Below the pieces are notes generated by a model that was given only the letters and a program-made list of their open reading frames with translations, searched no databases and was not told the DNA's origin. Positions 1 to 64,000 of a stretch of 64,000 bases of DNA are shown here, piece by piece. The position numbers and the translations under genes are program-made. Numbering within the stretch: position 1 is the first letter of the stretch; each line of letters starts with the position of its first letter. Source of the DNA: an uncultured bacterium (GTDB lineage: Bacteria; Actinomycetota; Acidimicrobiia; Acidimicrobiales; VFJN01); contig CAVWNW010000022.1 in assembly GCA_963756425.1 (NCBI GenBank), positions 187,722 through 251,721 on the forward strand. Reading direction: 5' to 3'.

Positions 1-1211
1 TGGAGCCCCATGCCGTTGTCGATGGCTGCGATCACGATGCCCCCGAGAACGGCGTGGATGGCCTTGCCTCGGCCGCCGAACAGGCTGGTCCCGCCGATCA
101 CAGCTGCGGCAACGGCGTAGAGCACCAGCGTTCCACCATCGATGTTCGTTGACACCGAGCGCAGGCGTGATGCGTAGATGATGCCGGCCATGCCCGCGGT
201 GAACGATGCCAGCACGAAGCACAGGGTGCGCACCCGCGCCAGCCGGATGCCCGAGCGACGCGCTGCCTCCGCGTTGCCGCCGATGGCGTAGACGTGCCGT
301 CCGAACCTTGTCCGGCCGAGGAGGATTGACCAGGCGGTTGCCACGGCCACGACGATCAGGAGCACCCACGGCATGCCGCGAATCGGCACGAGCACCCCGC
401 GGTTCGCATTGCACACCAGTACCAGCACCACGCCTGCGACGGCGACGCCCGCGATCTTGATGATGGTGAAGCCGACCGGCGGGGCAACCAAGCCCCGCGC
501 GCGCCGGCGTGCGGCCCTGCGCCACGTCGTCAACCCGTACACCGCGACCAGCACGAGCGTCACGATCCAGCTCGCTGCCGGCGTGAGGTTGGCGTTGGCG
601 ACGTCGTTCACGACGTTGTCCTGGATCGGCAGGGTGCCCCCATTGCCGAGGATCGCCAGCATCACGCCTTGCCAACCGAGCAACCCCCCGAGCGTGACCA
701 CGAATGAGGGCAGCCCGAGCCGGGTGATCAGCGTCCCGTGGAGGAGGCCGATGGCAGCGCACGCCAGAAGCGCGGCCAGGATCGCCGCCCACCACGGCCA
801 GCTCCCGTGTTCCGTCGTGAGCAACTCCGCGGCGACGACGCCCGACAGGCCGGCCACGAAGCCGGCGGACAGGTCGATCTCGCCGAGGAGCAGCGCAAAG
901 ACCTCGGCCAGCGCGAGCATCATGAAGACCGCGCCCTGTACCAGCAGGTTCACGATGTTGCCCGAGGTCAGGAACTTCGAGTTCAGCGACTGGAAGATGA
1001 TCGTGATCGCGACCAGGCCGACGATGACTGGAAGCACGCCGCTCTCGCCGGCGCGCAGCCGGGCGACCCAGAGGCGCAGGTAGTCGCGGAACGAGCCCGC
1101 GGCGAGCTCGGGGGACACAGCGACGTCGGCGGCCGATTCGGCCAGCGCGTCCTCGTCCGCGTTGCCGTTCTCGCCTTCCAGGCCTCGGGTCTTCTCGTCG
1201 AGTCGTTCCAT
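1..1211 (-). CDS. Sugar ABC transporter permease (XylH/GguB-like), runs off the left edge
   Basis: Own translation from ATG 1211: MERLDEK...SFRDYLRLWVARLRAGESGVLPVIV..., with GEIDLSAGF and TRFGRHVYAIGGNAEAARRSGI motifs; follows the ATPase gene. Confidence 0.9.
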   Translation of the reverse strand, partial: MERLDEKTRGLEGENGNADEDALAESAADVAVSPELAAGSFRDYLRLWVARLRAGESGVLPVIVGLVAITIIFQSLNSKFLTSGNIVNLLVQGAVFMMLALAEVFALLLGEIDLSAGFVAGLSGVVAAELLTTEHGSWPWWAAILAALLACAAIGLLHGTLITRLGLPSFVVTLGGLLGWQGVMLAILGNGGTLPIQDNVVNDVANANLTPAASWIVTLVLVAVYGLTTWRRAARRRARGLVAPPVGFTIIKIAGVAVAGVVLVLVCNANRGVLVPIRGMPWVLLIVVAVATAWSILLGRTRFGRHVYAIGGNAEAARRSGIRLARVRTLCFVLASFTAGMAGIIYASRLRSVSTNIDGGTLVLYAVAAAVIGGTSLFGGRGKAIHAVLGGIVIAAIDNGMGL

Positions 1212-1238
1212 GGGGAAAGTCCGCTGGTCAGGTGGCGT

Positions 1239-2057
1239 TTACCGGGTGGCGTCGGGGGACGACTGGTCGCGGCCGAACGTCATGTAGGACACGACCGTCT
1301 GCGGGTCGAAGTCACCGACCTTGCCGGTGGCGACCATGCGACCGAGGTGCAGGATTGCGATGCGGTCGGCGACGACGAAGACGTCGTGCAGGTTGTGGGA
1401 GATGAGAAGCACGCCATACCCCCGGTCGGCGAGGGTGCGGACGAGGTCGAGCACCATCTCGGTCTGGGCGACGCCGAGTGCCGCCGTCGGCTCGTCCATG
1501 ATCACCAGCTTCGAGTTCCACAGCACGGCCCTGGCGATCGCGACCGCCTGCCGTTGCCCACCCGAGAGCGAGGCGACCGGCTGGCGGATGGACCGCACGG
1601 TGGTCACCGAGAGGCCCGCGAGCGCCTTGGTGGCCGACGTCTCCATGCTGTCGTCGTCGAGCAGTCCCGCCCTCGTGCGCTCGCGGCCGAGGAACATGTT
1701 CTGGACGATGTCGAGGTTGTCGGCCAGCGCCAGGTCTTGGTACACCGTCTGGATGCCCAGCGCGGCGGCATCGCGGGGCGTGCGGATGTGCACCGGGCGG
1801 CCTTCCCAGAAGATCTGACCGCCGTCGGCCTCGTGAATCCCTGCGATCGTCTTGATCAGCACCGATTTTCCGGCACCGTTGTCACCGGCCAGTGCCGTGA
1901 CCTCCCCAGCCGGCACGTCCAAGTCGACCCGACGCAACGCCAGCACAGGCCCGAAGCGCTTGCTCACGCCGCGCAGCTCGAGCAGTCGACTGCCGGGCGA
2001 AGAGGGGGATTCGCCCGGCAGCGACTCGTCGCGGCTCGCCGTGACAGGGACTGGCAC
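1239..2057 (-). CDS. Sugar ABC transporter ATP-binding protein
   Basis: Walker A GDNGAGKS, signature LSGGQRQ, Walker B VIMDEPTAALG; GTG at 2057 just after the binding-protein stop. Confidence 0.93.
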   Translation of the reverse strand: MPVPVTASRDESLPGESPSSPGSRLLELRGVSKRFGPVLALRRVDLDVPAGEVTALAGDNGAGKSVLIKTIAGIHEADGGQIFWEGRPVHIRTPRDAAALGIQTVYQDLALADNLDIVQNMFLGRERTRAGLLDDDSMETSATKALAGLSVTTVRSIRQPVASLSGGQRQAVAIARAVLWNSKLVIMDEPTAALGVAQTEMVLDLVRTLADRGYGVLLISHNLHDVFVVADRIAILHLGRMVATGKVGDFDPQTVVSYMTFGRDQSSPDATR

Positions 2058-2059
2058 GG

Positions 2060-3265
2060 CTACGAGCCGATCCCCGCCGACTTGCACGCGGACGCCAGGG
2101 ATCCGGCGCAGAGATCCGCCGTGTTCACGAAGTGGTCCTTGACCACCGTGTCCTTCATGTTGGCGACGGTGACCGACACGGGCGTCAGGAGCACCGACGG
2201 GACATCGGTCTGCTGGTTGTTCGTCGTGCCGTTCACGAGGGACTTCGGCGGGGTCTCACCGGCACGGACGAACAGCGCGACCGCCGCTGCGGCCTGCGCC
2301 TCGGTGTAGATCGGCTTGTACACCGACATGCACTGGAAGCCGGCGAGGACGTTCTGCAGCCCGATCAGCGTGGCGTCCTGGCCCGTCGTGGGGATCGTCT
2401 TGGCCGGGATCTTGTCGGTCTTCAGGACGGAGATCACCGAGTTCGCCAGTGTGTCGTTGGCCGTGACCACTGCGTTGATGTTCGGGTGCGCAGTGAACTG
2501 CTGCTCGAAGTTCGTCAGTGCCTTCTGGCTGTCCCACGTGCCGCCCGGCTCGCCGACCTTCACGTAGGCACCATCGTCGAACTCCGACTTCAAGACCGAG
2601 TTGTAGCCCTGCGCGAACAGCGTTGCGTTGTTGTCGGTCGGATCGCCGTCCATCTCGAGGACCTGTGGCTTCTGCACGTTCCACGCCTTCACGCAGTCGA
2701 CCATCCCTTGCCCGATCTTCTTGCCAACCTCAACGTTGTCGAAGCTGACGTAGAAGCGCGAAGACCCGTTCAACGTGAGCCGGTCGTAGTCGATCGTCGC
2801 CACGCCCTTGGACTGCGCGTCCCTTTCGATGGCCGCGCCGCTCCCCGAATCGAGGGCGTCGACCACCAGGACGCTCGCGCCATTGGTGATCGCAGCGTCC
2901 GCCTGCGTCTGCATCGTGCTGGTACTGCCCTGGGCGTTTTGGACGCTGAAGTCGTTCTTGCTCAGCCCGGCGGCTTCGAATGCTTGAGTCAGGAACGGAG
3001 CGTCGTACGAGACGTAGCGCGCCGACGACTGTGTGTCGGGCAGGAGCACCGCAATCTTGCCCTTGCCTTGACTGGCGACGTCCTTGAGCTTCGCCATCGT
3101 GGAGAAGTCGCTCGTGAAATCGGCCGGCGAGATGGAGCTTGCACTCCCGCTGCCGCTCGCATTCGAGGACGAGCTGCCGCGGCCCCCGTTGCCGCACGAG
3201 GCCGCGCCCAACGTCAAGAGGGTCGCGGTCCCGACCGCTGCCATTTGCTTCATGGTTGGGCGCAT
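2060..3265 (-). CDS. Sugar ABC substrate-binding lipoprotein (XylF/ChvE-like)
   Basis: Lipobox-like AASC, Ser/Gly linker, LLPDTQSSARY, IDYDRL, YVSFDN, TGQDA; RBS AGGAG before ATG 3265. Confidence 0.9.
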   Translation of the reverse strand: MRPTMKQMAAVGTATLLTLGAASCGNGGRGSSSSNASGSGSASSISPADFTSDFSTMAKLKDVASQGKGKIAVLLPDTQSSARYVSYDAPFLTQAFEAAGLSKNDFSVQNAQGSTSTMQTQADAAITNGASVLVVDALDSGSGAAIERDAQSKGVATIDYDRLTLNGSSRFYVSFDNVEVGKKIGQGMVDCVKAWNVQKPQVLEMDGDPTDNNATLFAQGYNSVLKSEFDDGAYVKVGEPGGTWDSQKALTNFEQQFTAHPNINAVVTANDTLANSVISVLKTDKIPAKTIPTTGQDATLIGLQNVLAGFQCMSVYKPIYTEAQAAAAVALFVRAGETPPKSLVNGTTNNQQTDVPSVLLTPVSVTVANMKDTVVKDHFVNTADLCAGSLASACKSAGIGS

Positions 3266-3348
3266 GTGATCTCCTATGTCTTGAACGTGTCCGAGCAGCC
3301 GGGATCGCCGCCATTGCTTGGTGATTCCCGTCGCCCGGACATTGCGCA

Positions 3349-3519
3349 CTATGCGGCGTTCTGCGATTCAGGCCGGACGAGGAGACGGCCGTGCTGGTCG
3401 ATGACGACGACGACCTGTGCAACGTCGTCGATCAGCAACACCGATCGATCGGCGGTGCGTGCCGCTTGGGCTGCGTCGGCGAGCATCCCGATGGTGAGAC
3501 CGAAGACATGCACGCCCAT
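3349..3519 (-). CDS. Small 56-aa hypothetical protein upstream of the sugar ABC operon
   Basis: MGVHVFGLTIGMLADAAQAARTADRSVLLIDDVAQVVVVIDQHGRLLVRPESQNAA with GAGGAG 9 nt upstream; high-GC3 codons. Confidence 0.5.
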   Translation of the reverse strand: MGVHVFGLTIGMLADAAQAARTADRSVLLIDDVAQVVVVIDQHGRLLVRPESQNAA

Positions 3520-3713
3520 GGAACCGCTCTCCTCGATTGGTTTCCTGCGTTCGTAACGCCTTATCGAACGATCGCGCCGCGGTGCGTGTCGTGTCTTCGA
3601 AGGCACCCACCATCTCGGGCCCAAGCCACCCGGTGCGACGATGTTCCGGCTAGCTTCAATGCGCTCGGTCACTCGTCGACGTGATCCTGAGGGATGCGAC
3701 CGGCGTACCCGGA

Positions 3714-6700
3714 TCATCGTGTTGCGCGCGCTTTCTTTGGAGGCAGAGAACACCCCTGGCCGTGTGACCCACGGCCACCTAATGCGGCCCAAGCCAGGTG
3801 CAGAAAGGGGGTGAGCTGAGCCGGCCTATCGGTGGCCGCGAACGAGGCAGCGATGCTGGTCCGGCCCGCAGCGAACACGCCCCGCATTCCGACCTCGGAA
3901 CCAGAGGCCTCACCTCGTGCGGCGAGTGCCTCGGCCAGTTGGCGGCGGGAGTCAATGCCGAGCTTGTCGAAGACCTTGCGCAGGTGATACTCGACGGTGC
4001 GTGCGCTGATGAAGAGCTCCGCGCCGATCTGCGCGTTGGACCGACCGTCTTGGGCCAGGACGGCCACCTGCGTTTCGCGCGGTGTGAGCGCGTTGGCTTC
4101 GTCGACGGTCCGACGGCGCGCCCGGGCGCCGGTTGCGAGGAGTTCGTCGGCGGCCCGGTGGGCGAACGCAGCGGCGCCCATCCCCGAGAAGAGCTGGTGG
4201 GCGGTGCGGAGCTCAGGGCGCGCATCGAGTCGCCGTCTCCTCCTTCGCAGCCATTCCCCATAGAGGAGGTGTGCGCGGGCGAGATCGGGCACGGCCCGGC
4301 AACGGCCGAGCCGCTCAATGGCCGTGCGGTACTGCTTGTCCGCGTCGTCACCGTCGCTGATGACCGCCCGTGCCCGTGCTTGGATCCCCAGGGCCCACTC
4401 GGTGGCAGCCGCCCGTGTCCGCGCTGCGAGGCTCTCGTACCCGACCACCGCGTCATCGAGCTCACCGGCGCGGGCCGCCGCATCGACGAGCTCGGCAAGG
4501 ACCCACGGCGAGCCGACGTCGTCGTGCTCGCCAGCGCGGCGGGCGGCGGCGAGGGCGTCGTGGTAGTGGCCGAGGCCGTTGTGGAGCACTGCCGCTGCGG
4601 CACAGGCGCTGTGCGGGAGCTGGTGACCGTCGGAGGGGATCGCGGCTCCCGCACGGCTCGCCTGCACGAGCTCCGCGAACTCGGCCTCCGCGCCACGCCA
4701 GGCGGCGAGCATCAGCGACCCGGATGCGGCTCGGACCTGCCCGGTCAAGCCCGAGACCCTGTCGGCCTCGTCGACCAGACCGGCCGCGGCATCGAGGTCA
4801 CCGGCATGGACGTGCACGATGGCGAGGTGATCGAGTGCGAGGGACAGCTCCGTGAGCGCGCCGGCCTCGCGGGCAAGTCGGACGCGGCGGGACGAGAGCT
4901 CGAGCGCGGCATGGTCGTCCGCCACGACCGCCGCAGCGCGCGACGCCAGCCCCAGCCAGCGGGGGGTGCCGGCCCGCAACGCCGCTTCCACCGCCCGCCG
5001 CAGCGTCCCCATCGCCGCCACGTGCCCCTCGGTGAACAGCCGGACCCAGCCGTCCAACAGCAGCTTGCCTACGGAGGGATGCCGTCCCGGGACCAGGGCG
5101 CTAGCGCGGGCGGCCGCCGCGGCGACGACGCTGGCGGTGCCTGGTCGGTCTGACGCGATGGTCAGCTCCAGCGCCTCGAGGTAGGTGCCGTGGGCATGCC
5201 GGGGGTCGCCGGATCCGAGCGCCCACACGGCGTCGAGCAGGAGCTCGGACGGATCACCGTGCCCGGATCGTGCGAACGCGAGCCGTGCCCTCAGCAGCGC
5301 GAGCCGAGCCAACCCGATCCCGTCGAGCGGCCCCTCTCCAGCCAGCGTCAGAAGCTCGGAGGCCTCCACCAACGAGCCCGCGTCGAGCTTTGCACCTGCT
5401 GCCGCCAGGGCGTGCCGCGCCCGCTGTGACCCATCCGCCGTCAGACGCGCCGCATGTGCGAGGAGGGCGGCCGACGCGGCCACTCCACCCCGGGCGCTCA
5501 CGCGCCCGGCCGAGCGCTCCAGGTTGCTGGCAACGGCGTCGTCGGGCACCAACGTGGCGAGTGCACGATGCCACGTCGAACGATCGGGATCGGCCTCTGG
5601 GTCGCATGCATCAGCGAGCGCCTCGTGCACCCGTCGGCGCTCGTCGAGGGAAGCGTCGTGATAGACGACGGAGCGCATCCGCGGGTCGCTGAACGTCACA
5701 TGCGATCCCACGCGGACCAGGCCGAGTGGCGCCGTGTCGTACACATCGACGGGATCGATTCCCAAGGCTGCGGCCGCCCGCCGAAGCCGTGCCCAATCGC
5801 CCTCGGGCTCCGCGGCCGCGACCAGCATGAAACGCCACGTCCGCCCCGGAACGGCCGCCAACAGTTCCCGCACGCGCCGACTGGTCGAGTCGGTCGGTGG
5901 CGGTGCCGTGGGGAGACCGAATCCCCCAGCGAGCTGCTCGGCCATGAGCCCGGTCGCCGCGATCAGGTCGCGGGGGTTGCCGCGGGACTCCGCCACGATG
6001 CGGTCACGCACCGGCGTGTCCAACGGGCCCGGCGCCACCGATGCGAGCAGCGTGCGCGCCTCGGCCTCGGTGAGCGGAGGCAGCACCAGCTCTGGCAGCC
6101 CGGCCAGGTCCTCCACCGGCTCCGTCACGGTGAACACCATGGCGACCTGCAGTGACCGCAGCCGACGGGCCACCAGGGCGAGGATCCGACGTGAAGGCTC
6201 ATCGAGCCGATCCATGTCGTCGACAGCGCACAGCAGCGGCCGGTCCGTGCTCACGTGGGCGAACAGACTTAGAACCGCCAAGCCGATGAACAACCTGTCG
6301 ACCTGACCGGCTGGATGAAGGCCGAAGGCCGCCCCGAGTGCCTGGCGCTGCGGAAGGGGAATCCGGTCCAGACGATCCAGCATCGGCGCGCAGAGCCGAT
6401 GCAACCCCGCGTACGCCAGGTCCCGCTCCGACTCCACACCTGCGACGCGCAGCACACAGAACTCAGGCGCCGACCTGACCGCGTGCTCGAGCAGCGTCGT
6501 CTTCCCCGACCCGCGGACCCCTGCATCACGACCGCCCGGCCGTCCCCACCCGCAACCACGCCCAGAAGCCGCACGAGCCGGGCATGCTCGTCCGCGAGAC
6601 CGACAACAGTCTTCGACCGGTGGAGGGTGGGCTCACAGCCATCGTCGTGCCGGGGGCGAAGACACCGCTGCGTGCTCGACTCACCCGGCTCGATGGCCAT
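3714..6700 (-). CDS. LAL-type regulator (AAA ATPase + C-terminal LuxR HTH), one frameshift near 6511
   Basis: C-terminal LTPRETQVAVLAQDGRSNAQIGAELFISARTVEYHLRKVF; Walker A GSAGSGKTTLL is restored by adding one G to a G-run near 6511. Confidence 0.85.
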
Positions 6701-6977
6701 GGGCCGGACGATCGCATAACGGAACGCACGTGTCGTCGCAGGCAGCACCTACTCCGTACCCCTGCCACCGTCAGGCGTCGCGTACCGGGTGGCCCCCAGC
6801 TACGGGTAGGTCCTCTCGCCAGCCGGAGACCAGATCACCAAGGCCGCGTCGGGCAGCTCGGGTGGCAGCGATGGCTACTAGCGTGCGCCCGGCGACATCG
6901 TCGGCCAGTGCGTTGCGCACCGTAGCGATCATCGGCCAGATTCGCCGTCCCGCGGGTCATCGGCTTTACTGCGGCTG

Positions 6978-8372
6978 GTGGCGAGACGAGGGCTGGCTGC
7001 CCGGATGATCGTCGCGAGCGGACTGCTCGCGTTGATCGTGGGAGGCGCCTTCCTAGTGATGCTCCGCGCCGTAGACAGGGAGCGGGACGCCCTGGAGCTG
7101 TCCCGGCACTCTGAAAGCGTGCTGGTGGCGGCGAGACGGCTCGAGCAACTGGTCATCGACCTGGAGACCGGCGAGCGGGGCTTCCTGCTGACCGACTCCG
7201 AGCGGTTCCTCCAGCCGTGGACAACCGCACAGGCTGCGCTCCCCAACGCGATCAGGGACCTGGAGCGGCTCGCCCGTGTACCAAGTCAGAACGAGCGGGC
7301 GGAGGCCCTTGGCACTGCCATCACCTCCTACCTGGAGGACTACTCGATCCCGGTCGTGGAGGCGGCACGGCGCGGTGACCCCGCCGCGACGAGCGTGGCC
7401 ACGGCCGACGAGGGGAGGAGGCGCGTCGACGAGGTGCGTGCCCAGTTCGACGACCTCCGGACGGCGGAGCGTGAGCTGGCCGCGGAACGGCAGGACAGCG
7501 CCGACGCCGCCACCGACCGAGCCGTCGCCCTGGCTGTGGGGGGGCTCGTGGGATCGATCGTGCTCATCCTGTTCGTGGGCGTCTACCTGTCACGGGCGAT
7601 CGTTCTGCCGGTGCGGCGGGCGGCGGCAATGGCCGGCCGCCTGGCCGGCGGCGACCTGGCGGTGCGCATGCCCGAGACCGGGGTGGGTGAGATCGGGACC
7701 CTGGAGCGGTCGTTCAACGCCATGGCCAGCTCATTGGAGGTAGGCCGCGCCGAGCTCACCGCCTCCCGAGCCCGCGTGGTCGCCGCTGGCGACGAGGCGC
7801 GCCAGCGCATCGAGCGGGACCTCCACGACGGCACGCAGCAGCGCCTGGTCTCGCTCGGGCTCGAGCTGCGGGCAGCGGATGCCATCGTGCCGGCAGAGTC
7901 CGACGAGCTGCGCGCCCAACTGGCACGCACGGCCGATGGACTGGCGGCGGCGCTGGAGGACCTCCAAGAGGTCTCACGCGGCATCCACCCGGCGATCCTC
8001 AACAAGGGTGGCCTCGGGCCGGCGCTCAAAGCGCTGGCCCGACGCTCGGCAATGCCGGTGGAGCTCGACATTCGGGGTGACAGGCGGCTGCCGGAGCAGG
8101 TCGAGGTGGCCGTGTACTACGTCGTGTCCGAGGCGATCACGAACGCGGCCAAGCACGCCGACGCGTCGCTGGTGCGCGTCGACCTCGAGGTGCAGGACTG
8201 GGTCCTCCGCCTGGCGGTGCAGGACGATGGGGCCGGCGGCGCCGACCCCGTCCATGGATCGGGGCTCGTCGGACTGCGTGACCGCGTGGAGGCGATCGGC
8301 GGGGACCTGGAGCTCACGAGCCCGCCCGGCGAGGGGACCTCGCTGCACGCGACCATCCCCGTCCCGGACTGA
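6978..8372 (+). CDS. Sensor histidine kinase (CHASE3-HAMP-HisKA_3-HATPase)
   Basis: DLETGERGFLLT (CHASE3), two TM helices, HAMP, ERDLHDGTQQRL, EAITNAAKHA, DDGAGG, GSGLVGLRDR. Confidence 0.93.
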   Translation: MARRGLAARMIVASGLLALIVGGAFLVMLRAVDRERDALELSRHSESVLVAARRLEQLVIDLETGERGFLLTDSERFLQPWTTAQAALPNAIRDLERLARVPSQNERAEALGTAITSYLEDYSIPVVEAARRGDPAATSVATADEGRRRVDEVRAQFDDLRTAERELAAERQDSADAATDRAVALAVGGLVGSIVLILFVGVYLSRAIVLPVRRAAAMAGRLAGGDLAVRMPETGVGEIGTLERSFNAMASSLEVGRAELTASRARVVAAGDEARQRIERDLHDGTQQRLVSLGLELRAADAIVPAESDELRAQLARTADGLAAALEDLQEVSRGIHPAILNKGGLGPALKALARRSAMPVELDIRGDRRLPEQVEVAVYYVVSEAITNAAKHADASLVRVDLEVQDWVLRLAVQDDGAGGADPVHGSGLVGLRDRVEAIGGDLELTSPPGEGTSLHATIPVPD

Positions 8373-8416
8373 CCCGAACGGCCCGCCCGCTCGCGTGGTG
8401 GTGTCTGGCGGTCTGG

Positions 8417-10496
8417 CTATCTGTCCTGTCGGCGCCACGCGGCCCGCGCGGCCAGGAGCGAGCCCCCGACCAACCCTCGGTCGCAGCGGAGCGCTCGCCA
8501 CAGGGTTCGCAACCGAACGGCCGGCCTGGTGCCGGCAGCCACGGAGAAGCGACGCTGCTCGAGGACCCACGCGACGCGTGCGGTCTCGGGCCCGCAGGAC
8601 CGCAACAGCGCGTCGCTGAGGTCTGCATAGGTCGCCCCGCGCGCCAGGGGTGTGCCGCCACCCGCGAGGGCCCGCAGCAGCACCGTCGCCCGCTCGTCGG
8701 GGTGCCGCCGCCCGCGCTTTCGGACCCGGATCCCCGCCGAGGCGAACGGTACGGCGAGCAGCAGGGCGCCGGCCGCGGCCCACCACACGGCGCCGGTCGA
8801 CGCCGTGGATGCGGTGCGACAGCCTGCCGACGAGCACCCGGCCGCTGTTGTGGCGCGTACCTGTGATCGCGCCGCAATCTCGGTCCTGCCCCCCAGCGTG
8901 TCGGTCGTCGGCGGCGCGGACGCCGGTCCGCTGCCGGGCGTCGGGTCCACCGCGACCCAGCCGATCCCTTCGAAGTAGACCTCGACCCAGGAGTGGGCAT
9001 CCACGTCGCGGACCTGCCAAGCGTGGTGGTTGGCGTCGTACCGCCCGGGGGCGAATCCGGTGACCACACGTGCCGGGACACCCGAGAGGCGCAGCAGCAG
9101 CGCGGCGGCTCCTGAGAAGTGCTGGCAGTAGCCGGTATGGCGCCCGAAGAGGAAGCTGTCGAGCGGCCTCGGGCCGTCCCGCACGTTTGTCTCGTACCGA
9201 TATCGCTGCTTCAGGAACCGCTCCACGCGGGCGACGACTTCCAATTCGCTGCGAGCGCCGGTCGAGAGCCGCTGCGCCAGGGCGAGCGTCCGCCGGTAGG
9301 GGGAGCGCGCCAGCGAAGCATCGACCAGTGGTGCGTCACGCGAGCCGAACAGCGGGACCTGGACCGGCCGGCTCGCGACCGGCACCGTCGTGTACCTGCT
9401 CAGCGCCGTGTTCCTGGGCGGCGGGGCCGCGGCCAACGTCGCGCGGGAGGCCCGGACCACCGCGGGCTCGAACGCGATAGTGGGCTCCCGGGCCGGGCGA
9501 CGAATGAAGCACGACGTAGTCACCGTCCAGGCGAGAGGTGGACCCGCTGGTGGCGACGCCCACCACTTCCCCCGGGCTGACGATGCCACGACTGCGCAGC
9601 GCCCTCACGTCGACGTCGATCTCCTGGGTCCGGGCGCTGTGCTGCGGCAGGCGCGTCTCGCGCTGCGGTGACACCGTCCAGCCACGCCCGTCGAACCGAG
9701 ACAGCACTCGTACTCGCCAGTACGCGGGTTGCCGAGCTCGCACGCGCAACATCGTCGTGCCGTCCCGCTCGCCGGTGAGCGGTCCATACGACTGGGCGGG
9801 ATCGAACGTCCGGACCTCGCTGCTCGCGGCGTCGGCCGAATCGAACCACGCGTGACGCGGCCCGGCGGTGCCCACGACGGCCATGGCCACGACGGCTGCC
9901 GCCGCGGCGATGGCCGCGCCGGGCCCTCGGCCCACGCGGCGGGGGCGGAACCAGGCGAGCGCCAACAAGACCGCGGCCGTCCCCAGCCAGGCCTGGTCGC
10001 TGGACTTGCGCGCCACCACAGAGAGCGCAACTGGTGCGATCAGGCACAGGACCGCGATCGTGCGGGCGGCCGCCGCTGTTTGCCGACGCGCCGCGACCGC
10101 CGCGGCTAGCCAGGCCATGGCGACGATCACAGTGGCCACCGCCCTGGGCCAAGCCGGAATTGCATCGGGCTGGACGCGGGCAGTGAAGAGATGCCGGAAG
10201 CCGCTCGCGACCCCGACGTCGAGCTCGGGCCAGTGCCAAGGCGCAACCAGCGCCGGCGACAGGCCGGCCACCAGCCATGCGACGGCGCCGCATGCGGCGG
10301 CGGTGATCAGCGCCACTGACGTGGACCTGGCCGACGCGACGATCAAGACCAACGCCGCGATGGGAACCAGTCGCAGTGCCCCGCCGAGGCCCGCCGTGGG
10401 AACCCAGGCAACGACGCCGAGGATGACAAAGGCCCCGAAGGTCCACGGCGCCGTCGAGGACCGGCGTATCCGTCGGCCCTGGACCCCGACGGTCAC
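8417..10496 (-). CDS. Membrane transglutaminase-like protein, frameshift near 9461
   Basis: N-terminal TM helices in ORF 9336-10496; catalytic GYCQHF...AHSWVEVYFEGIGWVAVDPTP in ORF 8417-9589. Confidence 0.87.
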
Positions 10497-11437
10497 CGGC
10501 CGTCGCGCCCGACCCGGTCCGCGGCGCGAACGGGAGCACTTGCGCGCCTGTGGTCACGTGCCCGGATCGACACGACCCGGCGCGCGTCGTCGATCCCGGG
10601 CACGCTCGGACGGGCGCCCGGCTCCAACAGCGCCAGGCGGCGATGGAGCTCTCGCCAGCCGCGCAGATCACCAGCGACGTAGGAGGGCAGCCGGTCCCCG
10701 GGAAGCAGGACCCGGCAGCCGGCGCTGGTGGCATACCGCTTCACAACCGCGGCGGCCGTCCGGGCGACCCAGTCGACCGCCTCCCGGTCGACGACGCCGT
10801 GCGTATCGACGACGACGATCGGGGTGTCGGTGGGCGATTGGGTGACGTCGCGCTGCATGAGCTCGCCGCCGCGGGCCAGCGAGGCCCAGTGGATCCGGCT
10901 GAGCCGCGTGCCCGGCACGTACGGGCGCAACGCCCCTGGCTCAACGTCGCCGCCCGCACCGTGCGCCGGCAACGGGCGGGCGGCCCACGCATCGGCGCTC
11001 GGGCGGGGGAGCACCAGGATGGGCACCGGAGGGCCCACCGACGCACGTAGCTCGGCGAGCCCGAGCGGATCAGTCACGCGTACGCGGACGGGCGGCAGTT
11101 CCTGGGGTCCCCGCCGTCCGACGTGCACGTCGATCCGGATCCCGTCCTCCCCCGGGGAGCGCCACTCGGTCCCCACCAGGGCCTCGACGCGCAACGGCCA
11201 CCAGCGAGGGTGCCGGACCGATAAGTAGACACCGAGGGCTCCGTCCTCCTCGACCTCCCGCGCCGGCACGCGTCGCGAGATGCTGACCGACCGCGCGCCG
11301 ATGAGCACAGACGCCACAGCGGCGATCGTCACGAAGCCGAGCACACAACCGGCAGCGAACAGCGTCAGCGATGGCAACGCCGCTCCTGTCAGCGCGAACG
11401 CGCCGGCGACCAGGATCAGGATCGCCGGGCGCGTCAC
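10493..11437 (-). CDS. DUF58 domain protein
   Basis: DPLGL, LRPYVPGTRLSRIHWASLAR; GTGA overlaps with moxR and the transglutaminase gene. Confidence 0.88.
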   Translation of the reverse strand: MTRPAILILVAGAFALTGAALPSLTLFAAGCVLGFVTIAAVASVLIGARSVSISRRVPAREVEEDGALGVYLSVRHPRWWPLRVEALVGTEWRSPGEDGIRIDVHVGRRGPQELPPVRVRVTDPLGLAELRASVGPPVPILVLPRPSADAWAARPLPAHGAGGDVEPGALRPYVPGTRLSRIHWASLARGGELMQRDVTQSPTDTPIVVVDTHGVVDREAVDWVARTAAAVVKRYATSAGCRVLLPGDRLPSYVAGDLRGWRELHRRLALLEPGARPSVPGIDDARRVVSIRARDHRRASAPVRAADRVGRDGR

Positions 11438-12420
11438 GTCGCCGGTACCTCGCGCAGCGCCTCGTCGATGACCGCATGCGCCGCCTCCTCGTCCTCCCAT
11501 ACAGGCTGCAGCCTGTGGCCCAGCACTGCCGGCGCCAGACCCTTGACGTCGTCGGGGAGCACGTGATCCCGCCCGAACAGGGCGGCACGGCCCCGCGCGG
11601 CGCTGAGCAGCTTCACGCCGGCACGGGGGCTCGCCCCTACGGCGATCCGCTCGTGCTGGCGCGTGAACGTCAGGAGATCGACGACGTAGTGCAGCAGTCG
11701 CTCGGACGTGTGCACTCCGGCCACGGTGGCCTGCGCGCCCAAGACAGTCTCACGCGTGGCGACCGTCGCGGCGGGGCGTGGTTCGTCGCGTAGCAGGCGC
11801 ATCTCCGCCGCACGTGACGGGTACCCGAGCGACACGCGTGCGAGGAAGCGATCGTTCGACGCCAGCGGCAACGCGTACGTGCCGTCATGGCCGGCGCTTG
11901 GGTTCTGCGTGGCGATCACCATGAACGGTGGCGAGATCGGACGGGTCTCGCCATCGACGGTGACCTGCCGCTCCTCCATCGACTCCAGCAACCCCGACTG
12001 TGTCTTCGGCGTTGCCCGGTTGATCTCGTCGACCAGAACCACGTTGGCGAACACGGGACCCGGCTGGAAGTGGAACCGCCCCTCCTCGGCCCGCCAAACG
12101 TTGGCGCCGACGATGTCCGCCGGCAGCAGGTCGATCGTGGCCTGGATGCGCGTCAGTCGACCGCCCAGGCTGGAGGCCAGCGCACGGGCCAGCATCGTCT
12201 TGCCCACTCCGGGGTGGTCCTCGATCAGCAGATGGCCCCCCGCCAGCAAGGTGGCCATGATCACCTCGAGGGTGGGTTCCGACAGCTCCACGGCCGCGCG
12301 CACGCTCGCACGGACGCGCTCGGCCATCTCGGTCACCTCGATGACCGCAGGCATGCGGCCCTCCCCGAACGCACGGCTCGCATCGCCCGCGGCCAGGCGA
12401 TCGGCTGTGGGTGCGAGCAT
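11434..12420 (-). CDS. moxR: MoxR-family AAA+ ATPase
   Basis: EDHPGVGKT, DLLPADIVG, DEINRATPKTQSGLLESMEE, ATQNP, GASPRA; ATG overlaps the stop of the upstream LuxR gene (TGATG). Confidence 0.93.
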   Translation of the reverse strand: MLAPTADRLAAGDASRAFGEGRMPAVIEVTEMAERVRASVRAAVELSEPTLEVIMATLLAGGHLLIEDHPGVGKTMLARALASSLGGRLTRIQATIDLLPADIVGANVWRAEEGRFHFQPGPVFANVVLVDEINRATPKTQSGLLESMEERQVTVDGETRPISPPFMVIATQNPSAGHDGTYALPLASNDRFLARVSLGYPSRAAEMRLLRDEPRPAATVATRETVLGAQATVAGVHTSERLLHYVVDLLTFTRQHERIAVGASPRAGVKLLSAARGRAALFGRDHVLPDDVKGLAPAVLGHRLQPVWEDEEAAHAVIDEALREVPAT

Positions 12421-13352
12421 CACCTGTCCCCTTGTGCGCGCTGGGCCAGGATGACCAGGCGGGTGAGGTGGACACGCGTGTTGGTGCCGAGCTTGCGGAA
12501 GATCGACCGCAGGTGGAAGTCGACGGTGTGCGGTGACAGGAACAGGCGCTCCGCGGCCTCGCGATTGGTGAGGCCCTCGGCAACGACGTGGGCGACGCTG
12601 CGCTCGGTATCCGTGAGGCTCGCCCAGCCGCACGACGTGCGCTCGGATCGGTGGCCTGCATGGCCGCTGTTCGCGTCGAGAGGCTTGAGCTGGAGGATGA
12701 TTCCTGGCGGCTCGTCGTCCGGAACCGGCACGGCACGCACCGCCACGACACGGCCCTTGAGCTCGATCGTTGTGACGTCTTCCAGCCGGTCGCATAGACG
12801 GCCAGCGGCCACGCGGAGCACCGGCTCGTCGTCCGGGCCGACGAGCCGATCGGCGGCGGCGTTGGGGATGAACCGCCGTTCGGTGACGAGGACGAACGGG
12901 CCCTTGGCACCACGCCGATTCTTCAGGAACCGCCCGAGGGCCAGCCTTTCGGCAACCGCCTCATCGTCGACGAGGCGTTGCTGGATCTCACGGACCGCGA
13001 GGGCGGCCAAGGGGCGGACCAGCGGGTTGGCGTCGGACCGGTCGCTGACGAGCTCCAGCTGTCCGACGGTCCTACCGGTACGGGGATCGATGATCGGCGT
13101 CGCCGGGCCGGTCGCCTCTCGGAGATGGTGAACACCGAGCCGTGGTTGGGACACCCGCCGGTCGACCACGTGCCCGCCGGCATCGGACAGCACCACGCCG
13201 ATCCCGGTTCCGGCAAGGTCGCTCGCGAGGGCGTCGACGACCGGACGGGCGACGTCGACGAGCGGCCCACCTCCGTTGGAGGCCGCAACCCCCTCCCCCA
13301 TCACCGTGGGCGGCGCCCCCTGCGCCACAAGGGTTTGTGCTACCGAGCCCAT
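12420..13352 (-). CDS. LuxR-HTH regulator with degenerate GAF-like N-terminus
   Basis: GWASLTDTERSVAHVVAEGLTNREAAERLFLSPHTVDFHLRSIFRKLG; N-terminal VARPVVDALASDLAGTGIGVVLSDAGG; start codon uncertain. Confidence 0.8.
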   Translation of the reverse strand: MGSVAQTLVAQGAPPTVMGEGVAASNGGGPLVDVARPVVDALASDLAGTGIGVVLSDAGGHVVDRRVSQPRLGVHHLREATGPATPIIDPRTGRTVGQLELVSDRSDANPLVRPLAALAVREIQQRLVDDEAVAERLALGRFLKNRRGAKGPFVLVTERRFIPNAAADRLVGPDDEPVLRVAAGRLCDRLEDVTTIELKGRVVAVRAVPVPDDEPPGIILQLKPLDANSGHAGHRSERTSCGWASLTDTERSVAHVVAEGLTNREAAERLFLSPHTVDFHLRSIFRKLGTNTRVHLTRLVILAQRAQGDR

Positions 13353-13524
13353 CGAGTGGCCCTTTCCGGTTGGGGGACCCGCCGCGGGAATCACGGTCGC
13401 GCTCGGGGGTTTCGCTGTCTTGGCTGGCAGCGGGAGTCTTCGCGCCCGGCTAGTGGGGCTTGGACAATTCCTGCTAGCGGCAATGTCCGATCCGGCATCG
13501 GCGTGCGATGTTGAAACCCTCCCT

Positions 13525-13896
13525 ATGGCTCTGCGCGTACTCATCGTCGACGACAGCACCCACTTCTTGCGGGCTGCCCGGACGCTCCTCGAGCGAGAGG
13601 GCCTGCACGTCGTGGCCGAGGCATCGACGAGCGCCGAAGCGATCGAGCACGCCTACTCCGTACGGCCGGACGTCACACTGATCGACATCGACCTCGGTAA
13701 CGAGAACGGCTTCGACCTCGCCCGCCGGCTGGCTCAGGCGACGGGGGCCGTTGCTGGGCGCCTGGTGCTCGTCTCCGCCTATTCCGAAACCGACCTGCGC
13801 GAGCTCATCGACGCGAGCCCGGTTGTGGGGTTCCTGCCCAAGTCGCAGCTCTCGGGCAACGCCATTCGCCAGCTGCTCGGCGATGGTGAGGACTGA
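13525..13896 (+). CDS. Stand-alone response regulator receiver
   Basis: MALRVLIVDDS...PDVTLIDIDLGNENGFDL...VLVSAY...GFLPK. Confidence 0.9.
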   Translation: MALRVLIVDDSTHFLRAARTLLEREGLHVVAEASTSAEAIEHAYSVRPDVTLIDIDLGNENGFDLARRLAQATGAVAGRLVLVSAYSETDLRELIDASPVVGFLPKSQLSGNAIRQLLGDGED

Positions 13897-14141
13897 TCCG
13901 ACGGCGACGCGGTCGGCGGTCCAGAAGCAGAGGCCTGACGACCGCCAGCCAGCTAGGACGATTTGCCCGGTTCAGGCCGCCCGCAGCGATCCGCCGGCGT
14001 CACCAGCATCCTGCCGCATTTGGGCGCCTTCGATGTCGAGTCGGCGGCTACCCATGTCGGACCGACAAGGTTTCCAAGGTTTCGGACCAACCCTGCGCAA
14101 ATCGCGTTGCGTGCCCGACCAGGCGGCGGCAGGGTGCCGTC

Positions 14142-14732
14142 ATGCCAACCTCAGACCTCCCATCGAAGCCGAGCATCGGGATGCTTCCGGTAGCGACGGC
14201 CACGAACCCCCGGCTCGTGGGGGAGATCACCGACCTGGTGAACGAGGTCTACGCCGCCGCGGAAGCCGGGCTGTGGATCGATGGCGCCGCTCGTACCACC
14301 ACCGTCGAGATCCAGCAGATGATCGCCGCCAACGAGATCGCGGTGGCACAGGTCGACGGTCGGGTGGTGGGGGCCATCCGCATCCAGCAGCTCGATGACA
14401 GTGTCGGCGAGTTCGGCATGCTCGTCGCCCATCCCGCCCACCGCGGCGCCGGCGTCGGTCGAGAATTGATCGGTTTCGCCGAGGAGCTGTCGTGCCGGCG
14501 GGGGTTGGGGACCATGCAGCTCGAGGTGTTGCTGCCCCGCAGCTGGTCGCACCCCACCAAGGAGTTCCTCAAGGCCTGGTACACCCGCCTCGGCTACAGG
14601 CCAGTGCGCGCCGGCAGCATGGACGAGAGCTACCCACAGCTGGCCCCGCTGCTGGCGACACCGTGCGACTTCGCCGTGTATCACAAGCCCCTGAAATCGG
14701 TAGCCAATCCCGGGCGGAGCCCGGTCGACTGA
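14142..14732 (+). CDS. GNAT N-acetyltransferase
   Basis: FGMLVAHPAHRGAGVGREL acetyl-CoA motif; WYTRLGY. Confidence 0.88.
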   Translation: MPTSDLPSKPSIGMLPVATATNPRLVGEITDLVNEVYAAAEAGLWIDGAARTTTVEIQQMIAANEIAVAQVDGRVVGAIRIQQLDDSVGEFGMLVAHPAHRGAGVGRELIGFAEELSCRRGLGTMQLEVLLPRSWSHPTKEFLKAWYTRLGYRPVRAGSMDESYPQLAPLLATPCDFAVYHKPLKSVANPGRSPVD

Positions 14733-14736
14733 GCCA

Positions 14737-15324
14737 GTGGGTATCGCATTCGGGTCACTCCCGCCCACCGCCTCGTGGCGACATGTGGACGCCCGGGACG
14801 GCTTCGAGGTGGTCTTCCTGCGAACCCGGGCCGGCGGCTACGAGCTCGTCGGCTCCACCACGGCCGTCGAGGACGGCCAGGCATGGGCCGCGCATTATGA
14901 GATCGTTGTCGACGCCGCGTGGCGAACCCGCGCCGCGTATGTGAGCAGCCGTTCAACGTCTGGTGACCACGAGGTCCGGCTGGAGGCCGACGGGTCCGGC
15001 CACTGGCGCATCGGCGACGTCGCCGCGCCCCAGCTCGACGGATGCTTAGACGTCGACCTCGAGGCGTCGTCGTGCACCAACACGCTGCCGGTCCATCGTT
15101 TGGGGTTGGCCGTGGGCCAGGGCGCCGACGCCCCGGCGGCGTACGTGCGGGCCCTCGACGTGGATGTCGAACGGCTGGAACAGCGCTACGTCCGGATCGA
15201 GGACGACGGCGCCCGGCGGCGGTTCGACTACACGGCGCCGAGGTTCGACTACAACGGCGTACTGGTCTACGACCGGTCCGGGTTGGTCCTCGACTACCCG
15301 GGCATCGCTGTCCGCGGCATTTAG
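14737..15324 (+). CDS. Putative glycolipid-binding domain protein
   Basis: LDGCLDVDLEASSCTNTLPVHRLGL, LEQRY, D..GLVLDYPG family motifs. Confidence 0.82.
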   Translation: MGIAFGSLPPTASWRHVDARDGFEVVFLRTRAGGYELVGSTTAVEDGQAWAAHYEIVVDAAWRTRAAYVSSRSTSGDHEVRLEADGSGHWRIGDVAAPQLDGCLDVDLEASSCTNTLPVHRLGLAVGQGADAPAAYVRALDVDVERLEQRYVRIEDDGARRRFDYTAPRFDYNGVLVYDRSGLVLDYPGIAVRGI

Positions 15325-15353
15325 CCCCGGCACAGCCGGCACACTGGATGCCA

Positions 15354-16031
15354 TCAGCACGGTGTGCATTCCCGTTCCGGCGACTCGACACCCCTAGACC
15401 CACCCCACCGGACGGCGGCGAACGCGACGGCCATCAGGCAAGCGGGCACGGCGAACCACGGGGCCAGCGCGGCGAACGTCTCACCCAGCGTCGGGAACGC
15501 CTTCCCGACCCGCCAGACGAGAAGGACTCGGACGAGCGTTCCCGTGACGTTCGCCGCTGCGACGCCGCCCGCGGGGAGCCCACCGCCCCCGGCCAACAGC
15601 ATCGTCTTGGCGGTGGGCGAGGCAGCCACCGCGGCCAGCCAGAGCCAACTCGAACGAGACGGCAGCCGATCCGGCAGGCGACGCAGCCCGCGAACATGAC
15701 GCCCGGCGGACATCACCGCCGGGCCCGCGGCACGCCCGAGCAAGAAGTACAGGGGGTCGGCCGCGCACAGCCTTGCGACCGAAGCCACGAGGAAGACAAG
15801 CAGTGGCGCCTCGCGCGCTAGGGCCATCAGATATCCGGTCCGGGGGTTGAGCGCCACCAACCCGAGGGGGCAACGTTCGAGGAAGACTGGGCTGAGCAGG
15901 TCGCCGACGGTCGCTGCCGCACTGAACGCTGCGACCGCGCCGGCCAGGATGGCGATCCGCCGGCTGCCGAGAGATGAGCGAAGAGACTGGAGGCGAGAGC
16001 CGGGTGTCAGACCGACTCCCGCCGGCGTCAC
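15354..16031 (-). CDS. Membrane protein (DedA/VTT-like)
   Basis: Hydrophobic helices, PLGLVALNPR, DPLYFLLGR; start uncertain. Confidence 0.65.
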   Translation of the reverse strand: MTPAGVGLTPGSRLQSLRSSLGSRRIAILAGAVAAFSAAATVGDLLSPVFLERCPLGLVALNPRTGYLMALAREAPLLVFLVASVARLCAADPLYFLLGRAAGPAVMSAGRHVRGLRRLPDRLPSRSSWLWLAAVAASPTAKTMLLAGGGGLPAGGVAAANVTGTLVRVLLVWRVGKAFPTLGETFAALAPWFAVPACLMAVAFAAVRWGGSRGVESPERECTPC

Positions 16032-16094
16032 GGCGGGACTTCCCCGGACTGCACGGCCGGTCGCCTCACGCCATCACTGTCGCTCCGCCGGTTG

Positions 16095-16960
16095 TGCGGA
16101 GGAGGAGGGCTACGTGGTGCTGCACCAGGCGGCCCGTCTCGCCAGCACGTGCCGCATCTTCGCTCCGATCTACCGCCAGCGGACGCTGACCGCGCGCTTG
16201 CGTCGCTGGGCGGCTCGGACTCGCCGGCTGGGCAAGAGGGCGATCCGGTCGCCGACGTTCTCGACGCCTTCCGGTTCTACATGGCCGAGGACAACGACGG
16301 CCGGGGATTCGTGCTCGTGGGCCATTCGCAGGGCGCAGGACTGCTGAACGAGCTGATAGGGATCGAGATCGACCCGCCGAGGACGTGCGCGAACGCCTGG
16401 TCGCCGCCTACCTCGCCGGCGCCGCCGTGGCCGTCCCCGAGGGCGCGGTCGGCGGGGGCGATTTCCAGAACGTGCCGCTATGCACCGCGCCGGACGAGAC
16501 CGGCTGTGTGCTGACGTGGGCGACGTTCCGGTCGACTGCGCCACCGCCGCCCAACTCGTTCTTCGGCCGGCCCCGCGACGGCGAGGGCGCCGCCGGCTGC
16601 GTCAATCCGGCGGCCGTCGGCGGCGAGTCGGCGGAGCTCACCCCGTACTTCCCCGCGGACGCCTCCGCGTCCATCTTCAGCACGCTCGGCGTCGGCGCCG
16701 GATCACGGGGGTGGCTGCCGGGCACCGACATCACCACGCCGTTCGTGACGCTGCCGGGCCTGGTCTCGGGCGAGTGCGCGTCCCAGGGCGGCTTCAACTA
16801 CCTGTCGGTCACCGTCAACGCCGACCCGAGCGACCCGCGCGCCGACGACATCGGCGGCGACCTGACCCCCGAGTGGGGACTGCACCTCATAGACGTATCC
16901 ATCGTCATGGGCGACATCGTCGAGCGGATCGAGGATCAGGCGGCCGCCTACACGGGTTGA
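16095..16960 (+). pseudogene. DUF3089 alpha/beta-hydrolase, 5'-truncated with two frameshifts
   Basis: QAARLASTCRIFAPIYRQ, GRGFVLVGHSQGA and WGLHLIDVSIVMGD lie in three frames; no N-terminal part or start codon. Confidence 0.8.
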
Positions 16961-16978
16961 GCGGCGACCGCGTTTCTC

Positions 16979-17995
16979 CTACCCGAGCGAACGCGAACGC
17001 TGCTCGCTGCCGGGGGCACCGTAGGGGTAGTCGGCGACGAGCGGCGCGCTCGCGTCGGTGAGCCTCTGGGCTTCCTTGTCGGACAGGTGCAGGTCGGCGG
17101 CGCCGAGGTTCTCGTCGAGCTGGGCGACGCTGCGGGCACCGAGGATCACCGACGTCACGGCCGGGCGGTCGGCGACCCAGGCGAGCGCAACCTGGGACAT
17201 CGGCACGCCGCGGCCCTCGGCGACCTCACGGACCGCGTCGATGATCCGCCACGTGCGCTCGCGCGCGTTGCGCGGGCCATACGCCTCCATCCCCCGCCCC
17301 GGGTCCTCGCCGAGGCGAGTCGCGCCCATCGGCGGCTCATCGCGGCCGTACTTGCCGGTCAGCCAGCCGCCGGCGAGCGGTGACCACGGCAGGATCCCGA
17401 TGCCCTCGTTGCGGCACACGTCGACGATCTCCAGCTCGACGTCGCGCACGAGCAGGTTGTACTGCGGCTGCAGCGTGACGATTGGCGCGGCGTCGCTCGC
17501 CATGAGCGCAGCCTTCTGCAGCTGCCAGCCGAGGAAGTTACTGACACCGGCGTAGCGGATCTTGCCCGCGCGGACGGCGTCGTCGAAGAACCCGAGCGTC
17601 TCCTCGATCGGGGTCAGCGGGTCCCAGGCGTGTGCCTGGTAGAGGTCAACGGTGTCGACGCCGAGGCGGCGAAGGCTCGCGTCCAGCGCCCGGCCGAGGT
17701 GCGTGCGGGAAAGCCCGGCGTCGTTGCGCCCGTCGCCCATGGGGAAGCGGCCCTTGGTGGCGATGACCAGGCGGTCGCGCCGATCGGGTCGAGCTGCGAG
17801 CCACCGCCCGATGATCTCCTCGGACCGCCCTCGCGAGTACACGTCGGCGGTGTCGACGAAGTTCCCGCCGTGCTCTACGAACCGGTCCAGCTGTGCATGC
17901 GCGGTCTGCTCATCGCTCTCGTGGCCGAACGTCATGCCCCCGAGGCACTGTGCGGACACGACCGTGCCCGAGCCGCCCAGTGTGCGGTACTCCAC
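16979..17995 (-). CDS. Aldo/keto reductase
   Basis: CLGGMTFG, DTADVYS, IATK, DLYQAHAWD, GVSNF, QPQYNLL, WSPLAGGWLTGKY. Confidence 0.95.
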   Translation of the reverse strand: MEYRTLGGSGTVVSAQCLGGMTFGHESDEQTAHAQLDRFVEHGGNFVDTADVYSRGRSEEIIGRWLAARPDRRDRLVIATKGRFPMGDGRNDAGLSRTHLGRALDASLRRLGVDTVDLYQAHAWDPLTPIEETLGFFDDAVRAGKIRYAGVSNFLGWQLQKAALMASDAAPIVTLQPQYNLLVRDVELEIVDVCRNEGIGILPWSPLAGGWLTGKYGRDEPPMGATRLGEDPGRGMEAYGPRNARERTWRIIDAVREVAEGRGVPMSQVALAWVADRPAVTSVILGARSVAQLDENLGAADLHLSDKEAQRLTDASAPLVADYPYGAPGSEQRSRSLG

Positions 17996-18067
17996 GCCGA
18001 TCGAACCTACTAGTGGGCGCTCGCGGAAGTTCCGTGGATGTATCGCCGAGTCAGATGCGAGCGCTGG

Positions 18068-19027
18068 TCAGCGATAGCGCTCGGTGTCGGGTGGCTTGCC
18101 GGCGTCCTGCACCTCGACGAGGTAACGCCAGGCATCGGGGGCGCTGCCGTCGAGGTCGACGAAGCCGTACTCCTTCGCCAGCTGGCCCGACGACAGCGAC
18201 GCCTGGTTCCACCGCGAGACCTTCGGGTCGGCCGCCAGCGCCGTGACGGCGCGGCCGACGAAGCGTGGCGTCTCGGAGATGCCGAAGTGACCAGGGTCGG
18301 GATACGGCGGTGTGTGGGGGCGGGCGAGCACGTCACGCCAGTTGTCCTCGGTGACCTCGTAGGCCTCGAGCATCATCTCTGACCGCAGCCAGCCCGGACT
18401 GAGCGCCACTGCAGTGCAGGCATGCGGGCCGAGCTCGTGTCCTTGGCTGAACGCGAGGCGGATCACGGCGCTCTTGGCCAGGTCGTAGAACACGGACAGG
18501 CGGTAGTTGGCGGCGTTGTACTCCGCGGTGCCGTCGGTCACCTCCACGACCAGGCCGCCGGGGTTGCGGATGAGCAGGGGTAGTGCGAAGTGGCTGGTCA
18601 CTAGGTGCGTCTCGATGGCGAGCCGCAACAGCCGGAGGCCGTTGGCCAGGTCGTGCTCCCAGATCGGCGTGTTCCATTGGACGAGCTTCTCGCCGCCCCA
18701 GATGTTGTTGACGAGGATGTCGAGCCGACCCGCCTCGGCGTCGATCTGCTCGACGAGTGCCGCCACCGCGTCCTGATCGAGGTGGTCGACGACCACTGCC
18801 GTTGCCGTGCCGCCGGCGGCGGCCACGAGCTCGGCGGTCTCCGCGATCGTCTCGGGCCGCTCGTACTCCGACTGGCGCTCGGCTGTCGTACGGCCGGTCA
18901 CGAACACGTGGGCCCCGGCGGCCCCGAGCTCGATGGCGATCCCCCGGCCGGCGCCACGCGTGGCACCGGCCACGAGCGCGACCCTGCCGGCCAGGTCGGG
19001 CGGGGACCATGAAGATGGTTCGGTCAT
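18068..19027 (-). CDS. SDR oxidoreductase (DHRS1-like)
   Basis: VAGATRGAGRGIA, LVNN, YDLAK (YxxxK), SETPRFVGRAV. Confidence 0.92.
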   Translation of the reverse strand: MTEPSSWSPPDLAGRVALVAGATRGAGRGIAIELGAAGAHVFVTGRTTAERQSEYERPETIAETAELVAAAGGTATAVVVDHLDQDAVAALVEQIDAEAGRLDILVNNIWGGEKLVQWNTPIWEHDLANGLRLLRLAIETHLVTSHFALPLLIRNPGGLVVEVTDGTAEYNAANYRLSVFYDLAKSAVIRLAFSQGHELGPHACTAVALSPGWLRSEMMLEAYEVTEDNWRDVLARPHTPPYPDPGHFGISETPRFVGRAVTALAADPKVSRWNQASLSSGQLAKEYGFVDLDGSAPDAWRYLVEVQDAGKPPDTERYR

Positions 19028-19042
19028 CGGTGATACCTCGTA

Positions 19043-19064
19043 TATAAACGACTGTTCGTTTATA
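19043..19064. promoter_or_regulatory. Putative TetR operator (TATAAACGA-N4-TCGTTTATA)
   Basis: Perfect 9-bp AT-rich inverted repeat in the 49-bp gap between the divergent SDR and tetR genes. Confidence 0.8.
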
Positions 19065-19076
19065 CTCCCACGCGCC

Positions 19077-19667
19077 ATGCCGCGCAAGCGCACGATCCCC
19101 GACGAGGATCTCCTCGACGCCGCCCTCGGACTCGTGCGCGAGGTCGGCCCCGACGCCGTGAGCTTCGGCAGCCTCGCCGGCCGCGTGGACCTCGCGCCCT
19201 CGACATTGGTGCAGCGGTTCGGCTCGAAGCCCGCGCTGCTGCAGGCCGCTCTCCTCCGAGCCTGGGCGCAACTCGAGGCGGCCACCGACCATGCCATCGC
19301 CGCCGCGCCGGACGGACCCGCCGGCGTTGTCGAGCTGCTGGTCTCGCTCACGGGCCAGTACGACGCGCACGACTTCGCCGACCAGCTGCGGGTGCTGCGC
19401 GAGGACCTCCGTGACCCCGTCCTGCGCGAGCGGGGACAGGCGTGGTTCGCAACGTTGAGTGAGGCGGTCGAAGCGCGGCTGGTCGGTGCCAGCGGCAGGA
19501 ACGGCGACCTCGGTCGGCTGGTCGTCGCCACGTGGCAGGGCACGCTCACCGTTTGGAGCTTCACCCGGGATGCACCTGTGGTCGACGTCGTCAGCCACAT
19601 GCTCGAGGAACTGCTCGGCCGACTGCTGCCCGAGGCGAGCCGTCCACGACGCGGCCGCGGCCGTTGA
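19077..19667 (+). CDS. TetR-family regulator
   Basis: MPRKRTIPDEDLLDAALGLVREVGPDAVSFGSLAGRVDLAPSTLVQRFGSK. Confidence 0.9.
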   Translation: MPRKRTIPDEDLLDAALGLVREVGPDAVSFGSLAGRVDLAPSTLVQRFGSKPALLQAALLRAWAQLEAATDHAIAAAPDGPAGVVELLVSLTGQYDAHDFADQLRVLREDLRDPVLRERGQAWFATLSEAVEARLVGASGRNGDLGRLVVATWQGTLTVWSFTRDAPVVDVVSHMLEELLGRLLPEASRPRRGRGR

Positions 19668-19782
19668 TGTCGTCCCCGACGGACGCCACTGCCCTGCGAG
19701 TCGGCGCTATTCCGGTTGTGACGTCTGCCGCAGGACGGGCGGCCATCGCCAGCGGCGGTCGGCCGCCACGCCGGGACCGGGC

Positions 19783-20547
19783 TCAGTCGTCCTGCAGCAC
19801 GGCGAGGACGTTGCGGGCGGGATCGGTGAACCACGCGATCGGTGGGCTGTCGGGGTCCCGCAAGATGCCCCGGTCGTCCTGGGCGAAGCCGTCGTAGCGC
19901 TCGAACCGCACACCCCGCGCCGAGAGGTCCGCGACGGCGGCGCCGACGTCGGACACGGGGAAGTTGAGGATCGTGAACGTCGCCGGCGCGTGATCCGGCT
20001 TCGGGTACACGAGCACGTCTCGCCCGCTGTGCAGGTGGAGCGTGAGCAGACCGTTGGCCTCGGACACCTCGAGCCCGAGCACACCCGCGTAGAACTCGTG
20101 CGCCGCCGCGAGGTCGTCGACCGAGAAGCCGCTGAACGCCGGCGCCGCGGCCAGCGTCCCCTCTGCTCGGCCAGCAGCGGGCGCGTGACCCGGATGGAGC
20201 TGGATGATCTGCACGTAGTTGCCGTCGGGATCGATGGCCGTGGCAAACAGACCGGGCTCACGCTCCTCGAGCTCGGCCTTCCACGTCACCCCCATGCCAT
20301 CGAGGCGACGAACCACGGCCCGCGCATCGGCGACATCGAAGTTGAGGATCACCCGCCCAGGCTGCGGGTTCGAGCCGCTGACGTCTTCTCGACGATCGAT
20401 GAGAATGGTGAAGCCGCCGAAGGTCAAGAGCCGATAGCCGTTGGTCTTGGTGTCCTGCTCCGGCTCGAACGCTGCGGCGTACCACGCGTCGAGCCGCTCG
20501 GGATCGGGGCTGGCCAGCAGCATGCTGTTCAGACGGGACTTCGTCAT
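19783..20547 (-). CDS. Tandem two-domain VOC/glyoxalase protein
   Basis: Domain 1 ends [11 protein letters not shown]; domain 2 [10 protein letters not shown]...[13 protein letters not shown]; RBS GAGGAGG. Confidence 0.85.
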
Positions 20548-20592
20548 GAGTGTTCCTCCTCGAGATGCAGCAGTTGCTTCCTCGAGAACTTG

Positions 20593-20650
20593 GACCCACG
20601 CGCCAGCCGCAATTCGTCGCCCGCGATGAATTCCCGCCTCGGCGGGGGTC
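20593..20650. promoter_or_regulatory. Back-to-back ECF (SigG-like) promoters
   Basis: Plus strand CGATGA(20624-29)-N18-GTC(20648-50); minus strand CGACGA(20619-14)-N18-GTC(20595-93). Confidence 0.6.
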
Positions 20651-20693
20651 GTACTAACAGGGCGCCGAATGCCGAGGCAAAGGAGCGCGACCC

Positions 20694-21698
20694 GTGACCG
20701 ACCTCGCACATACCCTCAACGCCGACGACGTTTCCGTGGCCAGTGAGCTCGAGCGCCACCGGCCGGGGCTGACCGCCCACTGCTACCGCATGCTGGGGTC
20801 GGTGTTCGAAGCCGAAGACGCGCTGCAGGAGACGTTCATCCGGGCCTGGCGGGGATTCGATCGCTTCGAGGGGCGCGCCGCGCTGAGGTCCTGGCTGTAC
20901 CGAATAGCCACCAACGTCTGCGTCGACATGCTCAACGGACGAGCCCGACGCGCGCTCCCCATGAGCCTGGTGCCGCCGTCATCGGGCGACAGCGACCTCG
21001 GCCCGCCCATCACCGAGTCCGCCTGGGTGACGCCGATCGCAGACGGCCGGGCCATCGCTCCCAGCATCGACCCCGCCGAGTCGGTCGCCGCCCGCGACGG
21101 CATTCGACTCGCGTTCATCGCCGCCCTCCAGCATCTCCAACCCAAGCCGCGGGCCGTGCTGCTCCTCCGTGATGTGCTCGGCTGGCACGCGGACGAGGTC
21201 GCCGACGCACTCGGCACCACGGTCACCGCCGTACACAGCATGCTCCGACGCGCCCGCCGCACCATGGCCGAACGCGACACCACGCGTGACAACGGGCCTG
21301 CGCTCGGCGAGTCGGAGTGGAACCTCGTCGCCCGCTACGTCGATGCGTTCCAACGCTTCGACGTCGACGCCCTCGTCGCCCTCCTGCGCGACGACGCAAG
21401 CCTGTCGATGCCCCCGATCCCCGGCTGGCTGCGCGGCCGGAAGGCGATCGCTCAGTACTGGCGAGGCCCCGGTTCGGCCTGCCGCGGTTCGCGCTTGGTA
21501 CGAACGCGCGCGAACGGGGTGCCCGCGTTCGCCTCGTACCGGCCCGCCGCCGACGGGAGCTACCGACCCTTCGCCATCCAGGTCATCGAAATCGCTGACG
21601 GCCACATCACCGGCTTGCACGCATTCCTCGAACCGCGGCTCTTCCCGCTGTTCGAGCTACCCGACCACCTCAGCGCGCACCGCCACGCCGTCGTTTGA
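20694..21698 (+). CDS. ECF sigma factor with SnoaL-like C-terminal extension (SigG-like)
   Basis: [45 protein letters not shown]-terminal [12 protein letters not shown]...LFPLFELP. Confidence 0.92.
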
Positions 21699-21814
21699 GA
21701 CCACGGCTCCTATCCACCAGGTTGCTGCCGGCTGTTCGGGCCCCAGGCGCGCGCGGCATGGTTGATTCACTCGTGAGCAACTGAACCTCCGCATGTGAGG
21801 AAGGAGAGCTGCGG

Positions 21815-22609
21815 ATGAGCGAGCGCACCGAATACGGTCCCGGCGAGTTCTGCTGGGTGGAGCTGGCTTCGCCGGACGTGGACGCGGCGGCGGCGTTCTA
21901 CGGCGAGCTGCTCGGCTGGAAGCGTGAGCGATACGAGCCCGATCCCGACGGCTACTGGTATTTCCGGCAAGACGGGAAGCTGGTGGCCGGCCTCGAGACG
22001 TTCCGGATGGACGGCCAGGTCCCCGCTTGGCTGGGGTACGTCAGGGTGGATGACGTGGCGGCGACCGCCGGCAAGGTCGGCGACGCCGGAGGGACGGTCC
22101 TCGCGGAGCCGCTCGATGTCCCCGGCGGAGCAGGGTCGCTGGCCGTCTGCCGGGACACAGAGGGAGCCGCGTTCGCCCTGTGGCAGCAGGGCGAGTTGAA
22201 GGGTGCCCAGCTCGTCAACGAGCCGGGCAGCTGGACCTGGAACAACCTCCTGACTCGCGACGTGGACGCGGCGATGGACTTCTACAGCCGGGTGTTCGGC
22301 TGGACGGCAACGCAGCCGGAGGGCGCCCCCGACTTCATCTGGAACTGGCATGTCGACGGGCAGCGCTGGCCCGAGGGGATGGCAGGGCTGATGCGCATGG
22401 GGACGGAGATGCCGCCCTACGTGCCGCCGCATTGGCAGGTGTACTTCATGGTCGAGAGCGTGGATGCGGCGGTGGAGCGCAACAACGCCGGCGGCGGGTC
22501 CCTGATCTACGGTCCGATCGACATACCCATCGCAAGGATGGCCTCGGTCGTCGATCCGCAGGGGGCGAACGTCGCGCTGCTCGAGTCGCGCTACCCCGAG
22601 CCGCGGTGA
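21815..22609 (+). CDS. VOC family two-domain glyoxalase (Cfp32-like)
   Basis: PGEFCWVEL, FYGELLGW, LVNEPGSWTWN, PPHWQVYF, DPQGA. Confidence 0.9.
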   Translation: MSERTEYGPGEFCWVELASPDVDAAAAFYGELLGWKRERYEPDPDGYWYFRQDGKLVAGLETFRMDGQVPAWLGYVRVDDVAATAGKVGDAGGTVLAEPLDVPGGAGSLAVCRDTEGAAFALWQQGELKGAQLVNEPGSWTWNNLLTRDVDAAMDFYSRVFGWTATQPEGAPDFIWNWHVDGQRWPEGMAGLMRMGTEMPPYVPPHWQVYFMVESVDAAVERNNAGGGSLIYGPIDIPIARMASVVDPQGANVALLESRYPEPR

Positions 22610-22687
22610 ACGGAGCCCCGGATCTGCGACCTGAGCCGCACCCGCAGGTCCGGCGTGCCAGCGCGCTGGCGTGCTATCCCGTCACGG

Positions 22688-23059
22688 GTGACCGACGGCA
22701 AGACTCTGGTGGCGGCGTTCGTGGACCGGTTGGACCGGCGGGACTGGGCAGGGTTCGCGGAGCTGTTGGCGCCCGATGTCGTCTACGAGCTGCCGCAGAC
22801 CCGGGAACGCATCCGAGGCCGCGACCGCTACGTGCGGTTCAACGCCGAGTACCCGGGCGACTGGCGCATCGAGCCCCAGGTCGTCCTGGGTGACGACGCG
22901 CACGGCGCGCTGGTGTTCCGCTGGACCCTCGACGGCGAGTCGTCGCTCGCCGTCGCCTTCTTCGAACACGACGGCTCGATGATCACGAAGATCACCGACT
23001 TCTGGCCCGAGCCCTACGACCCGCCTCCCGGCCGGGAGCACCTCGTCGAACGCTGGTGA
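22688..23059 (+). CDS. SnoaL/NTF2-like protein
   Basis: PQTRERIRGRDRYVRFNAEYPGDW, ITDFWPEPYDPPPGR. Confidence 0.85.
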   Translation: MTDGKTLVAAFVDRLDRRDWAGFAELLAPDVVYELPQTRERIRGRDRYVRFNAEYPGDWRIEPQVVLGDDAHGALVFRWTLDGESSLAVAFFEHDGSMITKITDFWPEPYDPPPGREHLVERW

Positions 23060-23090
23060 TCAGGCCGGGCCGACACCGCGACCGACGCGT

Positions 23091-23642
23091 CTATGGGTTG
23101 CGGCCGATGAACGCCAGCAGCCTGGTCTGGACGTCGGCGTCGTCGGGCACATCGACGCGTGGCCCGTAGTGGCCGCTCTGGCGCAGTACATCGTCCATCG
23201 GCTGCATGGCCTCGAGCATCTCGGCGCACTTGTCGGGGTCCAGCGTCTCGTCCTGCCCGGTGGCGCGGGCAAGATCCCAGCGGTGGAGGAACACGTCGCC
23301 GGTGTAGATCATGTCGATGGCCTGTCCGAGTGGCATCCGGCCGATGTGCGGGAGCTCGTGCTCGCGCTCGGCGGTGACCGGGTCGTCGAGCAGTGCCTGC
23401 ACGGCGTCGGTCTGGGTGCGCCAGGCGCCGACCGGATCGTCGTCGACCGACGGACCGGCAGCCAGCGTGATCCCGGCCGCCCCCTGGAGGAAGGCAGGGA
23501 ACCACTCGACGAGATGCCGGACGACGTCGCGGGCGACCCAGCCTTCCGGCGGCGCGGGGTAGTCCCACGCCGCCGGGGCAGTTCCCTCGACCGTCGCCGT
23601 GAACCCGGCGGCGATGCGCCGGTGCTCGTCGGCGGCGCCCAT
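23091..23642 (-). CDS. Mycothiol-dependent maleylpyruvate isomerase/DinB-like metal-binding protein
   Basis: WVARDVVRHLVEW, DVFLHRWDLARATGQD, LLAFIGRNP. Confidence 0.88.
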   Translation of the reverse strand: MGAADEHRRIAAGFTATVEGTAPAAWDYPAPPEGWVARDVVRHLVEWFPAFLQGAAGITLAAGPSVDDDPVGAWRTQTDAVQALLDDPVTAEREHELPHIGRMPLGQAIDMIYTGDVFLHRWDLARATGQDETLDPDKCAEMLEAMQPMDDVLRQSGHYGPRVDVPDDADVQTRLLAFIGRNP

Positions 23643-24127
23643 CACAGCTCGGCGAGGAGGGCGTCGAGCTTGGCGTAGCCCTCCTCGACGCCGGTTTCCA
23701 TGCCGCTGGCCAGCCATTGGTCGCGGCCCTCGAAGCTGTCGGTGAGCGATTGGGCGTGCAGGCGGGTCCGGCCGTCGCCGAGGTCCTCGAACCGCAGCGT
23801 CTCGAGGGCGACACCGTCGGGCTCGCCGTCATAGGTGAAGGTCTGGACGATGCGATCGTCGCCAACCTCGTGGAAGCAGCCGTGGAAGCCGTATTCCTCG
23901 CCGTCGCGGCCGGCGACGTAGCGCCAACGGCCGCCGGTGGTGGCGTCCCAGTCGAGGATCTTGGTTTCCATCCCGTTGGGGCCGACCCAGCGAGCGAACA
24001 GCTCGGGGTCGGTGTGGGCCCGCATCAGCTGCGCCGGGGTGGCGTCGAAGTCGCGGGTCATGCGGATGATCGGCACGCTCGGGTCTGCCTCGATCGAGAC
24101 CTGGTAGCGGCTGCTGCTGGCGTTCAT
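23642..24127 (-). CDS. SRPBCC/AHSA1-like protein
   Basis: TRDFDATPAQLMRAHTDPELFARWVGP, SGMETGVEEGYAKLDALL. Confidence 0.9.
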   Translation of the reverse strand: MNASSSRYQVSIEADPSVPIIRMTRDFDATPAQLMRAHTDPELFARWVGPNGMETKILDWDATTGGRWRYVAGRDGEEYGFHGCFHEVGDDRIVQTFTYDGEPDGVALETLRFEDLGDGRTRLHAQSLTDSFEGRDQWLASGMETGVEEGYAKLDALLAEL

Positions 24128-24489
24128 GACGCGGCTCCTTGCTCCTGTCGGGGGTGGGTTGGTTCTGCGTCGTCCCGCATCTCGGCGAGGACGACGTCCA
24201 GGCGCTCGTAGCGCTCCTGGGCCTGTTGGCGGTAGCGCTCGATCCATTTCGTCATCAGCTCGAACACCTCCGCCTCGAGATGGCACGGCCGCCGCTGGGC
24301 GTCCCTGGTCTGGCTCACCAGACCTGCGTCGGCCAGCACCTTGATGTGCTTGGACACCGCCTGGATGGAGACCTCGTAGGGCTCGGCCAGCTCCCCCACG
24401 GTGGCGTCGGACACGGCCAGGCGGGCCACGATGTCGCGCCTGGTCGGATCGGCGAGGGCGGAGAAGACTCGAGACAGCTGGTCGTCCAC
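24124..24489 (-). CDS. ArsR/SmtB-family regulator
   Basis: VFSALADPTRRDIVARL...VSIQAVSKHIKVLADAGLV; RBS AAGGAG. Confidence 0.92.
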   Translation of the reverse strand: MDDQLSRVFSALADPTRRDIVARLAVSDATVGELAEPYEVSIQAVSKHIKVLADAGLVSQTRDAQRRPCHLEAEVFELMTKWIERYRQQAQERYERLDVVLAEMRDDAEPTHPRQEQGAAS

Positions 24490-24496
24490 CAGGACG

Positions 24497-24567
24497 CTCC
24501 TTGTCAACCGGATGGTTGAAGACAACCTACGCCGGCATAGCCTCCTTGTCAACCAACTGGTTGAAGA
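24497..24567. promoter_or_regulatory. Duplicated ArsR operator (TCAACC-N4-GGTTGA, two copies)
   Basis: ctccttgTCAACCggatGGTTGAaga (24497-24522) and ctccttgTCAACCaactGGTTGAaga (24542-24567), 45-bp period. Confidence 0.8.
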
Positions 24568-24602
24568 AGCGCTCCATTGGCCAGAACCCGGGCTCGCCGG
24601 TG

Positions 24603-25682
24603 TCAGCCGGCGCCGGTGGCTCGCAGCTCGCCGATGAGGTCGGCCTTGGCCGGGTGGAGGCGGGCAGGGAGGGCGGCCTCGCCGGCGCGGTCGCGTAGCT
24701 GCTCGAGGTCGAGGGCGTCGAGGTCGTCGGCCGGGGGGAAGAGGTCGGCCAGGCCGCCGACGGCCTTCTCCGCGCCGGCGTCCCGCCACAGTCGCCAGTA
24801 CGCGCCCATGCGGTCGTTGTACGCCCTGGGCTGCTCGGCGTAGAGGCGGACGCCGAGGCGCGTGGCCCGGCGCTCGAGCTGGCCACGGCGTTCCTCGGCC
24901 AGCGCACAGGCGGCACGGACCGGGGTCCGGCCGCCGAACCGGTCCGGCGAGGCGCGGAGACGCTCGCAGATCACCACGAGGTCGTGGGCGTCTCCGAGGG
25001 CGTCGGAGAGGTCGTGGAACCGATCGTCGAACGGCTCCAGGATCGACGGCGCGGCGTCGCTCAGCAGCCGGACGTGGTACCAGGCGTCCTTGGTCCGCTT
25101 GCGCCACTCGTGCATGGCGGTGGGATCGGACCGGCGGTCGAGGCGGACCGCTGCCAGGGCCCGCCGGCCGGCCCGGTAGGTCCTCCCGAGGCCGGGCCCG
25201 ACCGCAGCCCACCCGCGGGCGTCGAGCTCGGCCCGACCGACCTGCCGCCGGCCCGTGCGGAACATGTCCGCGGCGGTCTCGACCCGGAGCCGCCGATCCC
25301 GGGCATTGCTGGCACTGTCGGCGGCCGCGGCGAGGCCCGCGCGCACGACGCCGAGACCGCCCTCGGGGAGCCGATCGAGAGAGGCCGCCACGAGGTCGTC
25401 GAACGTGGCGAGCGTGGCATGAGCGTCGCGAATGGCTGACAGCTCGCGCCCGGCGTCGCGGAACGACTGGTTCGCCGGGCCGTAGGCACGACCGAGCGCG
25501 GGCCGGACGAGACGAAGCAGCCCGTGTAGCTTCTTCGCTCGCTTCCGGCAGTCGTGCACCGTGGCCTCGAGGTCGTGCTCCTGGACCCGCTCGAGCGCCG
25601 AGGCCGCCCCTTTGACCTGCTCGTCGGTGATGCGGCGAACGGCCTCGGGAACCGTCTCGTCGCGGTCGAAGGCATATCCCAT
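24603..25682 (-). CDS. CHAD-domain (polyphosphate-binding) protein with short C-terminal helical module
   Basis: VHDCRKRAKK, LSAIRDAHA, MHEWRKRTKDAWY, LGDAHDL. Confidence 0.88.
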   Translation of the reverse strand: MGYAFDRDETVPEAVRRITDEQVKGAASALERVQEHDLEATVHDCRKRAKKLHGLLRLVRPALGRAYGPANQSFRDAGRELSAIRDAHATLATFDDLVAASLDRLPEGGLGVVRAGLAAAADSASNARDRRLRVETAADMFRTGRRQVGRAELDARGWAAVGPGLGRTYRAGRRALAAVRLDRRSDPTAMHEWRKRTKDAWYHVRLLSDAAPSILEPFDDRFHDLSDALGDAHDLVVICERLRASPDRFGGRTPVRAACALAEERRGQLERRATRLGVRLYAEQPRAYNDRMGAYWRLWRDAGAEKAVGGLADLFPPADDLDALDLEQLRDRAGEAALPARLHPAKADLIGELRATGAG

Positions 25683-25743
25683 GCCGGCCCCCTTCCCGGT
25701 GCCACGCCCGGGAACCCGGGAGTTTGAGCGACCTCGGGCAGCC

Positions 25744-26418
25744 CTAGCGACGGGTCGGTGTCGGCGTTCGACGACCCTTCCGGCTTGCTTCGGCCGGACG
25801 CTCCCGAGCGATCCCCGCGAGGATCAGATCGAGCATGGCCACCAGGTTCTCCTCGAGCGCATACTCCCCGTCCTCGTCAGCTACCCACCGGTAGACGACG
25901 CCGAGGTAGCCGTCGAAGATCAGCAGACCGGCGCGGACGGGATCGACGTCAGATGAGATGTCCCCCCGTTGCTGGCCCAGGCGCAGGGTGTCGGCGAACC
26001 GGTCGGGCGAAGCCGATGTGTAGGCCCGCAGCGGACCCCCACTGCTCAGCGATGCGCGCATGATGGCCCGCCCGGTGGTCGGGTCCTCCTCGTAGAAGCT
26101 GGCCACGACGCGCAAGGCCCGGCGCAGCCGGCGCCGCGTATCGGTGGTCTCCCGCTCGGCCTCAGCGAGGATCTCGGCCAGCTCGCCCCCGCGACGCACG
26201 AACCACTCGTCGACGAGGTCCTCCTTCCGGCTGAAGTAGTTGAACACCGTCGCCCGTGCGACGTCCGCGCAGTCGCCGATCTCTTCCATCGTCGTTGCCT
26301 CGTAGCCGCGGGAGGCGAACAGGGCGACGGCGCACTCGAAGATGCGATCCCTCGTCGCCAGCTTCTTGCGCTCGCGACGACCGAGAGGTGTACCGGCGGC
26401 ACCATCGGTCAAAGCCAC
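25744..26418 (-). CDS. TetR-family regulator
   Basis: RRERKKLATRDRIFECAVALFASRGYEATTMEEIGDCADVARATVFNYFSRKEDL. Confidence 0.93.
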   Translation of the reverse strand: MALTDGAAGTPLGRRERKKLATRDRIFECAVALFASRGYEATTMEEIGDCADVARATVFNYFSRKEDLVDEWFVRRGGELAEILAEAERETTDTRRRLRRALRVVASFYEEDPTTGRAIMRASLSSGGPLRAYTSASPDRFADTLRLGQQRGDISSDVDPVRAGLLIFDGYLGVVYRWVADEDGEYALEENLVAMLDLILAGIARERPAEASRKGRRTPTPTRR

Positions 26419-26427
26419 TTGACAGTC

Positions 26428-26480
26428 CTTAGATGCGAGTCCAAACTAGTTACTGATCCAAACCTTGACTTTAGTCTGTT
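26428..26480. promoter_or_regulatory. AT-rich divergent promoter with imperfect tandem TetR-type boxes
   Basis: ttagatgcgagtccaaa / ctagttactgatccaaa / ccttgactttagtctg at about 17-18 bp period. Confidence 0.45.
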
Positions 26481-26518
26481 GAATCGACCATGACCAGATT
26501 CCCTGTGGAGGTGATTCC

Positions 26519-26668
26519 ATGGACTTCCTGACCAGCCTGAAGCTCGCCGACCTGCGCCAGCGTGACCTTACGGCCGATTCGTCCCGCGCCCGGCTCGCCG
26601 CCGAGGCGAGACGAGTCCGCCGCCAGTGGGCCCACAACGATCGGCGAGCCCGCATCGCCCGTCGGTGA
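26519..26668 (+). CDS. Small 49-aa basic protein (missing from ORF track)
   Basis: GGAGG RBS then MDFLTSLKLADLRQRDLTADSSRARLAAEARRVRRQWAHNDRRARIARR*. Confidence 0.6.
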   Translation: MDFLTSLKLADLRQRDLTADSSRARLAAEARRVRRQWAHNDRRARIARR

Positions 26669-26726
26669 GAGCATCGGCGCACTGCGGCATCAGGCCCGCC
26701 CGAGATCACACCCACGATGAAGACCC

Positions 26727-27779
26727 ATGACCATGCGACATGACCACGATCACCCGCGACACGACGACGAGGTCGATCAGCACGTCCACGACCAGCGCAG
26801 CGGGTTGCTCGGTGCCATCCGCCAGCTCGTAGCCCCGCACAGCCACGACCAGGCCGAGCTGATCGACTCGGCCACGGCCACCCGGGAAGGCCTCCGGACC
26901 TTGGGCATCAGCCTCGGTGGGCTCGGTCTCACCGCAGTTCTCCAGGTCGCCGTCCTCACGATCTCCGGATCGGTCGCCCTGCTGGCGGACACCATCCACA
27001 ACGTCTCGGACGCCCTCACCGCTGTACCCATCGCCATTGCCTTCTGGCTGGGTCGACGCCCACCGAACCGGCGCTACGCGTATGGCTACGGACGCGCCGA
27101 AGACCTCGCCGGCATCTTCGTCGTGGCCATGATCGCCATCTCCGCCCTCGTTGCCGGCTGGCAAGCTGCTCAACGGCTCGTGGACCCCCAGCTCCTCGAC
27201 CATCCCGGGTGGGTCGCCGTCGCGGGGCTCATCGGGTTCGCAGGCAACGAGCTCGTCGCCATCTACCGCATCCGCACCGGTCGCCGCATCGGCTCTGCCG
27301 CACTGGTAGCCGACGGGCTGCATGCCCGCACCGACGGGCTCACGTCGCTGGCCGTCATCGGCGCCGCCGTCGGCACGATTGCCGGCTGGTCCTACGCCGA
27401 CCCGCTCATCGGACTGGCAATCAGCGCCGCCATCCTCAACGTCCTACGCCACGCCGCTCGCGACATCTACCGGCGGCTCATGGACCACGCCGACCCCGTC
27501 GTCATCGGTCGCGTCGAACACCAGCTCCATCACATCGATGGGATCCACGGCATCGACCGGGTCCGCGTGCGCTGGGTCGGCCACCAACTCCACGTCGACG
27601 CCGACGTCGTCCTCGACGCCCACCTCGAGCTCGCCCGCGCCCACGACATCCTCGAGGACGCCCGCCACCGGCTCTTCCACACCATCCCCCGGCTCGCCGA
27701 CGCCCTCCTCCACGCCAGCCCCACGCACGAAGCCGGCGACCCCCACGCCACCACTCGCCACCACTTCGCCACCGGCTAG
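26727..27779 (+). CDS. Cation diffusion facilitator transporter
   Basis: His-rich N-terminus, SVALLADTIHNVSD, YGYGRAEDLAG, ADGLHARTD. Confidence 0.93.
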   Translation: MTMRHDHDHPRHDDEVDQHVHDQRSGLLGAIRQLVAPHSHDQAELIDSATATREGLRTLGISLGGLGLTAVLQVAVLTISGSVALLADTIHNVSDALTAVPIAIAFWLGRRPPNRRYAYGYGRAEDLAGIFVVAMIAISALVAGWQAAQRLVDPQLLDHPGWVAVAGLIGFAGNELVAIYRIRTGRRIGSAALVADGLHARTDGLTSLAVIGAAVGTIAGWSYADPLIGLAISAAILNVLRHAARDIYRRLMDHADPVVIGRVEHQLHHIDGIHGIDRVRVRWVGHQLHVDADVVLDAHLELARAHDILEDARHRLFHTIPRLADALLHASPTHEAGDPHATTRHHFATG

Positions 27780-27916
27780 CCGCAGCTCCGTCAGGCGACC
27801 ATCGCGTCGCTCGATTCGATGGTCTGCGGCGCCGGCGTCGTCGCCCAGATGGGCGATGTCCCGATGGGTCCCGTGTGCCACGTTCACGTGAGGCCCCAAC
27901 CACCGAAGGAGAACCC

Positions 27917-28534
27917 ATGACCACGTACGGCATCCTCATCTTCGAAAGGGTCGAAGAACTCGACTTCGTGGGCCCCTGGGAGGTCTTCGGCGCATCGGCC
28001 GCGGCCCGAGCCCGCGACAAGGCGGGCACGGACGCGGTGGTGACCATCGCCGAGCAGGCCGATCACATCCACTGCAACCGGGGGCTGCAGGTCATTCCCC
28101 ACCACACGCTGGACAACCATCCACCGCTGGACGTCCTGCTCGTTCCCGGCGGCACGGGCACACGACGAGAGGTGAACAACCCCACCGTGCTCGAATGGAT
28201 CCAGAAGGTGGCCGCCCGCGTGGACTGGGTCACCAGCGTGTGCGACGGGGCGGGACTCCTCCATGCGGCGGGCCCTGCCCGCGGCCGCCGCGTCGCCACC
28301 GATTGGGAGTTCGAGGACGAGCTCGAGGCCCGCGGCGACGTCACCGTGGTCCGCGACGCCCGCTACGTCGTCGACGGCAACGTGGTCACCAGCCAAGGCG
28401 TATCCGCCGGGATCGACATGGCCCTCTGGCTCATCGGCCGGATCCACGGTCGGCAGCACGCCCGAGTCGTCCGCCGCGGGATCCAGTACGAGCCAGCCCC
28501 GCCCTACATGGCCGACGAACCCCTCGCCTCCTAG
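27917..28534 (+). CDS. DJ-1/PfpI family protein
   Basis: VEELDFVGPWEVF, LLVPGG, TSVC, TSQGVSAGIDMAL, IQYEPAPPY. Confidence 0.9.
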   Translation: MTTYGILIFERVEELDFVGPWEVFGASAAARARDKAGTDAVVTIAEQADHIHCNRGLQVIPHHTLDNHPPLDVLLVPGGTGTRREVNNPTVLEWIQKVAARVDWVTSVCDGAGLLHAAGPARGRRVATDWEFEDELEARGDVTVVRDARYVVDGNVVTSQGVSAGIDMALWLIGRIHGRQHARVVRRGIQYEPAPPYMADEPLAS

Positions 28535-28545
28535 CGACGCGCACC

Positions 28546-29580
28546 ATGGCCGGCTACGCCGTCATCGAGGCCCCGTCGGTGCTCGGCCTGTTCCCCAACG
28601 GGGTCGAGCGGCTGCCAGGGGCGCTGCTCGATGCCGGCCTCGCCGACGCCCTGGGCGCCCGGCGCGCCGGTGTCGTGCCGCCCCCCGCGTACGATGGCCG
28701 CCGCGACCCGGCGACGGGGTTGCGCAATCCGACCGCGCTGCGCGACTACGCGTACCAGCTGGCCAACGCCACCGGAGCGGTCCTGGAGGGCGGCGACACC
28801 CCCATCGTGCTCGGCGGCGACTGTTCGATCCTGCTCGGGAACCTGTTGGCCCTGCACCGGCGGGGTCGCCACGGGCTGCTCTTCATCGACGGCCACGCCG
28901 ACTTCTACCAACCATCGGCCGAGCCCCACGGCGAAGCGGCCTCGATGGACCTGGCCCTCGCCACCGGCCGGGGCCCGAGCGTGGTGACCGACCTGGAGGG
29001 CCGGGCGCCCCTGGTTCGGGACGAGGACGTGGTGCATGTCGGACGCCGCGACGCCGACGAGGCCGAGCGAGCCGGCAGCCAACGCATCGAGGAAACACCG
29101 ATCACCGTGTTCGACCTCGCCAGCGTCCGCCAACGGGGGCCGGAGTCCATCGCCCACGACGCCCTCGCCCGGCTCGTCCGTCGCGACCTCGACGGCATCT
29201 GGGTCCACCTCGACTGCGACGCGCTCGACGACGCCGTCATGCCCGCCGTCGACTACCGGCTCCCCGATGGCCTCCGCTGGCACGAGTTGGAGGCGGTCCT
29301 GGGCGCCGCGATCGCCAGCGGCGCGGTCGCCGGCATCGAGGTCACGATCTTCAACCCGGCACTCGATCCCGACGGGTCGATCGCCCGAGACCTGGTCGCA
29401 TGCCTTACCCGTGCTCTAGCCGAGGGACGAAGCCGGCGCCGCGCGCGCCCGCGACTTCACTCGACCGCGGCGAGCCCTGACACCGCTCGGCTCGCACCGC
29501 GCCCCGCCGTCCCGCCACCCACGCCGTTGCCTGCCGTGGCGTACGGTCGATGGCAGCGGGCGCGGCCCTGTTGCCCGTGA
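28546..29580 (+). CDS. Arginase family protein
   Basis: LGGDCS, IDGHADF, VHLDCDALD metal-binding motifs. Confidence 0.9.
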   Translation: MAGYAVIEAPSVLGLFPNGVERLPGALLDAGLADALGARRAGVVPPPAYDGRRDPATGLRNPTALRDYAYQLANATGAVLEGGDTPIVLGGDCSILLGNLLALHRRGRHGLLFIDGHADFYQPSAEPHGEAASMDLALATGRGPSVVTDLEGRAPLVRDEDVVHVGRRDADEAERAGSQRIEETPITVFDLASVRQRGPESIAHDALARLVRRDLDGIWVHLDCDALDDAVMPAVDYRLPDGLRWHELEAVLGAAIASGAVAGIEVTIFNPALDPDGSIARDLVACLTRALAEGRSRRRARPRLHSTAASPDTARLAPRPAVPPPTPLPAVAYGRWQRARPCCP

Positions 29581-29677
29581 CGCCGCAGCCGAACGCGATA
29601 GCGGCCTTCGGATCGAAGTACCCACTGCTCGTTCCGGCCGCCGGCTGACGGCCTTCGTCACCGACAAAGGAGCATGC

Positions 29678-30145
29678 ATGGTCACCATCCACATGCACCA
29701 GAACACCACCGCAACGCCCGAAGAGTTCATCGCCGGGCTGACCGACTTCGGCCCTGGCCGGGCGAATCTGTTCCCCAACAGCGCCGACGACTACTTGAAG
29801 GTGCACGACCGCGGTCCCACCTACGCCGACGTCACCGAGGGCTCAGGCGGCGTCTGGGAGCGGCTGCACTACGACTGGTCGGATCCGAGCCGCGTGGTGA
29901 TGACGACCACCGACTCCAACATCTGGGGAGGGAGCTCCGGCCACACCTACACGTTCACGCGGAAGCCCGACGGGACGACCGACGTGGACGCCGTCGTGGT
30001 GCGCGAAGGCAAGAACCTGAAGGGGCGTCTCTTGGGCGTCGTCGTCGGGAGCGTCGGCAAGAGCAGGCTGACCAAGGCGTTCGACACGTCCGTGAAGGCC
30101 ATCGAGGCCAGGGCCGAGGGGGCCCGAGCGCCTGAACAGCCGTAG
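29678..30145 (+). CDS. SRPBCC-like hypothetical protein
   Basis: LTDFGPGR..LFPNS, DVTEGSGGVWERLHYDWS; RBS AAGGAG. Confidence 0.75.
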   Translation: MVTIHMHQNTTATPEEFIAGLTDFGPGRANLFPNSADDYLKVHDRGPTYADVTEGSGGVWERLHYDWSDPSRVVMTTTDSNIWGGSSGHTYTFTRKPDGTTDVDAVVVREGKNLKGRLLGVVVGSVGKSRLTKAFDTSVKAIEARAEGARAPEQP

Positions 30146-30166
30146 GAGCCGAGCGGATAGGGCCGT

Positions 30167-30420
30167 CCGACTCCTCGCCACGTTCTCCCAGACACGCGCC
30201 GAAGGGCCATCGGCTCAGCCCATCGAACCGCTCACCGAGCGCGAAGAACGGTGCTCGTGACCGTTGCCCCCGGCCGAACCACGCCGAGATCGCCGACGAG
30301 CTGCACATCAGCCTCAGCCCGTCAAGACCCACATCGCAAGCCTCATGACCAAGCTCGCAGCACGAGACCGCGTCGAGCTGGCGATGTGGGCCTACGAGAC
30401 CGACCGGATCATGCGGCTGA
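30167..30420 (+). pseudogene. Relic C-terminal LuxR HTH of a NarL-type response regulator
   Basis: EPLTEREE / VLVTVAPGRT / AEIADELHISLS / VKTHIASLMTKLAARDRVELAMWAYET across shifted frames; no receiver domain. Confidence 0.75.
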
Positions 30421-30461
30421 CAAGCCGCCGCTGCGTGCCTCGACCTGGCCACAATGGCTCG

Positions 30462-30968
30462 ATGACCGAGGTGATCCTGCGCCCGATCCAAGAAGCGGAC
30501 CTGGCCGACTTGTGCCGGTACTCGACTGACCCGGAGGCGGCGGGGGTGTTCGAGTGGACGGGCTTCGAGGACCCGAAGGCGATGCGACGGCGCTGGGAGG
30601 AAGACGGCTGGCTCGGTGCCGAGCACGGGCGGCTGGCCATCATGAGCGGGGACTCGCTCGCCGGGAACGTGAGCTACAAGGACCGCTCGCCGTGGATGAC
30701 AAAGGGGGCGATCTATGAGATCGGGATTGCCTTGTTCCCGGAGTATCGGGGTCAAGGGGTGGGGACGGCCGCCCAACGCCTGCTGGTTCAGTACCTGCTC
30801 GACACCATGCCGGCGCATCGGATCGAGGCGCACACCGAGCCCGAGAACATTGCCGAGCAGCGGGCGCTGGAGAAGGTTGGCTTCGAGCGTGAAGGGGTGC
30901 TGCAGCAAACTGTATTCCGGGCTGGAAAGTGGCGCGACAGCATCATGTACGCGCTGATCCGAAACTGA
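30462..30968 (+). CDS. GNAT acetyltransferase (RimJ/RimL-like)
   Basis: EIGIALFPEYRGQGVGT, NIAEQRALEKVGFEREGVL. Confidence 0.9.
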   Translation: MTEVILRPIQEADLADLCRYSTDPEAAGVFEWTGFEDPKAMRRRWEEDGWLGAEHGRLAIMSGDSLAGNVSYKDRSPWMTKGAIYEIGIALFPEYRGQGVGTAAQRLLVQYLLDTMPAHRIEAHTEPENIAEQRALEKVGFEREGVLQQTVFRAGKWRDSIMYALIRN

Positions 30969-31077
30969 CGGACAGATCCGGCGGGGTCGGGGCGTTCGAA
31001 GCGATCCAGACGTCGTGCTCCGGCACGCCTGTGGACAGGGCTGACTCCGGGTTGCTGAGCCCTTGATTGGCTTGCTG

Positions 31078-32217
31078 CTACGGCCGCAGCGGCGCGATGG
31101 CCGACGTCGTCGACGAGTTGGTTGGCGCCGTCGGACGGCCGCACGCCATCTCGGGTTGGCGATAGACGGTGCCGTCGGCCGGGATCACGATGTCGCCTCG
31201 GTCGTTGATGTCGTGAGCGACGGTGTCGGTCCGTTCGCCCGGAGCGACGATCGTGGTGTACTTCCCCTTGTCCCAGAGGAAGCCTCGGGTGTTGACGCCG
31301 TTGGGGTCGCCGTAGCCGCCGACGATGCGGCCGCGGTTGTCGATGCGGCTGGGCACGGTGAATGGTGAACCGGGCCGATCGATCCTCGTGAAGCGCCCGT
31401 TGGTCAGCAGGAAGCCTCGCCGTGTGCCGCCGGTGTCGTAGTGGCCGACCATCTGGCCGCGATCGTTGATGCCGGAGACCGTTGTGCCCTCGGCCCCGGG
31501 GAAGTCGATCGGGGTGAACCTGCCGCTGCGCATCACGAAGCCGCGGAGCCGACCGGTCTCGTAGTACGCGTAGGGGTCGAGGCCGGGGACCGCCTCGATG
31601 AAGGCTCCGACGACGTCGCCCCGATCGTTGACGCCGAGGGGCTGGGTCAGGGCGGCGCCGGGGGCATCGATGGTTGTCACGTCGCCACGCTGCGACACGA
31701 ACCCATGGACCGTCCCGAAGGGCAACCTGCCCCGCGTGCCCGGGACAGCGTCGGCTTCGATGTACTGGCCCACGACCTCAGTCCGGTCGTTGACGTCGTA
31801 GGCCAGGGTGAGGCGAGCGCCAGGGACATCGATCCGCGTGTGCCTACCCCGGCTGTCGCGCAGGACGGCGTGGTTTCCGACGATCGGATCGAAGCCAGGG
31901 GAGTCGGGCATGGCCCCGGCCTCGTAGTAGGCACCCACGGCCTGGCCCCGGTCGTTGATGCCGAAGTACGTGGTCGCTCGGGGATCGGACGAGGCGTCAG
32001 AGGGTGGCGCCAATGCTGTGAAGTCACTGCCGCGCAAGACCAGGTTGCCGCACGTGTCGGCTGGCGACAGCTCGCGGTCGGCGCCACGGCCCGGCTCCGC
32101 GAGGGGATCCGCCCCGTCGAGCGACGAGCAGGCCACGGGCAGCACGGACAAGGCGACGGCAGCCCCGAGCGCCTTCAACCCACGCCTTGTCCCATGTGGT
32201 CTACCCGGCGAATCCAT
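31078..32217 (-). CDS. Secreted lipoprotein with HAF-type extracellular repeats
   Basis: Lipobox-like PVAC; six repeats GINDRGQAVG, DVNDRTEVVG, GVNDRGDVVG, GINDRGQMVG, IDNRGRIVG, DINDRGDIV, several followed by HGF/RGF. Confidence 0.85.
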   Translation of the reverse strand: MDSPGRPHGTRRGLKALGAAVALSVLPVACSSLDGADPLAEPGRGADRELSPADTCGNLVLRGSDFTALAPPSDASSDPRATTYFGINDRGQAVGAYYEAGAMPDSPGFDPIVGNHAVLRDSRGRHTRIDVPGARLTLAYDVNDRTEVVGQYIEADAVPGTRGRLPFGTVHGFVSQRGDVTTIDAPGAALTQPLGVNDRGDVVGAFIEAVPGLDPYAYYETGRLRGFVMRSGRFTPIDFPGAEGTTVSGINDRGQMVGHYDTGGTRRGFLLTNGRFTRIDRPGSPFTVPSRIDNRGRIVGGYGDPNGVNTRGFLWDKGKYTTIVAPGERTDTVAHDINDRGDIVIPADGTVYRQPEMACGRPTAPTNSSTTSAIAPLRP

Positions 32218-32453
32218 GCTGGCGTCCTTCCGACCATCGAAGCGATGCCCACCCGCTGGATGTTCGGATCCACCTCGACGGCCGGATCAGTCTGCGCACG
32301 GTGGTCGGAGCGGCTCGATGGCCACTGCCGTCATCCGAAGTCCGGTTCGGATACGTAGGGGTGGCGGGACCGGTCGTGCATCCGCGACGGCTCCACGCCC
32401 CACAGGGCTGACACCTCGACCGATCCCCTCACACACCGCTCAGGAGATCAACG

Positions 32454-32714
32454 ATGCGAAAGACTCTTCTCTCCCTCGGGACGACCGCAGCCGCGGGCGC
32501 AACCGCGCTCATGCTGGCTACGGCTGCCTCCCCGCCGAACGCCGAGGGCGAGTCCGACACGGCGACCGTCTGCAACACAGGGAACGGCGAGAACGTGTGC
32601 GTCGCGGGCTTGGACGTCGACCTCGTGTCCGCGAGGCCGGCGAACGACAAGGAGGCGCACGTACCGATCTGGTTCACGTTGAGCATTGGCGGCGCCGAGG
32701 CCGCTGGCTTCTAG
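32454..32714 (+). CDS. Small secreted peptide A (86 aa); C-terminus resembles the N-terminus of a tail-tube protein
   Basis: RBS AGGAG; leader MRKTLLSLGTTAAAGATALMLA; CNTGNGENVC; ends VSARPANDKEAHVPIWFTLSIGGAEAAGF. Confidence 0.8.
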   Translation: MRKTLLSLGTTAAAGATALMLATAASPPNAEGESDTATVCNTGNGENVCVAGLDVDLVSARPANDKEAHVPIWFTLSIGGAEAAGF

Positions 32715-32764
32715 TCCTTGCCGGCTGACATCCAACGGATGGCTACACCAGTCAGGAGATCACT

Positions 32765-33010
32765 GTGGGATTGCGAAAGACCCTGCTAACCCTCGGGACC
32801 GCCGCCGCCGCCACCGCAGCGATTGCCCTCACGGTCGAAATGGGCACCTCCCCCGAGGAGGGCCGCCGTCAGGCCGACGAGGGCACCGAGATGAAGGTCG
32901 CCCGTGTCGAGAGGAGCCCCGAGTCCGGGGCCGAGTACGCCTACGCGTGGCCGAAGAAATACACGGGCGTTGGCCTCAAGGCCGACTCCAACGAAGTGGC
33001 GCTCGATTAG
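32765..33010 (+). CDS. Small secreted peptide B (81 aa); C-terminus resembles the C-terminal motif of a tail-tube protein
   Basis: RBS AGGAG; leader LRKTLLTLGTAAAATAAIAL; ends AWPKKYTGVGLKADSNEVALD. Confidence 0.8.
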   Translation: MGLRKTLLTLGTAAAATAAIALTVEMGTSPEEGRRQADEGTEMKVARVERSPESGAEYAYAWPKKYTGVGLKADSNEVALD

Positions 33011-33073
33011 TGGCCGATCACCGGCAGCCGCTCGAGCTAGGCGGCCGCGGCCGTCGTCGTCGGCCCGAGCATC

Positions 33074-34600
33074 GTGGTTGACGTCTCGGCGGGCTCACAC
33101 ACTTCGGGTCGTCCGTTGGCTGGCGAGGATGGTTGCCACGTCTCGTTACTCGCCGACGATGCGCCTCGCCGCGTACGCGAGGTCCTCGATCGGGCCGGCT
33201 ACTCGCGCCAGCGGATCGCGGAGACGCTTGGCGTGGACGACATCCGGGCGCTCGACGGGGTCCCGGGGCCAGTGCTGGTCCGTAGGGTCGGCGAGGGAAC
33301 CCCGCTCGAGCTGCTCATCCGGCTACTTCTCCTCGGCGTAGTTGTCGATCGCGACGCCGCCCGCACCGCCCTCCGTCCGATGACGATCGAGGCGTGGGAG
33401 GCGCTCGGGCTGATCGAGATCACCGCCGGGGTCGTGCGCGCGTCCTACCGGGTGGTGCCTCACGACGACCTGCTGCTCCTCAGCGACTGGCCGGTGTCAC
33501 CGATGCGGCCGCTCCTGCCCGACCATGTGCTCGGGCCGAACCCGTCGGCGTCGCTGCTGGCCAACTTCACGGTCAGGCCCCGCGTCGGCTCGGTGCTGGA
33601 CCTCGGAGCCGGGTGCGGGATCCAGTCCCTGCTCGCCGCCCGCCACGCGGACCGGGTGGTCGCCAGCGACCTGAACCCGCGGGCCGTCACGATTGCGTCG
33701 TTCAACGCCGCGCTCAACCACGTCGCGGTCGACTGCATCGAGGGCGACCTGTTCGAGCCCGTGCGCGGCCAGCGTTTCGACCTGGTCGTCTCGAATCCCC
33801 CCTTCGTGATCTCGCCCACTGCCAGCTTCCTGTTCCGCGACAGCGAGTTGGGAGGTGAAGGGATCGGGCGCACGATCATCTCGAAAGTCGCCGGGCTGCT
33901 GAACGAGCGCGGCTTCTGCCAGCTGCTCACGAACTGGGCGCACATCGAAGGTGTCGACTGGACCGAGCGCATCGAGCAAGCGTTCGAAGGCTGCGGCTGC
34001 AACGCCTGGGTGCTGGCGGTCCATCACGCCGAGCCGGACGTCTACGCCAGCCGCTGGATCCAGCACCTGGAGCGGACCCCCGAGGCCGTCGGTGATGCCC
34101 TGGAGGAGTGGATGCGCTACTACGAGCGCGAGCGCATCAGTGGAATCAGTTGGTGCGTGGTCACGATGCGCCGAGCCACCGGCCCCCGGACCTGGTTCGA
34201 GCTGGACGAGGTGCCGGAGGCCATTCGCTCCCCCGTGGGCGACCACCTGCTGCGCTGCTTCGAGGCACGGGAGCTCCTCGATGGCCTCGGCGACGACGCG
34301 CTCTTGGACCTGCGCCCCCGCCTCGCGCCAGAAACCCGCCTGGAGCAGCACTTCACCCCCGCACCCGAGGGCTGGGCGCCCGGCGAGGCGCAGCTGCGAC
34401 TGACCGGGGGGCTTCCCCTCGATCTCGCGGTGGACGCGGACGTCGCGAACCTGCTGGTCCGCTGCGACGGCAGCCTGCCGCTGCGCGAGCTGCTGGCGCG
34501 CGCGGCCGCAGCCACCGGCGCGCCCGCCGACACCATCGCCCGCCAGGGCGCCGCTGCGACGAGGCATCTCATCGCGGCAGGGTTCCTCCTTCCCACATAG
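33074..34600 (+). CDS. Class I SAM-dependent methyltransferase (HemK/MTS-like) with C-terminal PqqD/wHTH-like region
   Basis: VLDLGAGCGIQ, SDLNPRA, GDLFEPV, VVSNPPF; tail LLVRCDGSLPLRELL...RHLIAAGFL. Confidence 0.88.
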   Translation: MVDVSAGSHTSGRPLAGEDGCHVSLLADDAPRRVREVLDRAGYSRQRIAETLGVDDIRALDGVPGPVLVRRVGEGTPLELLIRLLLLGVVVDRDAARTALRPMTIEAWEALGLIEITAGVVRASYRVVPHDDLLLLSDWPVSPMRPLLPDHVLGPNPSASLLANFTVRPRVGSVLDLGAGCGIQSLLAARHADRVVASDLNPRAVTIASFNAALNHVAVDCIEGDLFEPVRGQRFDLVVSNPPFVISPTASFLFRDSELGGEGIGRTIISKVAGLLNERGFCQLLTNWAHIEGVDWTERIEQAFEGCGCNAWVLAVHHAEPDVYASRWIQHLERTPEAVGDALEEWMRYYERERISGISWCVVTMRRATGPRTWFELDEVPEAIRSPVGDHLLRCFEARELLDGLGDDALLDLRPRLAPETRLEQHFTPAPEGWAPGEAQLRLTGGLPLDLAVDADVANLLVRCDGSLPLRELLARAAAATGAPADTIARQGAAATRHLIAAGFLLPT

Positions 34601-34849
34601 CCCCCCAGTCGATCGTCATAACGGGACGATCACCGAACCGCTGAGCGACGTTCGCGCCCGACCGCTCCGCGCCCTGCACGACGGAGCGACGGCGGAGGCA
34701 CCGAATTGACGACACCCACGCAGAGTCGCGGTCGTTCCCGTCCGTTCATCCCGATACCACCCCACGTCGAGTCACGACGGAATGGCGCGAGGTGACTGCA
34801 GACATACTTCGGATCCTCGTTTAACACGCTCTGACCTGGGAGGAACCTC

Positions 34850-34880
34850 TTGACACAGCGGGCTGTAGCGGTCATAGGGT
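34850..34880 (+). promoter_or_regulatory. Possible sigma-70 promoter for the ferritin-like gene
   Basis: TTGACA(34850-55)-19 nt-TAGGGT(34875-80) with a short dyad ACAGC-GG-GCTGT. Confidence 0.35.
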
Positions 34881-34997
34881 GGGTTCCGCGTGATGTCAGG
34901 TGTGCCACGTCGCGCGGAGCAATAGCGACAAGAGCAGGTCCCTTGGTCGGCGTGTGGCCGCCGCCTCGCGTCGGAGCACTCACGGCAGGAAGAAAAG

Positions 34998-35603
34998 GTG
35001 AAAGCGGCGATGTCCTTCTTTTCTGATGTCAAAACGGTGGAAGCGCGAGTGCAGGAAGCGATGCAGGACGGCCCGGTCACGCCGTATTACACGCTGCCGC
35101 TCGACAAGGTCTACGAGGTGCTAAACGGAGCTTTGGCATCCGAGATTGTCTGTGTGCTTCGTTACAAACAGCATTACTACATGACGACGTCGATCCACCA
35201 AGAGCAGCTCCAAAACATGTTCAAGGAGCACTGGGAGGATGAAGAAGAGCACCTAGAGCGGATCGCCGAGCGCATCAAGCAACTCGGCGGCGTTCCCAAC
35301 TTAGATCCGAACGACATTTCTACGCGTGCGTTCTCAAGGTTTGAGAGCGGGCACACGCTCGCCGATCTCCTCAAAGAGGATCTCCTAGCCGAACGGGTCG
35401 TGATCAAGATATACGGCGATATCGTCACCTTCTTCGGGGACGCCGACCCGGTCAGCCGCCGGATGTTCGAGGATATCCTCGAAGACGAACAAGATCACGC
35501 AGACGAAATCGCGGACCTGCTCTACACGGTCGATCCCGAGACCGGTGAGACCATCGAGCAGTTTACGGGAGACTCCACGTTCAAACGCGTGAACCTCTCG
35601 TAA
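34998..35603 (+). CDS. Ferritin-like/bacterioferritin protein
   Basis: LNGALASEIVCVLRYKQHY, EEEHLERIAERIKQLGG, EDLLAER, DEQDHADE; start may be ATG 35010. Confidence 0.88.
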   Translation: MKAAMSFFSDVKTVEARVQEAMQDGPVTPYYTLPLDKVYEVLNGALASEIVCVLRYKQHYYMTTSIHQEQLQNMFKEHWEDEEEHLERIAERIKQLGGVPNLDPNDISTRAFSRFESGHTLADLLKEDLLAERVVIKIYGDIVTFFGDADPVSRRMFEDILEDEQDHADEIADLLYTVDPETGETIEQFTGDSTFKRVNLS

Positions 35604-35847
35604 GTACAATACGGGCAGGATTTGTTAGCGGACCGCGCTGATTTCCATGGGCTTACGCGCCTGAACGGCGTCTGCCAGCACCTCCGTGGTGGCCCGCAGA
35701 GACTCGAGCCGGCGGCCTGCCGCTGAGGCGCCGCTGAGCCGCTACCGATCGTCCTGGGGTTACACACCCGGCCCCGAACGGGTACAGATGTGTGGCAGAG
35801 GGGGGCGAGAGTGCCCTGAAGTTCTCCTACCGCCCGAAGGAGACATC

Positions 35848-37868
<2,021 letters not shown>

Positions 37869-37938
37869 CGGCCCGAACCCTGCGAGGCCCGCGGTCGCGT
37901 CGTCGAGTTGAACGGCCCACGGGCCTGCTACCCGCTTC

Positions 37939-38277
37939 TCACGATCCGGGCGCGGCCCGGGCCATACGGGCGGCAACGAGGTGAGGAAGGACCTCGGACG
38001 TGAAGTGCTGCGCGGGGTCGGCGTGGCCGATGGCGGTATCGACGATGACACCGCCTCGGGATGCCGCCGCCGCCCGTAGCCGCTCGCGAGCCGCGTCCGA
38101 GACCGAGCCACCCGCCACGACCGCCAGCAGACCGTCGCTTCCCGCGATTGCCCGTAGCGCGTCCGCCTCGGTGAAGACGCCGACGACCGTGAAGCCGTGC
38201 CGTTCCAGGACCGAGGTCGCCGCTCGCATCTTCTCGGGGGACCGACCTACGACCACCACGGTCGACTCCGGTGCCAT
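37939..38277 (-). CDS. Small flavodoxin/receiver-fold-like hypothetical protein
   Basis: MAPESTVVVVGRSPEKMRAATSVLERHGFTVVG...AVVAGGSV; ATG 7 nt after a -10 box. Confidence 0.7.
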   Translation of the reverse strand: MAPESTVVVVGRSPEKMRAATSVLERHGFTVVGVFTEADALRAIAGSDGLLAVVAGGSVSDAARERLRAAAASRGGVIVDTAIGHADPAQHFTSEVLPHLVAARMARAAPGS

Positions 38278-38284
38278 GATGAGA

Positions 38285-38315
38285 ACGCTACGACCTAAAG
38301 CTGACTTCAAGTCAA
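38285..38315 (-). promoter_or_regulatory. MerR/SoxR-type promoter with 19-bp spacer, leaderless transcript
   Basis: TTGACT-tgaagtcagctttaggtcg(19)-TAGCGT-7nt-ATG; imperfect dyad GACTTGAAG-TCAG-CTTTAGGTC. Confidence 0.7.
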
Positions 38316-38698
38316 CCCCAGCTACCTCGAGCCCGCGGCCCGACGTGGTACGTCGTCACACCGACGTAGTCCCGGTGCCGCTACGGGTGACGTGATCCTG
38401 ACTGCCTAGAACGTGGCCTAGGCATCGACAGGCAGATGGCGGTGATCGTCGAGTGATCGCGCGGCCCACACCGGAACGTGCACGTGGCTTCCATCGGACC
38501 GCGTGCGAATGATTCACCGCTGCCCGCGAGCGTCGATTGACTCGGTCCGGAACCGCTCAGCGTGCCACGCTGATTGCCCTGCGCTGTCGTCGGGCGCCGC
38601 CTGACGGATCCGCAGTCACTTCCGCCGCCGCCATCACCAGAGCCACCGCATCCGGGTCGTAGTCTCACGCCTTGCTTGACTGAGGAGGTCGCACCGTT

Positions 38699-39292
38699 GT
38701 GCTAGCGCAATCCAACAGGGAAGACCTGAAGACAGTGACCGGGAGCTGGGGGTGGTTCCTAGCCGCTGGTATCGGCTGGATCGTCTTTTCCTTCTTCGTG
38801 CTGTCGTTCAACTACCGGACCGTGTGGGCCATCGCTCTGTTCTTCGGCATCGGCTTCATCATGGGCGGGCTCATGGAGTTTGCCGTCGCCGCGGTGGCCC
38901 CGGGCTGGAAGTGGCTATACATCGCCATCGGGATCGTGTCGATCGTCGCCGGGGTCATCGCCCTCGCGTGGCCGGGTCAGACCTTCCTGGTGCTCAGTGC
39001 CCTCGCCGGGTGGCTCCTTTTCTTCTACGGGATCATCGACGTCGTCTTTGCTTTCAGCACACGACGGGTCGAGAGCCTCTGGTGGACGCAGCTCGTTACC
39101 GGGATCATCATGGTCCTCCTGGGATTCTGGGCGATCAGTCCGGACGCCCAGACCGTGTCGACCTACCGGGGGTCGGTGCTGCTCGTCGTCTGGATCGGGG
39201 TGGCGGCACTCTTCCGTGGCATCTCGGACACCATCGTCGGCTTCCGGCTGCGTTCCACGCACGCCGACCTCGGAGGGCCCGCCCCCGCCTGA
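38699..39292 (+). CDS. HdeD/DUF308-family membrane protein
   Basis: Six hydrophobic helices, WGWFLAAGI, GVIALAWPG; RBS GAGGAGG. Confidence 0.82.
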   Translation: MLAQSNREDLKTVTGSWGWFLAAGIGWIVFSFFVLSFNYRTVWAIALFFGIGFIMGGLMEFAVAAVAPGWKWLYIAIGIVSIVAGVIALAWPGQTFLVLSALAGWLLFFYGIIDVVFAFSTRRVESLWWTQLVTGIIMVLLGFWAISPDAQTVSTYRGSVLLVVWIGVAALFRGISDTIVGFRLRSTHADLGGPAPA

Positions 39293-39421
39293 CCGCCAGC
39301 GAGTCCAGGCGCTTCAACCCGTTGGCGAGAGGCGCTCGACCCGGATGTCCGCGATCGGAGTGCCGGCACCGACCACCAGGTCGCTGGCCGCGTCCGCGAA
39401 CGAGGTCGAACCACAGACCGA

Positions 39422-40138
39422 CTAGGCGCCGACGAGCCGCAGGACGTCGTCGGGCGTCGCGGAGCCGTCGTGGATGAGCTGGCCGTCGCGCAGTGCGACG
39501 CAGCGGTCGACCCGCTCCACGTAGAGCGGGTCATGGGTGGCGACCACTACGGCGGCGCCGTCGCGGTGGGCCTGGTCGAGCAACGCGAGCAACGCCTGTT
39601 TCCCGGGTGCGTCGAGACCCACGAACGGCTCGTCGACCAGCAGCACGTCGAGCGGTCGGACGAGGCCGAGCGCGATCGACGTCTTCTGCCGCAGGCCCCG
39701 GCTGAAGCGAGCCGGCAGGTCGTCGGCACGGTGCAGCAGGCCGATCCGGTCGAGCAGGTTGTCGAAGGCGTCGACCGGCGCGTCGACTCCGTGGAGCGCC
39801 GCGATGTACGCCAAGTGCTCACGGACGCTCAGGTCGTCGTAAAGCACGGGGTCGTCGGGTATGAAACTGACGGACGCCCGCGCGGTTGACGTGCCGGCTG
39901 GGGCACCTGCGACCTCGATCGACCCGTCGCTCAGCTCGAGCAGGCCCGCGGCCGTAGCCAGGAACGTCGACTTGCCCGAGCCGTTGTGCCCAACCAGCGC
40001 CACACGCTCACCGGCGCGGATGGCGAGGTCGAGCGGGCCCAGGGCCACGAGATCGCCGTACGACTTCGCCGCCGCGGTGGCGACCAGGATCGGGGGCGGA
40101 CCCGGCGGCACCGACTTGCGTCGCTTATCACGCCGCAT
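39422..40138 (-). CDS. ABC transporter ATP-binding protein
   Basis: GHNGSGKS, FSRGLRQK, LLVDEPFVGLD, ATHD. Confidence 0.92.
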   Translation of the reverse strand: MRRDKRRKSVPPGPPPILVATAAAKSYGDLVALGPLDLAIRAGERVALVGHNGSGKSTFLATAAGLLELSDGSIEVAGAPAGTSTARASVSFIPDDPVLYDDLSVREHLAYIAALHGVDAPVDAFDNLLDRIGLLHRADDLPARFSRGLRQKTSIALGLVRPLDVLLVDEPFVGLDAPGKQALLALLDQAHRDGAAVVVATHDPLYVERVDRCVALRDGQLIHDGSATPDDVLRLVGA

Positions 40139-41783
40139 GGGCGGTGTCCTCCTCTCGCTGCTTCCCAGCCGGGAACGCCTGGTCCATCGCCGCCTTCCAC
40201 CACGCATGCATCCGGTCACGCATCCGCAGCCAGCCGCCAACGAGCACGAACATCACCACCACACCGACTGTCGCCGCACCGGCGGCGGAAGGTACGGGCC
40301 GGCCGTTCTCGGCCGCGGCACGCGCGGCCAGCACGGGGAGCGTCCCGAGGACGGCCAGCGCAAGCGGCCAAGCGGCACGCACAACGATGCGCATCCCAGC
40401 AACCTCCGGTGGCACCAGTGTCCAGGCGTCACCAGTCGACACGTCGGGCATGCCGCTCACCAGGCTCGTCACCGCACCCGCCACCGATCCCAGCGCTGCG
40501 GGCACCACACAGATCGCCGCTACCGCCAACGCGCCCTGGGACGGCTCGACCAGCAGCGCCGCCGCCGCAGCAACCACGGCGACGACCACCATCACGACGA
40601 CGCTGACGGCCAGGTGGCGCACGTGGACCTCGGCCCGTTCGATCGGGACGGATCGCGATCGGGTGGGGTGGTCGATCTCCTGTGCCAACGGCTCGACCGC
40701 GTCGAGGCCGGCGACATAGAGCGCCACGCCCGCGACGGCCAACAGCGGGGTCGTACCCGCCCAGACACCTCGCAGCGCCAGGCCGGCGGCGACGGCGAGC
40801 AGCACCATCCGGCCGACCCGAGCTGCCGGCCACCGCAGCACTCCACGCCAGCCGCGCGTCCAGACTGGGAAGCGTCCGGTCCCCCGCACGTCCAACCGCA
40901 CCCACGGCCGCAGCCGCGGCAGCTCCATCGCCAGCTGCCGCCGCAGCACGATCACCGTTCGCAGGTCCTGCAACGTGGCGGCGAACCGGAGTTGGCCCAC
41001 CAGCGTCGACCGGCGCTCCGCTGCCTCAACCGACACCTTGCCCACCCGGACGAGCCCGACCGCCACCACGGCGAGCGACACCATCATCGCCACGAGCCCC
41101 CACACATTGAACGTCTCAGGCCAAAGGCCGATACGGCCCCACGCGGTGAGCGGCGAACCGCCGACCACCCCGAGCCCGTCGGCCACCGCCAGTGCCCCGA
41201 GCCCGACGCTGACCAGCGTGGCGAGCCACGACGGCAGCCGCGCGGCCGATGCGCACAACGCAACGCCGTACGCCAATACAACTGTGCTGACGGCGAACAG
41301 CGCCCCGCAGACCATCCAGACGGCGGCGTGGTGTTCGAGCCGCCGCGACGCCAAAAGGCCCGCCACCACGCCGACAACGGAAGCCACGAACAGAAGGAAG
41401 CGAAGCTGGCGCAGTACCGGACCTCGGACGGCCGTGGCGCGGTCGACGGGGGCCAGCAGGACGTGGCGCACCTCGGCACGCTCGAGGGCGAGTGGGCCGC
41501 CCCGACTGCCCGACCGCAGGCCGATGGCCAGCGCAACGGCAACGACCGCCCCCAGCCAGTCGGCGCCCTCAGCCGCCACCCTGGCCGTCTGGCTGGTGGT
41601 GAGCGGACTGTCGCCGACAGCGGCGGCCAGCAAGTACAGCGCGATGGCGCCGAAGATCGCGGTCACGTAAGCCTGGTACATGGCGTCGATCCAATGGACG
41701 TCGGCCAGCCGCTTGCGCCGCCGGTAGCGACGCCACTCGGCGAGCGCAAGCTCCAGGTCAGCCTCGGGCTCTGCGGTCAACAC
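40128..41783 (-). CDS. Polytopic membrane protein, probable ABC exporter permease
   Basis: About 12 TM segments; GGPLAL...VLLAPV; overlaps the ATPase gene. Confidence 0.8.
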   Translation of the reverse strand: MLTAEPEADLELALAEWRRYRRRKRLADVHWIDAMYQAYVTAIFGAIALYLLAAAVGDSPLTTSQTARVAAEGADWLGAVVAVALAIGLRSGSRGGPLALERAEVRHVLLAPVDRATAVRGPVLRQLRFLLFVASVVGVVAGLLASRRLEHHAAVWMVCGALFAVSTVVLAYGVALCASAARLPSWLATLVSVGLGALAVADGLGVVGGSPLTAWGRIGLWPETFNVWGLVAMMVSLAVVAVGLVRVGKVSVEAAERRSTLVGQLRFAATLQDLRTVIVLRRQLAMELPRLRPWVRLDVRGTGRFPVWTRGWRGVLRWPAARVGRMVLLAVAAGLALRGVWAGTTPLLAVAGVALYVAGLDAVEPLAQEIDHPTRSRSVPIERAEVHVRHLAVSVVVMVVVAVVAAAAALLVEPSQGALAVAAICVVPAALGSVAGAVTSLVSGMPDVSTGDAWTLVPPEVAGMRIVVRAAWPLALAVLGTLPVLAARAAAENGRPVPSAAGAATVGVVVMFVLVGGWLRMRDRMHAWWKAAMDQAFPAGKQREEDTAHAA

Positions 41784-41860
41784 CGAAGGGCGACGCTACC
41801 CGCACCGCACGTGCCATCGACTTCGCCGTTGCCGAGCGCGGCGAGGGTCTCCGGCGTGGA

Positions 41861-42775
41861 TTAGGCGGACAGCCCCGCGGCTGCCTGGGTGAGCTTGTCG
41901 GCTCCGTTCGCGGTGAGTTGCTCCACGGTGGTGACGAAGTTCGGATGTTCGAGACCGGAGACAAGGAAGGTCCACCGGTACGAGCGCCGCTGGTGGGTGC
42001 GGATCTCGTCCCGCTCGGTGTCGGTGTACGTCCGGCGCGTGGCTGCCTGTAGTGCGTCGATGTCGAGCTCGAGCTGTTGAGCCAGGAGCCCGTCGACGGC
42101 GCCGCCCAGCTCCAGCAGCTCGTCGACGGCCTTCTCGCGCTCGTCGGCACTGAGCTCGCTGGCGACCTCGTCGATGAGAAGGCTGTCCATCCGGGCGTGT
42201 CGGGACTCGTCGATCCAATGGAAGCGCAGGATGTCTCGGAACAGCTCGTCGAGCTCGTTCCGGTCGCGGACGTGTTCGACGTAGTGGAGTTGAGTGAACC
42301 ACTCGACCATGCTGGTGAGCAGCAGCGGGGTGAGCGGTGACGTACTGAGGACGGCGCCGGCGACTTCCTCGCGGCCGGGGACCAGGCCGCAGCTGGTGCC
42401 GAAACCCGCCTCGAACTGGTCACACGCCCGGCGGAGCATCTCCTGGTGCTTGACCTCCTCCTCGGCGAAGCGCAGGAGGGTCCACAGACGCGTCTCATCG
42501 CCGTACACGTCGCGGCGGGCGTGGTCGACGACCATCGGCACGATGTACTCCTCGACGAACGCGAAGATGTGGCAGTAGCTGTTGCCGCGGATTTGGTTCA
42601 GCATCCGCTTCTCGTCGTCGTTCAGGCAGCCGATGGCGCTGACACCGGCGATCCGGTCGGGCAGGAACGGCTTGGCGAAGTCGAAGTCGCGGCCCTGGAA
42701 GCAGTCGTCGACCGTCCAGGCGTTGCGCACCGAGCCTTCAAGGCAGGTCTCGTAGCTGTACTCGTGGGTCAACAT
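41861..42775 (-). CDS. Ferritin-like diiron protein (AurF-like fold)
   Basis: FVEE, EEEVKHQ, VEWFTQLHY, DESRHA (two ExxH motifs). Confidence 0.82.
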   Translation of the reverse strand: MLTHEYSYETCLEGSVRNAWTVDDCFQGRDFDFAKPFLPDRIAGVSAIGCLNDDEKRMLNQIRGNSYCHIFAFVEEYIVPMVVDHARRDVYGDETRLWTLLRFAEEEVKHQEMLRRACDQFEAGFGTSCGLVPGREEVAGAVLSTSPLTPLLLTSMVEWFTQLHYVEHVRDRNELDELFRDILRFHWIDESRHARMDSLLIDEVASELSADEREKAVDELLELGGAVDGLLAQQLELDIDALQAATRRTYTDTERDEIRTHQRRSYRWTFLVSGLEHPNFVTTVEQLTANGADKLTQAAAGLSA

Positions 42776-42827
42776 TGCTGGGTCCCCTTCCTGTGGGGGT
42801 GTGTGTTGGCTGGCTGTTTGGGCAGAT

Positions 42828-42847
42828 CGTTCGATCGATCGACCGAC
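42828..42847. promoter_or_regulatory. Second copy of the TetR operator, upstream of the diiron gene
   Basis: CGTTCGATCGATCGACCGAC matches 18/20 of 46525-46544. Confidence 0.7.
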
Positions 42848-42896
42848 TGGCCGTTGCTGTTGGCACTAGTGCGGATCGAGCCGTCATGGCGGGCGG

Positions 42897-45011
42897 TCAG
42901 ACGAGCTCGGCGATGAGCCGGGCCGCTCGGGCCGCGCCCGCGGTCTCGACGTCGCGGTAGGCGACCGCCTGACCGATGTGGTCGCGGACGGCCGCCGCGA
43001 TGAGGTCGGGATCGCTCGTTGCGTAGTCCATGCACCGGCCGGCGCCATACCGGTCCAAGCGGTGCCGGACGTGGAAGTTCTGCTCGAAGTGATGCCTCAG
43101 CGGGAAGTAGAGGAACGGTCGCTTCGCCGCGGCAAGCTCCATCGTCGTCGTCAGCCCGCCCTGAACGACGGCCAGGTCGCAGACCGACAGGTGCCGGTAC
43201 AGGCGGTTGACGTAGCCGTGGACCTCCAGATCGGCGTAGCTCGGAAGGCTGCCGGGATCGATGCGGGGCCCGGCGACGACCACCATCCGTAGCTCCGGAA
43301 CGAGCCGCTTGGCCAGTGGGTACGCGGCGATGACCTTCTCGAGCAGCGCTCGCCCAACGCCGCTGCCACCCACGGCCACCAAGCAGACCCGCTCGTCGTC
43401 GTGGTACCCGAGCTCGGCCCGGATTGCCGGGACCTCGTCGGGATCGGGTGGTGTGAAGCCGGTGATGTACCCCGAGAACGAGAAGTGCGCCTCGGTCCAG
43501 TCGCGGATGCTCGGCAGGTCGGCCCCGAAGGTGTCCGGGACGATGTCGTCGGGGTTTCCGACGAAGATGGCGGAGTCCCGGATGCGGGGGTAGCGGGCGA
43601 TGTGCTCGATCATCTCGGCGTTGTAATCCGCGGTCAGGAACGCCTCGTGCTCGCCGCCGTCCGGCATCGGCAGATAGCCGACGAAGTCGGTCAGCCACAC
43701 GTGGTCACCCCGCTTGAGCTCGGGGTTCTCGTGCCAGAAGTGATCGACGTCCCAGGCTTCGTCCCCGATGACCAGGTCGTACAGCCCCTCCTCCACGACC
43801 TCCTGGAACACCATGAAGTTGGCCACCAGGATCTCGTCCATCCGTCGGAGCGCCTGGAAGCAGTGCAGGTCGTGCTCGCAGGCCTCCGACGCGATGTGCG
43901 CGGACTCGTTGGCCAGCCAGGCGCTGGCCGGGTGGATGCGCTCGCCCTCGGCCTCGAGGACGCTCGTCACGGGATGCTGGGCCAGCCAGTCGACATCCAG
44001 CTCGGGATGGAGTCGCTTCAGCTCCTTGACCACGGCGACGTCGCGGCGGGCATGACCGAGCCCGATCGGCGATGAGAGGTACAACGCCCGCTTGGGCCTG
44101 CGCAGGCCGCGTGTCCAGACCTGTCTGCGCATGGGTTCCCCCTCGATGCGGTCGACGAATTCCTTGACCAGCCGGTTGACCTTGACCGGCTCGCGGCCCT
44201 GGGGCAGGTGGCCCGCACCCTCCAGCACCACGAGATCGCCCCCGGTCAGCTCCGCCAGTCGCTGGCCCCTCGCCACCGGTTGGCACTGGTCCTCGGTGCC
44301 GTGGATGACGAGGGTGGGACACCGAACGCTCCGGCACAGCGCCTCGGCCGCGTCCCGGTCATTCGGTGCGTTCCGGCCTTCACGCTCGGCGATCATCGTC
44401 TCGGGATCGGTCTCGAGGGCCCACGAAACCGCATCCTCGTACTGCTTGGTGGAGTGTGGCTCCGGCAGTAGTTGGTGAAAGAAGAACCTCGGCCAGGCGG
44501 GGTAGTCCTGCCGCCAAAAGTGGCGGTTGCACAGTCCCCACCCCGTTGGGTTCTCGACCTCGTCCGTCCAGCGCTCGGTCGGCTCCGCCCAGTGCTCGTC
44601 GCGCGGAGCAAGCGCGATGGCCGGTGCGATGGCGACGACACCCGACACCCGGTCGGCGTGATCGGCGGCCAGTTGCAGGGCCCACGGCACGGCGTGGCAA
44701 TGGGCGACGACAACCGCCCGGGTCAGGTCGACGGCGTCGAGGATTGCGAGCTGATCCGTGAGCATCTCGGCCGGCCCGTAAGCCGCGCGGCCGGCGGGCC
44801 GGTCTGATCGGCCGTTCCCGCGTGGGTCGGCCGTGACGACGGTGAAGTGGCGGGAAAGGAAGGGGACGAGGCCCTTCCAGGACCGGGCGTGGCTGATAGG
44901 CGCGGCCGGGATGAGCAGCAGCCCGGGCTCGCGCGCCCCGGCAACCTCGTAGGCCACCTTCACGCCGTCGCGCTCGACGACGTCCGTCCGGTCGGGTTGG
45001 CGCGCTCTCAT
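42897..45011 (-). CDS. Alpha/beta-hydrolase fused to a GT-B glycosyltransferase (GT28-C-like)
   Basis: N-terminal DPRGNGRSDRP...GAGHLP; C-terminal SSPIGLGHARRD, VAVGGSGVG, QGGLTTTMEL, HFEQ. Confidence 0.87.
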   Translation of the reverse strand: MRARQPDRTDVVERDGVKVAYEVAGAREPGLLLIPAAPISHARSWKGLVPFLSRHFTVVTADPRGNGRSDRPAGRAAYGPAEMLTDQLAILDAVDLTRAVVVAHCHAVPWALQLAADHADRVSGVVAIAPAIALAPRDEHWAEPTERWTDEVENPTGWGLCNRHFWRQDYPAWPRFFFHQLLPEPHSTKQYEDAVSWALETDPETMIAEREGRNAPNDRDAAEALCRSVRCPTLVIHGTEDQCQPVARGQRLAELTGGDLVVLEGAGHLPQGREPVKVNRLVKEFVDRIEGEPMRRQVWTRGLRRPKRALYLSSPIGLGHARRDVAVVKELKRLHPELDVDWLAQHPVTSVLEAEGERIHPASAWLANESAHIASEACEHDLHCFQALRRMDEILVANFMVFQEVVEEGLYDLVIGDEAWDVDHFWHENPELKRGDHVWLTDFVGYLPMPDGGEHEAFLTADYNAEMIEHIARYPRIRDSAIFVGNPDDIVPDTFGADLPSIRDWTEAHFSFSGYITGFTPPDPDEVPAIRAELGYHDDERVCLVAVGGSGVGRALLEKVIAAYPLAKRLVPELRMVVVAGPRIDPGSLPSYADLEVHGYVNRLYRHLSVCDLAVVQGGLTTTMELAAAKRPFLYFPLRHHFEQNFHVRHRLDRYGAGRCMDYATSDPDLIAAAVRDHIGQAVAYRDVETAGAARAARLIAELV

Positions 45012-45880
45012 CGCCGGGTCCCCTCGACGAACTGCCGGATCAGCAGGTTGAGCCGGACAGGGTCGCGGGTGTGCGGGAAGTGCCCGGACCCCTCGAGCGT
45101 TACGAGGGCCCCGCAGGTGCGTTCGGCCAGGGACACACCCCCGGCATGGGCGCGGAGGACGTCGTCGGACCCCTGGATCACCAGCACCGGACACCGGACC
45201 TTCGCAGCGAGTCGACCGATCGCTTGGGGGGTGCAGTCATCGAGGCCGTAGTTGGTCGCGATCAACGTCGCCGGGTCGGTCTCCAGCGCCCAATGCACCG
45301 CGTCCTCGTACTGCTTGGTCGAGTGCTCCTCGGTGAACATCTGGCCCACGAAGAACTCGACGAAGTCCCGGTAGTCGGCCTTCCAGTGGTGGGCGTTGTA
45401 CTTCTCCCAGCCCACGGGCTCATCGACCACCTCGTCGAACCGCTGGAGCACCACCGCGCGCTCGAGCGGCGGGGGCGCGAACGGGACCCCGGGAGCGATG
45501 AAGATCGCGCCGAGCACGCGGTTTGGATGTTCGGCGCACAGATGCAGGGACCAGAGGGCGCCGCGCGAGACGCTGACGAGGACCGCGCGTTCAGTCTCCG
45601 TGGCGTCCATGACCGCCAACGCATCGGCGGCGAACTCAGCAGCACCGTACGAGGCGGGCCTGGCCGGCCGGTCCGACCGCCCGCTTCCCCGCCCGTCGAA
45701 GGTCAACACGGTGTAGTGCCGTGCTAGGTAGGGGACCTGCATCTTCCAGTGGCGCGAGTGCACCAGCGACCAGGTCGGTAGGAGCACGAGCGTGGGCGAC
45801 GCGTCGCCGTAGCGCGCGTAGTGCACGGTGACCCCGTCGCGGGTGACCGATGCCTCAACGTCGGCGGCGACGGCCCGCAT
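45008..45880 (-). CDS. Alpha/beta hydrolase
   Basis: LLPTWSLVHSRHWKMQVPYL, FDGRGSGRSDRP, VSVSRG, GSDD, GSGHFP. Confidence 0.9.
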   Translation of the reverse strand: MRAVAADVEASVTRDGVTVHYARYGDASPTLVLLPTWSLVHSRHWKMQVPYLARHYTVLTFDGRGSGRSDRPARPASYGAAEFAADALAVMDATETERAVLVSVSRGALWSLHLCAEHPNRVLGAIFIAPGVPFAPPPLERAVVLQRFDEVVDEPVGWEKYNAHHWKADYRDFVEFFVGQMFTEEHSTKQYEDAVHWALETDPATLIATNYGLDDCTPQAIGRLAAKVRCPVLVIQGSDDVLRAHAGGVSLAERTCGALVTLEGSGHFPHTRDPVRLNLLIRQFVEGTRR

Positions 45881-46496
45881 CCTGGCCACCTCCCTCCTTG
45901 TCGCCGTCCTGGCCCTCTTCGAGTGCCCGCAGGACATGGCCAACCTTGCGCAGGGCCGAGCGCGCCGCGATCACGGTGTCGTCCAGACCGAGCAGGATCA
46001 CGGTTTCCGCGCCCAGGAACGGAAGTCCCGCCAGGGCTCCCACCTCCTCGGGTGTGAACGGACCCAGGTTGCCGAAGCGTTCCTCGGCGCGGCGTGCGAC
46101 GTCGGCCAGGAGGTCGAACCAGCCACGTATGTCCTGGCCAACCGGGCGTGCGATCTCGGCGTCGGACCACCCCGCCGAGACCATCTCCTGCAGCACCCGG
46201 ACGTAGCCGGACTCCAGGTCGTCGTCGAGGAAGTCGCACGCCTGCTCCCACTGCTTCCACAGCGGCATGTCCGAGCCGTACATCGTTACCTGCCGGCCGA
46301 GGAGCCGACGGTTCTCCTGCTCGAGGAGCTCAAGGACGAGCTTCTGCTTGGACCCGAAGTGGTAGTGGATCTGGCTGAGCGGGACGCCAGCGGTCTCGGC
46401 GATCACCCGTGTCGACAACCTGGCATATCCCACATGGAGCAGGCTGGTCTTGGCTGCCGCCAGGATCCTGGTTCTCGTCTCGGGCTCACCTGCCAA
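45855..46496 (-). CDS. TetR-family regulator
   Basis: TRTRILAAAKTSLLHVGYARLSTRVIAETAGVPLSQIHYHFGSKQKL; start approximate. Confidence 0.9.
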   Translation of the reverse strand: MAGEPETRTRILAAAKTSLLHVGYARLSTRVIAETAGVPLSQIHYHFGSKQKLVLELLEQENRRLLGRQVTMYGSDMPLWKQWEQACDFLDDDLESGYVRVLQEMVSAGWSDAEIARPVGQDIRGWFDLLADVARRAEERFGNLGPFTPEEVGALAGLPFLGAETVILLGLDDTVIAARSALRKVGHVLRALEEGQDGDKEGGGQDAGRRRRR

Positions 46497-46525
46497 GGGG
46501 ACGCTGCCCTCCGCTCGCCGCCATC

Positions 46526-46545
46526 GTTCGGTCGATCGACCGAAC
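46526..46545. promoter_or_regulatory. Perfect 20-bp palindrome, putative TetR operator
   Basis: GTTCGGTCGATCGACCGAAC immediately upstream of tetR. Confidence 0.8.
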
Positions 46546-46680
46546 ACGAGCGTGCGCCGACCAGCGCCACTTGTCAAGACTCCTGGGGGATGGGGTGTCG
46601 CCTATCCGTCGTTTGAGTCACGACTATCCCGTGCGCGTGCTACCTACGCGGCCGCGCCCCGGGTTCTCGACGCAGGTGGT

Positions 46681-47328
46681 TCAGGTACCCGCACGGGTGA
46701 AGGTCACATGCGTGACGCCGCTGGGCGAGGAGGTGGCTTCGACCTCGTAGTCCTTCTCGAGGCCCTCCAGTCCGTCCCAGAGGCGCACGCCTCGGCCGAG
46801 CAGGATCGGGACCACCACGAAGTGCATGTGGTCCACGAGCCCGGCAGCAAGGAACTCGCGGATCATGGTGGGACCCCCGCCGATGCGTACGTCCAGGCCA
46901 CCGGCAGCCTCGCTGGCCGTCTCGAGCGCCTCGGCAGGCGAAGCTTCGATGAAGTGGAACGTCGTACCGCCCTCCATTTCGATCGACGGGCGCGGGTGAT
47001 GGGTGAGGATGAATGTCGGTGTGTGGAACGGCGGGTTGGGACCCCACCAGCCCTTCCACTCCGGGTCCTCGTGCCATCCGGGCGGTCCGAACTTCCCGGC
47101 ACCCATGATCTCGGCGCCGATCCCAGCAGCGAACGGCCGCAAGAAGGCGTCGTCGACGCCGCCGGTGCCGCCGGGCTGGCCGTCCCTTTCGTGCCACCAC
47201 CGGGTGACGAACATCCACTCGTGCAGCCGTTCGCCGGCGTGACCGAACGGTGTGTCGTGGCTCTGACCTTCACCGGTGGCGAACCCGTCGAGTGAGATGG
47301 AGATCTGCTGGACGCGGACGAGTGACAT
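46681..47328 (-). CDS. Dihydrofolate reductase/RibD-C family protein
   Basis: ISISLDGF, IMGAGKF, DVRIGGG, VVPILLGRGVRLW. Confidence 0.9.
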   Translation of the reverse strand: MSLVRVQQISISLDGFATGEGQSHDTPFGHAGERLHEWMFVTRWWHERDGQPGGTGGVDDAFLRPFAAGIGAEIMGAGKFGPPGWHEDPEWKGWWGPNPPFHTPTFILTHHPRPSIEMEGGTTFHFIEASPAEALETASEAAGGLDVRIGGGPTMIREFLAAGLVDHMHFVVVPILLGRGVRLWDGLEGLEKDYEVEATSSPSGVTHVTFTRAGT

Positions 47329-47597
47329 GGCTGGTGCTCCTTCGGTACTCACGGGTCAGTTCTCGTAGGCGGTGCGGAAACGGAGGTTGGTCGCGGCATT
47401 CGGGTCATGGCCGACCCAGGTTCTGCAGGTTGCGCGTGGGTCCATCGGCCCGGCCTAGCAGCCGTCGAGCGAGATGGACATCTGTGCTGTCACCTTTGGT
47501 CATGCCCCTGAGTCGGAGCCACCGACGCGTTCTCGACAGAGCGGCGCCGTCCTAGGCACCCGAAGGCGGGGCGATCGAGACCAACCTTGCTTCAGGC

Positions 47598-48324
47598 TCA
47601 GGATTCCTCGACGAGGTCGCTCGCTGGGAGCGGGTAGCGGCTGAGGACGCCGGTCATCGCGTCGACATCGCCTATCCAGTCCATCGCGCGGAGTGGTGCT
47701 CGCTGCGGCGGCCCCCGAGCGCTCGGAACAGTTGGTACCGGGACGCCTTCAGCGCCGCTACCTCGCTGCCCGTGCCAAGTGTCCACCGCTGCTGGGGCGA
47801 GTCGCTCGTCTCCACGACCAGACCGCCGACGTCCTGCGCGACGAGATTGCCGTGGCAGGACCGGAGGTAGAAGTCGAGGCCCACGACGAGCGCTTCGTGA
47901 TCGTCGATTCGCGCCAGACCGAGAGCGTGATGGATATCCGATGCGTGGTGCAGGAGATCGCCGACGAAGTGGCTGCCAACGTCGTAGCCCATCAGCCGCA
48001 GGCCTACCTCGAAGATCTCCGCCTCCCGCTGCCATTCGACGTCGAGGTCGTCAAGCGTGGCCTGTTGCCGCTCGTGCACCTGGCGTGCCGTCCATTCGTC
48101 GGGATCGGTGACGTCAAAGCGCTGGGCGTTCAGATCGCCGGCGATCCCGACGACGTGGGCCACGGCATCGCGCACCGACCACGCCGGCGTCGCCGGCACG
48201 ACGGTCTCTAGCCGACGACTGTCGAGTGAACGAAGCGTTGCGATCAGTCGTCGTCGAAGGCGCTGATAGATGAGTCCGCAGTCGACCTCCCGCTCCACGA
48301 TCACCGGACCATTCTCGCGGCTCA
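47598..48324 (-). CDS. Mycothiol-dependent maleylpyruvate isomerase-family protein, frameshift near 47695
   Basis: VPATPAWSVRDAVAHVVG, WTARQV, HASDIHHALG, GRRS; C-terminus in a second frame; start approximate. Confidence 0.78.
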
Positions 48325-48624
48325 CGCCACCCCGCGACCGGGGTGGCCGACGCGGTCCCCCTACCCGGCCAGGTCGTGAACCGGTTCGGTCAGCCACTGT
48401 CTGGAATCTGTGTGAATCCACCGTCGAGGACGTCCGTGACCGACACCCAGTCCTGGACAGGCGCTGCGTCCTGGTCTTCCAGGTTTGTCGCTCTCATGTC
48501 GTTTGTAGACGCCGAGCAAACCCGAGTTCATCCGTCCGACCCGACCCTGGTCGTGGCTCCAGTCGATCGCCGCACGGAGCAACCGGTTGTCGCCGTCGCC
48601 TTGGTGCGGGAGGCTCCAGGGACG

Positions 48625-49305
48625 ATGGCGACGTTCGCGTTCATCCACGGCGGCGGAGACGTCGGCTGGTACTGGCACCTCGTGGAGAAGGAGCTGCGTG
48701 CCCGGGGACACGAGACCGTTGCGCCCGATCTGCCGTGTGACGACGACTCGGCCACGCTGTCCGATTACGCCGACACCGTGGTGCGCGCCGTCGACGGCCG
48801 GCGCGACCTCGTAGTAGTCGCCCAGTCGTACGGCGGCTTCACGGCACCGTTGGTCGCCGACCGCGTGCCGGTCGATGCGCTCGTCCTGGTCACGGCCATG
48901 ATCCCTGCACCCGGTGAGAAGCCGGTCGACTGGTGGACCAACACCCGCCACGGCGACGCTGTCCGAGAGCAAGCGGAGCGCGACGGTGGCCTCACCGGCA
49001 ACGACGACCCGTTCGTCGCGTTCTATCACGACGTGCCCCGCGCGCTCGCCGAGGAGGCGATGAGCAAGGAGCGGGGTGAATCGGAGGCGGCCTACAACAC
49101 CCCGTGGCCCCTCGACGGATTGCCGGCGGTGCCGACGAGGTTCGTGCTGTGCATGCAGGACCGGTTCTTCCCCGAGGCGTTCATGCGACGCGTGGTCGCC
49201 GAACGTCTCGGCGTCGTTCCCGACGAGATCACGGCCGGTCACTGCGTCGCTCTCAGCCGCCCTCGAGAGCTGGCGGACCTTCTGGTCGGAGATTCGGTCT
49301 TCTAG
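48625..49305 (+). CDS. Alpha/beta hydrolase (esterase-like)
   Basis: FIHGGGDVGWYW, AQSYGG, DRFFP, AGHC. Confidence 0.9.
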   Translation: MATFAFIHGGGDVGWYWHLVEKELRARGHETVAPDLPCDDDSATLSDYADTVVRAVDGRRDLVVVAQSYGGFTAPLVADRVPVDALVLVTAMIPAPGEKPVDWWTNTRHGDAVREQAERDGGLTGNDDPFVAFYHDVPRALAEEAMSKERGESEAAYNTPWPLDGLPAVPTRFVLCMQDRFFPEAFMRRVVAERLGVVPDEITAGHCVALSRPRELADLLVGDSVF

Positions 49306-49315
49306 CACGACCACG

Positions 49316-49445
49316 CACCGGATCGCACTCAGGTGCAACGCACGGGTGCTGGTCGCACCTACGTTGAGCATCGCCTGGCTACTGGCGACACCGAGACCGA
49401 GGCGGTCCGAGCACTTCGCCGACGCATCTCCGACGAGGTCGTTCT
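49316..49445 (+). mobile_element. IS110-family transposase C-terminal remnant
   Basis: HRIA..Q..GAGRTYVEHRLATGDTETEAVRALRRRISDEV resembles the IS110 C-terminus; rest of the gene absent. Confidence 0.65.
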
Positions 49446-49597
49446 GAACTGCGGGTGCCCGGTGAGCCGGCGGACCTGGATTGTCACCCCCCTTTGGGGT
49501 GCGCGCGAGTCGACCAGCTCGAGCGCTCGATCCAGGCGGGTGTCAGGGAACAGCCCCGCACCGGTCGTGCAAGAGGCCCCGGGGTTATCCCGTCGTG

Positions 49598-50560
49598 CTA
49601 CGTGGGTGTGGGTGCTGGCGGCGGAGGGGCCGGCGGCGTCCGCAGCGGTTCCCCAGACTCATCAGCGACCACGTCACGCCGGCGAGCGTGGCGACCCGCC
49701 ACGGCGATCGCACCCAGACCCACGACGACTGCGGCCAGCGACACCAGCCAGCCCAGGACGGGGACCAGGGCGACCACCCGCAGGATCCCCCAGCCCACCA
49801 GGAAGGCGACGATCGGTGAGGCCCGACTGACGACGCGGCGACCGAGGATCCACGCCCCGGTCGTGTACCCGATGCCGTAGATCAGCCCGAGAGCGAGCAG
49901 CAGACCGATCCCGAGGGGAAGCCCGACGAGGGTGACGATGGCAATGGCGGCGACGATGGGCAGACCGATCAACAGGACCAGTCCCCACAGGACCACCGGC
50001 CCCATGCCGCGGGCGGCGGCACCGTCGACCGCGACAGCGGCTCGGGGCGCAAGCAGGCCCAGCACGAGACCCAGGATCAGGCTCGAGACGGTGAACGCCA
50101 GCCACACGGCGAGCCAGCCCACCACCGAGGTCGCATTGCTCCACGCCCGCGGGTTCCAGCGCTCCCACGACCCATCGAGGCGGCCGTCGCCCTCTATGAC
50201 CGGCCGGTGCCGGGATACGACATCGCCTTCGATCCGCCCGCCGTCGGCAACGGTCACCGTGCCGTCGGCGGCGACGACATCGTCGCGGGCGGTGCCCCTT
50301 ATGAGGACGTCGCCGTTGAAGGCGACGAGTGCATCATCCACCGTGCCGTCGACGACCACGGGACCGTCGAAGATGATGACGTTGTCAACCGTCTCGCCCG
50401 CTCGGACCTCGGCCCGACCGGTGAACACGACGATGTTGTCGGGCTCCTCTTCGGCCTGCGCGCCGGCCGCCGGCGCCGCCGCCGTAAGAACGGATAGCGC
50501 GAGGAGCAAGGCGATGGACGCACGAACGACGGAGCGCATGGGCCACCTCCTGTCGGCCAT
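49598..50560 (-). CDS. Membrane protein with N-terminal beta-helix (bactofilin/polymer-forming-like) region
   Basis: Signal peptide, repeated V-x-G-x-V-x-x-D strands, then 5-6 TM helices and a Pro-rich tail. Confidence 0.75.
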   Translation of the reverse strand: MADRRWPMRSVVRASIALLLALSVLTAAAPAAGAQAEEEPDNIVVFTGRAEVRAGETVDNVIIFDGPVVVDGTVDDALVAFNGDVLIRGTARDDVVAADGTVTVADGGRIEGDVVSRHRPVIEGDGRLDGSWERWNPRAWSNATSVVGWLAVWLAFTVSSLILGLVLGLLAPRAAVAVDGAAARGMGPVVLWGLVLLIGLPIVAAIAIVTLVGLPLGIGLLLALGLIYGIGYTTGAWILGRRVVSRASPIVAFLVGWGILRVVALVPVLGWLVSLAAVVVGLGAIAVAGRHARRRDVVADESGEPLRTPPAPPPPAPTPT

Positions 50561-50756
50561 GATCGCGGACCCACGGGCTCAGGAGAAGCGCTGCGTCGTC
50601 GTGGACGGCACCGATCGCGACTGTGACCTCGTGGTTTCAACGTCGGCGCAGCGGCTGACGCTGGATCGACAGGCCTAGTCCTCGCGATCACCTTCGTCAA
50701 CGCCGTCCTGTTCGAACAGGCCCGGTGACTGCGCGGCGCCCTCGCGGCGCTGGTCG

Positions 50757-51059
50757 TCAGGCACCCAGGAGGTGAGCCCGGAGTCCGGTGCGGTCTATGA
50801 GATGCCGAACCACGGACGAGGGGCTTACACGGAACCGCACTCCTGCGTCGTTGGCCGCGGCACGGGCACGCAGCAACGACCTCAATCCTGAAGAGTCCAT
50901 GAACGTCAGGCCCCGGGCATCGACGACAAGCGATCCCGCACCCGCCTGCTTGCGAAGCCCTGCCGCGACACGTGCCAGGAACCACTCGGTGCCACTCATG
51001 TCGAGCTCACCATCAAGCGTGATAACGGTTTCAGTGCTGTCGCCTGGGGTGTCGGACAT
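50757..51059 (-). CDS. STAS-domain anti-sigma factor antagonist
   Basis: LDGELDM, DARGLTFMDSSGLRSL. Confidence 0.88.
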   Translation of the reverse strand: MSDTPGDSTETVITLDGELDMSGTEWFLARVAAGLRKQAGAGSLVVDARGLTFMDSSGLRSLLRARAAANDAGVRFRVSPSSVVRHLIDRTGLRAHLLGA

Positions 51060-51292
51060 AGGTCAGCTCGAGCGCCAACGCTCAACGTTCTGCGGCCTGC
51101 TAGATCTGCCCACAGCGCACCCCGGCAAACGACCAATGCGACCGGCCGCGCCCGTGTCAGTCCTCAGATAGCAGATCCTCGAGCCCCGTGATCTCTGTTG
51201 TCCGCTGAAGCTCGGGCGACGGTTCCCTGACAGCGACCCCGACACCCGCCTCGAAGGCCGCCCCATGGGTATCGCGCCGGGGGCCTACCCGG

Positions 51293-51550
51293 TCAATCGG
51301 CCGGGTCGGGGCGTGGTGCCGCACCCGTTGCAGTGAGCGCATCGCACCGCGGGCAATGGGACGGCCGGCCCAAGAACTCCTCGCCCATCGGCGTGAGGCC
51401 TTCGAGTGGCCGACCGCAGGCGGTGTCCGGCTCGCCTTCAAGGTAGGCGTGGAACCACTTCGCCTGTCCAGCCCCGGCTCCGCGCCACTGCTGGCCCGCT
51501 CTCACAGTCGTCGAGGTCCTCGTCTCTGCCGCTGCCAGCCAAGTCGTCAC
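51293..51550 (-). CDS. Small putative zinc-binding protein
   Basis: WFHAY...TACG...CPRC (H/C/C/C pattern). Confidence 0.5.
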   Translation of the reverse strand: MTTWLAAAETRTSTTVRAGQQWRGAGAGQAKWFHAYLEGEPDTACGRPLEGLTPMGEEFLGRPSHCPRCDALTATGAAPRPDPAD

Positions 51551-51755
51551 TGCGACAAGTGTGCGCCGGACGGCCGGGATGTGGCCACCCCAGACTCCAC
51601 GTATGTGCCGCTCGTCAAGGTGATGGGAAGGTTTCGCCTCTGTCCTCGAGCGAACGCGCGATCAGTCGGCGGCGATGGCCTCGTTGGTCGGGAGCGAGAA
51701 TTACGATCCCCCCAGAGGCCGCAGAAGCCTTGGGGGGTCCGGAAGAGAGCCAGCG

Positions 51756-53418
51756 ATGGAGCCCTATTTCGATCTCGGCACCTACACGCGCGGGACTACG
51801 ACCGCCTCGACGAGCGCCCAGACGTGGTTCGAGCGGGGACTGGTGTGGTGCTACGCGTTCCACCATGAAGAGGCGATCCGGTGCTTCGAGCGCGCTCTCG
51901 AGCACGACCCCGGCTTCGCCCTGGCCCACTGGGGTATCGCCTACGCGATCGGGCCGAACTACAACAAGCAATGGGAGGCGTTCGATCCGGTCGACCTTGC
52001 GGCATCGCTCGAGAAGGCGTGCAACGAGGTCGCAGCGGCGCGCGCGTGCGCGGATCGCGCGTCGCCGGTCGAGCGGGCGCTCGTCGAGGCGCTCGGGCAC
52101 CGCTATCAGGCGAACGACCCGTCGGCCGACCTCGTCGCATGGAACGTTGACTACGCCGAGGCGATGCGTGACGTGTATCGCGTGTACCCCAACGACCTCG
52201 ATGTCGCAGCTCTCTTCGCCGACGCGCTCGATGAACCTCACGCCGTGGACACTGTGGGATCGTTACACGGGCCTGCCGTCCCACGGTGCGAGGACGCTCG
52301 AGGCCAAGGAGGTGCTCGAGCGTGCCCTCGAGCGGCCGGGCGGCCGCACGCACCCCGCACTACTGCACCTGTACGTGCATCTGATGGAGATGTCGCCGTT
52401 CCCCCAGCAGGCGCTGCCGGTCGCCGACCAGCTGCGCTCGCTCGTCCCGGACGCCGGCCACCTCGTGCACATGCCGACGCACATCGACGTGCTGTGCGGC
52501 GACTACAAGAGCACGCTCGAGTGGAACCTGCGCGCCATCGAGGTCAACGAGAAGTACGTCGCTCGCGAGGGGCGGGTCGGTTTCTACGCGCTCTACCACG
52601 CGCACGATCGCCACTTCGCGATCTATGGGGCGATGTTCCTCGGACGGTCGCAGGTGGCGCTGCGCGTCGCCGCCGACCTCGAGGCCTCGCTCCCCGAGGA
52701 GCTGCTGAGGATCGAGCAGCCGCCGATGGCGGACTACCTCGAGGCGTTCATTCCCATGCGCCTGCACGTGCTCATCCGCTTCGGGTTGTGGGAGGAGATC
52801 CTCGCGCTGCCGCTCCCCACTGACCCCACGCTCTACTGCACCACGACGGCGATGACGCAGTACGCGCAGGGCGTCGCGTATGCGGCGACCGGGAGGATGG
52901 ATCAAGCCCAGGCGGCGCGCGACGCGTTCGTCGCCGCCGTCGGGCGGGTACCCGAGTCGCGCTACCTGTTCAACAACACGTCCCAAGACATCCTCGCCGT
53001 CGCCGGCGCCATGCTCGACGGCGAGCTGGAGTACCGGCGCGGCCAGTTCGACGCCGCGTTCGAGCACCTGCGCCGGGCCATTGCGCTCGACGACGCGCTG
53101 CCATACGACGAGCCGTGGGGCTGGATGCAGCCCACGCGCCACGCGTACGGGGCGCTGCTGCTCGAGCAGGGTCGGGTTGAGGAAGCCGAGGCCATCTACG
53201 CCGAGGACCTCGGCTACGACCCATCGATCCCGCGCTCCTCCTGGCACCCCGGGAACGTATGGAGCCTGCACGGCTACCACGAGTGCCTCGTTCGGCTGGG
53301 AAAGGATGAGCCAGCGCGGATCATCAAGCAGCAGCTCGACGTCGCCCTTGCCCGCACCGACGTCCAGATCGTGTCATCGTGTTTCTGTCGCAGGACGCAT
53401 CACGAGGCCGTCGCGTAA
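51756..53418 (+). CDS. TPR-repeat protein, frameshift near 52230
   Basis: YFDLGTY, AFHHEEA, HWGIAYAIGPNYN; then HLYVHLMEMS, GHLVHMPTHI, YDEPWGWMQP in a second frame. Confidence 0.85.
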
Positions 53419-53606
53419 TCAGGCGCTTCGAATCTGAGCCGGTCTAGCCGGGTAGGAGCATCCCAGGCGCGGCACAGGGGCCCTGCGAACTTGACTGCGG
53501 TCGAAGGTCATCGAGTTCGGGTGCGGGTGCTCATGAGTCGATCGCGAACACGAAGGCGGCGCCGTTGGCGCCGAGGCGGATCTTCCAGGTGTCGTGGCGG
53601 GTGTCG

Positions 53607-54534
53607 TCAGGCGACGATGGTGGTGATCGCGCCGGCGGCGAGCTCCAGGGCGGTGTCGACCAGCTCATCGGGGCGGGTCACCTGGGCTTGCAGGTCGATG
53701 ATCAGTTCGTGGGCACCGAGGTCTCGGGTGTGCGCGACGTCGTCGGCGATCTGTCGCCGCGACCCCGTGAACGGCGCTCGCGTCGGTCCGAGCGCGGCGT
53801 CGCTGAAGGTGGGTGCGGCGCGAACGATCAGCTCGAGCGTGTGGGGGTCGCGGCCGGCGACAGCGGCGCCGTCACGGATGGTGGTCCAGCCGGCGGCGAT
53901 GGCGTCGAACGGCAGATTGGTCGGCAGCCATCCGTCGGCGCTGCGAGCGATGCGGTCGAGCCCGGCCGCGGTGTAGGCGGCGAGCAGGATCGGCGGGCGG
54001 GGATGCTGGGCCGGGCGAACGGTCAGCGAGGCGGGCTCGATGCGTTCCTGGCCGGTGACGCGCTCGGGTTCGGCCGCTCCACAGCGAGTTGAGCAGCTGG
54101 AGGATCTCGTCGAGTCGTCGGCCTCGCTGCTGCATCGGTGCGCCGACGGCCTCGTACTCGTCGAGTGACCATCCGACGCCGAGCCCGACCGTCAGTCGTC
54201 CGGCGGCGGCGACATCGACGCTGGCCAGGGCGCGGGCCAGCACGACCGGCGGGTACCACGGGGCGACGAGGACGCTGGTGCCGAGCCGGATCCGATCGGT
54301 GACGGTGGCCGCCACGCTGAGCGCGACGATCGGGTCGATGGCGGTGCGTTGCTCGGGTGGCAGCGTCCCGTCGGCGCTGGCCGGGTAGGCGCTGCGCGGG
54401 TTGACCGGAACCAGGAGCCGGTCGATGGCCCACAGCGATGCCAGTCCACTGGCCTCGGCGGCGATCGCCACCCGGCGCAACGTGTCGATGTCGGCGAAGC
54501 GGCCGAGTTGTGGCAGTCCGATGCCGATGCGCAT
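53607..54534 (-). CDS. LLM-class (probable F420-dependent) oxidoreductase, frameshift near 54075
   Basis: MRIGIGLPQ, LWAIDRL, RIRLGTSVL, GLGVGW; then PAQHPRPPILLAAYT...ADGWLP...TGS in a second frame to TGA 53607. Confidence 0.85.
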
Positions 54535-54541
54535 GTCCGGC

Positions 54542-55180
54542 TCAGGCTGCGGGGAGCTGGGAGACGATGGCGTCGAGCACCGCCTGGTCGGGTGCCGGCG
54601 GCACCTCGACGTTCGGCAGGTCGACGAGCAGATCGAACGCCGTGTCGACCGAGGCGCCGGTGATCAGCGGACTGTGCGCCGAGGCGATGGTGGTGGCGCC
54701 CAACGCCCGCACCTGTTCGACGTGGTGGCGGTAGCGGCCGTTGTCGACCATGGCCAGCCATGGGGACAACGCATGGTGGGCGAACATCGCCATGCCGCCT
54801 CGCCAGGCCTCCGGGTCGAGTTCGTCGACCGACGCCTCGACGGCAGTTGAACATGGTGTGGCGAAGGCGTCGACCGCCCAGTAGACGTCGGTCGAGGTGT
54901 CGAACACGCCGCGTGTCGTCGGTGAGTCCCACAGCGGTGGCCGCACGAAGTGCAGGCGGCGATCGTCGAGGTCGAGGTGCGATCCGTCATCGACCCAGCG
55001 GCAGCGGTGCAGTGGGAACTCGAAGGCGTTGGAGAACCGCTCGACCAGCGCCCACGATGCGAGCAGCGTCGCGTTCGGGCAGTGCTCCATGACCTGGGCG
55101 AGGTTGCCGGTGTGGTCGACGTCGTCGTGGGAGATGAAGACGTAGCGCACATCGGCCGGATCGACCAGCCCGAACACGTC
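54542..55180 (-). pseudogene. 5'-truncated metallo-beta-lactamase-fold protein
   Basis: ISHDDVDHTGNL, PPLWDSPTT, WAVDAF, SAHSP; sequence begins abruptly at DVFGLVDP. Confidence 0.8.
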
Positions 55181-55181
55181 G

Positions 55182-55283
55182 ATCTTCTCCAAGTGCGGCG
55201 TGACCAGCCGCGGCGAACTCGTCGCCAGACTGTTCGCCGACCACATCCTCGAACATCACCACGCAGCAACCGCGCACCGCTGA
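55182..55283 (+). pseudogene. C-terminal tail of a LuxR-HTH regulator
   Basis: IFSKCGVTSRGELVARLFADHILEHHHAATAHR* abuts the truncated MBL gene head-to-head. Confidence 0.72.
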
Positions 55284-55299
55284 ACACCGCACGCAACGT

Positions 55300-55950
55300 C
55301 TCAGAAGGACGCCTTGGTCATCGCGGAGGCGTGTGCGTCCACCACCGCCGGCTGTGCTGGAAAGCGAATGTGTCGCGCCACCGGGCCGAGGGGCTGGTGC
55401 GCATCGCCCGCCGCGCCGGCGAGTTCCCGAATGCTTCGCCTTGTTCCAGGCGGGGATCCTGGGGGAGGACGCCATGGTGCGGATCGCCCGCCGGGTTCCC
55501 ACCGACCGGGACATGGACGTCGCGGCGTTGGCGCCGGAGATGCTCGTGTCCCAGCTCGACCGGCTCCTGGCCAGCCTCCCCGAGCTGCCCGACCCCGACG
55601 CCCCGCCGAAGTCTGAGCCGGAACGCAGCATGGAGGTGCGCACAGGCCGGGACGGCTGGACCCGGGGCCGGTACTGCCTGCCCGCCGACGAGGGCGCGCT
55701 GGTGCAGACCGGGCTGACCGCCGCCCGCGACGCCGAGCTCCGGGACCGCAACGACCTCGATCCCGACACCGACATCCACCCCGACCTGCCCGACCCCGAC
55801 CCCACCGTGCGGCGGGTGACATGGGCCGCCGGGCTGGTGAGCCTGGCGTCTGCGGCCACCGACGCCCTGGATGGCACCCTGCAACGCACCGGCAACCCCG
55901 GGGACCGCCACCAACTCGTCGTCCCACCACGACATCACCCCCGACGGCAA
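55300..55950 (+). pseudogene. DUF222/HNH (13E12-type) element remnant
   Basis: CWKANVSRHRAEGLVRIARR, ALFQAGILGEDAMVRIAR, LPADEGALV, GDRHQLVV; frameshifted, HNH domain missing. Confidence 0.68.
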
Positions 55951-55964
55951 GCTCGGTCCGGGCC

Positions 55965-56412
55965 AGCTCGAGTTGCGCTCTACCAAGAACTCGACAATCC
56001 GTGGCAGCTCGCCGGAGTGCTCGTCGAACTCGCCGAGCAGGAAGCCACAATGGGACGAGGCGCCGAGGCGCTCCAGGCACTAGCCGAATCGTCACGGCTG
56101 GGTGAGCAGATCGGCAGGCTGCCGGGGCGGTCGCGCCGGCTCGCGGTAGCGGCCGTGGTTCATCTCTCACGTGGGCAATCAGCCATGTCGATCGCCGCTC
56201 TGGGCGGATACGACGCTCACCCACCGGAGAACGCCGGGAGGCCATGGAGCGGGGTGGGTGGGTCCATAGGCTGGCGTGCAGACTTGGTTGAGTCAACGAG
56301 AGTCCAGCTCGATCCCGCCAAAGTGGCCGACGCCAGAATGGCAGCGCAAAGGAAGCGCCTCGACGAGCTCATACACGAACTGATTATTCAACCAGCGATG
56401 GAGGCCGTCTGA
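55965..56412 (+). pseudogene. C-terminal TPR-like fragment of a large ATPase-type regulator, fused to the DUF222 relic
   Basis: ALYQELDNPWQLAGVLVELAE...LAVAAVVHLSRG; no start of its own; composition shifts at the junction. Confidence 0.5.
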
Positions 56413-56513
56413 TCTGTCCACGATCATATGGCGGACCAAACGCGGCCCTACGGCTCACACGCCCGTCGAGCTTGCGCCCGTAGGAGGCGCTTCCGAATTT
56501 GTCGTTGCGGTAC

Positions 56514-56544
56514 TTGACTTCGAGCGCGCTCGAACGCCGATCCT
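56514..56544 (+). promoter_or_regulatory. MerR-type promoter/operator upstream of the AKR gene
   Basis: TTGACT(56514-19)-19 nt-GATCCT-6nt-ATG with perfect palindrome TTCGAGCGCGCTCGAA (56519-34). Confidence 0.75.
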
Positions 56545-56550
56545 AAGGGT

Positions 56551-57543
56551 ATGCGGTACACCACCATCGGGTCCGACCCCACGACCGCCAGGAGTGTCAG
56601 TGTGCTCGCCATTGGAGCGATGCGCTTCGGTACGACGACCGATGAACACAGGTCGTACGAGATCTTGGATCGGTACGTGGAAGCGGGCGGCACGTTCATC
56701 GACACCTCCAACAACTACGCCTTCTGGGTGAACGGAACCCAAGGTGGCGAGAGCGAGGCCCTGCTTGGCCGCTGGCGGCGCAGCCGCAGGATCTCCGACG
56801 AAATCGTGATCGCCACCAAGGTCGGCGCTCGACCGCTCACGGCGGCCACCGACTTCAGCCAGAACCTCGAAGGCCTCGCGCCAGCGGTGCTGCGCGAGCA
56901 GGCCGATCGCAGCCGGGAGCGGCTGGGCGTCGAGCGGCTCGACCTGTACTACGCCCACCTTCCCGACATCCACGGCGTCCCGCTCGAGGACACCGTCGCC
57001 GGGTTCGGTGAGCTGGTCGCCGACGGCACGGTCGGGCTGCTCGGGCTGAGCAACCACTGGGCCTGGCAGCTCGAGCGGGCGCGCACGCTGGCGACGACGA
57101 GCGGGCACACGCGGGCTGACGTACTCCAGTATCACCACACGTACCTGCGAATGCGCACGGACATCCCGGACTTGCGGTTTTCACCTGACGGCGAGATCGG
57201 GGCGGCCGACGGCTCGATCCTCAGTTTCGTGCGCGCCCTGCCCGGGATGACCCTGGTGGCGTACTCACCGCTGCTCAACGGCGCCTACACCCGGGACGAC
57301 AAGCCACTCGACGCCACCTATGAGCACCCCGGTACACCGGCGCGGCTGACCGCTCTCGACGACGTGGCACAGCAGACCGGCGCGACCCGCAACCAGGTCG
57401 TGCTCGCGTGGATGATCGGCGGTGACCTGCCGGTCATACCACTGGTAGGCGTCTCGTCGCTGCCACAACTGGACGAGGCACTGGCCGCCGTCGACCTCGA
57501 CCTCACCGAGGACCAGCGCCAGCGCCTGGATTCTGCCCACTGA
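56551..57543 (+). CDS. Aldo/keto reductase
   Basis: GAMRFG, IDTSNNY, IATKVG, DLYYAH, GLSNH, AYSPLL. Confidence 0.93.
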   Translation: MRYTTIGSDPTTARSVSVLAIGAMRFGTTTDEHRSYEILDRYVEAGGTFIDTSNNYAFWVNGTQGGESEALLGRWRRSRRISDEIVIATKVGARPLTAATDFSQNLEGLAPAVLREQADRSRERLGVERLDLYYAHLPDIHGVPLEDTVAGFGELVADGTVGLLGLSNHWAWQLERARTLATTSGHTRADVLQYHHTYLRMRTDIPDLRFSPDGEIGAADGSILSFVRALPGMTLVAYSPLLNGAYTRDDKPLDATYEHPGTPARLTALDDVAQQTGATRNQVVLAWMIGGDLPVIPLVGVSSLPQLDEALAAVDLDLTEDQRQRLDSAH

Positions 57544-57792
57544 GAGCCGCGTTGGGGTCCTGTGGACGAGATCTTCCACAACCACCAGCACACGACGATC
57601 GTGCCGCCCACTGACCCGCACCGATTCGTTCGTCGAGTTCGCGGAGTGCACTCCCGTCGATGGCCGTCGCCCACGTTTGGGTCATGCGTAAGGTCCAACG
57701 GGCCTGGGCTACCGAGACACGTGGAGTTCAGAGTGCTCGCGGCGGTGCAGCGTCGCTGACAGTGAGTGCTTCCGCGCTGCGAGGGAGAAGAC

Positions 57793-58254
57793 ATGGCTGA
57801 CTTCAGCGACATGGCGAGGGACATCATCGAGTTGAACCGATACATGGTGCTCGGCACAGCCGACGAGGCCGGGGTGCCGTGGGTGACGCCGGTGTGGTTC
57901 GCGCAGTCCGACTACCGGCGGTTCATCTGGGTCTCGTCGCCCGACCGCAGGCATTCTCGGAACGTCAGGGCCCGCCCGGAGGTGAGCATCGTGCTCTTCG
58001 ACTCCCACGTCGCAGTGGGCAGCGCCCGGGCGGTGTACATGTCGGCTCGCGCCGAGGAACTGACCGGCGTCGACCTCGAACGCGACATCGCGCTCTTTGA
58101 CACGGCCAGCCAGGCGCAGGGCCTGACCCGCCGGTGGGGGTTGGAGGACATGCTCGCTCCGGCGCCCTATCGGCTGTATCGGGCGACAGTGTCGCAGCAT
58201 TGGGTCCTCGATCCAGACAGCAGTCCCGACGACCGCGCCGAGGTCACGCTGTAG
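57793..58254 (+). CDS. Pyridoxamine 5'-phosphate oxidase-like split-barrel protein
   Basis: YMVLGTADEAGVPWVTPVWF, RHSRNVRARPEVSIVLFDS. Confidence 0.88.
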   Translation: MADFSDMARDIIELNRYMVLGTADEAGVPWVTPVWFAQSDYRRFIWVSSPDRRHSRNVRARPEVSIVLFDSHVAVGSARAVYMSARAEELTGVDLERDIALFDTASQAQGLTRRWGLEDMLAPAPYRLYRATVSQHWVLDPDSSPDDRAEVTL

Positions 58255-58398
58255 GGCGGTGTGAGCCCCAAAATGGCCGCGCCGCAGGTACTCGCGGTCG
58301 CGCTCGAAGGCCAGCGTCCAGTGTGCGGCTTCCCCTACAGCGAGAAGCCGGCGACGACCCAACGCCATCAGCACGGCGCTCAGTCAACGGGCCGTCGG

Positions 58399-58986
58399 TC
58401 ATCCGGGACGGCGTCGTCGTCGGTAGCTTCGGTTCTTGGTGCGGTTGCCGCAGATGGTCATGGAGCACCAGGCCGCGGATCGGTTCTTCGAACGATCAAA
58501 GAACGCGTACGTGCAGTGCCGGCACGCCTTCAGCCTCGGCCACGCACCAGTGAGCTGCGCTTCGTGAACGATCACGAGCAGCGTGGCAACCGCGACATCA
58601 ACGCCACGGTTCGCTGGCTCCAGAAAGGTGGCGGCATCGTCGCCGAAGTGGACTCGTATGGTGGCCGTCCGCCCCTCGCGAGTGAGTTCGTCCACCGCGG
58701 ACGGGTCGAGCTGCCCGTCTCGGTTCGCCACAGCTAGAGCCCGCAGGGCTTCGCGGACCCGGCGGAGACGGGCCACGTCGGCCTCATCCAGTGAAGCCCC
58801 CGGCGTGAGCAGACCATGCGCGCGCAACCAGGAGTCCGCCTTGGCGGCTGTGCCCAGCCGATCGATGCCGAAGTCATGCAGCCGCGTATTGACGAAGCGT
58901 TGGACCAGCCCGAGGCGACCTGGCGCTTTCTGTCGCCCCGCCGGCTCGATCTGCTCGCCGACCCTGGCCCTGTCCCGTTCGTCCAT
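58399..58986 (-). CDS. ABATE/CGNR zinc-finger protein
   Basis: FVNT; RLKACRHCTYAFFDRSKNRSAAWCSMTICGNRTK. Confidence 0.92.
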   Translation of the reverse strand: MDERDRARVGEQIEPAGRQKAPGRLGLVQRFVNTRLHDFGIDRLGTAAKADSWLRAHGLLTPGASLDEADVARLRRVREALRALAVANRDGQLDPSAVDELTREGRTATIRVHFGDDAATFLEPANRGVDVAVATLLVIVHEAQLTGAWPRLKACRHCTYAFFDRSKNRSAAWCSMTICGNRTKNRSYRRRRRPG

Positions 58987-59007
58987 TCGCCCTCTTGACC
59001 CTTGTTC

Positions 59008-59036
59008 GTGACCATCATAATAAATATGGTGGTCAC
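59008..59036. promoter_or_regulatory. Inverted repeat between the CGNR gene and the divergent lipoprotein gene
   Basis: GTGACCATCAT-aataaat-ATGGTGGTCAC (10/11 arm match). Confidence 0.7.
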
Positions 59037-59040
59037 GGTG

Positions 59041-59921
59041 ATGAGGGGGATCCGATGTGCCGCGCTGGTGCTGGCATGGGTCGTTGCCGCCGGCATCGGC
59101 GGTTGCACGGCCAACAGCCAGAGCGGCCGCGGCCAGGACGTCGAACCGGAACCCGCCACGGACCGGGCAGGGCTAACGGCGACCCTGCAGCGGTCCACCC
59201 TCTTCGAGACCCGGCGATCACTGCGACTGACGATGCGGAGCAACGCCGGCGAGGAGCGCGAGATCGGGGCGATCCAGCTCGAGTCGCCCCTGTTCGAGCC
59301 GGTCGAGCCGGAAACCCGGAATACGCGTGTGCCACCCGCCGGACGTCCCGTCGTCATGGGGCTGCCATTCGGCACAGTGCGGTGCGACGGGCGCAACGGC
59401 GGCGGGGACGCGGAGGAGGACGGGGCCGCCGTGCTGCTCGCTGATGTGGACGGTCACGACGTCCGTGTGCCCATCGAGCAACGGCCAAACGATCTGCTCG
59501 TCGAACTGCACGGGGCCGAGTGCGCGGCAGCGGCGGTCCTCGCCGACGTCGACCTGCGCCTCGGTGACACGTGGCGGTCCACCGACCCTCGCACACTTGA
59601 AGGCGAGCTCGACATCTCGCAACGCCGCGACGGCGCCGAGGCCACGGTGCAGGCTGTGGAAGGCAACGTCATCTTCACCGTCAGCGACGCCACGGCATCC
59701 CCGCGTGCGCTGGAGGTGTCGGATGAGCGCCCATCGGCCAGCGCACCTATCGCCATCACCGGTCGCGCTGCGATCCACATGCCCTCATCGAGTACAAGCG
59801 CACCTTCATCTTCACCGCCTCGATCCAGGTGAACGGCGACGAGCCGGCCCGCGTCGACATCAGGGCCGAGGGCGCCGCTCGCCGCGCGCTCGAGGACCTT
59901 CTTACGTCGTGCCTCGGCTGA
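59041..59921 (+). CDS. Hypothetical lipoprotein, frameshift near 59765
   Basis: Lipobox-like IGGC; C-terminus RCDPHALIEYKRTFIF...LLTSCLG* in a shifted frame. Confidence 0.65.
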
Positions 59922-60231
59922 GCCATGGCGCGACTCGTGGCCCAGGGGCCGACGGTCATGACGCCCGCTGCGAGCGGCACCGCTGCCCAGCAATCCACGG
60001 GCACAGCACATCGAGGCGGGAGGCCGGGCTGTCGCTGGCATGCAGCACCGCCGTCGCCGCCCCACTGCGGCTGTGCGCCGGGTCCTACCTCCCGGCCGAC
60101 CTGCTACAAAACTGGACCCGGCTTGATCTCGCAGGAAGGCGCCAGCCGAAGTCCGTCTTATGAGCCACATCGCCCCAACAGGCTTTGGGCTCGTCTCACC
60201 GCGGTCGCCGTCTGGGATCCGACCCTGCGAC

Positions 60232-60408
60232 CTATCCGGTGACACGGCGTGGCCGTGGGACGAGCTCACCGCCACAGTTAGGGCACACAGCGCCGAGCTC
60301 GTCAGCGCAAGAACTGCAGAATGTGCACTCGTAGCTGCAGATCCGAGCCTCGCCGTCAGGCTGCAACACCGTCCGACATCGCTCACACTCCAGGCGCATC
60401 TCGAGCAC
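60232..60408 (-). CDS. DUF1272 family Cys-rich protein
   Basis: MRLECERC...ICSYECTFCSSC...CPNCGGELVPRP. Confidence 0.9.
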   Translation of the reverse strand: MLEMRLECERCRTVLQPDGEARICSYECTFCSSCADELGAVCPNCGGELVPRPRRVTG

Positions 60409-60549
60409 GAGTCGATGCTGCCGCACTCTGCGTGTCAGAGCCAGGGTGGACTCAAGTGGTCGTCGCAAACCCTCTGGCGTGCCAGAACTGACCATGTCAG
60501 CGCGCCCGGCTGAGGCGACCCTGCCCGACCGTTCACGCTCAGCCTCGTC

Positions 60550-60645
60550 GATCGTTGTGCAGCAGGGTCTCGGTGATCCGGTAGATGTCGTCCAAGTCGC
60601 CTTGGCGGGCGAAGTAGAGGGTGCTCATCATGGCCGTGGGCGCTC
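60550..60645 (-). pseudogene. Fragment resembling a DNA alkylation repair (AlkD-like) protein
   Basis: TAMMSTLYFARQGDLDDIYRITETLLHND resembles the RRTAIVST..F.RQ.D..DT..IAE.LL.D segment. Confidence 0.5.
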
Positions 60646-61100
60646 CCACACGTTGCCGGATCGGGCCGGGTCGAACAGGACGTCGGGCCGCCGAGATCGC
60701 CGAGCGCACGCCCTTCACGCTCACGGTCCGCAGCAGCGTTCGCATCACGGCCAGCATCAGTGGAGGCGGTGAGCGTATAGGTGCGTCGTTGTAGTAGCTA
60801 CGGCTCGGGTACGCGTCGTGTCCGTCGGGTTCGCCGATGATATCGATGGCTCGGGCGGTCGCCGGCGGTGACGTCGACGGGATCGATGAGAGTCGTCGCC
60901 CGAGAAGGGCGCACGTAGGTGTCCGCTGCCAAGACCCGGATGTGCGGGTCCGAAAGCAGCTCGGCCTCTGCAGGAAGCTGGGGTAGGACGGCGCCGTCTT
61001 GTTGGCCCGGCGTTTCGGCCGGGGCCAACGGTTCTCTCAACCGCACGCCGAGCAGGATCGGCTTGACGACTGATGGTCGGCGTCTGTCGTGGCGGCTCGG

Positions 61101-62083
61101 CTAGCTGCCAGCTGAACGGAGGCGGGAGACGTCCACGCTGCCGAGGCCCTTTAGCCGCTTGGGTCCCTGCGGCTCGACCTCGAACGTCATGGTGCCGACG
61201 ATCGCCTCCGCAAAGGCGTCATCAGCGAGCAGGTGTCGGGAGGGGCGACGTCGACCGGCGGCTCGCCAGGTTGACCGCGCGGCCGAAGTAGTCGCCTCCG
61301 CGGGCGAGGACCTGACCCAGCGACAAGCCAGCGCGGGCCGAGGGCAGGTCGCCTGCGGCGCAGGCGTCGAAAGCTCGATCGCGCCCCGGGCCGCCTGGTC
61401 GGCGGTGGGAAAGACCAGCATCGCCTCGTCACCGATGAGCTTCACCACCCTGCCGCCCGCCTCCGTGATGACGTCGGCGACGAGCGCCTCGAAGCGGCCC
61501 AGCAGTCGTCCCAGTTCATCTGTCCGCAGGGAACCACTCGTGCGGGTGAAGCCGACGAGATCCACGAATCCCACCGCCAAAGTCGGCTGGTCGCCTGCCT
61601 CCAGGGTGGTGCGGTGTCGGAGTGCCTCCTCGAGCCGGCGACGAAACGCGTAGAGGAGAACCCAACCAAGATCCGAGTGCTGCACACCCAGCTCTGAGGC
61701 CTCGGCGAGGACCCGCTCGCGCAACCCGAGCGCCGCCAGCTCCGCCATCGACTCGACCTCGATCTCCGCGATTCGGCTCATGTGAGAGCTGACCATGCGC
61801 GCCTCGCGGACGATCGCGTCGAGGCGGTGCGACGGTCATCGCCTCGGACCGACTCGATGCCGTCGGCCGCGATTCGCAACGCCCGCACGTCGTCCATGGT
61901 GTAGGCGGACTCCTCCGCCGGTACGTCCGGGAACCCCAGGGCCCGCCACAGCGGATCCGCCACCTCGTGGCTCACCCCCGCCCGGGCACAGACCTGAGGC
62001 CAGGTCAGCTCCTTCGGCCCAAGACGGACCAGCCGCTCAACGTCGTCGCCACCACCAACGCGCGGTCCGTCGCGATCAGGCAT
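61101..62083 (-). pseudogene. Class III adenylate/guanylate cyclase with regulatory N-domain, multiple frameshifts
   Basis: LWRALGFP; VGFVDLVGFT, VKLIGDEAM; GDYFGRAVNLASR in another frame; LKGLG. Confidence 0.8.
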
Positions 62084-62417
62084 CTTCGATCGGCACCGAC
62101 TCTACGGCCGCCCGCCGATCGATAGTCGAAGTGGCGTGCGCTCCCGCCGAGCGCATCGTGCCTGCCCGACACGGCGACCATCCCAGGGCGTGGACCTCCC
62201 GGTGGGCGACCGGCCACTACGAGGCCCGACGCGGGGTGCGCTCGGACTCGAGATGACGTGTTCCTGCGACCCACGGGATCGTCGAACCCCACCCGGCGGC
62301 GGAGCTCAGCCAGCGACCGAGGACCGATGCGTCCTCGGGGTCGGTCGCGCAGGATCGCTCCATTCGTATCGGTCGGTCCGGCCGGCTGAGGTAGCGGAGA
62401 AAGGACCAGCGAGAGAC

Positions 62418-62873
62418 ATGCAGACCTCAAGTTCGAATGAGCGCACCGCAATGGCCGACGGCTCGTGGATGCTGTGGAGCGTCGGCGGGCTCGCAGGGAT
62501 CTGGACGGCTGTGGTGCTGATCAGTGTCTTCGCCCCCGACCTGGTCTCGGGCAGCGAGCAGGAGCATCTGCCCGTCGCGGCCTTCGGCACGTGGCTATGG
62601 GGGTTGGTCTCCACGGGCGGGTTCCTGTGGGCCATGGGGAGGCTGCGCGGGGATGCGGCGCGGCGACCGATCTGGATCGGTCTGTCGGTTGCCACGCTCA
62701 CGGTGTGGCTGGTGGCGACGATCCTGAGCATCACGTTGCCGGTCGTCGAGACCGGTTCTGATCCGACGCGCCTTCCCATTGCCGCCCTGGTCACGCCCAT
62801 CGCCGCGGCCGTGCTCACCGTGCTGGCCGGCATCATCGCAGGGGTCTTCTCCAGACCGCCGCAAGCTGGCTGA
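62418..62873 (+). CDS. Small membrane protein
   Basis: Four hydrophobic segments, FAPDLVSGSEQEHLP, TGSDPTRLP. Confidence 0.75.
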   Translation: MQTSSSNERTAMADGSWMLWSVGGLAGIWTAVVLISVFAPDLVSGSEQEHLPVAAFGTWLWGLVSTGGFLWAMGRLRGDAARRPIWIGLSVATLTVWLVATILSITLPVVETGSDPTRLPIAALVTPIAAAVLTVLAGIIAGVFSRPPQAG

Positions 62874-62903
62874 ACTGCGCGACCACGCCCGGAGCCCAGG
62901 TTG

Positions 62904-63575
62904 CTACGGGGGGTCCGCCCCGGGGTGGGGCTCGACGATCCCGTGGTCGTACGCGAACACGATGGCCGCGGCCCGATCCCGTACCCCCAGCTTGGAGAAC
63001 ACCGCGCCGACGTGGGTCTTGATCGTGGCCTCGCTCACGATCAGCGCGGCGGCGATCTCGGCGTTGGTGGCGCCGCGCGCCATGTGGCGCAGGACGTCGT
63101 GCTCGCGCTCGGTGAGTTCGGTGACGCGGGCTGCCGCTGCCAGGTGCGGCCGCACGTTGATGTGGAAGGCCCGCAGGACCCGCGGCACCACCTTCGGATC
63201 GAGCCAGGCCGCTCCGCCGGCGACCGCACGCGCCGCCGCGATGAGGTCCTCGGCCGAGCTGTCCTTGAGGATGAACCCGGCGGCGCCCGCGTCGAGGGCA
63301 CCCCACAGGGCGTCGTCGTCGTCGAAGGTCGTGAACATCAAGATCGGCGGAGGCTCGCCGGACTGCACGACCGCTCGCGTCGCGGTGACGCCGTCGAGGC
63401 GGCGCATGCGGACGTCCATCAGCACGAGATCCGGCCGATGGGCGGCCACGGCCGACAAGACCTCGTCGCCGTCGCCGCATTCGGCCACGACCTCGAAGCC
63501 ATCGTGCGGTCCCAAGATGCGGGCGACCCCGGCGCGCACGACCGGCTGGTCGTCGACGATGACGACCCGGATCAT
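62904..63575 (-). CDS. NarL/LuxR-family response regulator
   Basis: VIVDDQ, VLMDVRM, TTFDDD, LTEREHDVL, TIKTHV. Confidence 0.95.
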   Translation of the reverse strand: MIRVVIVDDQPVVRAGVARILGPHDGFEVVAECGDGDEVLSAVAAHRPDLVLMDVRMRRLDGVTATRAVVQSGEPPPILMFTTFDDDDALWGALDAGAAGFILKDSSAEDLIAAARAVAGGAAWLDPKVVPRVLRAFHINVRPHLAAAARVTELTEREHDVLRHMARGATNAEIAAALIVSEATIKTHVGAVFSKLGVRDRAAAIVFAYDHGIVEPHPGADPP

Positions 63576-64000
63576 CGCAGCGGCTCCTCACCGCCGGCGG
63601 AGGCGAGCGGCAGCCGCGCCTGGACCCGCCAGCCGTCGGCGGTCGGTCCGGCGTCGAAGTCCCCTCCGACGGCGCGGGCCCGCTCCCGCATGCCCACCAA
63701 CCCGAAGTGCCCGTTCGCGCGGTCCGGTTCGGCGGGGGCGCGCCCATGGTCGGCGACGATGAGCCGGACCTCGTCGGTGTCTGCGTCAACGTCCACGGTG
63801 AACTCCACCCGGTTGCCAGGGGCGTGGCGGGCCACGTTCGCCAGCGCCTCCCGGCCGATGCGGTGCAGCGCCGTACCGACCGGCCCTTCGATGCCCGCCG
63901 CCGGCGCCGTGACCCGCGCGGTCACGTCGAGGCCGGCGCTGCGGTACTCCTCGACCAACTCGACGAGCTCGGCCGAGCCTGGCAGGGCGGGATCCGTCCC
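63572..64000 (-). CDS. Sensor histidine kinase, C-terminal part (runs off the right edge)
   Basis: EALANVARHA, DHG, GHFGLVGMRER; ATGA overlap with the regulator gene. Confidence 0.9.
   Translation of the reverse strand, partial: GTDPALPGSAELVELVEEYRSAGLDVTARVTAPAAGIEGPVGTALHRIGREALANVARHAPGNRVEFTVDVDADTDEVRLIVADHGRAPAEPDRANGHFGLVGMRERARAVGGDFDAGPTADGWRVQARLPLASAGGEEPLR

Follow-up and report, generated by a model that had tools for sequence, protein, structure and literature searches.

Exact pieces of a foreign injection-system tube protein in small genes with putative signal peptides, beside a methyltransferase with a predicted RRE-type fold

Closest described systems

Contractile injection systems (CIS) are widespread, and their inner-tube protein (PF06841, Phage_T4_gp19) belongs to a family with solved homologues, namely Alg1 (7adz/7aeb), All3324 (7b5h), Afp1 (6rao) and Pvc1 (6j0b). 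The tube is assembled in the cytoplasm of the producer and is sheathed in the extended particle. To our knowledge, there is no dedicated counter-measure against the injection machine itself, as opposed to its toxins. In the literature, judged from titles and abstract openings, neither such a counter-measure nor genes comparable to those presented here were found. Here, two small tandem genes from an uncultured member of the Acidimicrobiales (genome G000) are described, which lie within a window of 64,000 nucleotides and whose cargos are letter-identical to pieces of the main tube protein of Solirubrobacteraceae. Unlike the inner-tube protein, these pieces are 19–25 residues long, are without the tube fold and are fused to a putative signal peptide.

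A second point of comparison are the RiPP precursors together with their RRE enzymes (PqqD; the lasso-peptide B1 proteins TbiB1, 5v1v/5v1u, and 6jx3), in which short precursors share a conserved leader at the N-terminus and vary towards the C-terminus. The locus resembles them in its adjacent and co-inherited enzyme, the modeled domain of which has the RRE fold (Z 10.4–10.7 over the whole RRE). It differs in the Sec-like form of the leader, in the HemK/RsmC-like type of the methyltransferase and in the cores, which reproduce a foreign structural protein in frozen form and are not diversified. A class I domain followed by a C-terminal winged-helix domain is also found in the protein lysine methyltransferases Rv2067c of M. 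tuberculosis (8hkr) and PKMT1/PKMT2 of Rickettsia (5dnk/5doo). The DUF7782 domain of the methyltransferase described here shares the fold of their C-terminal domain (Z 11.6 to Rv2067c, 9.2 to PKMT2); at the sequence level, a search with a limit of E 0.001 gave no match between the protein and these chains. No paper on DUF7782 or DUF7059 was found in the literature.

Two further groups resemble the small genes. Superinfection-exclusion proteins such as the lipoprotein Ltp of phage TP-J34 are small, exported and proposed to act in the envelope against an incoming tail-like device; as far as we know, they are not copies of a structural protein of the attacker. The likeness is that of small exported proteins, with no homology to the small genes, whose function we infer. 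Pheromones of the Phr and AimP type of Gram-positive bacteria consist of a signal peptide, a variable pro-region and an active, conserved C-terminal peptide. This layout is shared by the small genes, which differ in the length of their pieces (19–35 residues), in the identity of these pieces to a foreign protein and in having no receptor gene nearby.

The tandem units and their tube-protein pieces

The features of the locus are as follows.
31078..32217, minus strand: HAF-repeat protein of 379 aa with a lipoprotein-like N-terminus (NCBIfam TIGR02913, E 2e-10), the divergent upstream neighbour
32406..32450, plus strand: upstream module of unit 1, with GGCTGACA (32406–32413), ACACC (32433–32437) and TCAGGAGATCA (32440–32450), from repeat finding, alignment and motif search
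32454..32714, plus strand: ORF1, 86 aa from ATG 32454, with the leader MRKTLLSLG...ATAA (about residues 1–25), a variable linker and the tube piece
32637..32711, plus strand: cargo of ORF1, 25 aa equal to residues 2–26 of the Solirubrobacteraceae CIS inner-tube protein
32723..32762, plus strand: upstream module of unit 2, the duplicate of that of unit 1, with GGCTGACA (32723–32730), ACACC (32745–32749) and TCAGGAGATCA (32752–32762)
32771..33010, plus strand: ORF2, 79 aa from TTG 32771, or 81 aa from GTG 32765
32945..33001, plus strand: cargo of ORF2, AWPKKYTGVGLKADSNEVA, equal to tube residues 116–134
33074..34600, plus strand: methyltransferase of 508 aa, with DUF7059, a HemK/RsmC-type catalytic domain containing NPPF, and DUF7782 (Pfam, NCBIfam)

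A first-pass annotation of the window had described two units in which GGCTGACA, ACACC, TCAGGAGATCA as ribosome-binding site (RBS) and a leader are repeated, and the motifs do occur in this arrangement with a period of 317 bp. In unit 1, the RBS is the AGGAG within TCAGGAGATCA, 6 nt upstream of the ATG. Repeat finding returned an 18-nt upstream repeat (89%) and a 47-nt repeat over the leader codons (79%), with spacings of 312 and 317. It had further been proposed that the 5' module and the leader are constant while the 3' end is replaced, and the boundary is indeed abrupt in the pairwise DNA alignment as well as in BLASTP. From GGCTGACA to about leader codon 16, the identity of the two units per 20-column block is 0.63–0.85; beyond this codon it is 0.3–0.7, which is background for G+C-rich DNA. 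The BLASTP alignment of ORF1 and ORF2 is limited to seven residues, RKTLL[ST].

The module appears to be confined to the locus. The pattern GGCTGACA-N(5-40)-TCAGGAGATCA occurs twice in forward and not once in reverse orientation in the 4.64-Mb genome, and the reversed control pattern was not found in it either. Using ORF1 as the query in a tblastn search of the genome, the best non-self match is the leader of ORF2 (E 0.004), followed by matches with E of at least 0.12. In the main reading given below, both small genes are traced to a tandem duplication of one unit comprising the promoter/RBS region and the signal peptide. A scan of positions 32150–33250 yielded no promoter-like and no terminator-like sequence, although the sigma-70 consensus suits this G+C-rich organism poorly. 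Rfam gave no match at E up to 1 between 31800 and 33400, and among the 24 runs listed for the locus none was of RNA.

What had escaped the first-pass annotation is the identity of the cargos, which are fragments of the tube protein of a CIS from another bacterial class. The source is a PF06841 inner-tube protein of about 148 aa. Residues 62–86 of ORF1 are letter-identical to residues 2–26 of the tube proteins P0014–P0017, a segment which in the tube structure model runs from the disordered N-terminal arm through strand 1 into the beginning of strand 2. In ORF2, AWPKKYTGVGLKADSNEVA equals residues 116–134 of the tube protein P0028. This piece (19–21 residues) corresponds in the model to the end of the long strand 107–122 and the loop 123–134, and ORF2 ends in ...LD, where the tube protein goes on as VEGITLCHEGFEI. 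Thus, the claim that the units share nothing after the leader holds for the sequence but not for the origin, as both 3' ends derive from one foreign tube protein. A third gene of G000 with leader and tube piece, unlinked to the locus, carries tube residues 128–147, the last 20 residues. Family profiles hardly register these pieces. ORF2 scores 16.5 bits against PF06841 (cut-off 28.2) over profile positions 103–123 only, which is not a family match, and the Pfam search gave no PF06841 match for ORF1. Searches of the small ORFs returned only sub-threshold tube matches in NCBIfam and no family in PADLOC or PHROGs; PADLOC was also without a match for the third protein.

The leaders resemble Sec-type signal peptides, and secretion is predicted from inspection by eye. 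In ORF1, MRK, TLLSLGTTAAAGATALMLA and TAA-S fit a Sec type I signal peptide. The ORF2 leader, MRKTLLTLG..., is followed by the linker and the tube piece; its n- and h-regions are present, and its c-region LTVEMG|TSP is without a canonical AXA site. For the third gene, a signal peptide with an AVA-N site fits. An MRK n-region, an Ala-rich h-region and an AXA-type site were recognized in ORF1, the third gene, the L075 peptide, P0009 and P0065. Regarding the start of ORF2, position 32771 is an A in relatives, which results in an ATG start, and this T>A difference is seen in contigs of three of four runs.

Among the homologues of ORF1 (P0002–P0012), the leader motif and the tube piece are kept, while the linker, apart from a conserved Cys pair, is variable. 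Between G000 and G465, which represent two genera, the tube piece of ORF1 differs at 9 of 75 nucleotides with no amino-acid change. The linker is essentially randomised (pN 0.61, pS 0.47), and the leader shows pN 0.26 and pS 0.50. For the tube piece of ORF2, 10 of 57 nucleotides differ between G000 and G467, with two conservative changes. Outside the tube piece, the only invariant columns belong to short motifs of the leader, namely SLG in the family of ORF1 and M-R in that of ORF2. At the level of sequence comparison, this demonstrates strong purifying selection on exactly the tube pieces. Recent gene conversion or transfer was considered as the source of the identity and rejected, the silent sites in the piece having diverged like the rest of the gene.

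Full-length tube genes with 84–96% identity to P0028 were found at 25 loci, of which 24 are named Solirubrobacter or Solirubrobacteraceae and one Actinomycetota. In Solirubrobacter/Solirubrobacteraceae the tube gene adjoins the sheath gene in a CIS cluster, which in S. soli has the order Pvc16_N, sheath, tube, a second gp19-like gene and CIS_tube+LysM. All four Solirubrobacter genomes searched contain the tube and distant gp19-like paralogues (28–33% identity) and no extra high-identity pieces. In the assembly of G000, which is 89% complete (G465 and G467, 82%), so that a full tube gene could lie in unassembled DNA, no PF06841 match above the cut-off (genome-wide best 14.7 bits) and no PF04984 sheath match were found. 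Its tube-related content consists of three short pieces only. As the tube protein was not found in G000, the pieces are of foreign origin, and both this origin and their identity are established by the sequences compared.

The search for tube relatives was extended to other genomes and to phages. Among 401 genomes of the class, no other genome exceeded 38% identity, 401 genomes of the order gave no match over more than 39 residues, and 10 genomes of the genus likewise held no close copy. In G595, a 39-residue match to the tube with 58% identity was observed. The best relative in IMG/VR is 35% identical (one locus) and the best matches in the phage collection are 30–31% identical (six Streptomyces phage records); these collections yielded no phage donor or target. 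The locus is present in soil metagenomes, and genuine tube-gene contigs occur in all four runs examined. Since Solirubrobacteraceae are common in soil, this co-occurrence is weak evidence.

The methyltransferase and variation at the site

Copies of the methyltransferase with at least 67% identity are present in three of the 80 genomes of the family, which are exactly the three carriers of the fragment genes. In all four copies for which upstream sequence is available, a gene with leader and piece lies directly 5' of the methyltransferase, and in G465 the stop of the small gene and the start of the methyltransferase overlap (GTGA). This establishes the co-inheritance of the small genes with a methyltransferase whose modeled C-terminal domain has an RRE-type peptide-binding fold. 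This domain, DUF7782 (pLDDT 85), superimposes on the TbiB1-leader complexes with Z 10.7 (rmsd 2.1–2.2, 84–86 residues), on 6jx3 with Z 10.5, on PqqD with Z 10.4 and on Rv2067c with the score given above. The model thus assigns a PqqD/RRE-type leader-binding fold to DUF7782, evidence that is at fold level only, as HMMER found no PqqD family match in the methyltransferase at E up to 10. PADLOC matches mad2 over the catalytic domain only (E 5.6e-19). The predicted complex of the methyltransferase and ORF1 scored 0.06 against a mark of 0.32, which counts neither for nor against an interaction.

The methyltransferase is not essential to the design, because neither the third G000 gene nor the gene of a Thermoleophilaceae MAG has it as a neighbour; from this MAG it is absent. 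A group of methyltransferases with about 40% identity and the same domains adjoins a cupin gene and is without a small ORF, and so an RRE-like domain alone does not imply a peptide substrate. In the four Solirubrobacter genomes, the closest finding was one 38% match to the catalytic domain, in one genome. The methyltransferase being missing from genomes that bear the tube, it was not co-transferred from the CIS cluster. No CIS or phage-tail cluster surrounds the locus, where the neighbours are the HAF-repeat protein and the methyltransferase.

As anticipated by the first-pass annotation, copy number and cargo vary between genomes, and they do so at one site, directly 5' of the methyltransferase gene. 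At this position, a single N-type unit is present in G465, preceded by an antisense HAF-repeat frame as in G000, a single C-type unit in G467 and both in G000. A relative from a soil metagenome is without ORF2, and the tandem form, 98–99% identical, is retained in contigs from two further soil runs. Of a cassette-type diversification with a recombining expression site, on the other hand, no sign was seen: both units possess an RBS and a start codon of their own, the module exists in just two copies in the genome, and the cargo is invariant within each type. Far from being diversified, the C-terminal piece is extremely conserved within each type. Synteny is not traceable within the genus, because the ferritin-like downstream anchor used to look for an empty site has only copies of 43–44% identity, in three of five genomes.

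The design of leader and piece recurs beyond this site, where the leaders are unrelated and the genes belong to two or more bacterial classes. The gene of the Thermoleophilaceae MAG codes for a signal peptide and, immediately after it, a peptide of 22 aa that ends with the tube C-terminus. P0065, P0080, P0086, P0089 and P0097 have the same design, as does P0090, whose piece comes from a different tube lineage. A scan of metagenomes with ORF1 returned nine loci, eight of them full tube genes and one (L116) a weak match to the leader only, without a tube motif; additional DNA of the small-gene family did not emerge from it.

Possible functions of the module

The main reading, to which a probability of about 0.4 is given, is that the locus is a small operon-like module of two paralogous genes for exported proteins and a methyltransferase, whose peptides imitate the two ends of the tube of a foreign CIS. 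The accessibility of the tube N-terminus counts in favour of this reading. Here, the methyltransferase would dock on the common RKTxL[ST]LG leader and, still in the cytoplasm, methylate the precursor; export by the Sec pathway and removal of the leader would follow. The released or wall-associated peptides would be molecular mimics of the two ends of the tube and could compete for whatever binds these ends, i.e., the next tube layer, a Pvc16-type cap or the sheath. The outcome would be interference with, or sensing of, the injection machines of co-resident Solirubrobacteraceae. The copies of the tube ends do look like molecular mimicry, of an undescribed kind. The assembly of the tube in the cytoplasm and its cover by the sheath make it difficult to see how a peptide exported by another cell would reach its target.

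An unlikely alternative, overlapping this reading in the modification step, is a RiPP-like natural product, in which the RRE would recognize the leader of the precursors and the tube-derived cores would be mere raw material for an activity unrelated to injection systems. A likeness to RiPP precursors had also been seen in the first-pass annotation. This alternative is supported by the constant leader with a variable core and by the methyltransferase, which is co-inherited, lies directly downstream and has the PqqD/RRE-type fold, as well as by the RKTxL[ST]LG motif, present in all five methyltransferase-linked genes and in neither of the two unlinked genes of known context. Against it stand the leaders, which resemble Sec signal peptides and belong to no known RiPP leader class. 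The catalytic domain matches HemK, RsmC and GenN, outside the described RiPP methyltransferase families, and no protease, transporter or other RiPP enzyme is among the flanking genes examined (30264–35603). Furthermore, the design also occurs in genes that lack the methyltransferase, and the pieces still match the tube letter for letter although their silent sites are saturated with differences, which is unexpected if they were free to adapt to a new activity.

It is less probable still that the peptides are exapted, self-assembling beta-hairpins, exported as subunits from which the producer would build a surface layer, fibre or pore, without any contact to injection systems, a logic comparable to that of small secreted amyloid-forming proteins. 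The protein from which the pieces come polymerises via beta-sheet contacts, and they are its strand-turn-strand segments; moreover, they are hydrophobic and rich in Gly/Ala, and putative export signals are present. Such a role hardly accounts for three different, partly overlapping pieces of one protein held as separate genes, for an identity to the foreign tube kept at every position, or for the patchy distribution within the family. Finally, that an acquired tube gene of the Solirubrobacter type broke up and left chance in-frame ORFs with hydrophobic N-termini can practically be dismissed: the end of the piece does vary among homologues (a stop after GF, a degenerate FFPEFYPD, or FFKEATGFDSE) and truncated or frameshifted tube ORFs are numerous in metagenome assemblies, but the selection pattern, with silent changes only in the piece beside a randomised linker and under a constrained leader, largely refutes such decay, and an RBS and start for each unit, unrelated leaders on the same design in at least two classes and the nearly identical tandem form in other soil runs speak against it as well.

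Returning to the mimicry of tube ends, a wider form of this reading is conceivable but doubtful, namely that soil Acidimicrobiia and, independently, some Thermoleophilia export exact copies of the tube ends of a competitor's CIS in order to jam, cap, mis-trigger or detect the machine, and that in one lineage these copies are tailored by an RRE-methyltransferase. If the peptides act on the foreign machine, bacteria would be using sequence mimicry of a structural protein of their rival, and the pieces would point out vulnerable parts of the tube. They would also provide natural inhibitors or probes for those injection systems that are being adapted to deliver proteins. Should their function be another one, an RRE-methyltransferase together with precursors bearing signal peptides would still be a new peptide-tailoring pairing. 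If the mimicry reading is true, the module would represent a counter-measure against injection systems at the protein level and thereby a new class of inter-bacterial defence or offence.

Tandem units and their cargos

Two small genes lie in tandem in the window:

32454-32714, + strand, ORF1, 86 aa
32765 or 32771 to 33010, + strand, ORF2, 81 or 79 aa

Upstream of both, GGCTGACA, ACACC and TCAGGAGATCA are found at a spacing of 317 bp, and both proteins start with RKTLL[ST]LGT followed by an Ala-rich hydrophobic stretch. Two repeats between the units were detected by repeat finding, one of 18 nt (89%) and one of 47 nt (79%). In the pairwise alignment the identity per 20 columns is 0.63-0.85 from GGCTGACA to approximately leader codon 16 and at background beyond, and BLASTP aligned only 7 residues of ORF1 and ORF2. 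Furthermore, the 4.64-Mb genome contains exactly two occurrences of the upstream pattern (control pattern 0), and within it both leaders are mutual best matches. Therefore, the tandem units with shared upstream DNA and leader described in the first-pass annotation are real, and the boundary between the conserved and the variable part is abrupt. The 5' module and the leader have been duplicated. For ORF2, a T>A exchange at 32771 in metagenome contigs of three soil runs makes the ATG at this position the likely start.

Further upstream, a weak LuxR/GerE helix-turn-helix match was noticed at the very N-terminus of a GNAT acetyltransferase ORF (30264-30968, + strand). Probably, either the listed start of this ORF is too far upstream or the end of an upstream gene is fused in frame.

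Of 119 candidates from a search with the ORF1 protein, 42 reached E 0.01 or better. The 32 inspected are of two kinds: those sharing a similar leader (P0001-P0012, P0030) and PF06841 proteins (T4 gp19 / contractile injection system tube family) of about 148 aa, which begin with MPANDKEAHVPIWFTLSIGGAEAAGF and whose residues 2-26 are identical to the final 25 residues of ORF1. With ORF2 (27 proteins among 46 candidates), AWPKKYTGVGLKADSNEVA was found to correspond to residues 116-134 of the same tube protein. Using the tube protein as tblastn query, only three places were detected in the whole genome, namely ORF1, ORF2 and a third small gene outside the window:

G000:C22:37582-37776 (= L012:1498-1692), - strand, 65-aa ORF, found by tblastn with the tube protein

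Here, the match lies at 37582-37641 on the minus strand, and the gene ends in ADSNEVAVEGITLDHSGFEIS, tube residues 128-147, the protein's last 20 residues.

The 3' limit of the pieces varies. ORF1 homologues stop after GF or continue with a degenerate FFPEFYPD or with FFKEATGFDSE, and most members of the ORF2 family end in NEVAVE or NEVALD, with P0054 and P0055 reaching the tube's end. In a model of the tube protein (pLDDT 82), residues 1-12 form a disordered arm, 13-18 and 23-27 strands, 107-122 a long strand, 123-134 a loop, and 135-141 and 144-147 the final strands. From these positions the ORF1 piece is predicted to comprise the N-terminal arm with the first hairpin, the ORF2 piece the end of the long strand together with the loop, and the piece of the third gene the loop together with the last hairpin. 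One study describes that tube layers stack via beta-loop intercalation and that the sheath contacts the tube by an attachment helix (PMC12546770).

Foreign origin and constraint of the tube pieces

A scan for the tube over one genome per species revealed 28 loci. Full-length proteins with 84-96% identity to the reference P0028 are encoded at 25 of these, 24 named Solirubrobacter or Solirubrobacteraceae and one Actinomycetota bacterium; two are distant (45% and 36%), and one, from a Thermoleophilaceae MAG, matches residues 127-148 only. In Solirubrobacter soli the tube gene directly follows the sheath gene, and Pvc16_N, a second gp19-like gene and CIS_tube+LysM belong to the same cluster; therefore, the protein constitutes the main inner tube of a contractile injection system. 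Homologues with solved structures are Alg1, All3324, Afp1, Pvc1 and others. A close relative was found neither in IMG/VR (best 35%) nor in the phage collection (best 30-31%).

The genome harboring the window (89% complete) belongs to a different class from Solirubrobacteraceae. Its only PF06841 match is one of 14.7 bits at ORF2, and no sheath family match was obtained. The tube query found nothing in ten of ten genomes of the same genus and at most 38% identity across the class (401 genomes; 27 with any match). The same maximum holds across the order (401 genomes; 77 with any match), except for a 39-residue match of 58% in G595; this count, like that of the methyltransferase in 80 family genomes, takes in the unpublished genomes G504, G758, G604 and G024, which enter solely as non-carriers with weak matches and support no other statement. 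The G595 match (G595:C401:858-977) covers tube residues 56-94, has a weak E-value (0.007) and is located within a 401-aa open frame; it is the only hint anywhere of a piece from the tube's middle.

High-identity pieces are present in three of the 80 family genomes: the window's own, G465 (an N-terminal and a C-terminal piece on two contigs) and G467 (a C-terminal piece). The own tube genes of these two relatives share only 27-30% identity with the Solirubrobacter protein. The sources of P0007 and P0057, relatives of ORF1 and ORF2, are named Acidimicrobiales. All four Solirubrobacter genomes searched carry the tube without extra high-identity pieces, and the Thermoleophilaceae MAG carries one piece and no tube. 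The cargos are pieces of a foreign tube protein.

Between the window and G465, the 25 codons of the ORF1 piece differ at 9 nucleotides and at no amino acid, the linker displays pN 0.61 and pS 0.47, and the leader pN 0.26 and pS 0.50. Silent divergence is roughly even along the gene, which rules out recent transfer or gene conversion as the source of the piece identity. The ORF2 piece differs from that of G467 at 10 of 57 nucleotides with two conservative changes (W/Y and K/R). Apart from the short leader motifs (ORF1 family, SLG; ORF2 family, M-R), every invariant column of the family alignments is within the tube piece. Thus, the pieces are under strong protein-level constraint.

Linkage to a methyltransferase

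The small genes are linked in this lineage to a 508-aa methyltransferase consisting of DUF7059, a HemK/RsmC/GenN-like catalytic domain with NPPF, and DUF7782. Matches at E 1e-20 or better occur in 11 of the 80 family genomes, and copies of at least 67% identity only in the three fragment carriers (one in the window's genome, two in G465, one full and one cut by a contig end in G467). All four copies with upstream sequence have a leader-plus-piece gene directly upstream. In G465 (G465:C216, L092 / L131) the stop of the small N-type gene overlaps the methyltransferase start in GTGA; such an overlap is the usual sign of translational coupling. The motif RKTxL[ST]LG is present in five of five linked genes and in neither of the two unlinked genes with visible context (the third gene and a Thermoleophilaceae gene), which have unrelated neighbors. 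Neither the Thermoleophilaceae MAG nor the Solirubrobacter genomes searched carry the methyltransferase. In the sister genus, a DUF7059-MTS-DUF7782 group about 40% identical (L123, L124, L125, L127, L132) always stands behind a conserved cupin-like gene of about 165 aa instead of a small gene for an exported protein.

The DUF7782 model (pLDDT 85.4) displays three strands followed by three helices and is predicted to have the RRE fold, which holds leader peptides in RiPP enzymes.

Structural matches of DUF7782
Rv2067c, Z 11.6
TbiB1-leader complexes, Z 10.7, rmsd 2.1-2.2 over 84-86 of 84-88 residues
Lasso B1 with leader (6jx3), Z 10.5
PqqD, Z 10.4
PKMT2, Z 9.2

Copy number and cargo vary at one site. 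The window harbors both types in tandem, G465 a single N-type gene between a HAF-repeat gene and the methyltransferase gene, and G467 a C-type gene upstream of the orthologous methyltransferase; a C-type gene also precedes the second paralogue of G465. Soil metagenome contigs contain the tandem form at 98-99% identity in two runs, and in one contig, from a more distant relative, 32698 is joined to 33123, so that ORF2 is lacking. The four soil runs compared with 31900-33500 of the window (X1, X2, X3, X5) all contain contigs of genuine full tube genes as well, as indicated by loose ends continuing GITLCHEGFE and by a contig in which 264 letters separate the two pieces.

Recurrence of the design and its interpretation

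The same design recurs with unrelated leaders. In the third gene, a separate signal-peptide-like leader with an AVA-N site precedes a linker with a C-x3-C pair; relatives of this gene are P0070-P0072. It adjoins glutamine synthetase and periplasmic binding protein genes, with no methyltransferase nearby. A minimal form is found in the Thermoleophilaceae MAG, whose genome lacks a matching full tube gene:

L075:1399-1575 (also L042), MRKLFLL...AATA, then directly a 22-residue peptide ending in the tube C-terminus

P0065, P0089, P0080, P0086 and P0097 combine a signal peptide with the tube C-terminal piece, each with other leaders, and in P0090 a signal peptide precedes the final ~60 residues from a different tube lineage, which suggests that the design is not confined to one tube. 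In P0095 the segment LK[PA]DSNEVAVEG occurs twice in tandem. By eye, a Lys/Arg n-region, a hydrophobic core and an AXA-type site can be recognized in most of these leaders; the c-region of ORF2 is non-canonical. In the linker of ORF1, a pair of conserved Cys residues is consistent with an exported protein.

Such genes were found neither described in the full-text literature nor in the family libraries searched. The likening to RiPP precursor arrays made in the first-pass annotation is supported in part. It is compatible with a second reading, in which the small proteins would be exported, may be modified, and the exported peptides would act as molecular mimics of the tube's ends. The main gap here is that an exported peptide must somehow meet a tube assembled inside another cell. 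Molecular mimicry is preferred, since it best fits the frozen identity of the pieces to a foreign protein.
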